From Clostridiales bacterium UBA3678 (GTDB lineage: Bacteria; Bacillota; Clostridia; TANB77; CAG-508): a stretch of DNA of 64,000 nucleotides. Below are positions 1 through 64,000 of this stretch, in pieces (position 1 is the stretch's first letter; every line of letters begins with the position of its first letter). The position numbers and the translations under genes were made by a program. The stretch is from contig DFJF01000016.1 of NCBI GenBank assembly GCA_002372935.1, forward strand, positions 395 through 64,394, given 5' to 3'. The notes beneath the pieces were generated by a model. It saw nothing but the letters and a program-made list of their open reading frames with translations, did no database searches and was not told the origin of the DNA.

Positions 1-1733
1 GCAGTATTATTATTTCTATTATTTTGCGAAGTTGTTGTATTTGTGGTTGTATTTGTTGTAGTATTTTCTGTAATTTCATTTTCTTCTTCGTTATCTTCTT
101 CTACTTCTACTTCTACTCTTGTTTCATCTGCTACTAATACTTCTGTATTATCAACTTTTAAAGCAAAATATGGTTGTTCTTTGCTTTCTTCTTTTAAATA
201 TAATATAAAATCACTATCAAAAATCATTTTTCTAGTTTTATTTACCCAAGCCTTTTGTGTAGAATCAATTACTGCCTCACTTTTTACACTACCACCTACA
301 TTATTTAATTCAAAATCTATTGTTTGTAATGCTTGTTTTATATAATAATTGCTATTTTTAATTTCTTTGCCACATAATTCATCATAGTTTATTTCATCAT
401 TTACTTTTATGAATGGTATTCTTAATATATCTTCTTTTTCAAATGTATTTTTTCCAGAATAGTTACTTTGTTGTTTCTTGATTTCATTATATTTTTCTTC
501 AAACGACTTGTTTTCTCCTGTTGTTTTATATAAAATAACTTCTTCTCCATCTTTTGTTTTTAGTTTAATTGCAAAATCATTTTCTGAATTATAAAACAAT
601 ATTTCTACATTTTTACTTGCCTCTGGCTTATTACTACTATCTACTCCAAAACATTTAACTCTATTTTCTGAATTTTTAAATTCCATACTTCCCATTGCTG
701 TTGAAAATGGCTCTAAAAATTCAAATTCTTTCTTTAGCATTGCATATAGTACATATCCGTTTGAATCATTCCAATCAATTCTGTCTATTAGTTTACTATC
801 TTCATTAAATTTTTGTTTTATTCCATTTTTTATTTTATTTTTTAAATCCTCGCCTACTGCTTGTCCGTGTATTTTAAAATATGAATTTTCTGATAATTGA
901 TCTTCTTTAAAACTTTGTTTGTTTAATTCATTTGCAAGTTCTGACTCTCCATCTACAAATTCAATTTTTCCTTTTACAACATCATTCATAAAGTCATTCC
1001 ATACTAAATTAAAAGTACCAACCCAAACTTTATTACTATCCATTGTTGATAATTTACTTGTATATGTAGGTGTAATTTGTGCTTTTCCTGTAAATCTTTC
1101 AATGATTTTCATTGTTGCATATACTCCTCCAGCAAGTACAACACTTATACACAAGATTGCTATAATTACCTTTGTAACTTTATTCATTTCATCAAATCCT
1201 TTCTTTATTAGAATTTTGCGTAATTCTTTTTTACCTCTATGGATAAGATTTTTTACATTTTGAACTGACTCTCCAAGTATTTGTGCTGTTTCTTGATATG
1301 TTAGTTCTTCAATTTTTACCAAGTATATTGCATTTTTATATCTATCATCTAACATATCAATTGCACTCATTATTGCTTTTCTTTTTTCATTCTTTGTTAC
1401 AATATCTGCAACATCTTGTCCAACTTGCTCTGTACCATTATAATAGTCTTCATTTATTTCTGTTCTTCTTTTTTCCATATTTATTAGATTATATGCTCTA
1501 CTTTTAGCAACCAAATACAAATAATATTTAAAAGTATATCCCTCTTTAATCTTATTTTGCATAACATAAATGAAGACATCTTGAGTAATATCTTCGGCTT
1601 TCTGATAATCTTTTACTATGTTGTAAACAAAGTATTGTATTTTGTCCTTATACTTGTTATATAGAAATTCAAAAGCACTTTTTTCTCCATCTAAATATTC
1701 ATTATATAATTTTATATCTAAATCTTTTTCCAT
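1..1733 (-). CDS. ECF-type sigma-70 domain fused through one TM helix to a serpin-like extracytoplasmic domain (3' end runs off the window)
   Basis: Absent from the ORF track because no stop lies inside the window. I translated the minus strand from the ATG at 1733-1731 (MEKDLDIKLYNEYLDGEKSAFEFLYNKY...) and found no stop down to base 1. Sigma region 2-like 'EDITQDVFIYVMQN' and region 4 HTH 'LTYQETAQILGESVQNVKNLIHRGKKELRKIL' are followed, with no stop, by TM 'VTKVIIAILCISVVLAGGVYA'. Serpin-like C-terminal motifs follow: 'IDFELNNVGGSVKSEAV' and 'FDSDFILYLKEE..PYFALKV'. Confidence 0.6.
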   Translation of the reverse strand, partial: MEKDLDIKLYNEYLDGEKSAFEFLYNKYKDKIQYFVYNIVKDYQKAEDITQDVFIYVMQNKIKEGYTFKYYLYLVAKSRAYNLINMEKRRTEINEDYYNGTEQVGQDVADIVTKNEKRKAIMSAIDMLDDRYKNAIYLVKIEELTYQETAQILGESVQNVKNLIHRGKKELRKILIKKGFDEMNKVTKVIIAILCISVVLAGGVYATMKIIERFTGKAQITPTYTSKLSTMDSNKVWVGTFNLVWNDFMNDVVKGKIEFVDGESELANELNKQSFKEDQLSENSYFKIHGQAVGEDLKNKIKNGIKQKFNEDSKLIDRIDWNDSNGYVLYAMLKKEFEFLEPFSTAMGSMEFKNSENRVKCFGVDSSNKPEASKNVEILFYNSENDFAIKLKTKDGEEVILYKTTGENKSFEEKYNEIKKQQSNYSGKNTFEKEDILRIPFIKVNDEINYDELCGKEIKNSNYYIKQALQTIDFELNNVGGSVKSEAVIDSTQKAWVNKTRKMIFDSDFILYLKEESKEQPYFALKVDNTEVLVADETRVEVEVEEDNEEENEITENTTTNTTTNTTTSQNNRNNNT

Positions 1734-1868
1734 ATCTTACCCTGCTTTCATATATACAAACAGATGAAAATCAAAAAAGTTTCAAATTTTTGTAATTTTT
1801 TTCATTTTATCATATTTTATGAAATAGAAAAAGGTACTAACTATATAAGTTAATACCTCTCCTATAAA

Positions 1869-2999
1869 TTATCTTTTACTTTCTGAATAAATATAATCTA
1901 ATGGATGTCCTCCTATTATCTCTCCTGTTGTTGCATCTACAAAATAACTATATTTACCCTCTGTATATCTTTTTCTTGTATCTTCTCCGTAATTATCTTC
2001 ATAAGTTATTACTACTACCCACGCTTTCCTTACCTTATCATCAACTTTGTAGTAATCTCTTTCCTCATTTGGATAATTAGGTGTCTGCATTGCCTCATAA
2101 TATTTTTCTTTATTGTTTATTCTATTATAAGCATCCGCATTCATTTTTACTACCATTAACTTGGCTTGTGTACTTTCTACTTTATTTGTTTCTATCTTTT
2201 TATCTTCATTTAGAGCAAGTTCTATTGCCTCTTGCTCTGTTTTTACAACTTCATTATTATCAAATGGAATATTTACAACTCTAAAATAATCAATATCTTT
2301 ATTTTTGGACTCTACTGCTATGCTAATTCTTTCGTAATAGTTTTCTAAATTTCCGTATTTTTTACAATATTCAATGTCTATTTTAAAACCTGGATCTGTA
2401 TCATTACCACTTTTATTGTTTGAATGTATTTTTGATATTTCATATTCATCTTCTTTAAATCCAAATAATTTATAATATTTATTAGCAGTTTCTATTGCTT
2501 CTTCTACCGTTATATATTTATTAAGATCTTGAATATCTTTATTATGATTCCATATATCATAGAATTCTCCAGTTTGTCCATCAATACTTATTTCATAATT
2601 ATCTTCCGTATCAAAACGATACCATATTTTGTTAGAATCATACTCTTTATAATGATTTGTTCCTACTATATTTGAGTTAAATTGTATTTCATTTAACTTA
2701 TTTATTGCAATTTCTTTAGCCTTTTCTTCTGACATATTTTCCTTTTTGCTTTCTTCTGTTATTTTTGTTATTTCTTCAAAATCTCCAGAAGATAATTCTA
2801 TTTTTTCTGGTGTTTTCCAAATATTCTCATACACCATTGTTCCTGCAAATACAACACCTGTACTTAATATTACTCCTGCAAGTGCTGTTGCTGCCGTTTT
2901 TAAAATACCTTTTGTTTTATTTTCCATAACTATATCATTCTCCTCTTTAATTTTTGATATAGCAATTTTTGTTTTTATCTTATTTTTATCGAAGTCCAT
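1869..2999 (-). CDS. membrane-anchored protein, putative anti-sigma factor with PepSY-like repeats (tentative)
   Basis: 376-aa ORF. Short cytoplasmic N-terminus, then TM helix 'TAATALAGVILSTGVVFAGTMVY'. Its ATG lies 2 nt after the stop of the sigma gene 3002..3562. Repeated 'EEA.E.A' segments resemble PepSY-type domains. The anti-sigma role is inferred from position only. Confidence 0.45.
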   Translation of the reverse strand: MDFDKNKIKTKIAISKIKEENDIVMENKTKGILKTAATALAGVILSTGVVFAGTMVYENIWKTPEKIELSSGDFEEITKITEESKKENMSEEKAKEIAINKLNEIQFNSNIVGTNHYKEYDSNKIWYRFDTEDNYEISIDGQTGEFYDIWNHNKDIQDLNKYITVEEAIETANKYYKLFGFKEDEYEISKIHSNNKSGNDTDPGFKIDIEYCKKYGNLENYYERISIAVESKNKDIDYFRVVNIPFDNNEVVKTEQEAIELALNEDKKIETNKVESTQAKLMVVKMNADAYNRINNKEKYYEAMQTPNYPNEERDYYKVDDKVRKAWVVVITYEDNYGEDTRKRYTEGKYSYFVDATTGEIIGGHPLDYIYSESKR

Positions 3000-3001
3000 T
3001 T

Positions 3002-3562
3002 CTAAATCCCTCCATTATTTAATTCTTTCTTAATTTTCTTTCGTATTCTATGTAATCTTGTCTTTACATTAAATTCAGAAATATTCAATTTTTTTGCTAT
3101 ATCCTTAACTGACATAGATGAATAATAAAATAAATTTACAATTTCAATATCAATATTTTTTAGTCCCTTAATCTTCTGTTCAACATCATAAATTAAATCT
3201 CTATCATTTTCACACATATTTACACTATTTATTAAATCATTTTCAAAATCACTAATATCATAGGTTAATTTTAGTTTTCTGTACTTTTCTTTTATTAAAT
3301 TTCTTGTTATTCCTGCTAAATATGAATTTAATGATACATTGATATTTAATCTATTTCTATTTTTCCATAATATAAAAAATGTGTCTGAATAGATTTCTTC
3401 TTTATCTTCAAATGATATTGAATTATCTGTTCCATTATTTATTATTGTTGTTATGTATGGTGTAAAATCTTCTATTATTTGTTCTATATCAATTTCATTA
3501 TTTTTATAATAATCCTCTAACTGCTTTAACTCCTTCAACTTAAAAACTCCTTTATAAGACAT
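3002..3562 (-). CDS. sigma-70 family (ECF-like) RNA polymerase sigma factor
   Basis: 186 aa. Region 4 HTH 'MSVKDIAKKLNISEFNVKTRLHRIRKKIKKEL'; region 2-like 'EIYSDTFFILWKN'. Paralogous to the N-terminal part of the 1..1733 CDS. Confidence 0.7.
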   Translation of the reverse strand: MSYKGVFKLKELKQLEDYYKNNEIDIEQIIEDFTPYITTIINNGTDNSISFEDKEEIYSDTFFILWKNRNRLNINVSLNSYLAGITRNLIKEKYRKLKLTYDISDFENDLINSVNMCENDRDLIYDVEQKIKGLKNIDIEIVNLFYYSSMSVKDIAKKLNISEFNVKTRLHRIRKKIKKELNNGGI

Positions 3563-3671
3563 CTTACATTTATATAGTGTAGTTTAATCAACAAAAGGTT
3601 ACACTTTATTTTTAATTTTATTATAAAAACAAAAATAGGAATTATATTTCAAATTCCTATTTTAATTTATT

Positions 3672-4163
3672 CTATCTATCATTAAAATCTTTTTCTGGAG
3701 ATAAATGATTTAAAACTTTTTCTATATCAGCATTCATAATTATAAGTTCTTTATCTTTTTTAAAACCTATTCTATTATACCAATTTTGTGGAAACTCACT
3801 TTCATCTCCATATGTATGAAATTCAATTACTTTAGCTTGATAAATACTTTGGGCTACTGCTAGATGTCTTTTATATAATTCTTTTCCAATATGTCTTTCT
3901 TGATATGGTTTAGAAACAAATATCTCTGTATCAACTAATCTATTTCCATCAAACCACGGTTTTACTCCTGACATAACTGCACCGACTGCTTTTCCATCTT
4001 CTTCAGCAACAAAAAACAAATCCCCTTGTTTTTCATACCAATATCTTAACAATTTTTCAGCACTCTCAATACTCCAAAATTCACCTATATTGACATCGTC
4101 ATACAAATCTTTATAAATTAAGGCTAATTCTTTAATATCTTTTTCTTCTACTAATCTAATCAT
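3672..4163 (-). CDS. GNAT family N-acetyltransferase
   Basis: 163 aa. Acetyl-CoA binding-type segment 'IFVSKPYQERHIGKELYKRHLAVA' and C-terminal 'WYNRIGFKK', typical of the GNAT fold. Confidence 0.7.
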   Translation of the reverse strand: MIRLVEEKDIKELALIYKDLYDDVNIGEFWSIESAEKLLRYWYEKQGDLFFVAEEDGKAVGAVMSGVKPWFDGNRLVDTEIFVSKPYQERHIGKELYKRHLAVAQSIYQAKVIEFHTYGDESEFPQNWYNRIGFKKDKELIIMNADIEKVLNHLSPEKDFNDR

Positions 4164-4266
4164 CCTGTTACTTCTCCTAAATTAATTTTTTTAGATTATA
4201 TCACTAAAATCATTTTTTTTCAACTCAAAAAATGCAATACAGGATAATTCTAATACAATTTCATTT

Positions 4267-4332
4267 AAAGTAAATTCTACTTTTTCTTAAAAGATAAAAT
4301 TTAGGTTTAAATTTCAAAGTAGAATTTACTTT
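4267..4332. repeat. perfect 17-bp inverted repeat with 32-nt spacer
   Basis: AAAGTAAATTCTACTTT at 4267-4283 and its exact reverse complement AAAGTAGAATTTACTTT at 4316-4332. It lies between the sortase stop (4358) and the GNAT start (4163). Confidence 0.85.
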
Positions 4333-4357
4333 TGTAAGCATAAATACCTAGTTTATT

Positions 4358-5113
4358 TTAAATCTTCTTTGCATAAACAACATATCTATATGGTGTTTTC
4401 TCCATATCTTTTACAGGATAACAAGTATAAAGCATTAAGATTTCTTCGTCTTTTTGTATTGGTAATTTATCTGTTTCAGTTTCCAATACAACTTGTTCAT
4501 CATATACTTCGTAATAAAAATCTCCATAATCTGTTTTTATTTCTATAATATCTCCGTTTTTTAGTTCTCCAAGTCTTTTAAAATTATTCAAATAATCGTG
4601 TTCGCACATTATTATTGTTCCATTTTCTCCTGCAAAATATGAGCCACTATCGTGTCCTACTCCTTTTTGTATTATTTCATCTGTTGCACCAAAATAAATT
4701 GGAGCATTTATCCCTATTTTTTTTATTTTTAGTGTTGCATATTGTTCTGCAAAATTAGGATAGTGTTCCAGATGTCCCTCTACAAAAGCACTCTCATCAA
4801 AAGTAGATTTAACTGTTACCTTTTTTTCTACCTCTTGTTTTTCATTATTTGTTGTCTTTTCTTCTTTTTGTTCTACTTTATTTGTATTCTCTATTATTTT
4901 TGATTTGTTTTCAATTATTTTATTTTCTTCTTTTGTTTCCTGTATTGTATTTTTTTCTGCACTTTCATTTTGCTCTACAACTTCCATAGTTTCATTTGCT
5001 TGAATTTCTCTATTTTTAAATTCATTTCTTGCCTTTACAATTCCCATTATTATAATTACTATCAAAAAAATTATAGCAATTATTACACTAAACTTACTAT
5101 TCTTTTCTCTCAT
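4358..5113 (-). CDS. sortase family transpeptidase (membrane anchored)
   Basis: 251 aa. N-terminal TM 'FSVIIAIIFLIVIIIMGIV', a Glu/Lys-rich linker, then a sortase-like core: 'GINAPIYFG', 'NGDIIEIKT' and the conserved Cys in 'LMLYTCYP'. Confidence 0.6.
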   Translation of the reverse strand: MREKNSKFSVIIAIIFLIVIIIMGIVKARNEFKNREIQANETMEVVEQNESAEKNTIQETKEENKIIENKSKIIENTNKVEQKEEKTTNNEKQEVEKKVTVKSTFDESAFVEGHLEHYPNFAEQYATLKIKKIGINAPIYFGATDEIIQKGVGHDSGSYFAGENGTIIMCEHDYLNNFKRLGELKNGDIIEIKTDYGDFYYEVYDEQVVLETETDKLPIQKDEEILMLYTCYPVKDMEKTPYRYVVYAKKI

Positions 5114-5198
5114 ATATTATTTTTCCTTTCAAATTTTTTCAAAAAATAAAGGCTACTAACCTTATAATTAGTAACCTCTATAATCATATTTTTTCAAA

Positions 5199-5366
5199 TT
5201 AAACAATCTGGCTTTCTATTTCATCTTCAGTAATTTCTTTCCTATCTATTGTTTCTCCAGATTCATTTACTATCTCTGCAAAATATTTCTTTTTATTTAT
5301 TATATTTAAAATAGTTGCTTTATTACTATTCTTTAATTTTACTACATCAAAAACTTTATATTTCAT
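5199..5366 (-). CDS. small hypothetical protein (55 aa, below ORF-track cutoff)
   Basis: My own translation: ATG at 5366, MKYKVFDVVKLKNSNKATILNIINKKKYFAEIVNESGETIDRKEITEDEIESQIV, stop at 5201-5199. A purine-rich 'GAAAGGAC' lies upstream. It fills an otherwise empty 300-nt gap. Confidence 0.3.
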   Translation of the reverse strand: MKYKVFDVVKLKNSNKATILNIINKKKYFAEIVNESGETIDRKEITEDEIESQIV

Positions 5367-5418
5367 TTGTTTTATGTCCTTTCACTTTATTTATATAACA
5401 AAATAGTTTTTATTTCAA

Positions 5419-7057
5419 CTAATACATTGGTGTTCCATAACCTAAAATATCACTACTATCTATGGCATATTCTTTTGCTTTGCAAATATCTCCTCTTGTA
5501 TTTCCCTCAATAGTATAAACTTTACTATTTTCACTTTTTTCTACAATTCCAACGTGATCTGCTTTTCCATCTCGTTTATCTGCCCAATCAAAGAAAATTA
5601 TATCTCCGTGCTTTTGGACTATAACCTCTTTCTTGCCATAAGCCACAAGTTTTAAACCAAGTAACTCCCTCTATTTGACAACTTGCAAATTTAGGTATAA
5701 TTCCACCATCTATATAACCACATTGATTAGCACACCAACTGACAAAACAAGCACACCATTCTACCCTAGAAGAAAATCCGTACCAACTCCAATAAGGTTG
5801 TCCTCCTACATTACCAATTTGAGAAAATGCTACTTGTACTATATCATTACTTCCTGCAGATGAACCATATAAAACATTAGACCACATTGACAAGTATTCT
5901 TCTTTTCTTATTTCAGCAAGTTGTTCCTTTTGTTTATTATTCATATTATACTTTTCTATCATTTCTTCAACAGATTTCTTTTTTACAGTTATATACAAAA
6001 CTTTTCTTTTTGATTTTTCTGTTTTTTTATTGCCGTTTTCATCTGTTGTTTCTATATCTTTTTCTACTTCTTCAACCTTTGAGGATATTTCGTTCATTTC
6101 CCAGAATATATCTTTTAATTTTTGTATTTTTTTATCATCTAAAGTTATTACATCACTTTGTTCTTCTCCATTTGTTACTAAAACTGCATAAACTGATATA
6201 ATATCTCTCCATTCTGCCCTTTCTGATTTTATTTCATAATCGTCGTGTGCATTATTGTTTTGTATTTCAGTTATTTTATTTGCAAATTCCGTGTTTATTT
6301 CTGTTACAACAGAACTCATTGTTCTATCATTTGTTTTATTTTTATTACTTGATTTCTTTTCATTTGAGAAGAATATTCCAAAAACAGAACTACATATTAG
6401 TCCTATCATACAAATAATTATAACTATTACAAGTGCTATCCATCCACCTGCAATAAGTGCCGTAATAAGTGCTTTTAGTCCTGCAATTATTCCTTTTACT
6501 GCTGATATTGTTGCTTTTGCTCCTACTTTAACACCCTTTGCAACACCTTTTGCAGTAACTTTTGCTACTTGATATGTTTTCTTTAACCCTCTTGCTGTTT
6601 GTTTTGCAACAACTTTAGTTCCTTTCATTGTTCTTTCAGCAGTTTTAGGTGCATTTTTTACTATTCTTTTTGTATTCTTTTGTGCAACATTTTTTATAGT
6701 TTTATTTCCTTTATCTACTATTCCTTTGATTTCTTTTGTTTTCTGCTTTATAGTTCTATTTTGAATTTTCTTTTTTATTTTATCTTTTGCAAATTCTATA
6801 TTTTGCTTTGTTTGTTTTACTGATTTTTGCCCATATTTATTAAAAGTATTTATACCTTTATTTGATATTGTTCTTGTTGTATTAGAAATTTTATCTGCTC
6901 CATATTCTGTTGGTGTATTATCCTCTTTATTGCTTATATCATTTGTTTTTTCTTTTACATCTACAAGATTACTTTTTAATTTTTGTGTGTAAATTTCTGC
7001 TTTGTTTATCTTCTTAATTTTTATATCACTTTTTTTCTTTATCTTTATATCAGCCAA
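5419..7057 (-). pseudogene. membrane-anchored CHAP/NlpC-P60-type cell-wall hydrolase of the T4SS, interrupted by a 1-nt insertion
   Basis: ORFs 5588..7057 and 5419..5646 overlap. Removing the extra base at about 5608 (coding strand GCA-C-GGAGAT) gives ...WQERGYSPKA/GDIIFFDWADKRDGKADHVGIVEK. Catalytic-type Cys in 'VEWCACFVSWCA' and His in 'DHVGIV'. Central TM 'WIALVIVIIICMIGLICSSVFGIFF'. Confidence 0.75.
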
Positions 7058-7068
7058 AGTACCACCTC

Positions 7069-7803
7069 CTATAATACTTTTTTTGCTACAACTACTAATC
7101 TTCCGTTCTTTATACTATAATCACAAGTAACTAATGTTATAAATTTATCGCCATATTCTGCATTGTTTTCTGTATTATAAAAAGAGAGTTCTTTACATTT
7201 TGTTACAAATGTTTCAAACTCTTTTTCATTATTTGCATTAACAAATTCGTAATACTTAAATTCACTATTTGCTGTTGTTCTAAATACTGATATAATCTCA
7301 TATTCTGTTAAATTATCTTTTGTGTAAAATTTTATATTCTTATGATTTTTGTAAAAATCTTTATTTCTGTATTTTTCTAATTCTCCAAACATTTTTGAAT
7401 TGTTTATGTGATGACCATAAATAATTAAATTATCACTTATTTGTATATCACAATTTTCTGCTAAAAAAGGTGTTCCCCATTGAGAATATTTTTTATAAAA
7501 ATCTTTTCTCAAATAAAATTGTGGTCTATCTTTTGTCTGCATTACTGGATAATTTATGTTTGTGTCATCTATTTTTATCCACCCTATAATATCACTATTT
7601 ATTTTATATAGTTCTTCAATATCTATCGTATCTTCCTTTATATCTTTTGCTTTTTTCTCTTTATCTTCTGCTATTTCTACTAATTCTTCAAAAGTGTTTT
7701 CTTGTTTCTTATCTTCTTGCTTATCTTTAAAAATAAAATAACTACTAATAAGCATTATGCCTATTAGTAGTATTATAACTATTCCATATATTATCTTTTT
7801 CAT
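7069..7803 (-). CDS. class B-like sortase
   Basis: 244 aa. TM anchor 'IIYGIVIILLIGIMLISSYFIF', His motif 'LIIYGHH', Cys motif 'ITLVTCDY'. Confidence 0.7.
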   Translation of the reverse strand: MKKIIYGIVIILLIGIMLISSYFIFKDKQEDKKQENTFEELVEIAEDKEKKAKDIKEDTIDIEELYKINSDIIGWIKIDDTNINYPVMQTKDRPQFYLRKDFYKKYSQWGTPFLAENCDIQISDNLIIYGHHINNSKMFGELEKYRNKDFYKNHKNIKFYTKDNLTEYEIISVFRTTANSEFKYYEFVNANNEKEFETFVTKCKELSFYNTENNAEYGDKFITLVTCDYSIKNGRLVVVAKKVL

Positions 7804-7808
7804 TTGTA

Positions 7809-10151
7809 TTACACCTCTCCTGTTGTTTCTTCTATTTTAGTTGTCATTAACTTATATAATTTAGTATCTTTAGGAAATTTATTTTTAAATGGAATAAGCG
7901 AGTTCCTAACTCTAATTAGTCCCTCGCCACTATCAACATTTGTTATATATCCTTTTTCCATTTCTGATATTTTTAAGCAATCTACTAATTTTTCTCTATC
8001 TGTTGCAGATTGATTAAGCATTATTATCAATTCGCTATTTGAAAACATTGTACTTGATTTTTCTCTTTTCAAAATTTCTTCAATATTTTGAGTAATACCT
8101 GTTGCACAACCTCCATATTTCCTTATTCTTTTCCATAAGGTAGATATGAAGTTTGCAGTATAGTCATATTTAAAAAGCAAATATATTTCATCTATAAAAA
8201 TATATGTCCTTTTTCCATCTTGTCTGTTTTTTGAAATTCTGTTTATAATGCTATCCAATATTACTAACATTCCAATTGGAAGTAATTGCTCTCCTAAGTC
8301 CATAATATCATAACAAATTATTCTGTTATCTGTTTCCACATTTGTTTGTTGTGCAAATGTATTTAAACTTCCTTTTGTAAATAACTCTAACCCTAGAGCA
8401 ATATCTCTTGCCTCTCTTTCTTTTTGTCTTAATAATACATCTCTAAAATCATTAAGTGTTGGTGGTGTTCCTTGAAAATTCCCCTGTTCATAATATTTAT
8501 AAACTTCTGTCGTACATCTGTCTATTATAGCCTCTTGAATTGGAGTTATATTTTTTAAGATTTGTTCGCATAAAGAAAGTATAAACTCTGACTTTGCAAC
8601 TAATGGTTTATTATCATCATAGTCTTTATTCATATCTAAAGCATTTATATGATTATCACTTGTTGCAGATATTTTTATAACTTCTCCTCCTAGTTCTTTT
8701 ATAAGTGGTTTGTACTCCGCTTCTGGATCTATAACAATAATATCTGCATCTGGCTCTCTTAATGCTATTGAAGTTATTTCTTGTTTTGCCGTGAATGATT
8801 TACCACTACCACTAACTCCTAATATAAATGAATTTCCATTTTGTAATTGTTTTCTATCAATTAAAATCATATTTTTTGATATTACATTTTTACCATAATA
8901 AACTCCCTGCGTATCTTGAATTTCTTGTACCTTAAAAGGCATAAATACTGCTAAACTTTCTGTTGTTAATGTTCTTTTTGTATTTATTCTTTTTACACCA
9001 GATGGCATTGCTGTACTTAATCCATCATATTGTTGATATTTCAAAGTTACTAATTGGCACATATGCTTACCTGCCGTTGATGTTAAACTCTCTGTATCAT
9101 TATCTAATTCTTCTTTACTATCAGCAGTATGCACTATTGTTAATGTTCCATAAAACATTCTTTGATCTCTTGAAGTTAAATCTTCTAACATTCCTCTACT
9201 TTCTTCTCTTTGCATTTCCATATCAAAAGGAAGAACAGCAGAAAAGTTATTGTTTTCATTTTGTCGTCTTTGCCAATTTGCAATATTAGTTTCTACTCCA
9301 AGTCTTACCTTTTCGGCTTTTTTTATTGCCTCCTCCATTGGTACTGGTTTTATATCAATACTTAACATGATATTTTTGTTTAAATCTGTTAATTCTGATA
9401 TTATATTATCTCTTATAAAAGTAGCATATTCTTTAAGATATAATACTCTGCCGTATCTATCTCCCATTTTAAAATAATCAGACTTAAACTCAAAAGTATT
9501 TGGACAAATATAATCTTTAAAACTATGTCCTTTTCTCATACATTGTTTTAAGTCAAATTTATATAAGTCTTCTTCTCCTACTCTATAAAAGTCATAAAAA
9601 ATTCTTAATCTTTCATTCAAATCTAATTCTGTAAGTTTAGAGCCTAATTTTGAAAAGTTATTTGATAACTCTGTACCTGTTCTTGAAAAATAATTTCTCG
9701 ATTCTTCAAAATTCTTTTTGTCTATTGAAATTGTTAATAATTTTTCTTGTATAATTCCGTTTGAATCAATAGAATTTTTTGCAAGTATTTCATTATATTC
9801 TTTTCTATATTCTGACAGATTATCATTTCCAACATCTAATTTCATCTTATTATCAAAATCTACTTTATTTAATTTTCTGTTTATAATTGTTAGTTTCGGA
9901 TCAGAACCACAATCTAATAAATTTAAAATACTTCCATATCCTAAAAACATTGTTTCTTTATCTTCTTGTCCTGCTACTGCATAATTAACATCTGTAAATC
10001 TAAATGTTTTTGAATATTTTTTTCTTCCTACCTCAAATGTTCCATCTTCATATACTGCCCTAATTGGTATTGCCTGTTGTACACTTCTAGGTATTTTTAC
10101 TCTTTCTTTTTTTCTTCTTTTTAGAAATAACACTTTTTTTCTCCTCCTCAT
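7809..10151 (-). CDS. VirB4-family T4SS ATPase (TcpF/PrgJ-like)
   Basis: 780 aa. Walker A 'GVSGSGKSF', Walker B-like 'TYIFIDEIY'. Lies directly downstream of a PrgI/VirB3-like gene. The exact start is uncertain because it overlaps the 10087..10485 ORF. Confidence 0.85.
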   Translation of the reverse strand: MRRRKKVLFLKRRKKERVKIPRSVQQAIPIRAVYEDGTFEVGRKKYSKTFRFTDVNYAVAGQEDKETMFLGYGSILNLLDCGSDPKLTIINRKLNKVDFDNKMKLDVGNDNLSEYRKEYNEILAKNSIDSNGIIQEKLLTISIDKKNFEESRNYFSRTGTELSNNFSKLGSKLTELDLNERLRIFYDFYRVGEEDLYKFDLKQCMRKGHSFKDYICPNTFEFKSDYFKMGDRYGRVLYLKEYATFIRDNIISELTDLNKNIMLSIDIKPVPMEEAIKKAEKVRLGVETNIANWQRRQNENNNFSAVLPFDMEMQREESRGMLEDLTSRDQRMFYGTLTIVHTADSKEELDNDTESLTSTAGKHMCQLVTLKYQQYDGLSTAMPSGVKRINTKRTLTTESLAVFMPFKVQEIQDTQGVYYGKNVISKNMILIDRKQLQNGNSFILGVSGSGKSFTAKQEITSIALREPDADIIVIDPEAEYKPLIKELGGEVIKISATSDNHINALDMNKDYDDNKPLVAKSEFILSLCEQILKNITPIQEAIIDRCTTEVYKYYEQGNFQGTPPTLNDFRDVLLRQKEREARDIALGLELFTKGSLNTFAQQTNVETDNRIICYDIMDLGEQLLPIGMLVILDSIINRISKNRQDGKRTYIFIDEIYLLFKYDYTANFISTLWKRIRKYGGCATGITQNIEEILKREKSSTMFSNSELIIMLNQSATDREKLVDCLKISEMEKGYITNVDSGEGLIRVRNSLIPFKNKFPKDTKLYKLMTTKIEETTGEV

Positions 10152-10485
10152 CTTCTTTAATTTCTATTTTCAAAAGTTCTTCATAATAGTTTTCTGGCTT
10201 AAAGAATAGAACTTTTGGCATCAATATCTCTGACTTAATCCACGCTATTACAAATTCTTCAGCATTCATTCCGTTGTATTTTACAAAGCCCAATACCCCA
10301 AAAGGTACTGCTCCTAAAATACATACCCACGATAAAGTTTCTATTCCGAAATGTCCTCTTAATAAAAAATATAATAAAACTGCTACTCCACAAGCCAGAG
10401 CAGAAAAAATGAACTGTCTTAATGACAGTCCAAAGAAAACAGATTCGGTATAATTACCTATCTCTTTATTAACTTTAATCTCCAC
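10087..10485 (-). CDS. PrgI/VirB3-like small T4SS membrane protein
   Basis: 132 aa. The pattern 'SVFFGLSLRQFIFSALACGVAVLLYF' followed by a second TM segment is typical of PrgI-family proteins, which precede VirB4. Confidence 0.6.
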   Translation of the reverse strand: MEIKVNKEIGNYTESVFFGLSLRQFIFSALACGVAVLLYFLLRGHFGIETLSWVCILGAVPFGVLGFVKYNGMNAEEFVIAWIKSEILMPKVLFFKPENYYEELLKIEIKEDEEEKKSVISKKKKKRKSKNT

Positions 10486-11363
10486 TATTTATCGCCTCCT
10501 AATACTTCTTTATTTTTCACTTTATCTTTCGTTTGTTTTTTATTTCTTTGATATTCTTCATCAACTTTATCCTTTATTTTTTCAAAACATTCTCGTAATT
10601 TTATACTGCCTTTATTGTTAATCTTTTTATTTATATAATATACTCCTGTTCCAAAACTATAACTAATTAACCTATTATTTATAAATCCTTTTGTTGCAAG
10701 TGGTATTTCAATACCATAATAGTTTGCTAAATATAGAAAATTATTTTGACTTACTTTCCCACCATAATAATTGCGTTCTTTATAATAATCATAATTTTTT
10801 GAAGCAACTACATCTCCTAAATGAATTTTAGTTTTCATTTCTGCAATTTTGCTTTCAAATATTTCATTTACTATATCCATTTCTTCATTTTCTGCCTTTT
10901 CTATTTTCTGTCTTTCCTCTTGTCTTTCTCTTTCTTTTTCTTGTAAAAAGTTCTCTCTACTTGTTTTTGCTTTATCATATAAATCTGTATAGTTTTTTGA
11001 GATATATTTAAGTTCGCACAAATTAAAATATTTATTTTTTTCAATTTTACTTATGAAGAATTTTTCAAAGTCCATTTTTTTATAAGCATTTGTTACATCA
11101 TCACAATATTCTTTTGTTTTTGGTATGGTATCATCAATGATAACACTTATAAATTTTTCAAATTTTATAGGTGCAATTCCTAATTCCCAATAAACATTAT
11201 CTTTATCTTTTATAAGCAAATCAGAATGTACCCATTCTCTTTTTGACTTTAAAACTGCAATTTCTACACCATTATAAGTTACTTTTGAAATAACTTTATT
11301 TTTATTTACAAGTTTATTATCTTCTATACACCATACATTTGCTATTTCATTTTTTTCTATCAT
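10485..11363 (-). CDS. hypothetical ICE protein
   Basis: 292-aa ORF tightly packed in the T4SS operon, with a coiled-coil Glu/Lys-rich centre. No motif recognised. Confidence 0.5.
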   Translation of the reverse strand: MIEKNEIANVWCIEDNKLVNKNKVISKVTYNGVEIAVLKSKREWVHSDLLIKDKDNVYWELGIAPIKFEKFISVIIDDTIPKTKEYCDDVTNAYKKMDFEKFFISKIEKNKYFNLCELKYISKNYTDLYDKAKTSRENFLQEKERERQEERQKIEKAENEEMDIVNEIFESKIAEMKTKIHLGDVVASKNYDYYKERNYYGGKVSQNNFLYLANYYGIEIPLATKGFINNRLISYSFGTGVYYINKKINNKGSIKLRECFEKIKDKVDEEYQRNKKQTKDKVKNKEVLGGDK

Positions 11364-11367
11364 AGAA

Positions 11368-12381
11368 TTACCTATCGTCCTTTCTTTTAGTTTTGTCTTT
11401 ATATAATTTCATAACATCTGGAACATCACATTTTACTTCATTTTCAATTTTAGTCTTCGTAATGCCATTTTCCTTACAATATTTCAAGTAATTTTGCATT
11501 CCTTTTTTGTTTTCAATTTCTTCTGGATACATTTCTTCTATATAGTTCCATACATTATAATGGACAACAAAGTCATTTGAATTAAACATCTGATAATCAT
11601 TTTCTAAATATTCAAATAAATGCTCCTCATAATTAAATCTCCATTCTTCTAAAGAGCTTATTTTATCTTCTAAATTTTTCATATATGGCTTTATAAAACA
11701 AAACTTTTCAGTATTTGTATCGTACATTACTACTACTGAATTTTTAGGATTTTTGCTATTAACTAATACATATATTTCTGATAAATTTTTCGGATTGCTT
11801 ATTAAATGTTTATCCCATAAAAATTCCTCTGTTTCTTTTTGTTCTAGTAATGATTTTACCTCATCTTGTATTTTTTCTTTTACTTCTTCTAATGAATTAC
11901 CTTTATATTTTTCATACTCTACAAAATGAGCGTGAATTTTCAAATATTCCATTGTACCAACCTTGTCGTATTTATATAGTTCTTCCATATTAAATTTGGC
12001 AAACATAACATTACAATAATCTAGTATTTTATTTTCTAGCAATTTATCAATAATTTCTTTATCGTTTTCGCTATCAACAAGAACACAATCTGGAGTTGGT
12101 GCAGGTGGAATCACTAATTCTACACCATCTTTTGTTATTTCCTTTTCTTCTTTTGTTTCTCTATCTATCATTAAGACTTTTAAAAGTTTTGTATTTTCAT
12201 AAGTGCTTACTTTCAAGTTATATTCTTTATCTTTAAATTTAAAAATTTCATTTGTATCATTTAATGCTTTTATTGTTGCCTCATAATCATTTTCTGTTAG
12301 ATAACTATAAGAATTTAAAAATTCTTCTTTGCTTAATTCATAAAAGTCCCTCATTTTTTCTTCATCATTTATAAAATCCAT
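11368..12381 (-). CDS. hypothetical ICE protein
   Basis: 337-aa acidic ORF tightly packed in the T4SS operon. No motif recognised. Confidence 0.5.
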   Translation of the reverse strand: MDFINDEEKMRDFYELSKEEFLNSYSYLTENDYEATIKALNDTNEIFKFKDKEYNLKVSTYENTKLLKVLMIDRETKEEKEITKDGVELVIPPAPTPDCVLVDSENDKEIIDKLLENKILDYCNVMFAKFNMEELYKYDKVGTMEYLKIHAHFVEYEKYKGNSLEEVKEKIQDEVKSLLEQKETEEFLWDKHLISNPKNLSEIYVLVNSKNPKNSVVVMYDTNTEKFCFIKPYMKNLEDKISSLEEWRFNYEEHLFEYLENDYQMFNSNDFVVHYNVWNYIEEMYPEEIENKKGMQNYLKYCKENGITKTKIENEVKCDVPDVMKLYKDKTKRKDDR

Positions 12382-12396
12382 ATTTTCACAACCTTT

Positions 12397-13235
12397 CTAT
12401 AATCCCATCATTTCACGAACAACTCTGTCTGATGCCTTTACCGTACCTACTAAAACTAGCATATTAAAGACTAATTCTCCTACATAACTCCATACTTGAT
12501 TAACTGCTTGTGCAGAAGTATCTACCGATGGTGGAGAACTTGCAAACAGAGAAAATATAATACACGCTAATACTATAATTGCTCCCTCTAAACATACTGC
12601 ACAATATCCTTTTAAAAAACTTTTTCCAACTTGTTGTGTAGGCTCTCCGTCCAAAAGTAGATAGTGGTATTGGTGCTAATGCCGTGTATAAATACATTTT
12701 GAAAAATCTACCATAGACAGTTAATATCATTATAAATGATAGAATTGTAATCAAAAGTCCACCGAATTAAAGTAACTGCCCATAATGGAATACTCTCAAA
12801 AAAGCCACAAGATTCAATAGTTTCTATCATTTCTTGTGGTAATGCTGTTTGTGTTGCATTTCCTAGTCCTGCCGTCTGCATTATTGTCTGCATAACACCC
12901 TGTACTATTTTAAATATTGATAGCATTAGTTCAAGCCCATAAGTTATTACTGCTTTTGCTAGTGCAAATCTTACAAAAAGTTTTACAACTTGTTCTGGCT
13001 TTTTTACTTCTGCAAAACTGCCACAAGTTTTTACAACACCAATTAAAAAGAATATCACAAGTAAAGCCAAGCCTATTGCTTGTACTGCTCCATTTATATT
13101 TACAATTACATTCCAAATACTGCCACCTTTAAATTGTTCTGGACTTTGTGTTATAAGTGTCCATATTTCATTTAATTTTCCATTCCAAGTATCAAGTGCA
13201 TTTTGTAAATTTCCTACTACCCAATTATCTGACAT
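12397..13235 (-). pseudogene. VirB6/TrbL-like polytopic T4SS membrane protein, interrupted by two 1-nt insertions
   Basis: Three overlapping fragments (12708..13235, 12500..12754, 12397..12654). They join as ...PLWAVTLI/GGLLITILSFIMILTVYGRFFKMYLYTALAPIPLSTFG/GEPTQQVGKSFLKGYCAV... when the extra bases at 12764 (ATT-C-GGTGGA) and 12649 (GGA-C-GGAGAG) are removed. Several hydrophobic helices. Confidence 0.7.
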
Positions 13236-13301
13236 TCCTTTATCGCCTCCTTATACAATTTTAGGCAAGTCCTTTTATTAGAACTTGCCTATTTTTTCTT
13301 T

Positions 13302-13646
13302 TTATCCTCCAGTAATTAGGTCTAATATTTCTTTTGCAAATGTTATTATTACTCCCCCTGCAACAGTAAGGAAACCATTTGCTCTTTGACTTGCATCGTG
13401 ACTTTTTAGTGCTAATCCAACTTGCACAATTCCCCAACCTAGTAATATCATTCCTATTGCTCTTATAATTCCAAAGATAAATGTTGATAAATTATTTATA
13501 ACACTTAATGGATCATTGGCTGCGAAAACATTACTTGCTTGTACTACATTTAAAGCAATTACATACCCACCTATAAAGGCTACTTTTCTTAAAATCTTAC
13601 TAATTTTCATTTTCTTTGTTACTTTCTTTTTTTCTTTCATTTTCAA
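13302..13646 (-). CDS. small secreted/membrane T4SS-associated protein (Maff2-like, tentative)
   Basis: 114 aa. Signal/TM 'VAFIGGYVIALNVVQASNVFA' plus two further hydrophobic helices. The start may be the internal Met at about 13610, because the 5' end overlaps the coupling-protein 3' end. Confidence 0.5.
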   Translation of the reverse strand: MKMKEKKKVTKKMKISKILRKVAFIGGYVIALNVVQASNVFAANDPLSVINNLSTFIFGIIRAIGMILLGWGIVQVGLALKSHDASQRANGFLTVAGGVIITFAKEILDLITGG

Positions 13647-15454
13647 AATCCTCCATTTTTATATAATTTTCAATATCTTCCTCTGAAAGAAGTTCATAAG
13701 TTATATTTTCTATTTCTTTCATTTCATCTTTTGTATCTTTTAATTTACTTAAATCTTCTAAAGTTAATGTGTCTATTGTTCCTGTTGCTCTATCTACTAC
13801 TCCGTGTTCATAAAATTCTGCATTTCCATCTGCAGTATATTTAACATTAGGGTGTTTTAAAATGTCATATTTCAAATCTACAACTGGCTTTTCTCCTCTT
13901 ATTAAGAGAATAGCCTTTTCATTCGGTAGCATTCTAACTTCATCTGCAGTTAAAAGTTCTCTACCTGTTTGTTGATAGTTTGTTGAATAATTCCCACTAT
14001 GTCCTGATGATTTTCCAAAAGTGTTTGTATCTATTGTTTCTTTGCCGTAAAAGTTCTGTTACATATTTGTGTGTACTTTGCTCATTTCCGACCTAAATAT
14101 AAAAACTCATCACAATTTCCGTACTATTGATTCCCATTGTTTTTCAAATAGTGCTTTTAATTGTGATAAGTTTTGTAAAATTATAGAAACAAATACATTT
14201 CTTGAACGCATTACACTTAATATTTTGTCAAAATCATCTGGCAATGCAACATTTGCAAACTCGTCCATTAAAAAATGTACTGGCATTGGCAATGCTCCTT
14301 TGTATTTATTGTCTGCTCTATAAAATGCGTTTTGAAATATCTGTGTATATAAAATGCTAACTAAAAAATTATAAGATGTATTACTATCTGGAATAACAGC
14401 AAATACACAAATTTTCTCCTCTCCTAATTTATCTAGTTCTAATTCATCTGTCATTGTTAAACTTGCTATTTCATCAATATTAAATTTTTCTAGTTTTGAA
14501 GATAATGTAACTTGAATTGATTTTAAAGTTCTTCCTGCTCCACTATGATAATCTTTATAATACTTTACTGCTATATGGTCTGGATTTCTATATTCTAACC
14601 TTTTAAATAAAATATCAAGTGGACTTTCATAATCTTCATCATCTTCTTTAGGTTTTCCTGCTCTTAACATTTCTCCTACTGTTGCAAAGTTCTGTTCATC
14701 TTCTGGTGCTTCATATTTTAGATAAAATATAAGTGCAGATAATAACATTTGTGCAGCAATGTCCCAGAATGGATCTGATGGGCTACTTCCTTTTGGTGTT
14801 GTACTTTTAAATAAATTAGATACAAGTTTTTGCACATCATTGTCATCTTGTATATATTTAAAAGGATTATAGCAATGACTTAATTTAGGTGTAACTAAAT
14901 CTAAAACTTTTACTTTATAACCCTCTTTTTCTAGTAAATGTCCTGTATCTCTTAAAATTTCCCCTTTAGGATCTAATACTACAAATGAGCAATTACATTG
15001 CATTATATTAGGTTTAACAAAAAATCTTGTTTTTCCTGCTCCGACTTCCACCACAAACTAGAGTATTTAGGTTTCTTCTATGTTTTTGTGCTTTTAGTCC
15101 TATCTTTACATTTTGAGTTAATAATTTGTTTTGTGTTTCTGGCTTTTGCATATATTTTTTATTAACTTGTTTTGCATTGCCCCATACTGCTGAGCCGTAT
15201 TCTTCGCCTCTCCTGTAATTTCTTCTAGTTGATAAATATATTCCTATTCCCAGAGCGTAAGCACATAAAAAAATAAAGACAGTTTTTACACTATCTTTGC
15301 AAAATTCTATATTATATGGCTCATTCATTTTTTCTGGTAATTTTGAAATAATTTCTACTATTCCACCACTTATATATGGTGCTATTAGTAGTGCCAACCA
15401 TACTATTACAATTCCTCCAAAACAAATTAAAACAATGTTAGTTTTATCTTTCAT
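13600..15454 (-). pseudogene. VirD4/TraG-type type IV coupling protein, interrupted by four 1-nt insertions
   Basis: Fragments 15014..15502 (two TM helices), 14110..15054 and 13600..13932, plus an unlisted piece at 13933-14109. Removing the extra bases at 15043, 14121, 14090 and 14047 gives ...NLNTLVCGGS/GAGKTRFFVKPNIMQ...QWESIV/GNCDEFLYLG/GNEQSTHKYVTELL/GKETIDTNTFGKSSGHSGNYSTNYQQTGRELLTADEVRMLPNEKAILLIRGEKP... Walker A is GGSGAGKT. The likely start is ATG at 15454. Confidence 0.8.
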
Positions 15455-15644
15455 CTCTATCTTTATCCTTTTTAAATAGAGATTTCTTTTTTGTTGGGGC
15501 ATCTATAACTTTTTGCAATATTTCTGTTATAAATTCATCATCTTTTTGTTCTTGTATCATTTTAGTTCTCATATCATTTATAATATTTACTATTGCTCTA
15601 TGTTCGTACTGGTCAAGTTCTACAACTCTTTTTTCTTCACTCAT
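15444..15644 (-). CDS. small hypothetical ICE protein
   Basis: 66-aa ORF overlapping the coupling-protein start by 11 nt (translational-coupling geometry). Confidence 0.45.
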   Translation of the reverse strand: MSEEKRVVELDQYEHRAIVNIINDMRTKMIQEQKDDEFITEILQKVIDAPTKKKSLFKKDKDRDER

Positions 15645-15654
15645 TCCTCTATGC

Positions 15655-16554
15655 CTACCTTTCTGGAACTGTCTTATTTTTTTCCTTACTGCTCATCTCA
15701 AAATAGTCTAACATTCTTGAATTTACTTTCTCAAAATTATCTCTAATTTTATCTAGTTCCATTCTTATTCCTTTTCCTTCTTTTTGGCTAGTTATTTCAC
15801 TAGGTAAATCGTTAAAAGCATAATTTGATACATCAATTCCATACTTTTTACAAATCATATAAGAAGTACAATAACTAATAAAATAATTCATATTGCTTTC
15901 TTCTTGGTCTTTTAATTCAATGTTTCCCATTTCTTGTGATAATGTTTGAAACAATGTTTCTCTGTCCATATCTCTACAAACATATAATTTATTTTCACTT
16001 TTATTATATTCTGAACCTATTTGTCCACTTGGTAATTTTTCTACTGCCTCTCTTGGAACATCACAATTATGCAAAAGTGCTTTTAATAATACTCTATCTC
16101 CATAATTTATAGTAGTTTCTTGTTTTGGTGCATTTGTTTGAGATATATCAAATACAACTTTTGGATTATAATAAGTTCTTCCATTACTTTTACTTGGCTC
16201 AAGTATTTTTATTCCTTTAGGGTTTTCATTTAATTCTACACCTTTTTCTAGCCACGAATTTTTATCTTTAATATTGGTACTTTCTGGTGCTTTTTCTAAT
16301 ATTACTAAACTATTTCCAACTGAATATTTTGAAAATCTGCTTTGAATGTCTAAATACTCTCTAAACTTTTCGCCATCATTTCCAACTATTTTTGCCATTC
16401 TATCCATTGTGTTGTAAATATCTTGTCTATCTTTATTTTGTTGTTCTTTCCAATTGTTTTGCCTTTTAGTATTATATTGAGTATTATAATTTTTACTTGA
16501 ATTATTATTGCCTCTAGTACCTAATATTTCATCTACCTCATCAACTTCTTTCAT
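15655..16554 (-). CDS. ArdC-N-like ssDNA-binding / anti-restriction-type protein
   Basis: 299 aa. 'FSKYSVGNSLVILEKAPESTNIKDKNSWLEKGVELNENPKGIKILEP' matches the ArdC N-terminal domain pattern (YS..N..L......A........W...G..v..g.kgi.I). Confidence 0.55.
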   Translation of the reverse strand: MKEVDEVDEILGTRGNNNSSKNYNTQYNTKRQNNWKEQQNKDRQDIYNTMDRMAKIVGNDGEKFREYLDIQSRFSKYSVGNSLVILEKAPESTNIKDKNSWLEKGVELNENPKGIKILEPSKSNGRTYYNPKVVFDISQTNAPKQETTINYGDRVLLKALLHNCDVPREAVEKLPSGQIGSEYNKSENKLYVCRDMDRETLFQTLSQEMGNIELKDQEESNMNYFISYCTSYMICKKYGIDVSNYAFNDLPSEITSQKEGKGIRMELDKIRDNFEKVNSRMLDYFEMSSKEKNKTVPER

Positions 16555-17408
16555 TTCGTTTTGCTCCTTTCCTTTTTTCTTCTTTTTCTTCTTGGTGTAT
16601 AATCTAAATGTTTTGGCTCTTTAAAATGTTTTCCTTTGTATTTTTCCTTTTCTTTCTTTGGCGTTTTCTTTTCTTTTTCTTTATCTTTAGTAATTGCATT
16701 TCCTACTGGAATATCTTGCTTTTCCTGTTGTTTTTCCTTCTCTTCTTTTATTTTTAACTCATCTGCAATTTCTTTCAATTCCTTTTTTACTGATTTTTTT
16801 TCTTCGTCAGAACTCTCCATTTTGTCGTCTGATTTGATATTTGAGGAAATCCCTAACGGACTCTTTTCCTCCGTTTCTTTTGTATTATTACTGGGAATTT
16901 CCTGTTGTAATTCCTCTTTAGGTTTTGGCATAATATCATCTATAAATTGGTCTTCTTCACTTTTTGCAATTTCAACTACTTCTTGAGAATTTGTCTTATT
17001 CATTTCTTGTTCTAACTCTCTCTTAATAGATGCAACATCTCTGAAATTAAATCTTTCTGCTATTCTATTCATCTTTGAAGCATCTTCTTCTCTAACCATA
17101 ATATCTACCATACCATCAATTTTAGAATTTTTCTTGTCTGCTAATGCACAATATAAAACTCCATATTTTTTTGCCTCTTGTGAAAATTTCTTTAAATCTT
17201 CTGCTCTAATTGTAAATATTTTTAAAGGTTTTCCTGTTTTTAACATATTTGTTAATCTTGTTTTTCCTTTAGTCTGTTGCTTATCTTTCATAATGGTATA
17301 AATCATAACTGCCATATTTTTTGCACCTGTTCCTGCAATTTTTAATGCTACTTCCATTCCCTCTAAACTTATTCTAACAACTTCTTCTGCTGAATCTGAT
17401 GAGTTCAT
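16551..17408 (-). CDS. PcfB/DUF3801-like conjugation protein
   Basis: 285 aa. N-terminal 'KIFTIRAEDLKKFSQEAKKYGVLYCAL...DIMVREEDASKMNRIAERF' is typical of PcfB-family proteins encoded next to relaxases. Lys/Glu-rich tail. Confidence 0.55.
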   Translation of the reverse strand: MNSSDSAEEVVRISLEGMEVALKIAGTGAKNMAVMIYTIMKDKQQTKGKTRLTNMLKTGKPLKIFTIRAEDLKKFSQEAKKYGVLYCALADKKNSKIDGMVDIMVREEDASKMNRIAERFNFRDVASIKRELEQEMNKTNSQEVVEIAKSEEDQFIDDIMPKPKEELQQEIPSNNTKETEEKSPLGISSNIKSDDKMESSDEEKKSVKKELKEIADELKIKEEKEKQQEKQDIPVGNAITKDKEKEKKTPKKEKEKYKGKHFKEPKHLDYTPRRKRRKKERSKTK

Positions 17409-18766
17409 TTTTGAATTTCTCCTTTCCTTTTACTTTTTTCTTGTTCCTGTTCTTTTTCTTCCATATCTTTAATATTTTGTTTTATCTTTTGATTTTGTTC
17501 TTCTATTTTTTCACAATACACCACCTCCTGTTTTAAATACTTAATCTTGTCTGATAAATTTAAAATATCATCACAAAGTTTTTGTCTTTTTTCTGGCTCT
17601 TTTTCTTTTTGTCTTTTTCTTCGTAATGTATTTCTTGCTTTCATCTGATTTTTTAATTCATCAGTAACAAGTTCTTTATATGAAAAAAGTTCCTTTGTAG
17701 TTTTAATTTTATTTCTACAAAGGAACTTGATTTCATCTGATATTTCTTCCATCTTCTTGATTTCTTTTCGCATTTCTGGAGTAATCTTTATTCTTGTTTT
17801 TTTGCTTTTAGGATATACTTTTAAAATATAACAATAATGAAGATATAATCTATATAAACTTCCTCTATCAAATTGAATTTTTATTACCTGTTTTTTTCCT
17901 GTATATCTTCTATATTTTCTTTGTTCTTCTGGGAAAGGAACTTTTGCCATATCACTATTCATTATTCTTTCGTTAATATTTCTAATACTATATTCCATTC
18001 CAAAACTTCTTTCAATTCTTATATTTCTTTTATATGGTGGTCTGCATAAACTTATTTTATTTGCTCTAATAGTAATTGTATATCCCATTTTCTTTAAAAT
18101 AGTTTCAAAATTTTTATAAGAATATGCTTGTTTTATTGCAAAGTCCACATCTTCTTTTGTCGTTGTATAATAATCTGATTTTTGAATAAATGAATTTCTA
18201 TATCTAGTGTAATCAATTTTGCCACACTTTTTTTCTTCTAAAACGCTTAATCCATATTCCCTACACAAGTCATCTGATAATGCTCTCATCATAGCATAAT
18301 TTTCTACTGTATTTCTATATTTAATTCCATCAACAAAGGATACAGAATTTAATACAAAATGATTATGATAGTGTTTAGTATTAAGATGTGTTGATACCAA
18401 TACTTCATATTTATCTCCCCATAATTCTTCAGCAAGTTTTACACCAATTTGATGTGCTTGTTCTGCTGTAACTTCTCCCTCTGCAAATGATTGAAATCCG
18501 TGAAATGCCAAAATACCTTTTTCTTTTCCAAAATGTTTTTTAGTTAGTATCATTTCCTGTAATGCATTCTGTGGTGTACAATTTACTCCAGAAACATAGA
18601 ATTGTTTTTCTGTTTTAAAATCTGCTTTTGCATATTCTATTGTATTGTGCAAACTTTTATATAAATCTTTTTCAAAATCTGCATTTGTTGTTTTTTCTTC
18701 ATTAGTTGTATATTTTATAACCTTATCTAGCCTTGCCTCTACTTTCCATAAACTTGTTGTTGCCAT
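17405..18766 (-). CDS. conjugative relaxase (relaxase/mobilisation nuclease domain)
   Basis: 453 aa. Histidine cluster 'STHLNTKHYHNHFVLNSVSF'. Lies downstream of a MobC-like gene and a structured intergenic region. Confidence 0.8.
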   Translation of the reverse strand: MATTSLWKVEARLDKVIKYTTNEEKTTNADFEKDLYKSLHNTIEYAKADFKTEKQFYVSGVNCTPQNALQEMILTKKHFGKEKGILAFHGFQSFAEGEVTAEQAHQIGVKLAEELWGDKYEVLVSTHLNTKHYHNHFVLNSVSFVDGIKYRNTVENYAMMRALSDDLCREYGLSVLEEKKCGKIDYTRYRNSFIQKSDYYTTTKEDVDFAIKQAYSYKNFETILKKMGYTITIRANKISLCRPPYKRNIRIERSFGMEYSIRNINERIMNSDMAKVPFPEEQRKYRRYTGKKQVIKIQFDRGSLYRLYLHYCYILKVYPKSKKTRIKITPEMRKEIKKMEEISDEIKFLCRNKIKTTKELFSYKELVTDELKNQMKARNTLRRKRQKEKEPEKRQKLCDDILNLSDKIKYLKQEVVYCEKIEEQNQKIKQNIKDMEEKEQEQEKSKRKGEIQK

Positions 18767-18777
18767 TCTTTTTTACC

Positions 18778-19098
18778 TCACAAATATTTTTCTTTTATCA
18801 TCATTCTAAATTTTCTCCATTCTGCAATTTCATTATTTAAAATTCTTTCGTCTATAAAATTTCTATGATAGAGTAATCTTTCTAATTCATCTAAAGTTCT
18901 TATAAACTTTCCCATATTTTTTATTACTAAATCATAAAAATCTTTATCTGGCTTTTCTTTTATTTCACATCCCAATGAAGAATCTCGAATGAAAGTTGAA
19001 AGACTTTTCCCTGTTTTATCTGCTCTCATTTTTATCTTTTCTTTTTCATTAAAATTCATTCTAATTGGAACAATAAAATCTCTTGGATCTTCTTTCAA
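18778..19098 (-). CDS. MobC-family relaxosome accessory protein
   Basis: 106 aa. 'IRMNFNEKEKIKMRADKTGKSLSTFIRDSSLG' is a ribbon-helix-helix MobC-type N-terminus. It directly precedes the relaxase. Confidence 0.7.
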   Translation of the reverse strand: MKEDPRDFIVPIRMNFNEKEKIKMRADKTGKSLSTFIRDSSLGCEIKEKPDKDFYDLVIKNMGKFIRTLDELERLLYHRNFIDERILNNEIAEWRKFRMMIKEKYL

Positions 19099-19099
19099 T

Positions 19100-19200
19100 T
19101 TTTTGCTCCTTTCATTTTTTATTCACGGGGATTGGGGTGTCCCCATATATAACATTTGTGTATATACAAATGTGTTGCTTGTTAGGACATAAAATTTATT
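19100..19200 (-). promoter_or_regulatory. candidate oriT / relaxosome operon control region
   Basis: Intergenic region upstream of mobC-relaxase. Contains a GC-rich inverted repeat GGGGA..TCCCC ('cacggggattggggtgtcccc') and the inverted repeat ACATTTGT-gtatat-ACAAATGT. Confidence 0.4.
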
Positions 19201-19233
19201 TTGTCCCTATAAAAAATTCTTGTAAATTTTTCT

Positions 19234-19512
19234 TTAATCGCTATCTTTTTCATCTAATTTATCTAAAATTTCCACTAATTCTTCGTCCCTTTTATAAGGT
19301 TTTGTTTCAAGTTTTCCATATTCATTTTTCTCTATAATTTTAACTAATTTATATCGAATAATCTCTTTATCTAATTCTTCATTTCGTGAGTCATTTTCTC
19401 TTTCTTCTGTCATCATTTTTACAACTTTATTAAATGCTTCATTTTTATTATCAGCCATTACTACTACTTCGTTTTTTATTCCTCTTTTGATTAAAAATAC
19501 ATATTTTTTCAT
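19234..19512 (-). CDS. hypothetical ICE protein
   Basis: 92-aa ORF. Its ATG lies 3 nt after the stop of the restored Toprim reading frame. Confidence 0.5.
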   Translation of the reverse strand: MKKYVFLIKRGIKNEVVVMADNKNEAFNKVVKMMTEERENDSRNEELDKEIIRYKLVKIIEKNEYGKLETKPYKRDEELVEILDKLDEKDSD

Positions 19513-19515
19513 TAC

Positions 19516-20494
19516 TCATCTTGTCCTTTCTGCATTAAGATTTTTATTTTTTTTTATAGGTTTTATTTCTAATAAATCACATAAATATTCATTATAATCT
19601 TTGCCGTTTTTTTGGTGGTCTATCTATAATTTCATACTTATCTGACATAACAATTTTTAGTGCTTTTGTTGCATTTCTTCCTGCCTCATCACTATCTAAA
19701 CATAGATAAATTTTTGTAATTTCTGGGTGCTTTTTTAAATAGTTTTCAATAGCAACAGGTATTTTACTTTGCTCTAAAACTTTTGCTGGTTGATATACTC
19801 CTGCTAATGAAATCATTGTTTTATCTTCCCATTTTTGCCCATATAATTTAAAAAGGGTAGCATAAGATAATAAATCTATTGCTCCCTCAAATATAAACAT
19901 TTTATCTGTTTTTTCATTACTTTCTAATCTAAAAGAATACATTTTATTACTTCCTGTTGCGTCCATTTTCACATTAGAATTGTTTGTCGCTCTGCAACCT
20001 GCATACTTTGCGTTTCCCATTTCATCATAGCCAACAAATACAACATTATGATAAAATTTTTCTTCATAAATTAAATGTTTTTCAATACATTTTTGTATAA
20101 TTTCTTCATCAATTCCTCTATTTTTTAGATAGTTTTTTGCTCTTGTTTCTTCATTATTTTTCTCTGGTAGAATTAGTTTTTTACACTCTCTTTTTTCTTG
20201 TTTTTCTTTAAAAATTGGTGTCTTAATTTTCATTTTATTTAATACTATTTCTGCTGATTGTGGAAAAGGGATTCCTTGTGTTTTTTCTAAATAGTCCACT
20301 GCATTTTTTCCACCAATTCCTTTTGAACACCAATTCCAAAATCCATTAGACATTTTTAAACTATCGTGTTCTTTTGTGCAATATTGTGTCTTGGTTTCTC
20401 GTACTAATTCATTAGGATAATAATTTTTAAAGTAAGTTAATAAGTCCATTTGTTTTGCTTTTTCTACTAATTCTGGTGGAATGTATTTTGACAT
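19516..20494 (-). pseudogene. DUF3991/Toprim-domain primase-like protein with a 1-nt insertion near the 3' end
   Basis: ORF 19592..20494 ends ...IDRPPKKRQRL*. Removing the extra base at 19606 (AAA-C-GGCAAAGAT) continues it as ...PPKK/GKDYNEYLCDLLEIKPIKKNKNLNAERTR*, ending at 19516. Toprim acidic motif 'IYLCLDSDEAGRNAT'. Confidence 0.6.
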
Positions 20495-20514
20495 TTTATT
20501 ACCACCTCCTACAT

Positions 20515-30796: not shown

Positions 30797-33700
30797 CTAT
30801 TTATTTTTTCTTCTTTTGATAATTCCATATATTCCTATTGTTGCAAGTGTTAATGCAGACATTCCTGCAATTCCACTTAATAACAATGTGTTTCTTCCAT
30901 CATTTGTATTTGGTGTTTCTATTGGTGCATTTTCAAATTCAAAACTATAAGCAGAATCTTTTTCTTCTATTAAGTTTCCATTTACAAAAACACCTTTATC
31001 ATTTATTTCAACTTTTGCTACTTCATCTGACTTATTATAGCCTTTTGGTGCAGTTATCTCTTTTATAAAGTAAGTTCCATATCTTAAATCTTCAAAAGTA
31101 ATAATTCCCTCATCTTTATTAGAATCCATTTGTTGTATTAACTTTGTGCATTCTTCATCTTCATAAAGTTCAAAAGTAAATTTAGCTTTTATTATTTCTT
31201 TTGTTTTGCTATCTATTTTTACAACTTTTACATCTTTTAGTATAGGCATATCTTTCATTTCAATTTTTTGTGTTTCTTTGTCAGTTGTAACTGTGAATGT
31301 TATTTCTTCTGCAATTTCATAGCCATAAGGTGTAGTTACCTCTATCAATTTGTAAGTTTTGTTTTCTTCAAGTCCTGTAACTTTGTGTGGCTCTTTAGTG
31401 CTTACCCATTCATCAATTACCTCATTATTTTCATCTACAACTTTTAATTTTGCTCCCTCTAGTTCTTCGCCTGTTACTAAATCTGTTTTTACAATTTCAA
31501 CAATTTTATCAATCATTACTATTTTTTGTGTTTCTTTGTCAGTTGTAACTTTAAATTCAACATCTGTTGCCTTAACATACTCATTTACACAAACTTCTTC
31601 GTGTAATTTATATGTTTCTCCCTCTTTTAGTCCTTTCACTTTATGAACTTCTTTTCCAGATGTCCATTCATCAATTACTTTTCCATCTTTGTCTAATACC
31701 TGTAAAGTTGCTCCCTCAATTTCTTTTCCACCTATATCTTCTTTTGAAATTTCTACAACTTTATCTGTCATTGTAACTTTTTGTGTCTCTTTGTCAGTTG
31801 TAACTTCAAATTCGATGTCTGTTGCAATTACATATCCATCTGGAGCATATTCTTCGTGTAATACATACTTTTTATTTTCTTCAAGTCCTTTTATATTATG
31901 GCTTTCTTTTGTAGATACCCATTCATCAATTACTTTTCCATCTTTTGTTACTTGAATTTTTGCTCCCTCGATTTCTTTTCCTCCAATATCTTCTTTTGTC
32001 ATTGTAACTATTTTATCTATCATCTTTACTTTTTGATTTTCTTTAGTATTTTCTACTTTAAATTGAATATCTGTTGCACGAACATATCCATCTGGAGCAA
32101 TTTCTTCTCTTAATGTGTATTCTATACCTACTTTTAATCCTTCAATTTTATGAGTTTTATCAGTTGATGTCCAAGTATCAATTACTTTATCTCCCTCTAA
32201 AACAGTAAGTTTTGCACCCTCTAGTTCTTTATCTCCTGTAATATCTTGTTTTGATATTTCTGTTAATGTTGTATCATTTATAACTTCTCTTGTTTGTGTA
32301 TATACTTTTGTTGTATCATCTTTCTTTTCAAACTTAAATTCATATTTTGTATCATTTAAAACTAACCCATCTAAAGTTTTAATTTCTTGCAATTCATATA
32401 CTCCAATAGGTAGTTCTTCAATTTTTAAATTGCCTTTTTTATCTAAATTATAAGTTTTAATTTCTTGACCTTTTTTATAAATCACACTTCCATCTGCTTT
32501 GTCTATTACATCTTCTTTTGCAGTTAGTTTGAATTGTATAGGACTTAAATCTGATATATCTACAATAGATGTATCTACATCTTCTCTTAATGCTACACTT
32601 TTATCAATAATAATTGTTGCAGTAGGTTGTTCATTCTTTATAATAATTTCTTTTATAAAATCTCCGTCTTGGTCTTTATCATAATCTCTAATTCCTTTTA
32701 CATCAAATTTCACAGAATTATCTAATTGTAAAAATCCCTCTGGAATTTTTATTTCTGTTACTTCATAACTTCCTACTTCAAGTTTTAGTGGTGTTATAAT
32801 TGTTCCTTTATCTTCTTTATCGTTTGTATAACTTTTATCTGGTACAACTAAATTGTCTGCATTTGTTGTAAAAGAAGTAAATGTTGTACTACCAATTTTT
32901 TGAGATACAGCCTCTCCTTTTTTATATAGTATTTTTCCTGTTGCACGATCATAAATGTCTTTTGTGGCTTTTATTTGAAAACTTGCATTTGTTAATGTAA
33001 CTGTTTTATTTGTTTTTAAATCTTTTTTAACTAATTTTATATAAGTTTCTTGTTGTTCATTGTTTACTACTATATGCTTAACTTTTTGAGCAACATCTTT
33101 TATTTCTGTTTCATCATCTGTTATAGAAAATGTGAAATCTGACGCTGTTTCATAGTCTTTTGGTGTTATTGTTTCTTTTACAATATAAGTTCCGTATGGT
33201 AACTTATTTTGTGTATAAGCATCTCCACTTTCATTTGTTACTATTGCCTCATAAGTAGGAGCAATTTCTTGTGCTTTTGCTACTCTGTTTTTATCAACTT
33301 CTACTTTATTGCCGTATTCATCTATACCATTCCATACTTCTGCATAACTATATCCATTTTCATAGGCTTTTTCTACGGCGCTATTAAGTTTTATTGTAAA
33401 TTCTGCTCCAGCAAGTCCTGGAGTTTTTCCAGAATTAACTTTTATTCCACTTTTGAAAATGTGTACTCCCATTTCTTTTACTTTGTCTTTGCTATTTGCT
33501 TTACCATAAATTACTTTCTCATATTGGTCTTTATATTCAAGTTTTACCTCATATACTGTTGTATCTAATAAATAACCTTTTGGTGCTACTTCTTCTTTTA
33601 CTATATAAGTTCCTAAAGGAAGTCCTGTAACATCTGTTGTATTTCCATTTTTGTCTGTATTTCTTGTAGCAACTAAATCGCCTTTGCTATAAAACTTTTT

Positions 33701-35338
33701 AGATTTTGCTACATTGTAAATATCTTCATTTGCATATATTTTATAAACTGCATTTTCAAGTGTTGCATCTCCCTGTGCTACACTACCTGTTTTGCTATCT
33801 TTCTTTACTATTGCTATTGTTCCTGTTGGTTCGTGGTTTACAACACCTTTTATTTCAAGTTCAATAACTGGTGTTGTTGAATTTTTATATTCTAAATTCA
33901 CTTGAAATACTTGTTCATTTAATAAATAACCCTTTGGTGCTTGTATTTCTCTTACAGAATATTTACCTAGTGGCAATTCTGCAATTTCTGCAATTCCTGT
34001 TCCATTTGCTGAAGTTATTTTTGCTACTTCTTGTCCTTTTGTATAAAATGTTTTAGTACCTGCAACATTTTTTATATTTTCTTCTGCAGTTACAGAAAAT
34101 ATTGCTCCACCAACTTTATCATTATTTTCACTAACTTTGTGAATTAGTAATTTTCCTGTTGGCTCATTATTTTTAAATTCTACTGTTGATGTTTCTCCAT
34201 TTCTTACATCTACTCTTTTTATATTTGTATCTAGTAAATAACCTGTTGGTACTGATGTTTCTTTTACAAAGTATGTTCCTACTTTTAGTTTTTCAAAAGT
34301 TATTTGTCCATTACTTGCAGATTTTCCACTTGCTACTTTTTGAGTACAAGCCTCATCTTTATAAAGTTCAAAATTACAATCTGCTACTGGATTTCCAATA
34401 TTATTTATTTTTTTAACTAATACTTTTCCACTTTGTACTTCTACTGAAACACTAAAATGTGATGGATCTACATAGTTAGAAAACATTAAATTTTGTACTG
34501 CTCCAGATGAAAAACTAAAATACACATAGTTTGACATACTTCCACTAGAATATTTTGCTCCATTTGGCATTAGTTCATAATATCCATAATCTCTTGATTT
34601 AAAAGTTGTTTTTCCAGAATTGCTATCATTTGTTGCTGTTACTCTTAATTCATTACTACCATTATCGTGAGCAAAATTCACTCCATTTATTGTTTTATTA
34701 AAACTTTCATAATGTTGTAATACTCCGTTACTATCTGAAAAGGTAGTTGTATCTCCAATATCTACTTTGTTTGTTGCTCCATTAAATGAAACATCTTTAT
34801 GATATTGATTATATAAATTTTCTGTATTTGATACCCAATTTGAGTATTGTGATGATGACATATATCCACCACTCCAAGAATTTCGTGATGGTGGTGTTTT
34901 TCCACTACTGTCTATATTGTTATAAATATATTCCCATACATATTGTTGAGTAGCACACGCTGCTTTTTTTGCTTCTGTACTAGATGGTATTCCTAGTCCA
35001 TAATTCATTGTATATCCAAAATATATCATTTCTGCTATTCTTTCATATTCTGGTCTATTTTCTTTATATTCTGCATAAAATTCATTATTAAAAGCATAGT
35101 CCCTTCCTGTTGGTGAAGTTTTACCAAATTGAGTACAAAATGCTATATATGTTGAGCCATCATAATTCGCATAATGTAATTCGTGTCCATATTCGCTTAA
35201 ACTTCCACTTATAACTCCAAAAGTTGCATCACTATTTATGTCTGTAATAAATGTTGCAAAAGCACTTATAGGCATAGCATTTATTAGCATTAATATTAGC
35301 ATAATTATTGCCATAACTTTTTTTGTTTTAGTTTTCAT
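30797..35338 (-). CDS. cell-wall-anchored adhesin: signal peptide, possible thioester domain, many SpaA/Cna-B-type Ig-like domains, non-LPXTG sorting signal
   Basis: 1513 aa. Signal peptide 'VMAIIMLILMLINAMPISAFA'. Candidate thioester residues are the Cys in 'IAFCTQFG' and the Gln in 'ATQQYVWEYI'. 'PxGYxL'-type repeats recur ('APKGYLL', 'VPTGYLL', 'APDGYV'). The C-terminus is 'ETPNTNDGRN' + hydrophobic 'TLLLSGIAGMSALTLATIGIYGII' + 'KRRKNK'. Confidence 0.8.
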   Translation of the reverse strand: MKTKTKKVMAIIMLILMLINAMPISAFATFITDINSDATFGVISGSLSEYGHELHYANYDGSTYIAFCTQFGKTSPTGRDYAFNNEFYAEYKENRPEYERIAEMIYFGYTMNYGLGIPSSTEAKKAACATQQYVWEYIYNNIDSSGKTPPSRNSWSGGYMSSSQYSNWVSNTENLYNQYHKDVSFNGATNKVDIGDTTTFSDSNGVLQHYESFNKTINGVNFAHDNGSNELRVTATNDSNSGKTTFKSRDYGYYELMPNGAKYSSGSMSNYVYFSFSSGAVQNLMFSNYVDPSHFSVSVEVQSGKVLVKKINNIGNPVADCNFELYKDEACTQKVASGKSASNGQITFEKLKVGTYFVKETSVPTGYLLDTNIKRVDVRNGETSTVEFKNNEPTGKLLIHKVSENNDKVGGAIFSVTAEENIKNVAGTKTFYTKGQEVAKITSANGTGIAEIAELPLGKYSVREIQAPKGYLLNEQVFQVNLEYKNSTTPVIELEIKGVVNHEPTGTIAIVKKDSKTGSVAQGDATLENAVYKIYANEDIYNVAKSKKFYSKGDLVATRNTDKNGNTTDVTGLPLGTYIVKEEVAPKGYLLDTTVYEVKLEYKDQYEKVIYGKANSKDKVKEMGVHIFKSGIKVNSGKTPGLAGAEFTIKLNSAVEKAYENGYSYAEVWNGIDEYGNKVEVDKNRVAKAQEIAPTYEAIVTNESGDAYTQNKLPYGTYIVKETITPKDYETASDFTFSITDDETEIKDVAQKVKHIVVNNEQQETYIKLVKKDLKTNKTVTLTNASFQIKATKDIYDRATGKILYKKGEAVSQKIGSTTFTSFTTNADNLVVPDKSYTNDKEDKGTIITPLKLEVGSYEVTEIKIPEGFLQLDNSVKFDVKGIRDYDKDQDGDFIKEIIIKNEQPTATIIIDKSVALREDVDTSIVDISDLSPIQFKLTAKEDVIDKADGSVIYKKGQEIKTYNLDKKGNLKIEELPIGVYELQEIKTLDGLVLNDTKYEFKFEKKDDTTKVYTQTREVINDTTLTEISKQDITGDKELEGAKLTVLEGDKVIDTWTSTDKTHKIEGLKVGIEYTLREEIAPDGYVRATDIQFKVENTKENQKVKMIDKIVTMTKEDIGGKEIEGAKIQVTKDGKVIDEWVSTKESHNIKGLEENKKYVLHEEYAPDGYVIATDIEFEVTTDKETQKVTMTDKVVEISKEDIGGKEIEGATLQVLDKDGKVIDEWTSGKEVHKVKGLKEGETYKLHEEVCVNEYVKATDVEFKVTTDKETQKIVMIDKIVEIVKTDLVTGEELEGAKLKVVDENNEVIDEWVSTKEPHKVTGLEENKTYKLIEVTTPYGYEIAEEITFTVTTDKETQKIEMKDMPILKDVKVVKIDSKTKEIIKAKFTFELYEDEECTKLIQQMDSNKDEGIITFEDLRYGTYFIKEITAPKGYNKSDEVAKVEINDKGVFVNGNLIEEKDSAYSFEFENAPIETPNTNDGRNTLLLSGIAGMSALTLATIGIYGIIKRRKNK
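31250..32263 (-). repeat. four tandem ~85-aa (~255-nt) coding repeats inside the adhesin
   Basis: Repeat units '..K.DI.G.E.EGA.L.V....(K)VIDEW.S.KE.H...GL.E...Y.L.E...P.GYV.ATD..F.V.TDKETQK..M.DK.V', clearly similar at protein and DNA level. Confidence 0.8.
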
Positions 35339-35366
35339 TTTTTATCAATTCCTTTCTTTTACTCAC

Positions 35367-35392
35367 AAAAAAAAGAGCATTACGCTCTTAAT
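35367..35392 (-). terminator. intrinsic terminator after 35403..36065
   Basis: Minus-strand RNA AAGAGC-GUAAU-GCUCUU followed by UUUUUUGUG. Confidence 0.7.
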
Positions 35393-35402
35393 TTTTAGTT
35401 TT

Positions 35403-36065
35403 TTATTTTGTTACAGAGAAATAATAAAGTCCACAAAAACATTGATTTATTTTAAAATGACTTGATTCCCAACCCTCTGTATATTTTTCATAAGCACTAA
35501 ATGCCTCGTCCCAAGTTTTATAATATCCGTGTTCATTTGCTCCATCTCCTGCAATGTGAGTTTTCCCACCATCAACGCAATAGATTTTTTCTTCTTGTTT
35601 AGGTGTAGTTGGTTGTACTTTTTCTTCCTGTTTTGGTGTTTCCTGTTTTACTTCTGCTACACTTTCCTTTGGTTTTTCTTGTTTTGATGTGCCTTCACTT
35701 TTTTTTGCAGTATTTGAATTAGTTTTTGTATTACTTTCTTGTTTTTTACTAGCATTTGAATTACTATTGCTTTGTACTTGAGTTGTTTCATTTTTTTGTT
35801 CTTGTTTTACTTTTTCATCTTGCTCACTTACTTTCGTTTCTTCTACTATTCCCTCTGCTATTTTTTCATCATTTATGATTTTTTCAATTTCCTGTTGATT
35901 TTTCTCTAGTCTTTCCTTTGATTCTTCTGACAAACTTGTATCAATTCTATTTGCTGTACCATTATCTCCCCATTTTTCATTTACCTTTTTCGTGTTGTTA
36001 AAACTAACTCCCATACCTGTTAATAAAATTATTGCTATAACTATTAATTTTCTCATAACAATCAC
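35403..36065 (-). CDS. secreted low-complexity protein with Cys-containing C-terminal domain
   Basis: 220 aa. Signal/TM 'LIVIAIILLTGMGVSF', a Lys/Glu/Gln/Thr-rich linker, and C-terminal 'CVDGGKTHIAGDGANEHGYYKTWDEAFSAYEKY'. Confidence 0.5.
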   Translation of the reverse strand: MIVMRKLIVIAIILLTGMGVSFNNTKKVNEKWGDNGTANRIDTSLSEESKERLEKNQQEIEKIINDEKIAEGIVEETKVSEQDEKVKQEQKNETTQVQSNSNSNASKKQESNTKTNSNTAKKSEGTSKQEKPKESVAEVKQETPKQEEKVQPTTPKQEEKIYCVDGGKTHIAGDGANEHGYYKTWDEAFSAYEKYTEGWESSHFKINQCFCGLYYFSVTK

Positions 36066-37165
36066 TCTCCTTTGTCTTTATTTTAAATGCAAATCAAATT
36101 TCAAGCAAATGTGTGATTATATAATATTTAAATATTTATATATAATATTCCTTTTCAGTTAGTAAATAGCTAGTAATAAGGGGGTAGATTGTAAGGAGGG
36201 GGAAATAAAAAATCGTATATACATTTATTGTTGTATATACATTCTTTGTTATTTCGTATTATCTTTCATATTGTTTATTTTGCCATTGTAACTGATACTT
36301 TTGTAATAACTTTTCAATTACATTTTGCATTTGTTGCACTGTGTAACCTTTTGGAAAATAGTTTTTTACTTTGTCATAAGTAAACTTCACTTGTTCCTTT
36401 TGATTTGGTTTTTCTTCATCTAAAATATCTTGTATTTTTTCTTCTGTTAATGTTCCTTTTTCACTTTCTTCCCTTAATCTTTTTGCTTGTGGTGTAGATG
36501 GTGTTGCAAGTGATGTTTCCATTGCTTCAAGTAACATATCTTGTTCATTTTTACTTAAATAAGATATTTCTATTGCAGGTGCTAAAGCCATTGTCATATT
36601 TTCTTTATCTCGCAGATAGTGATTATCAACAAATTGTAATAATTCTGGGATTAGTTCTGTTAATCTTATATATCTTCTAACACTTTCTCTACTTTCTCCC
36701 ATTTCATCAGCAATAACTTCAACTGACAACTTCTGCACAGGTTGTGTAGAAGTTAAATCATTTCTTTTTCCTTGACTTTTTATAGCCTCTAACTTCATTT
36801 TGTATGCAAATGCTCTTTCACTTGGAAGTATTTGCTCTCTTTGTAAGTTACTATCTACCATTATAATTGTTGCCTCATCATCTGTTAAATTTCTGACTAT
36901 ACAAGGCAATTCCTCTATTTGTGCAAGTTCACAAGCCCTTTTTCTTCTATGTCCAGATACCATTTCATAAGTTCCATCTTCTTTTGGTCTAACTATTGCA
37001 GGTACTAGCACTCCGTGTTCTTTAATACTTTCTACTGTTTCAAACATTTTCTCATCATCTCTTACTTTAAATGGGTGATTTGGAAAATTTGAAATTTCAG
37101 TAATTGAAATCTTTTGTACCTTTTCTAATTTTTGTGCATCTCTTTCTTCTTGACTTGTAAAAAAG

Positions 37166-38093
<928 letters not shown>

Positions 38094-38119
38094 TTAACTT
38101 TCATCAACTCGCCTTATGT

Positions 38120-38467
38120 TCAATCATTATATGGTAATACATTTCTTGCCACATAATCTATATATGAATTTTCTGTATCATTAAATTTCTTTTCTTGTGA
38201 ATAATAATCGCTATTTGTTGCTTCTTTTAAGTTTTTTTCTACTGTATTATTTCTTTTTATTTCTTTTTTTTCTTTTCTCTTTTCTTTCCATCTTTCAATA
38301 TCAATTTCTTCCAACATTAATTGTAAGCCTGTAACTTCATTTTTGTATCTTCTAATCTCTATCTTTTTCTTTCTTATATTAAGTTCCATTTCTTCAAGTT
38401 CTTTATTTGCAGAAAATATTTTTAAATTTAATTCTCCAATTTGCTCGGATATTTCTTTTCTTTCCAT
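38120..38467 (-). CDS. hypothetical coiled-coil protein
   Basis: 115-aa Glu/Lys-rich ORF. Confidence 0.4.
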   Translation of the reverse strand: MERKEISEQIGELNLKIFSANKELEEMELNIRKKKIEIRRYKNEVTGLQLMLEEIDIERWKEKRKEKKEIKRNNTVEKNLKEATNSDYYSQEKKFNDTENSYIDYVARNVLPYND

Positions 38468-38487
38468 ATATTATCACTTCCATTTCT

Positions 38488-38802
38488 TTATCTATAATCT
38501 CTATTATACTTTTTCTGTTTGTTCTTTCGTTCTTGTTCTCTCTTAAATTTAGCATAAATATCTGTTGCAATATCTCCGTTATATTCTTTATCTATTGAGA
38601 TATTACCTTTTTCTAAAAACTCTTTTGATAATATAAAATTCCCACTATCTATGAAGTTATATCTTCCCTCTTTATCTTTTCCAACATACATTGCAGTTAC
38701 TTGTATTTTTTTGTCTGCTATAATTGGAATATTAACTGTTAAAAAATCTCCTTGTTGTAAATTCTCTAAATATTTTATTGCATCTTCTTTTTCCATTTTC
38801 AT
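38488..38802 (-). CDS. hypothetical protein
   Basis: 104-aa ORF with a strong SD (TTAAGGAGGAATGAAA-ATG). Confidence 0.5.
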   Translation of the reverse strand: MKMEKEDAIKYLENLQQGDFLTVNIPIIADKKIQVTAMYVGKDKEGRYNFIDSGNFILSKEFLEKGNISIDKEYNGDIATDIYAKFKREQERKNKQKKYNRDYR

Positions 38803-38822
38803 TCCTCCTTAATTTTTAACAT

Positions 38823-38855
38823 AAAAAAAAGAGTCAGATTTTTTATATCTCACTC
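38823..38855 (-). terminator. intrinsic terminator between the junction-module short ORF and gene 38488..38802 (attenuator-like position)
   Basis: Minus-strand RNA GAGUGAGAU-AUAAAAA-AUCUGACUC (one mismatch) followed by U8. It lies just upstream of the SD of the next gene. Confidence 0.55.
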
Positions 38856-38906
38856 ATCATAAACCTATTAAATTTTTAATTTTTTTCTCATTTTTTATCA
38901 AAATAT

Positions 38907-39037
38907 GCAAAAAGTCTAATTGCAAAAATGCTTATTTTATGCAGGTTTGAGGTTGGTTTTGCTAAATTCCGTCTCGCCCAGTTGATACTTGTACTTGCAC
39001 AACTTTTTTTATTTTTATTTTTATCTAAATTTTTCAT
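38907..39037 (-). repeat. junction module family A, copy 1
   Basis: Shares blocks with 42932..43045 and 43503..43616. Examples: GCAGGTTTGAGGTTGGTTTTG vs GCAGTTGAGGTTGATTTTG, and CGTCTCGCCCAGTTGATACTTGTACTTGCACAACTTTT vs CCGTATCGCACTGAATCCTTGTACTTAGCAACTTTT. On the gene strand it starts with SD + ATG right after the upstream stop codon. Confidence 0.6.
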
Positions 39038-39040
39038 ATA

Positions 39041-39610
39041 TTAAATCACTTCCTTTTTTGCTATAATATTATAAAAATGCCACTTCTTATTATCTGATTC
39101 TCTAGTATATTCAATTTCATCTAGTTTTAAAATTATATATCTTTTTAAATACGCTTTTACTTCTTCCATTGTAAATGTATTAATTAATTTATTATCTTTC
39201 CAGCCGTCTCTATCTCCAAATAATTGTCCCACAAAATATCCATTTACATTTATTGAATTATAAATCTTGTCCCATAATTCGTCAAAATGTTCTGGATTAC
39301 AAAATGGTATACTAAAAAAGGCTGTTACAGCATCTGCACTCTCAAGTCTAACTGATTCAAAACTTTGCTCAGAAAAAGATATATTTTCTTTTTCTTTATC
39401 ATTTAATCTATTTAATATGAATTCTTTATTCAGCTGTCTATCTATTGCAGTTACTTCTAATCCGTTTTTTAACATATATACTGTTTCATTTCCGCTTCCA
39501 CATCCTAAATCAATAGCATCTTTAATTTTATAGTTGTTTAAAAAATAAATTAATAATTTGCACACATCATTGTTATATGTTCTATTTTGATAATTTGTCC
39601 AATCTTTCAT
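39041..39610 (-). CDS. class I SAM-dependent methyltransferase
   Basis: 189 aa. Motif I 'AIDLGCGSGNETVYM'. Confidence 0.7.
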   Translation of the reverse strand: MKDWTNYQNRTYNNDVCKLLIYFLNNYKIKDAIDLGCGSGNETVYMLKNGLEVTAIDRQLNKEFILNRLNDKEKENISFSEQSFESVRLESADAVTAFFSIPFCNPEHFDELWDKIYNSINVNGYFVGQLFGDRDGWKDNKLINTFTMEEVKAYLKRYIILKLDEIEYTRESDNKKWHFYNIIAKKEVI

Positions 39611-39620
39611 TATTCACACC

Positions 39621-40815
39621 TTATTTTTTCTTATATTCTATTTTTATCGAACCATCTTGATTTAAATATATCATATTTATTAAATCAAAAATATACTTTC
39701 TATTTAATTTATCTATTTTTTTAGCTCTTCTATTATTTATTTCTGTAATAACTTTTTCCTCTAAAATATCTTTTCTTACTGTATGTTTATTATTACATCC
39801 TCTTTTTCTTACATGTGATGAACATGCATAATATGTATATTCTTTACTCTTTCTAATAGTCAAGTTACTATCACATTCTGTACATTTCACATATCCTGAA
39901 AAGATATCATATTCATTATTTGAATTTACTTTTACAGAACGCTTAATTATATCTTGTACTTTTTCAAAATGTTCTTTACTTATTATTTTCATGTGATTAT
40001 TCTTTGTAATTATTAACTCATCTTCTTTTATTTTCACAAATTTATGATTTTTGAAACTAATTCGTTTTCGCTTTTGTTGAATTAAGTCTCCTACATATAC
40101 TTTATTATTTAGAATTCCAGTAATCATACTAGTATTCCACTTTCTTGCCTTCATTTGTATTTTTAATATGTTCCATCGGAGTTCTAATTTCTTTTTGATT
40201 TAAAATATCTACGATTTCATTTTTACTTAAGCCGTTTTCTATACTATCAAATATCATTTTTACATTTTTAGCTGCTTCTGTGTCAATAATTATTTTATTT
40301 TTTTCATATCTTGATTTTTTATATCCATATGGTGCATAAGAAGTTACAAATTCACCATTTACTTTTTTAGTAGTTAATGCCGTTTTTACTTTATTAGATA
40401 TATCTCTTGGATAGTTTTCATTATAAATATTAAGTAATCCTTTTAATAAATAACTATCTTCTTCATCATTTAGTCCATCTATATTATCATTAATTGAAAT
40501 AAGCTTTACATCATATAATGGTAAAATAGAATCAAGTAATTCTCCTACTTCAATATAGTTTCTACCTAATCTTGATAAATCTTTAACTATTACTATATCA
40601 ACCTTTTTATTTGATATATCTTTTAACATTCTTTTTAGCTCTGGTCTATCAAAGTTTGTCCCGCTATAGCCATTATCTACATAGTAATTGTATATCTTCA
40701 TATCTTCTTTATCTTTAATGTAATAGCCTATTAAATCTTTTTGATTTGCTATGCTATTTACTTCTTTTTCTTTCTTAGAAATTCTAATATATGCAGCTAC
40801 TCTTAATTTTGATAT
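39621..40815 (-). pseudogene. large serine recombinase, frameshifted and lacking a canonical start codon
   Basis: Fragments 40129..40701 and 39621..40154. The reading frame extends upstream of the listed Met as KISKLRVAAYIRISKKEKEV... (resolvase catalytic Ser region). There is no ATG/GTG/TTG between the in-frame TGA and that region; the only candidate is ATA at 40815, 9 nt after AAGGAG. C-terminal zinc-ribbon-like 'CTECDSNL...YYACSSH..RGC'. Confidence 0.7.
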
Positions 40816-40831
40816 TTTAAATCACTCCTTA

Positions 40832-41437
40832 TTAATTTTTAACACTATTAGCTATAAATTCAACAACATCATTTTCGTCTTCTTGTAACATTGCTTTATC
40901 TTCTTCAGTTATATCTGTAAAATATTTATTTAACTTTTTATTTATAGATATTGTATTTAATGGATAACCTGGATTTATTTTATTTGAAGGTTTGTCTACC
41001 ATATAAAAGTCTTCTTTACTCCATGTATAGGTGCTTACTTTTCCATTATTGATAACAGCCATTCCATATACCCACCTACATGTTAGTTTTCCTTTAGTTC
41101 CATATTCCTTAACAAGATCAACATAATGATCTATCATTTCTTCATCATTAAGTCTTTTTCCATTCACACGTCTTACATACATACCTGGTTGCTTTTCTTC
41201 TGGAACATTTTCCAAATATAAATTATCATCCATTGCAAATACTGGAATATTTGTAATTTTTGAATATGCTCTAGCTTTAATTAACGCATTTTCTATTGCA
41301 TCTTTGCCATTCTCTTCTACTTCTATCTCTGTGTTAATATCTTTTAATGTTATTACTTCAATTCCTTTTTCTTGTAATCCTCTTGAAAATCTTTTGGCCT
41401 TTGTCTCATTTCCTGTTGCAAATAATACTCTTTTCAT
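40832..41437 (-). CDS. Ham1/RdgB-like non-canonical NTP pyrophosphatase family protein
   Basis: 201 aa. 'VLFATGNETKAKRF' and 'AMDDNLYLENVPEEKQPGMYVRR' parallel the ATGNxGK and DDSGL...PGvysaR motifs. Confidence 0.55.
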   Translation of the reverse strand: MKRVLFATGNETKAKRFSRGLQEKGIEVITLKDINTEIEVEENGKDAIENALIKARAYSKITNIPVFAMDDNLYLENVPEEKQPGMYVRRVNGKRLNDEEMIDHYVDLVKEYGTKGKLTCRWVYGMAVINNGKVSTYTWSKEDFYMVDKPSNKINPGYPLNTISINKKLNKYFTDITEEDKAMLQEDENDVVEFIANSVKN

Positions 41438-41441
41438 TATA

Positions 41442-42128
41442 TCATTTCCTTTCTATATTTTTCATAATCCATTTTATATCTTCTATAGATTTTTCTATAT
41501 TAAATATTCCATTACCTACTGGATAGTAAACTGGAAAAACTTTATATACATCATTATTAATTTTCAAATCATGACTTATTTTCCTATTTTCAGATACTGA
41601 TATTTTTTTATTAAGCATAATTGAACTTACCTGATTTCCAAATGTAACTATTACTTTTGGTTTTATTATATCTATTTCCTCAAATAATAAATCTAAATAC
41701 TGCTTTAATACATCATCTGATAATGGTCTTGCATCTATCTGTGTACATTTTCCTAAATTAGTTATAAATACTTTGTTTCTTTCAATTTCATCATATACGT
41801 AATCGCAGAAATCATAGTCCCATTCTTTAGGTTTCTTTTCCAAAATTTTATTATATGTATCATTACTTAATAAATCCACTTTATTAAATAACTTCCAAAT
41901 ATTTTTTGTTCCAAGCCAAGGTGATTTTCTACCTCTCCAAGATTTATCACTTGCAATATTTCTACCAGTTGGATTCATAAATACAAAACATATATCTGGA
42001 TTATTTTCACATCCTCCATTATATATAGAATCTAATTCTTTTGCTCCATATTTTTTCTGTAATTTATCGTATTCTATCTTTAAATCTTCTATTTTTCTTG
42101 TTTTATTTTTTTCTTTTAATTTATTCAT
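41442..42128 (-). CDS. uracil-DNA glycosylase superfamily protein (tentative)
   Basis: 228 aa. 'ICFVFMNPTGRNIAS' and 'VTFGNQVSS' sit at the positions of UDG-superfamily motifs A and B. Assignment is by pattern only. Confidence 0.4.
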   Translation of the reverse strand: MNKLKEKNKTRKIEDLKIEYDKLQKKYGAKELDSIYNGGCENNPDICFVFMNPTGRNIASDKSWRGRKSPWLGTKNIWKLFNKVDLLSNDTYNKILEKKPKEWDYDFCDYVYDEIERNKVFITNLGKCTQIDARPLSDDVLKQYLDLLFEEIDIIKPKVIVTFGNQVSSIMLNKKISVSENRKISHDLKINNDVYKVFPVYYPVGNGIFNIEKSIEDIKWIMKNIERK

Positions 42129-42195
42129 ATTTTAATCTCCAATTATTTTTATCAAATTACGAAAGTTAAAAAATATTGATTTTTCAGTAAATTTC

Positions 42196-42264
42196 AAAAG
42201 TTTTCTATTTGCCACACTATCCCAGTTTATATTAGTTTTATTTTCATTCATTTATATCACTTCC
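42196..42264 (-). repeat. junction module family B, copy 1
   Basis: AAAAGTTTTCTATTTGCCACACTATCCCAGTTTATATTAGTTTTATTTTCATTCATTTATATCACTTCC is nearly identical to 45129..45194 (3 substitutions plus a 3-nt indel). On the gene strand it reads GGAAGTGATATAA-ATG AAT GAA AAT AAA ACT AAT ATA AAC TGG GAT AGT. Confidence 0.85.
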
Positions 42265-42275
42265 TTCTTATAAAT

Positions 42276-42890
42276 CTATTTAGGAATTCCATATCTTGCC
42301 AAATGGCCATTTTTATAGTTTACATCACTTGTAACATCTTTTATAACCCATTTTGGTTCTTTATATTCTCTACTTTCTTTTTCTGTTTTAAATTCAATTT
42401 CCATATATGCTAGACCATCTAATTCTCCATGAAAAATATCTATTGCAATTAGTTGTCCATCTGCATAAAATTGATATCTTGTTTTATTAATTGTTGTTCC
42501 TTCTTGTTTCTTTACCAAGTTATCATATTGTTCTTTTGTTATATCTATATTTACTTCATCTCTAATTAAGCCATCAATACTCATATTATTTTTCATTGTA
42601 AATTCAAATGATTGTCCGTTATTATAATCCCTTACTCTCATTTCAGGATCAAAGCATAAGTATGTTTGTTTTATTTCAAATTTCTGTACATCACTATCAT
42701 TTAAATTATATGGTATGTCTTCCCTTTTTATCAGCCATTTTCTTTCTATTTCCTTATCATCTGATAAGATTTCAGTGATTCTTTGTTCATATTTTACAGC
42801 TTTATATATTTTTCTTCCAACATATATTATTGTAAAAACTCCTATTATTATTAATATACTAATAACTATTATTTTTATATACTTATTCAT
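42276..42890 (-). CDS. membrane-anchored CYTH (triphosphate tunnel) domain protein
   Basis: 204 aa. N-terminal TM 'IKIIVISILIIIGVFTIIYV' followed by 'EIERKWLI', the EXEXK signature of CYTH domains. Confidence 0.6.
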   Translation of the reverse strand: MNKYIKIIVISILIIIGVFTIIYVGRKIYKAVKYEQRITEILSDDKEIERKWLIKREDIPYNLNDSDVQKFEIKQTYLCFDPEMRVRDYNNGQSFEFTMKNNMSIDGLIRDEVNIDITKEQYDNLVKKQEGTTINKTRYQFYADGQLIAIDIFHGELDGLAYMEIEFKTEKESREYKEPKWVIKDVTSDVNYKNGHLARYGIPK

Positions 42891-42931
42891 ATTTTACTCC
42901 TTTACTTTTACACCATTTTTATTAAAAATGT

Positions 42932-43045
42932 AAAAATCTCAATGTCAAAAAATCAGTATTTTCAATGGTTTGAATGTATTTTTCCTAAAATCCCCGTATC
43001 GCACTGAATCCTTGTACTTAGCAACTTTTCTTTTTTATCTTCCAT
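42932..43045 (-). repeat. junction module family A, copy 2
   Basis: See 38907..39037. It also shares CATTGAAAAYACTSAYTTTTTG..ATTRGAGATTTTT with copy 3. Confidence 0.6.
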
Positions 43046-43061
43046 ATTACTCACTTTCCTT

Positions 43062-43475
43062 CTATTTATTTAAAATCATTCCATATCCTAAATCAGCATC
43101 AATTCTTTTTATAAATCCAAATTTTTCATAAAATTCTTCTCTATTTTTTGAAGCTCCTAGATATACTCTTAAATCAGGATTTTCTTGTTTAATTTCATTT
43201 ATTTTCTCTAATAATTTATTCATTATCATGGTTCCTATTTTATTACCTTGATATTCTGGTTTTACCATAATATCTTGTATATACAAAAAACATATCGTAT
43301 CTCCTATTATTCTTCCATACCCAACAATCTTATTATCATCATAAGCACTTACTGAATAAAATGTATTATCTAATGCTTTTTGTGTAATATTATCATCATA
43401 TGCTCCCCAGCCAACATCATCATATAATAAATTAAATTCTTCTACGCTTTTTATATTTTCTTTAATATTTATCAT
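43062..43475 (-). CDS. GNAT family N-acetyltransferase
   Basis: 137 aa. 'IQDIMVKPEYQGNKIGTMIMNKLLE' (Q/RxxGxG/A-type acetyl-CoA site). Confidence 0.7.
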   Translation of the reverse strand: MINIKENIKSVEEFNLLYDDVGWGAYDDNITQKALDNTFYSVSAYDDNKIVGYGRIIGDTICFLYIQDIMVKPEYQGNKIGTMIMNKLLEKINEIKQENPDLRVYLGASKNREEFYEKFGFIKRIDADLGYGMILNK

Positions 43476-43502
43476 TTAAATTCTCCCTCTATACTAAATA
43501 CA

Positions 43503-43616
43503 AAAAAATCTCTAATCCAAAAAGTGAGTGTTTTCAATGCTTTTAAGGAACTTTCTATAAATTATTTTATCGCAGTTGAGGTTGATTTTGTGATAACTAT
43601 TATTTTCTTTCTCCAT
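43503..43616 (-). repeat. junction module family A, copy 3
   Basis: See 38907..39037 and 42932..43045. Confidence 0.6.
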
Positions 43617-43630
43617 TTACATCTACTCCT

Positions 43631-44190
43631 TTACTTGAAATTTACTATTACCTCTTTATTTTGAGATATAATAATACTGTCTATGTTTTTTAATAAAATA
43701 TCTCTTGTTAGATTATCTATTTTATTCCATTTGAATTTTTTATTTAGCTCTTCTAAAACTATTTCCGTTAATTTATCTTTTCTAATTGAATGACTTGTAC
43801 ATGAACCATTTCTTACATATGAAGTACAATAATAATATTCATAATTCTTTACTTTTCTTAAAGTAAAAGAGCTTCTACAATTTGCACACTTCAAAAAGCT
43901 ATAAAATAAATTTTTTTTCTTTATTATTTCTAGCAGATTTATTTTTATTTAGTATTTCTTGTACTTCATCAAACTTTTCTTTTTATATAATAGGTTTATG
44001 ATGATTTTCAGTTATTATCCATTCATCCCTATTTGTATTAATAAGTTTATGAGAACGATAATTTTCAACCTTTTTCTTTCCTTGTATTAAAGCTCCGGTA
44101 TATACTCTATTTTGAAGTATTACATTAATCATCTCTTGGATCTTTTAAATATCCATATGTAGCAGTTGTACCAATAAATTCTCCATTACC
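43631..44190 (-). pseudogene. decayed remnant of a second large serine recombinase (resolvase domain missing)
   Basis: My translation: NGEFIGTTATYGYLKDPRDD*, then in another frame INVILQNRVYTGALIQGKKKVENYRSHKLINTNRDEWIITENHHKPII*KEKFDEVQEILNKNKSARNNKEKKIYFIAF. A frameshift in an A-run then leads into the listed ORF 43631..43894 (zinc ribbon 'CANCRSSF...YYCTSY..NGSC'). It has an internal TAA, an internal deletion and a 5' truncation. Confidence 0.7.
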
Positions 44191-45036
44191 TTACTCCTCT
44201 TTATTTCTATTTCCTAATAATTTTATTTTTTCGGCATTATTTAATATCTCTAATTGATATTTTGCAATTTTATTTAAAATTTCAAATCTTTCTTCTTTAT
44301 TCTTTCCTTCTTTTATTAATTCAGCATTATGTGATTCTAAATTTGATAATACTGTTAATTCATTTATTGAAGCATAATCTCTAACATTTGAGTTTTTAGC
44401 TAACTCTGGATTCAGCTCTCTCCACTTTTTAGCAGTTGTATTGAATATAATTACATTTAAAATATCTGCTTCTTCAGCATACTTTAACCACTCTCTATTT
44501 TTATAATAATCATTGTCTGGCAATATATAATTTTTTATTGCATCAGTATGTATTAAATAATTATTTTTTGTTAATAGTCTTTTAACATCCCACTCTCTGT
44601 TTTGATTTTCAATTTCTTTTAATCTTTCAAACTCTCTTATTAAATATAGTTTAAACACAGGACTTATTGCAGAAGCAAATTCAAAAGCAATATCTTTATG
44701 AGCATAAGTTCCACCATATTTACCCATTTTAGAATATATTCCTATTGCATTTGTCCTTTCGCACCATTCTGTGACACTAGGTGTAAATGTTAATAATCCA
44801 ACTTGTTTTTTAAAGTGTTCAGATTCGAACACTTTAAAATTAGGATTGTATATTTGTTCCCATGTAGTCAAAAAATCTAATGTGCTTCTATTACGTAACC
44901 AATTTCTTATAACATCCGCTGCTCGTGATTTATCACTTTTAGCTTTGGCTATGTCTGAAATACAAATATAATCTTTTTCGTGTACATTAGTAACATTTAT
45001 TTTAATATCCTGAACTTCTATTATTTTATTTGACAT
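44191..45036 (-). CDS. KilA-N domain-containing protein
   Basis: 281 aa. 'DYICISDIAKAKSDKSRAADVIRNWLRNRSTLDFLTTWEQIYNPNF' and 'GGTYAHKDIAFEFASAISPVFKLYLI' follow the KilA-N pattern. Confidence 0.7.
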   Translation of the reverse strand: MSNKIIEVQDIKINVTNVHEKDYICISDIAKAKSDKSRAADVIRNWLRNRSTLDFLTTWEQIYNPNFKVFESEHFKKQVGLLTFTPSVTEWCERTNAIGIYSKMGKYGGTYAHKDIAFEFASAISPVFKLYLIREFERLKEIENQNREWDVKRLLTKNNYLIHTDAIKNYILPDNDYYKNREWLKYAEEADILNVIIFNTTAKKWRELNPELAKNSNVRDYASINELTVLSNLESHNAELIKEGKNKEERFEILNKIAKYQLEILNNAEKIKLLGNRNKEE

Positions 45037-45128
45037 ATATTCACATCCTTTTTTTTATTTATTTCTTTATCTTTTACTAAATTATGCAAGATGTATTTTT
45101 TTGGAAGTCGCTTATATCAACAGTTATG

Positions 45129-45194
45129 AAAAGTTTTCTATATGCCCCACTATCCCAGTTTATATTAGTTTTATTTTCCATCTATATCACTTCC
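45129..45194 (-). repeat. junction module family B, copy 2
   Basis: Near-identical to 42196..42264. On the gene strand it reads GGAAGTGATATAG-ATG GAA AAT AAA ACT AAT ATA AAC TGG GAT AGT. Confidence 0.85.
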
Positions 45195-45197
45195 ATT

Positions 45198-46238
45198 CTA
45201 TTTTTCTTTTAATATATTTAACCTTTTGTCTAAAAAAACATACTTGTCCATGTTATATGATAAGTTCTTTTCTATCATTTTTTGTGCAATTTTACATTCT
45301 TTTGATATTCTTTTTCCATTAAATAACGGATCTATATATCTTACTTTTGCACCATGCTTAACATAGTAAACATCTTCTGGTTCTTCAGTTGAAGTATGTA
45401 CTTTTGTTGCATTTATTAATTCTTCAAAAACTTCACTATAGTTTGATTTCTTTATAATATCTATTACTTCACTTTCCTTTAATTCGTATAAATCTATCTT
45501 ATTTATTAGTCCATCTTCACTTACTTTTTTTAATATATCAGCAATAGCTTGCATATAAAATCTCGTTACATCATCTCGATAAGCTACTGATAATCTAGAA
45601 GTATTTTTCACAAATTGTCTTGCTATCTTTTTTGTTTTGAATCCTAATTCTATAATTCCATTTTCATTTGTTTGAACTTCTATATCATTATAAATTTCTC
45701 TAATATCTTCGAGTGTATTTGTTTTAAATACTATTAAATCATTTGATAATGAATATTCTAATCTATCAGCAGAAAGCATTGGTGTATCATTATCGGCAAT
45801 TGGATAAATATGATAGTCACAAACTTCTTCTAATTTTATGTCGTCTCTTTCAAGTAATTTCATTATGTCTTTTGAATCTTTAATTAATGTTTTCGTCAAT
45901 TCTTCTGTCGATTCTTGATTCATATAGTCACCATTTAAGAAATCTATACAATGCTTAAATGCAGGTGTTGCAATATCATGAAATAAACCTGATAAAGTTT
46001 GCTTTTTATCATGTGTAAAATTCCAAATTATTAATGCTACTGCTATTGAATGATCTAATGAGCTATAATCATTATAATCAAATAATTTTGAATAAATCTT
46101 ACCACATGTAACACTTATATATTGCTGTTTTAACATTCTTTCTGTTTCAGTGTAATCATCTAGCCAATCTGGATAGTTTTGGGATAATATATTAAAATAA
46201 TCTTTAATTAACTTGCTTGTTCTTTTTATATATTTCAT
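45198..46238 (-). CDS. HD-domain phosphohydrolase family protein
   Basis: 346 aa. 'SLDHSIAVALI' ... 'GLFHDIATPAFKH' gives the H...HD metal-binding pattern. Confidence 0.65.
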   Translation of the reverse strand: MKYIKRTSKLIKDYFNILSQNYPDWLDDYTETERMLKQQYISVTCGKIYSKLFDYNDYSSLDHSIAVALIIWNFTHDKKQTLSGLFHDIATPAFKHCIDFLNGDYMNQESTEELTKTLIKDSKDIMKLLERDDIKLEEVCDYHIYPIADNDTPMLSADRLEYSLSNDLIVFKTNTLEDIREIYNDIEVQTNENGIIELGFKTKKIARQFVKNTSRLSVAYRDDVTRFYMQAIADILKKVSEDGLINKIDLYELKESEVIDIIKKSNYSEVFEELINATKVHTSTEEPEDVYYVKHGAKVRYIDPLFNGKRISKECKIAQKMIEKNLSYNMDKYVFLDKRLNILKEK

Positions 46239-46445
46239 TTTTTCCTCTTTCTCTTATTTTTTATAAAAAAGTGTAAAATTTAAGCATATTATATATATTA
46301 TATATTTGTATAAAATTTATTAACTTGCATAAACATCAGTTTCCATTATACCACATTTATTGTTTTTTACAAAGTCCATTGCCTCAAAATATTCATTTTT
46401 ATATTATAAGACAACAATTGTTTTGCAAGGTTACACTTTAAAATA

Positions 46446-47663
46446 TTATTTTAAATACTTAATTGTAAATATTGTTCCTTTATTTTCAATTGATTCTACT
46501 GTAATAATTCCCCCATTTTTTTCAATTATCGTTTTTGCAAAATTAAGCCCTATTCCTATACTATCTTTTGAAGAATTTTCTGTTTTATAAAATCTTTCAA
46601 AAATGTGTTTTATATCCTTTTTAGATATTCCATCACCAAAATCTTGAATTTTAATTTGTAAAAAAACGTTTGTTTTCTCAACTAAAATTATTACTTTTGA
46701 ATTCTCTTTGCTATGTTCTATTGCATTTTTTACAATATTGGTTATTGCTTCGTTTTGCCATCTATAATCAGCTAAAATTTTTGCTTTTAAATCTCCTTTT
46801 GTTTCAATAGATATTTTTTTCGCATCAGCAATAATTCCTAAGTTATTTTTTACATTCCTTAATAAATCTTCAATAACAAATTCTTTGTTATTTAATTTTA
46901 CTGTACCACTATCAAATTTTGCTATATTTAACAAAGTAATAACTAATCTTGAAATTAATTCTACTTGATTACTTATTGATTTTATAAAATCATTTTTTGT
47001 TTTTTCATCCATGTTTGGATTATCTTCAATATTATCAAGCATTATTCTAATTGATGTAAGTGGTGCTTTTATTTGGTGAGATATATCTTCAAGCGATTTT
47101 TCTAAATTTTTACTCTTAATGTTACTATTTTCGGCTGATTCTTTGAGTAAGATCGTTATTTTATATAATTCATTTTCTAGTTTTGATAATTCATCTTCAC
47201 TATTTTCATTTATTTTTAATTCATAGTTTTTATTATTACTTATATCATCAATATATTTATTAATCTTTTTGATTTTTTTATTTTGCTTTTCATAATAATT
47301 ATTTATGTATACAATAATTACAAAAAACATAAAACTTGTAATTACAATAAATAATATTAAGTTTTGTTCATTGTATTTTTTTAGTGTTTTACTATAAATT
47401 TCATTTTCTTCAAATCCATATCTTTTCAAGATCCCATTGTTTTCATTAATTGAATTTGTATTACTATTTTTCAATATATCAACAATTTCCTCTTCACTAG
47501 TTTCTTTGTAATTATCTTTTATTATTTCTATTGTTTTTTCTATTTGCATATTTATTTCTTCTTTTATGCTCTTTTGCATTTGATAATACACATATATATA
47601 AACAACTATGAATATTAAAAAAATAACAATTACAGGTAACCAAATTTTTTTAAATTTATTCAA
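46446..47663 (-). CDS. sensor histidine kinase
   Basis: 405 aa. Two TM segments, H-box 'DISHQIKAPLTSIR', G-boxes 'DFGDGI' and 'GIGLNFAKTIIEKNGG'. Confidence 0.85.
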   Translation of the reverse strand: MNKFKKIWLPVIVIFLIFIVVYIYVYYQMQKSIKEEINMQIEKTIEIIKDNYKETSEEEIVDILKNSNTNSINENNGILKRYGFEENEIYSKTLKKYNEQNLILFIVITSFMFFVIIVYINNYYEKQNKKIKKINKYIDDISNNKNYELKINENSEDELSKLENELYKITILLKESAENSNIKSKNLEKSLEDISHQIKAPLTSIRIMLDNIEDNPNMDEKTKNDFIKSISNQVELISRLVITLLNIAKFDSGTVKLNNKEFVIEDLLRNVKNNLGIIADAKKISIETKGDLKAKILADYRWQNEAITNIVKNAIEHSKENSKVIILVEKTNVFLQIKIQDFGDGISKKDIKHIFERFYKTENSSKDSIGIGLNFAKTIIEKNGGIITVESIENKGTIFTIKYLK

Positions 47664-48333
47664 CTCTATATCCTATTCCTTTCACTGTTTTTATTATATA
47701 ATTTTCATTTGTTTTTTCTCTTATCCTTTTTATATAAACTGTTAAAGTATTATCATTTACTATATTGCCAGCTAAATCCCAAATTTGCTCTAATATTTTT
47801 TCTCTCGGAACAATTTTCCCTTTATTTTGAAAAAGATATGCCAAAATTTTGAATTCAAGTGGAGTTAAAAATATTTCCTTTTCTGTTTTATCATCATTTA
47901 TTTTATAAACTCTATCATTTTCAAGATCAATTTTTATATCACCACTTATTATTTCCTTTTGACTTTTATTGTATCTTCTAAGAACATTATTAATTCTTGA
48001 AATTAATACTTTATTTCTAAATGGTTTTGTAATATAATCTTCTGCTCCTAAATTAAATCCTTTTACAATATCATTTTCATCATCTAGAGCTGTTAAAAAT
48101 ATGATTGGTAAATCATTAAAATCTGACTTTATACTTTTGCAAATATCAAAGCCATTGCCATCAGGAAGTGAGATATCTAATATTATAAGATCATATTTAT
48201 TGTTATAAATTTTTTCTTCAATCTCACTTACTTTTTTTACAAATTCAAAGTCAAAATTTTCTTGCTCAAGTGTATATTTTAATCCTTTTATTATCATTTC
48301 ATTATCTTCAATGACTAAAATTTTATTTTTCAT
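47656..48333 (-). CDS. OmpR-family response regulator
   Basis: 225 aa. Receiver 'YDLIILDISLPDGNG'. Winged-helix C-terminus 'LTVYIKRIREK....IKTVKGIGYRV'. Confidence 0.85.
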   Translation of the reverse strand: MKNKILVIEDNEMIIKGLKYTLEQENFDFEFVKKVSEIEEKIYNNKYDLIILDISLPDGNGFDICKSIKSDFNDLPIIFLTALDDENDIVKGFNLGAEDYITKPFRNKVLISRINNVLRRYNKSQKEIISGDIKIDLENDRVYKINDDKTEKEIFLTPLEFKILAYLFQNKGKIVPREKILEQIWDLAGNIVNDNTLTVYIKRIREKTNENYIIKTVKGIGYRVE

Positions 48334-48437
48334 AATACTCCTAAATCCTATAAACTTTATTCATTATAACATATTTTGCAAAATGTTACTAGCAAATAGC
48401 ATATAAACTATTAACTAGTAACATTTAGATGTAATTG

Positions 48438-51080
48438 TTAAATGTTCTCTTTTCTGATTGTTTCTACAATATTTTGTTCATTAATTTTTCTAATTGAATA
48501 TTTCATAATAATTTGAATCATCAAGAAAATAAATACAATGCAAATTATTATTGCCTTATATGGAACAATAAATCCAAAGTCCAATTCATTAGATAATACT
48601 TTATAAATCAAATATGAAATTATCAATCCTAGTGGAATTCCAATGATTAAAGATTTTGTGCAATACATTACGCTTTCAAGCCTGATCATTTTATTAAATT
48701 CCTTGTTTGTCATTCCTATTGATCTTAATACTGCAAATTCTTTTGCCCTTAATAACATATTTGTTGTAATTGTATTAAAAATGTTTGTTATTCCTATTAA
48801 AGTAATTACGATTATAAATCCATATAAAAATATTGAAATAACAATTATCATATTCTTCGTATTTTGAGATTCTTTTTCAATATTTGACACATCTACTTTA
48901 TTTGATATTTCAGGATTAGATATTATTTCATTTTCTAGTGCATAACTATTATTTGATTTAATAAATAAACAAAAATTGCTTGTGCTTTTTACTTGATTTA
49001 TTAGTGGATTGTTTTCTGATACAAAAATATTGAACATTCCATAAGTTCCTTCAAAGCCTCTTGGATTTTCATCACTTGAAATTATTTTATTGATTTTTAT
49101 TTTTACATCATTATTTGATTGTTTATCTATTTCTTCATTTGCATTTATTGTTTCGCCTTCTTTTATGTTAGTTATTCTATAAAATTTTTTATCATCATAA
49201 TTATAATTTACATCAAATAAAATTGCAACATTATCTATATTATCATAAGATATTTTTAGTTTATCAGCATAATTTTTAAAATAATCTTCATTTGCAAAAT
49301 TAACTGTAATGACAGCATCTCCTGTATCTCTATTTTCTTTGCTTGTATATTCTTTCAAGTCAATATCTAAATACGCTGTTTTATAATAAGAATATTCTTT
49401 TACATATTCACTTTGAATTATTTGCTTATAAGTCTCTTCATTATCATTACTTGTCCCTTTAATTGCAACTTTAACATTATAATCAAGGTTTTTATATTCC
49501 AAATTCATTGTTTTAAATCCATAATTTATGAATGTTGATAAAGAAATAAATGTTGTTATACTTATGACTAATGATACAATTGTAGTTCTATATTTTTTCT
49601 TGCTTCTTTTTAAGTTTTTGTTTGCTATAACTCCACCAATTCCAAATAATTTTTTGGTAATTTTAGATGTTCTAATTTTTTTATTATTAATTTTTACATC
49701 ATTTAATTCTCTTATTGCATCAATAGGCGAAATTTTTGATGCTTTTTTTGCAGGTATTACACTTGAAAAATAAATTGTAATTGTACTACAAACAATTGTT
49801 ATAATAATTGCCAATGGTGAAATATAATATCGTAAATAAGTTCCTATTTTCTGTAATTCGCCTTTTAATAAATAATTAACAACTTTAATTAATATTTCGC
49901 CTGCAAAAACTCCTAAGAAAATTCCAAGAGTTATACCAATAACTCCAATAATATATCCTTCAAGAAGAACGCTCTTTTTTATTTGCTTTGAAGTTGCACC
50001 AATGCTTGATAAAATTCCATATTGTTTTGTTTTTTCAGTTACAGAAATTACGAAACTATTTCTTATCAAAAAAACAGAACTTACAATTATTATAATTATC
50101 AATATAGCAACAAGTGTATATAAAATATTTAATCTTTCATCAGATAATGCCCCATTTGCCATTAATAGATCATTATTAATAATTGAATAAACATTTCTTC
50201 CAGTATCTTTTTTTATTGTATTAAGAATATCTTTATCAAAATTGTAATAATTTTTTGCTTTTTTAACTTTTATGTAAACATTTAAATCACTATTATTTAA
50301 TTCATCTTTGTTTAATTTTGTTATGCATGTATACCCAGGTGCTGAAAATGGTTCAAAAATGCTATCAACTCTTCTTACTATTCCAACAATTTTATAAGTT
50401 TTTGAATTTGTATCTTTTATTTTTTCCTTATTAACTATTTTCCCATTTTCATCAAATTCTTCTTTAACATAATTCTCATCAAACTCATCTGTATCGTAAC
50501 TTTTTGAAATTATATTTTCACTTTCAGGTGAAAAGAATCTTGTTTCTGCTATATAGTTATTTAAAGAATAAACTTGAGATAATTCTTTATTTTTTAAATA
50601 ACGTTTTCCAATATCTAATGTTATTGTATCTCCAACATTTAGTTTAGTCTTTAGATTTGCTAAAAAAGATTCTTCAACAATAATTTCATTTTCATTTTGA
50701 GGAAAATTTCCTTGTTTTAAAATTAATCCTGTATTATTTAATGCCTCATCATCTAATGCAATAACATATTCATAAGGCTTATAGTCATTTTCAGTTTTTA
50801 TTGTGTTTGAATACCCTAGTGTTTTTGAATAAAAAATGTCAGTAACTTGATTATTACTTCTTAAATATTTAATTTCACTTTTTGGAACATTATTATAACA
50901 AGCATAATAATTTCCTGATGTTTTTTCAATTATTGTTCTATAACTCAAAACAAAGCTTGAAAGCATTCCAGCGACTGCACAAATTAAAGCAGCAGAAAGC
51001 ATAACTCCAATAATTGTAACAATTGTTCTTCTTTTATTTTTTTTAATATTTTCAATTGTAATTTTATTTATAATACTCAT
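48438..51080 (-). CDS. FtsX-family ABC transporter permease (two FtsX modules, large extracytoplasmic domains)
   Basis: About 880 aa with multiple TM clusters at both ends. The start is placed at ATG 51080 (MSIINKITIENIKKNKRRT) after GGAGGGGGAAGAG. It overlaps the ATPase stop. Confidence 0.75.
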   Translation of the reverse strand: MSIINKITIENIKKNKRRTIVTIIGVMLSAALICAVAGMLSSFVLSYRTIIEKTSGNYYACYNNVPKSEIKYLRSNNQVTDIFYSKTLGYSNTIKTENDYKPYEYVIALDDEALNNTGLILKQGNFPQNENEIIVEESFLANLKTKLNVGDTITLDIGKRYLKNKELSQVYSLNNYIAETRFFSPESENIISKSYDTDEFDENYVKEEFDENGKIVNKEKIKDTNSKTYKIVGIVRRVDSIFEPFSAPGYTCITKLNKDELNNSDLNVYIKVKKAKNYYNFDKDILNTIKKDTGRNVYSIINNDLLMANGALSDERLNILYTLVAILIIIIIVSSVFLIRNSFVISVTEKTKQYGILSSIGATSKQIKKSVLLEGYIIGVIGITLGIFLGVFAGEILIKVVNYLLKGELQKIGTYLRYYISPLAIIITIVCSTITIYFSSVIPAKKASKISPIDAIRELNDVKINNKKIRTSKITKKLFGIGGVIANKNLKRSKKKYRTTIVSLVISITTFISLSTFINYGFKTMNLEYKNLDYNVKVAIKGTSNDNEETYKQIIQSEYVKEYSYYKTAYLDIDLKEYTSKENRDTGDAVITVNFANEDYFKNYADKLKISYDNIDNVAILFDVNYNYDDKKFYRITNIKEGETINANEEIDKQSNNDVKIKINKIISSDENPRGFEGTYGMFNIFVSENNPLINQVKSTSNFCLFIKSNNSYALENEIISNPEISNKVDVSNIEKESQNTKNMIIVISIFLYGFIIVITLIGITNIFNTITTNMLLRAKEFAVLRSIGMTNKEFNKMIRLESVMYCTKSLIIGIPLGLIISYLIYKVLSNELDFGFIVPYKAIIICIVFIFLMIQIIMKYSIRKINEQNIVETIRKENI

Positions 51081-51759
51081 CTCTTCCCCCTCCATCACTA
51101 ATTATTTTTCCATCTTCAATAGTGATTACTCTATCAGCTTGTTTTGCAATTTCTAAATCGTGAGTAATTATAATTACAGTTTGGTTATATTTTTTATTTG
51201 ACATTTTAAGTAATGAAACAATTTCATCACTAGATTTTGAATCAAGATTTCCTGTTGGTTCATCTGCTAAAACTATTGCTGGATTATTAATTAATGCTCT
51301 TCCAATTGAGACTCTTTGTTGTTGTCCTCCTGATAACTCATTTGGCAAATGATTGATTCTGTTTTGCAATCCCAAGGTTTTAATTAAATCATTTAATCTT
51401 TCCTCATTAACTTCTTTGCCATCTAAATCAATTGGTAGAGTAATATTCTCCTTTACATTTAGTATAGGAATTAGATTATAAAATTGATAAATAATGCCAA
51501 CTTGTCTTCTTCTAAAAATTGCAAGTTTATCATTATTCATTGAATAAATATCAGCTCCATCAATGAAAACCTTACCTGATGTTGGTCTATCAACTCCACC
51601 AATTAAATGAAGCAATGTTGATTTTCCGCTTCCACTTGCACCAACAATTGCAACAAATTCACCTTTTTGCACTGAAAATGAAATATTATCAATCGCTTTT
51701 ACTTCATTCTCGCCTTTTCCATAAGTCTTACATAAATTTTCAACTTTTAAAATTTCCAT
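51064..51759 (-). CDS. ABC transporter ATP-binding protein (MacB/LolD-like)
   Basis: 231 aa. Walker A 'GASGSGKST', signature 'LSGGQQQRV', Walker B 'IVLADEPT'. Confidence 0.9.
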   Translation of the reverse strand: MEILKVENLCKTYGKGENEVKAIDNISFSVQKGEFVAIVGASGSGKSTLLHLIGGVDRPTSGKVFIDGADIYSMNNDKLAIFRRRQVGIIYQFYNLIPILNVKENITLPIDLDGKEVNEERLNDLIKTLGLQNRINHLPNELSGGQQQRVSIGRALINNPAIVLADEPTGNLDSKSSDEIVSLLKMSNKKYNQTVIIITHDLEIAKQADRVITIEDGKIISDGGGRDEYYK

Positions 51760-51860
51760 AATTTATAATTTTCCTTTCTAGTATTTTTTCATCTCTATTA
51801 TATAAAATTAAAGTGACAATTAAATGACTTTTACCAAACCTTGTATTTTTTCAAAATCGA

Positions 51861-51899
51861 ATTTCAGGCAAAATACTAACACAGTATTTTGCCTGAAAT
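51861..51899 (-). terminator. 17-bp perfect hairpin downstream of the tRNA cluster
   Basis: ATTTCAGGCAAAATACT-aacac-AGTATTTTGCCTGAAAT. A second long imperfect inverted repeat lies at about 52091-52151, directly 3' of tRNA-Gln. Confidence 0.5.
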
Positions 51900-52161
51900 T
51901 GATTAAATTCTATCTATTTTAAAAGAGAAAAAGTTAAGACATATTCGTTTTCATGATTTAAGACATTCATGTGCAAATACCTTTTACTTTTAATTTTTGC
52001 CTATTTTCTTAAGATAAAATTAAACAAGAACTAAAAAATCGTTGTTATCGTGATTATGTCTTATTTTATACAGGTATAAACATATAAAAAATTATCCTTA
52101 TCAAATTTCTTTGAACCCTCGTTAATCAAGCAAGAAATTTTGATAAGAATAATTCATATAT

Positions 52162-52236
52162 TGGTTGGGCTGGCTAGATTCGAACTAGCGCATGCATGAG
52201 TCAAAGTCATGTGCCTTACCACTTGGCTACAGCCCA
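52162..52236 (-). tRNA. tRNA-Gln (anticodon UUG)
   Basis: Hand-folded. Acceptor TGGGCTG/CAGCCCA, anticodon arm CATGA-CTTTGAC-TCATG, T-arm GCTAG-TTCGAAT-CTAGC, encoded CCA. Confidence 0.85.
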
Positions 52237-52247
52237 ATGTTTATTTA

Positions 52248-52325
52248 TGGGGTGGAAGATGGGACTCGAACCCACGGTCTCCAGTGCCACAAACTGGCGC
52301 GTTAACCAGCTACGCTACATCCACC
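52248..52325 (-). tRNA. tRNA-His (anticodon GUG)
   Basis: Hand-folded. Extra 5' G (G-1) typical of tRNA-His, D-arm GCGT-AGCTGGTTA-ACGC, anticodon arm CCAGT-TTGTGGC-ACTGG, T-loop TTCGAGT, encoded CCA. Confidence 0.85.
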
Positions 52326-52406
52326 ATTTTCAATACATCAACTATTGTACAACAAAATGGTGGTGTTTGTCAACTGTTTTTTTATTTTTTCTGTTTTTTT
52401 AGCAAT

Positions 52407-53561
52407 TTATTTTATTTCTGTATACAATATTCCAGATTGTAGTTTAATACCCTTTGCTTCTGCCATTTCTGATATAGTTACCAATTGGTATCCTTTTTTT
52501 ATCAACTCTGGAACTATAGTCTTTACTGCTTCTGCTGTTGACTTGTAAATTGAATGCATCAAAACTATTTTTCCATCATAATTTGAATATTTTCTTACTT
52601 CTTTTATAACGCTTTCTGCATTTTTAGATTCCCAATCTAATGTATCTATATCCCAACCAATTAATGCATAATTATTTAAATATGATTTTACTAAAAAGTT
52701 TGCATTTCCATATGGTGGTCTAATTAATTTTGAAGTATGTCCTAAAATTTTTTGCATTTGCTCATCAGTTTTTTCTTGTTCTTCTAAAACTTCATTTTCG
52801 CTTAATGTATTTAAGTTTTTATGAGAATATGTATGTGACGCTACTTCACATCCAATTTTCTCTTCTCTTTTTACTATTTTAGAATTATTCTCCATCAAAC
52901 TTCCTAAGTCAAAAAATGTAGCTCTTGCATTATATTTTTCTAACGTATCTAATATAATAGGTGTTGATACAGGATTTGGTCCATCATCAAATGTAAGTGC
53001 AACCATTGGTTTATTTTTATCTAATTTTCTTGGATTTATTATTTCTGTATCAATTTCGTTATGTTCTGCTTCTTCTGGTTTTTCTGTAGTTAAATATTTA
53101 CTATATATAAATCCTTCTTTATTATTATATTTAACTTTGCACCAACCATTATCTTGAGATTTTATTAATGTGGCAGACTCCTCTGCATTTATTTTTCCAA
53201 TTACTGCACTTTTTTCAGAATCCTCTTTTCTTATATTGATTTTTGTAATTGCATAAACTAATGTGCCTTTTTGTGCATTTGAAACATCATAATTTTCAGA
53301 ATTATGATTATTATTACTATCATTGCTATCATTAATAGTATTATCTTCATTATTATCGGCATTATTATTTTCTGCATTACTTGCCTCGTTACCATTCATT
53401 TCATAATTTGTTTCATTTTCTGCTACACTAGTAGATGTTTGCACAGTCTTTTTATATTTTATAATATATATAAGAGCCACAATTGCTATTATAATTGCTA
53501 CTAGTATTATTACATTGGTTTTATTTATTGTTTGTTTTTCTGATTCCATTTTTATCTCCAT
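52407..53561 (-). CDS. polysaccharide/peptidoglycan deacetylase (NodB domain) with SH3-like domain
   Basis: 384 aa. TM anchor, Asn/Asp-rich linker, SH3b-like 'NGWCKVKYNNKEGFIYSKYL'. NodB motifs 'VALTFDDGP', 'EVASHTYSH' and 'LIRPPYG'. Confidence 0.8.
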   Translation of the reverse strand: MEIKMESEKQTINKTNVIILVAIIIAIVALIYIIKYKKTVQTSTSVAENETNYEMNGNEASNAENNNADNNEDNTINDSNDSNNNHNSENYDVSNAQKGTLVYAITKINIRKEDSEKSAVIGKINAEESATLIKSQDNGWCKVKYNNKEGFIYSKYLTTEKPEEAEHNEIDTEIINPRKLDKNKPMVALTFDDGPNPVSTPIILDTLEKYNARATFFDLGSLMENNSKIVKREEKIGCEVASHTYSHKNLNTLSENEVLEEQEKTDEQMQKILGHTSKLIRPPYGNANFLVKSYLNNYALIGWDIDTLDWESKNAESVIKEVRKYSNYDGKIVLMHSIYKSTAEAVKTIVPELIKKGYQLVTISEMAEAKGIKLQSGILYTEIK

Positions 53562-53619
53562 TTTTTAACTTCTATTGAAATAATTGATAAAAGATTTAAA
53601 CTTTAATATATTAAAATTT

Positions 53620-53694
53620 TGGTTGGGGTGGTAAGATTCGAACTTACGCATTGATGGGTCAGAGCCACCTGCCTTACCGCTTGGCGACACCCCA
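53620..53694 (-). tRNA. tRNA-Gln (anticodon CUG)
   Basis: Hand-folded. Acceptor TGGGGTG/CACCCCA, anticodon arm GGTGG-CTCTGAC-CCATC, T-arm GTAAG-TTCGAAT-CTTAC, encoded CCA. Confidence 0.85.
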
Positions 53695-53786
53695 ATATTT
53701 CTTAACCACTCCTATTATACAAAAAAAATTGATTAATTTCAAGTCTTTTTCGATTTTATTTCATATAAATTATAGCATTCTATTTT

Positions 53787-55022
53787 TTATTTTTTTCTTC
53801 TCAAAATCCAACCACTTTCACAATTAATTGGTAATTTCATTTTTACTTGTTGTCCTTGTTTTCCAGGATTTATTGTATCAATCTCTTCATCACTATCAAT
53901 ATCCCATAATTTTTCTATGTTAAATTTTACGGGATCGATTTTTCCAGGAATCAAAATTTCTAAATCATCTCCAACTGAAAGTTTATTTCTTATCTCTATT
54001 ATAGATTTTTCATTACAATATTTTAAAATTTTGCCACCAAATTCATAATTTGTATTATATTGTTTTCCTTCATATTCTTGAATATCTTTATTATTTCTAT
54101 CATTAAAGTAAAAAGTAGTTAAACCTCTTGTTTTTACTTTTTCTATTTCTTGAACATATTTATTAATATTGTTTTCAAATACTTCTTTCCCTTTATAATA
54201 ATCATCAATTGCACTTCTATATATATTTATAATGCTTGCTAAATAATATTCTGTTTTGAGTCTTCCTTCTATTTTCATGCTGTCAACACCCATTTCAATA
54301 ATCTCTGGAATTTCTCGTATTAAACATAAATCTTTTGAAGAAAAAATACTTGTACTTTTTTCATCCATTTCTATTGGCATTAAATTACCAGGATTATTCC
54401 TTTCTTCTGCATATAAATTATATGACCATCTACAGCTTTGTGCACAATCGCCTAAATTTGCGCTACGTCCTGCCAAAAAATCACTTAAAAAACATCTTCC
54501 AGAATATGAAAAGCATATTGCACCATGAACAAAAATTTCGACTTCCATTCCTTTTGGCTTATTCTCCATAATATATTTTAATTGCTCTTTGTTTAATTCT
54601 CTAGCCATAATCATTCTTTTAGCACCATAATTATACCAAAATTTACAATCTTCCAAACTTACAATATTGCTTTGTGTACTTACATTAATAGGAATGTCTG
54701 GTGCATATTTTTTTATAACTTCCATAACTCCTGGATCTGCAACAATAATTCCATCAGGTTTTTCTCTCTCTAATTGTTTTACTAATTCTATTATTTCTGG
54801 GTATTTATCGTCCCAGGCAAAAATATTTAATGTTACATAAACTTTCTTTCCCATTTTATGTGCATATTTTATTGTTTTTAATAAATCATCATCTTCCATA
54901 TCTGCTCTAGTCCTCAAAGATAATGATGATGTGCCACAATATACCGCATCTGCTCCATACATAAATGCAGTTTTTGCCTTTTCAAAAGATCCTGCTGGTG
55001 CTAATAATTCAATTTTATTCAT
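53787..55022 (-). CDS. peptidase U32 family protein (PrtC/YrrN-YrrO-like)
   Basis: 411 aa. N-terminus 'ELLAPAGSFEKAKTAFMYGADAVY' and 'MKIEGRLK' are typical of the U32 family. Confidence 0.8.
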   Translation of the reverse strand: MNKIELLAPAGSFEKAKTAFMYGADAVYCGTSSLSLRTRADMEDDDLLKTIKYAHKMGKKVYVTLNIFAWDDKYPEIIELVKQLEREKPDGIIVADPGVMEVIKKYAPDIPINVSTQSNIVSLEDCKFWYNYGAKRMIMARELNKEQLKYIMENKPKGMEVEIFVHGAICFSYSGRCFLSDFLAGRSANLGDCAQSCRWSYNLYAEERNNPGNLMPIEMDEKSTSIFSSKDLCLIREIPEIIEMGVDSMKIEGRLKTEYYLASIINIYRSAIDDYYKGKEVFENNINKYVQEIEKVKTRGLTTFYFNDRNNKDIQEYEGKQYNTNYEFGGKILKYCNEKSIIEIRNKLSVGDDLEILIPGKIDPVKFNIEKLWDIDSDEEIDTINPGKQGQQVKMKLPINCESGWILRRKK

Positions 55023-55071
55023 ATTTTACTTCCTCTCTTTTGAAATTATACCACAAAAAATCCCATATTTC

Positions 55072-55100
55072 TAGACTTTTTTGTCAATTTATGATATAAT
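55072..55100 (+). promoter_or_regulatory. sigma-A-type promoter for 55156..56949
   Basis: TAGACT - 17 nt - TATAAT, with a TG extended -10 (aTGaTATAAT). Confidence 0.5.
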
Positions 55101-55155
55101 ATTAGTGTTTGCTGTGAATAGTAAACAAAATTAATTAAGAAAGGATTTATTTTTT

Positions 55156-56949
55156 ATGACAAATAATTTTAAAGAAAGTCTTAAAGTTGAAAAAATTGGT
55201 TCTACTGATAAAGATATTTTTGAAAAAAATTATTTAGAACTATTAACTATTTTGAAAAATATCGATTTTGAAAAAATTATTCCAAACGACAATAATAAAG
55301 TAAATTTGCAAAATTATAAATTAGAAAATAAAGAGATTAATGATAAAGCAGAATTATCAGATGAAGAAGTTAGAGCAATAATTGATAGAATTAAATTATT
55401 ATCTTCACCAAAATATTTAAAATATCTAAAAGAAAAAGAGATTCCTAATAGATCTACTAAGCCAAATTTTTCTGGTCTTTCTGAGAAGGAAAGAGCTATT
55501 AAAGAGTCAAATTACTCAAAACAATTAGCTGATGAAGAAAAAAATATTAAATGTATGTATTACATAAAAGAACTTGTTGATAAATTTTTGTATTACTATA
55601 ACCCTAAAAGTAGAGAGTATTTTATAAATCTTTGTACTAATTTATTATTACAATACTCGGAGAGTCACCCTGAAGAAATAACAAATATTCACTTTAGATT
55701 TAAATCTCCTAAAGGTTTAGCAACAAAGTGTGGAAAAAACATTATTCTTAACAGTCACTTTGAAAGAGATCCTCAAACTGGAAAAGATGTTTTAAAATAT
55801 AAAGAAGTTAATGATGCATTTGGTGCAAAAATTATTAGTCAAAAGGGATATAATCCAGAAGTTTCATCAGACAAAGAGATTCAAAATCTAATTGATTTAA
55901 GGAACTCAAGAAAAAATAAATTGAAAAAATATCAATTGTTTAAAGAAAGAATTGAAAGTTTATTATCAGGTGAAAATCAATCAATAACATATAGAGAATA
56001 CTATGATCATTGCCTTGGTATATTGGAGCAAGAAAAAGACATTATAAATAAAAATGAAACAGAGTTCTTGCAATCTATCCAAGATGATATACTTAATATA
56101 CAAAATCTAAAAGCTTCTCTTGATACTACTTCAAGTTTAGATGATTCAATAAATTTAGAAACTCTCGAAGACCCTAATATTAATTTTAACAAATTTTTTA
56201 CAGAATATACTTCTAAAATTCCTTCTGAATTAACTGTCGCCGGTCTAAAAAAAGGTCTGAATAAAATATTTAATAATACAGGTGAAACAAATAATGATAT
56301 ATTAAAAAACAATATTTTAAAAGCTTTTAAAATTAATGTTTATGAAATTGAAGAAAAACATACTCCTAGTGGTCATGAAGGAATACACTACGATATTAAT
56401 ACACCTTTTGGAAATTTTGAATTACAAGCTCAAAATGAAGAACAATATATTTCTGATCAAAAAGGGATAACAAATGCTCATGCTCTTATGGATGGAAAAA
56501 AAGTTCCTAACTATAAAGTTCCAATTACATACAATTCAATTCCTAAAAATGAGAAAAAAAAATATATAAAAATAGAAACTGATGATGGGGCTATACAATA
56601 TTATAAAAAATCTGAGGTTGATGAGTTTGTTAAAAAAGTAGAATATTTGACAGCCAAAAAAGGCAAAATTACTTATCATAATGGACTAGAAAATGCTCAA
56701 ATTGAATTATATTCATCACTATACAATTATTATTCTTTAGCTATGGAAATTCCAGATAGTGATCCTCATAAAAAAGATGTATTAAATTATTTTACAAATC
56801 TTGAAAATAAAGAATATAATATTAGAAATATTCTATTTCAGCAGGTTAATTCTTCTGTAAAACATATGAAAATCTCACAGATTAAAGATTATGTTTTCAA
56901 TTTAAAACAAATGCCTCAAAATACAAATGAAGATCAAAGCGAAAGATAG
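55156..56949 (+). CDS. divergent RelA/SpoT-like nucleotidyltransferase-domain protein with a large insertion
   Basis: 597 aa. 'HFRFKSPKGLATKCGK' (RxKSxxSxxxK-like), 'VNDAFGAKIIS' (DxxGxRI-like), an insertion of about 160 aa, then 'HTPSGHEGIHYDINTPFGNFELQAQNEE'. That last motif aligns to 'NGYxSlH....vEiQiRT', but the Arg-Thr is replaced. Confidence 0.55.
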   Translation: MTNNFKESLKVEKIGSTDKDIFEKNYLELLTILKNIDFEKIIPNDNNKVNLQNYKLENKEINDKAELSDEEVRAIIDRIKLLSSPKYLKYLKEKEIPNRSTKPNFSGLSEKERAIKESNYSKQLADEEKNIKCMYYIKELVDKFLYYYNPKSREYFINLCTNLLLQYSESHPEEITNIHFRFKSPKGLATKCGKNIILNSHFERDPQTGKDVLKYKEVNDAFGAKIISQKGYNPEVSSDKEIQNLIDLRNSRKNKLKKYQLFKERIESLLSGENQSITYREYYDHCLGILEQEKDIINKNETEFLQSIQDDILNIQNLKASLDTTSSLDDSINLETLEDPNINFNKFFTEYTSKIPSELTVAGLKKGLNKIFNNTGETNNDILKNNILKAFKINVYEIEEKHTPSGHEGIHYDINTPFGNFELQAQNEEQYISDQKGITNAHALMDGKKVPNYKVPITYNSIPKNEKKKYIKIETDDGAIQYYKKSEVDEFVKKVEYLTAKKGKITYHNGLENAQIELYSSLYNYYSLAMEIPDSDPHKKDVLNYFTNLENKEYNIRNILFQQVNSSVKHMKISQIKDYVFNLKQMPQNTNEDQSER

Positions 56950-56968
56950 ACATAATTTCTTTACATAT

Positions 56969-56997
56969 TTGACTGTTTTTGGCATTTATGGTATAAT
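56969..56997 (+). promoter_or_regulatory. sigma-A-type promoter for 57073..57996
   Basis: TTGACT - 17 nt - TATAAT, with a TG extended -10 (aTGgTATAAT). Confidence 0.6.
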
Positions 56998-57072
56998 TAA
57001 AGTGTGACAAAGTGTTTTCTCACAAATAGATTAGGCAATAAATAAAAACAACATAAGGAGATTAAAAACAAT

Positions 57073-57996
57073 ATGGAACAAAAAACATTAGATAGAATTC
57101 ATCAGGCTTATGTTGATGCCTGTGAAAACCCTGACACACACAACATTATTGACATTTTGGTAGAATTGTATGATAATCTTTTATCATATACACCAAACTC
57201 AAATGATCAAAAAGATTTTGATATTTTTTTAAGAAATATCGAACGCGCGATTAATACTAGAAAGAGAACTTTTGAAATCACTAATCTGGTTTCTGATGTA
57301 CTCTTCTGTATGATGTACATTACAATTTGGGCAAATGATGTTTATAATTTGAATCTTGATTTAAATCTTATTGCTCGTCGTAAATCACTTGAAAGCGAGT
57401 TAGTAAAACTGTTGGAAAAAGATCAAGTTCATGACAGATTCGGTGTTAGAACTATTTTACTAAATCAGTTTAGTGAAGATATCAATACACAAAAATTAAG
57501 AGCATTCTCTGAGTATTGTATTAATATCTTTACTTCTCGCAATCGTAAAGATTTGACTGATTTTACTAAATGGGTAATGACAAATCCAAATATCAATGAT
57601 TATACTAAGGAACGTATTCATTATATCCTTAATATTCCATTTTCATTTAAAAGATATAAGGATTATATCAAAAATCCAAAGCCAAATGGTTATCAATCAA
57701 TTCACTACTGTTTAGTAGTTGATATGTATTCTGATTGGTTACCTGGTGCTGAAATTGAATGTCAATTCCGGACAAATGCAATGCATCAAGCAGCTGTAAA
57801 TAGTCCAAAACAGAGTCATCAAAACTATAAAAATGAGATTTTAATGGCTCATCGTGCAGTTTTTACAATTGAAGACTTTTCAAAAGTAAATATTGTTGGA
57901 TTCACCTCATACAATTCTGTAGATGATGATATTGATGGTATTCACTGGTACAAGAAAATCTTCAATCGACGTATTAGTAAAACATTGGTTTTATAA
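57073..57996 (+). CDS. small alarmone synthetase-like (RelA/SpoT synthetase domain) protein
   Basis: 307 aa. 'IARRKSLESELVKL', 'HDRFGVRTIL', 'YIKNPKPNGYQSIHY', 'AEIECQFRTNAMHQAA' and 'HQNYK' together form the full RelA_SpoT synthetase motif set. Confidence 0.8.
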   Translation: MEQKTLDRIHQAYVDACENPDTHNIIDILVELYDNLLSYTPNSNDQKDFDIFLRNIERAINTRKRTFEITNLVSDVLFCMMYITIWANDVYNLNLDLNLIARRKSLESELVKLLEKDQVHDRFGVRTILLNQFSEDINTQKLRAFSEYCINIFTSRNRKDLTDFTKWVMTNPNINDYTKERIHYILNIPFSFKRYKDYIKNPKPNGYQSIHYCLVVDMYSDWLPGAEIECQFRTNAMHQAAVNSPKQSHQNYKNEILMAHRAVFTIEDFSKVNIVGFTSYNSVDDDIDGIHWYKKIFNRRISKTLVL

Positions 57997-58028
57997 TTTT
58001 AAATTCAAAATTGTCTAATCTAAAAAAG

Positions 58029-58058
58029 CCCCAGGGTCTATTCCTGGGGTTTTATTTT
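58029..58058 (+). terminator. bidirectional intrinsic terminator between convergent genes
   Basis: AAAAAGCCCCAGG-gtctatt-CCTGGGGTTTTATTTT. It overlaps the stop codon of the O-methyltransferase gene on the other strand. Confidence 0.8.
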
Positions 58059-58643
58059 AGTTATAGCTAATCCATCTCCAACTTCTAAAATTTGCGTTTC
58101 TAAGTTTGGATTATCTGTTGTTTCTTTAATATATTCTCTTAAATTTCTAACAGCAGTACGTTGTTTATGTTTGTTATAATCACTCATAACATAGCCTTTA
58201 TATAAAATATTATCAGCAAAAATAATCCCATCTTTTTTCAGTAATCTTAATGCTTCTTTTAGGAAAAATGGGTATTTACCTTTTGCGGCATCTATAAATA
58301 CCATATCATATTTTTTGTTTAATGTAGGGAGAATTTCTACTGCATCTCCTTCATAAATATGAATTACTTTTTCCAAATTCATATTTTTTAAGTTGTTTTT
58401 TGCTTCTATTATTTTTTCTTTATCTCTTTCTATAGTATCTATTTTTCCGTTTTCACTTAATATTTTTGTAAAACATATAGCTGAATACCCTACAGCTGTA
58501 CCAATTTCTAAAATGTCATTTAGCTTATTTTCTCCAATAGTTTTATATATAGCTTCTAGGGTATCATCCATAATTATTGGTATATGTCTTTGTAAAGCAT
58601 TAATTTGTATTTCTTTCAAAATTGATTTTTTATCTTCCATCAT
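58038..58643 (-). CDS. class I SAM-dependent O-methyltransferase (YrrM/TrmR-like family)
   Basis: 201 aa. 'ILEIGTAVGYSAI' motif I, 'YDMVFIDAAKGKY' and 'GIIFADNIL' are typical of the caffeoyl-CoA OMT-like/YrrM family. Confidence 0.75.
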   Translation of the reverse strand: MMEDKKSILKEIQINALQRHIPIIMDDTLEAIYKTIGENKLNDILEIGTAVGYSAICFTKILSENGKIDTIERDKEKIIEAKNNLKNMNLEKVIHIYEGDAVEILPTLNKKYDMVFIDAAKGKYPFFLKEALRLLKKDGIIFADNILYKGYVMSDYNKHKQRTAVRNLREYIKETTDNPNLETQILEVGDGLAITKIKPQE

Positions 58644-58710
58644 TTTTGCTTTGTTTTCTTCCTTTTTTCATTTAATTTTACTATTTTTTAATCACATATC
58701 ACTAATATGT

Positions 58711-60525
58711 TTATGCTCTTCTTGCCATTCTTTCTCTTTCTTTATTATTTAAAATTTTCTTTCTTAATCTAATTGATTTAGGAGTAACTTCAACAAGCTC
58801 ATCATCTTGAATAAATTCGATTGCTTTTTCCAAACTCATTTGAATAGGTGGTACCAAACGTAATGCATCATCTGAACCTGAAGCTCTCGTATTTGTTAAA
58901 TGCTTTTCTTTACATACATTAACTGCCAAATCTTCTCCTCTAGCATTTAAACCAACAATCATTCCTTCATAAACATCAACACCTGGTCCTATAAATAAAT
59001 CTCCTTTTTCTTGTGCATTGTACAAACCATAAGTAATTGATTTTCCAGCTTCAAAAGCTACTATTGTACCTCTTACACGAGCAACAACCTCTCCTTTGTA
59101 TGGCTCATATCCTTTAAACATACTAGCCATTGTACCTTCACCTTTTGTATCTGTAAGAAATTCTGTTCTATAACCTATTAATCCTCTTGCAGGAATTGAA
59201 AATTCTATTTTAGTATGTCCATCTTCTGCTGGCTCCATATTAACCATTTCGCCTTTTCTTCTTCCCAATTTTTCTATAACTGTTCCTACTGAAGAATCTG
59301 GAACATTTACTACTAATGTTTCTATTGGCTCACATTTTTGACCATTTATTTCTTTAAAAATAACTTTTGGTCTTGAAACTAAAAATTCAAACCCTTCTCT
59401 TCTCATTGTCTCTATTAATACTGCTAAATGAAGCTCTCCTCTTCCAGCAACTTCAAATGAATCTGGAGTTTCTCCTTCCTTAACTCTTAAAGAAACATTT
59501 CTTTCAAGCTCTTTAAATAATCTATCTCTTAAATGTCTTGAAGTAACAAATTGACCTTCTTTTCCTGCAAATGGTCCATTATTTACACTAAATGTCATAC
59601 TTACTGTTGGCTCATCAATATTTACAAATGGTATTTTCTCTGTATGTTCTGGATCACAAATTGTATCTCCAATACTAATGTCTGGAATTCCTGAAACTTC
59701 GATTATATCTCCTGCTTTTGCTTCTTGTACTTCTACTTTTTTTAAACCTACATGTGTATAGACTTTTGTAATCTTTCCCTGTTCTATTTTATCACCATCT
59801 TTGCAGACTGCAACATTCATTCCTTCTAAAAATGCTCCTCTTTCAATTCTTCCAACTGCTATTCTTCCAACATATTCATCATAATCTATGTTAGAAACTA
59901 GCATTTGCGCTGGTCCCTCTTCATCACAATTTGGAGCATCTATTGTATTTACAATTGTTTCAAATAATGGGGTCATATCTGAATCTGAATCTTCCATATT
60001 CAACTTTGAAGTACCATTTTTAGCAGAAGCATAAACAACTGGGAAGTCCAATTGCTCATCTGAAGCATCTAGTTCTATAAATAACTCTATAACTTCATCT
60101 ACAACTTTTTCTGGTCTTGCACCAGGTCTATCTATTTTATTTATTACTACTATCGGTTTTAAATTCAATTCTAATGCCTTTTTTAAAACTTCTCTTGTCT
60201 GTGGCATTACTCCCTCAAAACTATCTACTAATAGCAAAACTCCATCTACTGTTTTTAAAACTCTTTCTACTTCTCCACCAAAATCGGCATGTCCTGGTGT
60301 ATCTACTATATTTATTTTTATGTCTTTGTACATTACTGATGTATTTTTTGATAGAATCGTGATTCCTCTTTCTTTTTCTAGGTCATTTGAATCCATAATT
60401 CGTTCTTGTACTTGTTCGTTTTCTCTAAATATGTGACTTTGTTTTAATAAACTATCTACTAATGTAGTTTTTCCATGGTCTACATGTGCAATTATTGCTA
60501 TGTTTCTTATTTTATTGTTATTCAT
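58711..60525 (-). CDS. typA: translational GTPase TypA/BipA
   Basis: 604 aa. 'IRNIAIIAHVDHGKTTLVD', 'DTPGHADFGGEVER' and 'NKIDR', plus the BipA-specific C-terminal domain. Confidence 0.95.
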   Translation of the reverse strand: MNNNKIRNIAIIAHVDHGKTTLVDSLLKQSHIFRENEQVQERIMDSNDLEKERGITILSKNTSVMYKDIKINIVDTPGHADFGGEVERVLKTVDGVLLLVDSFEGVMPQTREVLKKALELNLKPIVVINKIDRPGARPEKVVDEVIELFIELDASDEQLDFPVVYASAKNGTSKLNMEDSDSDMTPLFETIVNTIDAPNCDEEGPAQMLVSNIDYDEYVGRIAVGRIERGAFLEGMNVAVCKDGDKIEQGKITKVYTHVGLKKVEVQEAKAGDIIEVSGIPDISIGDTICDPEHTEKIPFVNIDEPTVSMTFSVNNGPFAGKEGQFVTSRHLRDRLFKELERNVSLRVKEGETPDSFEVAGRGELHLAVLIETMRREGFEFLVSRPKVIFKEINGQKCEPIETLVVNVPDSSVGTVIEKLGRRKGEMVNMEPAEDGHTKIEFSIPARGLIGYRTEFLTDTKGEGTMASMFKGYEPYKGEVVARVRGTIVAFEAGKSITYGLYNAQEKGDLFIGPGVDVYEGMIVGLNARGEDLAVNVCKEKHLTNTRASGSDDALRLVPPIQMSLEKAIEFIQDDELVEVTPKSIRLRKKILNNKERERMARRA

Positions 60526-60558
60526 TATTCTCTTCTCCTTTTATAAATTCACTTATCT

Positions 60559-60586
60559 ATTATACCATAAAAAAACATTTTGTCAA
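60559..60586 (-). promoter_or_regulatory. sigma-A promoter of typA
   Basis: Minus strand: TTGACA - 16 nt - TATAAT, with a TG extended -10 (aTGGTATAAT). Confidence 0.65.
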
Positions 60587-60588
60587 CA

Positions 60589-60645
60589 TAATTTATAGTC
60601 ACTTATTTGATTTTTATTATTAATTTATAGTCACTTTTTCGATTT
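60589..60645. repeat. two 25-bp direct repeats upstream of the typA promoter
   Basis: TAATTTATAGTCACTTATTTGATTT (60589-60613) and TAATTTATAGTCACTTTTTCGATTT (60621-60645). Spacing is 32 bp start to start. Confidence 0.8.
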
Positions 60646-60661
60646 AAATTTTTTATAAATG

Positions 60662-60697
60662 AAAAGGTCGATTTTACAATTGTAAAACCAACCTTTT
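60662..60697 (-). terminator. hairpin/terminator after 60736..61203
   Basis: AAAAGGTCGATTTTACAATTGTAAAACCAACCTTTT contains the 16-bp perfect palindrome TTTTACAATTGTAAAA, flanked by AAAGGT/ACCTTT. Confidence 0.55.
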
Positions 60698-60735
60698 AGT
60701 TTCTAGTAATCAAATTTATTTTTTATCTTACGTGT

Positions 60736-61203
60736 TTATGCTTCTTTAAAATGCGAACATTCAATTACAATCAACGCATCTTTTAAAGTATTAAAAGTTT
60801 CGCATCCAATTGTGATCCATGGATATTTTTCAATATTACATCCATAGTTTCGAACTCTTTCGCATCCTCCAAGTTCATCACTTGCCGAAGAAAGTCTCTT
60901 ACATGTATGTTCTGTAGAATAGCATTTATGCATTAACAATATTTCAGAATTTTCCATGCTGAGATTATACAGGATTCTTGAAAAATATAATCTTTCCCCA
61001 ATTTTCAATACAAAAGATGGAACTTTATCCTTTCTGTATTCAGTCAGCATTCTAGTTGTTACCTCAACTAATTGAAACTTTAAATGTCTAATAATCTTTT
61101 CGTAATTTTTCCGAAAAAAAATTACCTTATCAGCTTCAAGGAAATAAATCCCATCTTTCTCCACTAATTTTACATTCTTAACTGTAACTTTTTCTAGTCT
61201 CAT
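60736..61203 (-). CDS. hypothetical protein with Cys-rich C-terminal half
   Basis: 155-aa ORF. Contains one zero-frame CGG (Arg31, 61111-61113) that does not break the frame. No family recognised. Confidence 0.5.
   Translation of the reverse strand: MRLEKVTVKNVKLVEKDGIYFLEADKVIFFRKNYEKIIRHLKFQLVEVTTRMLTEYRKDKVPSFVLKIGERLYFSRILYNLSMENSEILLMHKCYSTEHTCKRLSSASDELGGCERVRNYGCNIEKYPWITIGCETFNTLKDALIVIECSHFKEA

Positions 61204-64000: not shown

Follow-up and report, generated by a model that had tools for sequence, protein, structure and literature searches.

A putative divergent RelA/SpoT family and a predicted small alarmone synthetase occupy, singly or in tandem, one conserved chromosomal slot in Clostridia

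RelA/SpoT-type (RSH) enzymes control the stringent response, and divergent members of the group have repeatedly proved to do new chemistry, namely (p)ppApp synthesis and tRNA pyrophosphorylation. Some members of the toxSAS group, such as CapRel SJ46, consist of one gene whose product has its regulatory domain fused. Among the small alarmone synthetases (SAS), RelP (SAS2/YwaC) and RelQ (SAS1/YjbM) of Firmicutes are single-domain SYNTH proteins carrying catalytic, ATP and acceptor motifs. The toxSAS proteins (FaRel, FaRel2, PhRel, PhRel2 and CapRel) are likewise stand-alone SYNTH proteins, apart from the long Rel, RelA and SpoT, and their hallmark is a conserved two- or three-gene operon resembling toxin-antitoxin (TA) systems (Jimmy et al. 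2020, PMC7229694). CloRel, another SAS subgroup of Firmicutes, is uncharacterised (Atkinson et al. 2011, PMC3153485). The Tas1/Apk (p)ppApp synthetases and the exported alarmone synthetases combine divergent sequence, a conserved SYNTH fold and altered acceptor preference (PMC12691689).

The locus described here echoes several of these systems. The window, i.e. the whole stretch analysed, comprises 64,000 nucleotides of contig DFJF01000016.1 from Clostridiales bacterium UBA3678, and carries two candidate RSH genes, A and B, in the following arrangement:

53787..55022, minus strand: U32 peptidase-family gene, TrhP-like, left flank of the slot and divergent from the slot gene
55072..55100, plus strand: promoter-like site 5′ of gene A, TAGACT-17-TGnTATAAT, extended -10
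55156..56949, plus strand: gene A, an open reading frame (ORF) call of 597 aa, for a putative, very divergent RSH synthetase-fold protein
56969..56997, plus strand: promoter-like site 5′ of gene B, TTGACT-17-TGnTATAAT, extended -10
57073..57996, plus strand: gene B, 307 aa, predicted small alarmone synthetase with the complete catalytic motif set
58025..58053, no strand assigned: GC-rich hairpin with T-runs on both strands, between the convergent gene B and OMT gene
58038..58643, minus strand: Methyltransf_3 O-methyltransferase gene (OMT), right flank of the slot
58711..60525, minus strand: bipA/typA, right flank of the slot beyond the OMT gene

Apart from one 155-aa shadow ORF, A and B are the sole long plus-strand ORFs of the window, in line with the first-pass annotation, which had described the pair as a lone plus-strand coding block. 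The extended -10 promoter that it had assigned to each gene and the bidirectional terminator that it had placed after the pair were recovered as well, the latter as a 12-bp-stem hairpin that scores as a terminator on both strands and overlaps the last codons of the OMT gene. No terminator-like hairpin was found between A and B, and an Rfam scan returned three tRNA genes but no riboswitch or other RNA element near them. Both are real genes and not chance ORFs, since homologues exist and dN/dS is well below 1 (0.23 for gene A, 0.17 for gene B), indicating purifying selection on both. Pseudogene status, also considered, was ruled out by the intact ORFs together with these dN/dS values of about 0.2.

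Judged by Pfam score, motif set and predicted fold, gene B codes for a small alarmone synthetase that is catalytically intact. Its product scores 46.5 bits (E 5.1e-12) with Pfam RelA_SpoT (PF04607), whose cut-off is 27 and which is the only family above threshold, and belongs to the SAS class in having a SYNTH domain only, with neither HD hydrolase nor TGS/ACT C-terminal domains. The motif strings quoted in the earlier reading are all present in the translations of both genes; for gene B these are RRKSLES, DRFGVR, PKPNGYQSIHY, EIECQFRTNAMH and SHQNYK, so that the complete motif set claimed for it (R-x-K-x-x-x-S, D-x-x-G-x-R, K-x-N-G-Y-x-S-x-H, E-x-Q-x-R-T, H-x-x-Y-K) holds good. PDB sequence matches are RelSeq, RelA and YwaC; all donor, acceptor and catalytic motif residues of RelSeq align, and among 36 homologues the catalytic motifs vary hardly or not at all. 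The model (pLDDT 93.2) retrieves RelP/SAS2/Rel/RelA structures with Foldseek at probability 1.0 (E 5e-5 to 1e-3). Gene B would most likely transfer pyrophosphate from ATP to the 3′-OH of GTP/GDP (or GMP), making (p)ppGpp.

Gene B resembles RelP and RelQ in being a solitary chromosomal gene with its own predicted promoter and no antitoxin, and the presence of both RelP and RelQ in one genome parallels the two SAS-class genes found here. RelP/SAS2 are its best structural matches. It is nevertheless no orthologue of either: the NCBIfam model NF053588 (GTPPhKinYjbM) gives 15.4 bits against a cut-off of 320, and TM-scores to RelP/SAS2/Rel structures reach only 0.4-0.6, because of an N-terminal helical extension of ~95 aa, a three-helix insertion (135-186) and a conserved C-terminal tail of ~50 aa. 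This tail is among the best-conserved parts of the B family. About 110 clusters are homologous to gene B. A scan of contigs with the B-family alignment was swamped by housekeeping Rel/RelA genes, since the PKxNGYQS motif is shared, and 1 of 80 loci (L001) proved a true family member. Gene B could belong to CloRel, a SAS subgroup confined to Firmicutes/Clostridia and with no function described; the paper listing CloRel (PMC3153485), whose text gives its name and its distribution in Firmicutes, reports no insertion-bearing family resembling A.

Gene A is far more divergent than RelP or RelQ. Searched directly, it gave no significant match in Pfam, NCBIfam, PADLOC or PDB sequences. Foldseek of its model (pLDDT 86.3, pTM 0.83) against PDB and viral structures also returned nothing significant (best E 0.23), the top 12 matches being all RSH structures; of these non-significant matches, SaEAS (8vx3) and a phage Tas1 model rank near the top by probability. 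With the insertion deleted, the core alone matches RelSeq at E 0.74 and Pfam RelA_SpoT at E 0.019. As these direct tests remained below significance, its homology was argued through the wider family. The A-family profile matches RelSeq (E 3.1e-6) and E. coli RelA (3.7e-5) in PDB, where only RSH chains are significant. By hhalign, A and B families align with 95.8% probability (P 7e-9), and A and B cores freed of their insertions give P 6e-5 vs 0.06-0.09 for mispaired-half controls. Both models display the same DSSP order, strand-helix-strand-[helical insertion]-three strands-helix. Through this transitive link of profiles, modelled fold order and invariant residues, gene A is identified as a very divergent RelA/SpoT synthetase-fold protein, which agrees with the initial assignment of both products to the RSH fold, direct for B by Pfam and fold.

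As had been stated at first, A keeps the first half of the fold: behind a helical region at the N-terminus come core strand 1, bearing R-F-K-S (181-184, within HFRFKSPKG), and D220-A-F-G-A-K (within DAFGAKI). A helical insertion of roughly 155 aa (about residues 237-391 in the model) splits the core halves, close to the coiled insertion of about 160 aa proposed at first. The second half, which includes GHEGIHYDINTPFGNFELQAQN, bears G406-H-E-G-I-H, E422-L-Q-A-Q-N and H442, and has lost the Arg-Thr of E-x-Q-x-R-T, as had been noticed. An alpha/beta domain (about 451-585) ends the protein and, like the N-terminal region, is additional to the core. More generally, the acceptor-side residue set of (p)ppGpp synthetases (Tyr and His of G-Y-x-S-x-H, Arg-Thr of E-x-Q-x-R-T) is not found in gene A.

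An exhaustive profile search extended the A family to at least 94 representative clusters at 50% identity, for proteins of 450-600 aa; a repeat protein search with the extended alignment returned the same 16 known proteins, the word-based candidate selection being saturated. Pfam RelA_SpoT is matched by 17 of 55 full-length members (best E 7.9e-9), and in five of ten close relatives of gene A (A-profile E 1e-32 to 1e-60) it is the top match, below threshold. By these profile comparisons the family is a previously unannotated, very divergent RSH branch. Its mean column identity over the 55 members is only 17%, yet R181, K183, D220, E422 and H442 are invariant and S184, G406 and Q424 nearly so. 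The donor-side and catalytic set (R-x-K-S, the Mg2+ Asp, Glu and Gln of E-x-Q, His) is thus kept. On the acceptor side, the wider-family consensus is G-[YF]-x-[SA]-x-F and E-x-Q-x-Q-[TS], Gln replacing the Arg of E-x-Q-x-R-T in 48 of the 55. In the narrow family, His stands in place of the acceptor-stacking Tyr and Arg-Thr is lost, which means that activity towards a nucleotide acceptor should not be taken for granted there. The first-pass annotation had left open a pseudo-enzyme or a changed specificity; the latter fits better and the former less well, since ATP, Mg2+ and catalytic residues are invariant in 55 members. Gene A would most likely encode a working pyrophosphokinase whose acceptor preference or regulation differs, and neither an inactive paralogue nor an antitoxin. 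In its divergent sequence, conserved SYNTH fold and probably altered acceptor preference, it recalls Tas1/Apk and the exported synthetases. It differs from them by the ~155-aa helical insertion within SYNTH, by its 450-600 aa family length and by having no signal peptide or secretion-system domain, nor the C-terminal toxin domain of a polymorphic toxin.

In related genomes, the slot between the U32 gene and OMT-bipA contains B alone (L001, L081-86, L088-89), A alone (L090-95, L098-100) or both, a second lineage carrying the A-B tandem (L101/L102). Slots with A but no B are found in two or more separate lineage groups, and slots with B but no A in three or more, so that the pair is not an obligate module. 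Flank identities across these loci are 73-94% for U32, 67-95% for OMT and 82-99.8% for BipA, and the block itself stays intact while its outer flanks differ in every lineage examined. All related loci share an alignable -35 to -10 block 5′ of their slot gene, be it A or B, and the promoter-like site between A and B is conserved in L101. At A-only and B-only loci the opposite-strand U32 and OMT genes directly bound the slot gene, leaving no room for another gene; no small partner ORF was found at 13 distinct slot loci or at 5 loci outside the slot. Distant members of both families are solitary genes at other chromosomal sites, mostly among housekeeping genes. One distant B homologue adjoins a Phage_integrase-family recombinase gene.

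The first-pass annotation had also suggested an insertion between two gene families that adjoin each other in Bacillus subtilis. The U32 and OMT flanks are conserved, and the slot between them is filled throughout the relatives recovered, to a BipA identity as low as 82%. Moreover, the nucleotide composition of the A-B stretch matches its surroundings, and mobility genes were absent both beside the window's pair and from those slot loci that were read, all of which speaks against recent insertion. A horizontal islet was likewise ruled out, by matching composition and deep synteny. So was an origin of A as a recent tandem duplicate of B, both families being old and found elsewhere and A being no closer to B than to RelSeq. 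On the other hand, the slot genes diverge much faster than their neighbours: between near-identical strains (BipA 99.8%) A is 71% and B 81% identical, and dS is 0.7 at A/B vs 0.05-0.39 in the flanks. The slot homologues rank alike by identity to gene B (59% L081, 49% L085, 43% L088/L001) and by identity of the flanks, which fits vertical descent. Fast divergence and presence/absence variation also resemble accessory or defence genes.

This resemblance leads to the readings in which the locus would serve toxicity or defence. The idea of a toxSAS or defence module, raised at first, finds no support here: the defining operon of two or three genes, one of them for an antitoxin, is absent at slot and outside loci, no phage, viral-contig or plasmid relatives of either family were found, and PADLOC-DB v2 gave no full-length significant defence match for A or B, with none at all for A and for B a weak, domain-level match to PDC-S33 (residues 187-239, the shared RSH motif; 39 bits, E 1.5e-10). 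A subtler version, in which A and/or B are self-inhibited toxic RSH proteins of CapRel type, acting as fused TA or abortive-infection sensors at a variable defence site whose cassettes recombine via the flanks, seems unlikely to us. It would account for the N- and C-terminal extensions of both proteins past the SYNTH core, the changing slot content between related lineages, the raised dS and strain-level mosaic typical of recombining accessory loci, and the PDC-S33 match. It sits poorly with the vertical signal in gene B, whole-gene dN/dS values without sign of diversifying selection, the well-conserved B tail, unlike a fast-evolving sensor, and the lack of phage, viral-contig or plasmid relatives noted above. 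Nor are integrase, transposase or defence genes flanking the window's pair; distant members lie mostly between housekeeping genes, the integrase-adjoining B homologue aside; and PADLOC run over the 55 A-family members gave one chance-level match and nothing else. We consider it highly improbable that A is an inactive or repurposed paralogue whose role, as pseudo-enzyme partner or antitoxin, is to regulate or neutralise B. A lies directly 5′ of B with no terminator between, making co-transcription possible, the tandem is retained in L101/L102, and A lacks both the Arg-Thr and the stacking Tyr; but each gene occurs without the other in the very same slot, the wider A family consists of solitary genes elsewhere, gene B has its own strong predicted promoter, and the deep invariance concerns precisely those ATP, Mg2+ and catalytic residues that lost catalysis would not preserve.

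Another possibility concerns the substrate. A and/or B might modify a translation-linked macromolecule, e.g. the tRNA 3′-CCA end, as FaRel2 and CapRel do, in connection with the neighbouring tRNA U34 modification genes (trhP-like U32, trmR-like methyltransferase) and the ribosome GTPase BipA. The intact U32-slot-OMT-bipA block amid changing outer flanks and the differing acceptor side of A point in this direction, and the sequences are compatible with it, since no signature separating tRNA-modifying toxSAS from nucleotide-modifying SAS has been reported (bioRxiv 10.1101/2021.04.30.441581). Yet the slot gene, on the strand opposite to its neighbours, lies outside their operon, relatives beyond the clade sit in unrelated contexts, and gene B keeps the full RelSeq acceptor-motif set. 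Neither protein is basic overall (pI 6.35 and 6.51), whereas FaRel2 binds tRNA via a basic patch (same bioRxiv report). We regard this link as quite unlikely.

We favour, as the probable explanation, that A and B are separate RSH members long established on the chromosome, B an intact SAS and A acceptor-altered, with partly redundant roles. The host would be an uncultured low-GC gut/rumen Clostridia lineage carrying both as resident RSH genes, each transcribed from its own predicted sigma-A-type promoter, and transcription from A may continue into B. With the trhP-like U32 gene on one side and the trmR-like methyltransferase and bipA genes on the other, the slot is old, and relatives keep A, B or both in it; its contents are best explained if an A-B tandem was ancestral and one or the other gene was later lost in different lineages, which would imply that A and B functions overlap. 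More speculatively, the A family might be a widespread new RelA/SpoT branch in Clostridia, active on an acceptor other than GDP/GTP (another nucleotide, or a translation-linked RNA or protein end) and able to stand in for a canonical SAS at the slot, next to tRNA-modification genes and bipA, which we hold as a tentative idea. If true, there would be a further alarmone-like signal, or chemistry of the toxSAS type would be put to housekeeping use without toxicity.

What is new here, and of moderate novelty, is the A family itself together with the either, or or both occupancy of one conserved slot. As standard domain models do not detect this family, RSH censuses based on them could overlook it. 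The locus further illustrates that a toxin-antitoxin or defence module should not be assumed simply because a stand-alone SAS lies beside an unusual paralogue. With catalytic residues conserved and the acceptor side systematically changed, the A family is a promising place to look for a new substrate specificity, and its sharing of the slot with a canonical SAS is a genetic hint of overlapping function.

In the window, whose G+C content is 26.7%, nearly all genes lie on the minus strand, and genes A and B are the only long plus-strand open reading frames besides one 155-aa shadow ORF. The locus is laid out as follows.

Features of the A-B locus in the window
53787-55022, minus strand: U32 peptidase-family gene, upstream of A and divergent
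55072-55100, plus strand: promoter-like site before A, near-consensus, extended -10
55156-56949, plus strand: gene A, 597-aa ORF
56969-56997, plus strand: promoter-like site before B, near-consensus, extended -10
57073-57996, plus strand: gene B, 307-aa ORF
58025-58053, both strands: hairpin with a 12-bp stem and a terminator score on each strand
58038-58643, minus strand: Methyltransf_3 O-methyltransferase (OMT) gene, downstream of B and convergent
58711-60525, minus strand: bipA, next after the OMT gene

The sequence features reported in the first-pass annotation are borne out: one promoter-like extended -10 site per gene, a predicted bidirectional terminator after the pair, and all quoted motif strings in the translations of A and B. 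A scan for terminators and hairpins found no terminator-like hairpin in the A-B interval, and an Rfam scan no riboswitch or other Rfam element near the two genes. Directly 3′ of the B promoter -10, an inverted repeat TGTGA-N12-TCACA (57003-57024), mostly kept in the A+B relative L101, could be an operator. The U32 gene has as top NCBIfam match the tRNA U34 hydroxylase TrhP, under the equivalog cut-off. Just past it, genes for tRNA-Gln(ttg), tRNA-His(gtg) and tRNA-Gln(ctg) (52162-52324 and 53620-53694) bracket an SH3/polysaccharide-deacetylase gene. A 155-aa ORF without Pfam match lies 3′ of bipA (60736-61203, minus strand), and an ORF of equal length is called at the corresponding position in L102, another A+B relative.

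B is a genuine small alarmone synthetase (SAS) of the RelA/SpoT (RSH) superfamily. It scores 46.5 bits against Pfam RelA_SpoT (cut-off 27) and can be aligned to both RelSeq and E. coli RelA over K-x-N-G-Y-Q-S-I-H, E-I-x-x-Q-x-R-T and H-x-x-Y-K. R-R-K-S-L-E-S, D-R-F-G-x-R, N-G-Y-x-S, E-x-Q-x-R and the His show little or no variation among 36 homologues. Foldseek pairs its AlphaFold model (pLDDT 93.2, pTM 0.89) with structures of RelP/SAS2, Rel and RelA at a probability of 1.0 and E values of 5e-5 to 1e-3, at TM-scores of only 0.4-0.6. In addition, B has a four-helix region of ~95 aa at the N-terminus, three helices inserted between core strands 2 and 3, and, at the C-terminus, a conserved tail. 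Identity with RelQ or RelP was rejected (NCBIfam equivalog score of 15 bits against 320); B is a new SAS member, of a subfamily distinct from both. It might fall in 'CloRel', an uncharacterised SAS group listed by Atkinson et al. 2011 (PMC3153485).

The sequence of A has no match in Pfam, NCBIfam, PADLOC or PDB sequences, so its RSH homology was built stepwise, from structural order, excised cores and the wider family. The model is confident (pLDDT 86.3, pTM 0.83). Foldseek returned nothing significant for it (best E 0.23); the twelve best PDB matches, all non-significant, are SpoT, RelSeq or an exported alarmone synthetase, and the viral search has a phage Tas1 model among its leading matches. 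The model runs from a strand (175-182, with R-F-K-S at its end) through a helix to a strand carrying D-A-F-G-A-K (222-230), a helical insertion (240-390), three strands with G-H-E-G-I-H and F-E-L-Q-A-Q (394-427) and a helix. This order is repeated in the B model and is that of the canonical SAS fold. Once the insertions are removed, the profiles of the A and B cores align colinearly over all motifs (P 6e-5, against 0.06-0.09 when halves were mispaired on purpose), a value that is supportive only, because the excised region was picked with the hypothesis known.

A profile of the 16-member A family, searched exhaustively against 1.84 billion representatives (E <= 1e-3), extended it to 94 clusters, many of them of 450-530 aa and without the first ~120 residues of A. 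Pfam RelA_SpoT matches 17 of 55 full-length members (best E 7.9e-9); in five of ten close relatives it is the top match, below threshold and always over the same profile region. The 55-sequence profile reaches RelSeq (E 3.1e-6) and E. coli RelA (E 3.7e-5), retrieves nothing but RSH chains below E 0.1 among 177,635 PDB sequences, and aligns with the B-family profile at 95.8% probability (P 7e-9). A is therefore a very divergent protein of the RSH synthetase fold, a superfamily member at the remote-homology level only, and the proposal of two RSH-fold genes stands, B by profile and model, A by transitive profile links. Neither NCBIfam nor PADLOC has a model covering the A family, whose members are 'hypothetical protein' or nameless in their source records. 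The family goes unrecognised by current domain libraries; it has a predicted insertion inside the domain, and its acceptor motif is altered.

Across the 55 sequences mean column identity is 17%, yet R181, K183, D220, E422 and H442 are invariant and S184, G406, Q424 and G437 nearly so. Their counterparts in RelSeq and SAS contact Mg2+ and the ATP phosphates and perform catalysis. Elsewhere, D-x-x-G-x-R has consistently become D-x-F-[AG]-x-K, G-Y-x-S-x-H has become G-[YF]-x-[SA]-x-F, or G-H-E-G-I-H within the narrow A family, and E-x-Q-x-R-T has become E-x-Q-x-Q-[TS], or E-L-Q-A-Q-N in the window, whose lost Arg-Thr the first-pass annotation had already noticed. The Mg2+-binding Asp and the acceptor-stacking Tyr are documented in a preprint (bioRxiv 10.1101/2021.04.30.441581). 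Retention of donor and catalytic residues beside a remodelled acceptor side argues, by inference, for an active enzyme with altered acceptor preference; of the two initial options for A, changed specificity is the one favoured, rather than a pseudo-enzyme.

The decisive evidence on the A-B pair comes from the neighbourhoods of homologues. Related genomes carry A, B or both in this same slot, always with the U32 gene on one side and OMT-bipA on the other.

Slot occupancy, with identity to the window proteins
B alone: L081-84 (59%), L085-86 (49%), L088-89 (44%), L001 (42%)
A alone: L090-91 (49%), L093-95 (45%), L092/L098/L099/L100 (32-39%)
A+B tandem: L096-97, the window's own population (~100%)
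A+B tandem: L101/L102 (A 71%, B 81%)

The pair is thus neither obligate nor a module. Flanking proteins are 67-95% (OMT), 73-94% (U32) and 82-99.8% (BipA) identical to those of the window, and outside the four-gene block the neighbours vary lineage by lineage. In trees of the flanking proteins, A-only and B-only lineages are interleaved, and the flank-nearest relative of the window beyond its own A+B lineage is B-only (L081). The promoter region preceding the slot gene can be aligned across all loci. Its promoter block (-35, T-rich spacer, TGnTATAAT), aligned with window 55023-55158, is nearly identical between B-only L085 (5845-6003) and A-only L090 (5853-6003) and L093 (1643-1790). This block also resembles the window's second promoter, between A and B; recombination between the two copies could delete A. 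The simplest history would be an ancestral tandem in the slot followed by reciprocal losses, which suggests that the functions of A and B overlap.

Distant members of both families are solitary too, mostly among housekeeping genes: B-like genes near glmS, or close to dxs with a tyrosine-recombinase gene alongside, and A-like genes adjoining secA or directly upstream of gdpP-rplI-dnaB. In the last case (L107 6001-9656), the gene for the A-family protein P0168 (531 aa) precedes on the same strand a gene for a gdpP-type c-di-AMP phosphodiesterase, with rplI and dnaB after it, and may be linked to this other nucleotide second-messenger gene. A short ENA contig (~1.5 kb) encodes P0111, a predicted protein of 193 aa in which the N-terminal 107 aa of the OMT are fused to ~86 C-terminal residues from a B homologue, these beginning at LPGAEFELQFRT. 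OMT and B are convergent in all real loci, so P0111 probably reflects a chimeric assembly or else a local inversion/deletion. In L081, a typical TA pair, made up of a ParE-toxin gene and an upstream partner of 58 aa, adjoins the U32 gene (5574-6055); it is unrelated to the SAS gene and is not in the window.

An accessory or defence role for the slot finds its main support in the faster turnover of A and B than of their flanks.

Pairwise divergence, window vs L101
A: dN/dS 0.23, dS 0.70
B: dN/dS 0.17, dS 0.69
U32: dN/dS 0.07, dS 0.39
OMT: dN/dS 0.11, dS 0.24
BipA: dN/dS 0.02, dS 0.05

Both genes are under purifying selection, looser than on their neighbours. Nucleotide identity to L101 over window 52000-61200 is ~100% in bipA and downstream, ~92-95% in U32/OMT, ~80% in A-B and 69-94% in the deacetylase gene, a mosaic which, with dS, points to recombination between strains and an older slot allele. 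Downstream of bipA, L101 has ~1.7 kb of extra DNA, missing from the window near 60600-60750, with a gene (11795-13144) whose 449-aa HTH_38 product may be an IS30-type transposase.

Against the accessory or defence reading, which does not hold, IMG/VR viral contigs, GenBank phages and PLSDB plasmids contain no A- or B-family relative, only motif-level generic RSH matches, and PADLOC gives for B a single domain-level match, PDC-S33. Nor is the A-B stretch an islet: its composition (0.21-0.30 GC) is not distinct from the surroundings and the slot is shared by all lineages sampled. The yrrM-like and U32 (yrrN/O-like) genes have the order and strand of B. subtilis, where they are contiguous; an insertion between them is plausible as an ancient event, predating all sampled lineages. 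As for a toxin-antitoxin system, what defines toxSAS modules is the conserved operon, bicistronic or tricistronic, that includes an antitoxin (PMC7229694), whereas A and B loci lack such an operon and the intergenic gaps beside lone A or lone B are too short for a partner gene; toxSAS identity was rejected. The tRNA-modifying FaRel2 depends on a basic patch (bioRxiv 10.1101/2021.04.30.441581), whereas neither A nor B is basic overall (predicted pI 6.35 and 6.51).

We consider most likely, with moderate confidence, two partly redundant chromosomal pyrophosphokinases, of which B would make (p)ppGpp and A would use a modified acceptor pocket. This leaves an RSH-like family, sizeable and so far overlooked, whose catalytic residues are intact. 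Its natural either/or/both arrangement with a canonical SAS is, like the A family itself, testable.
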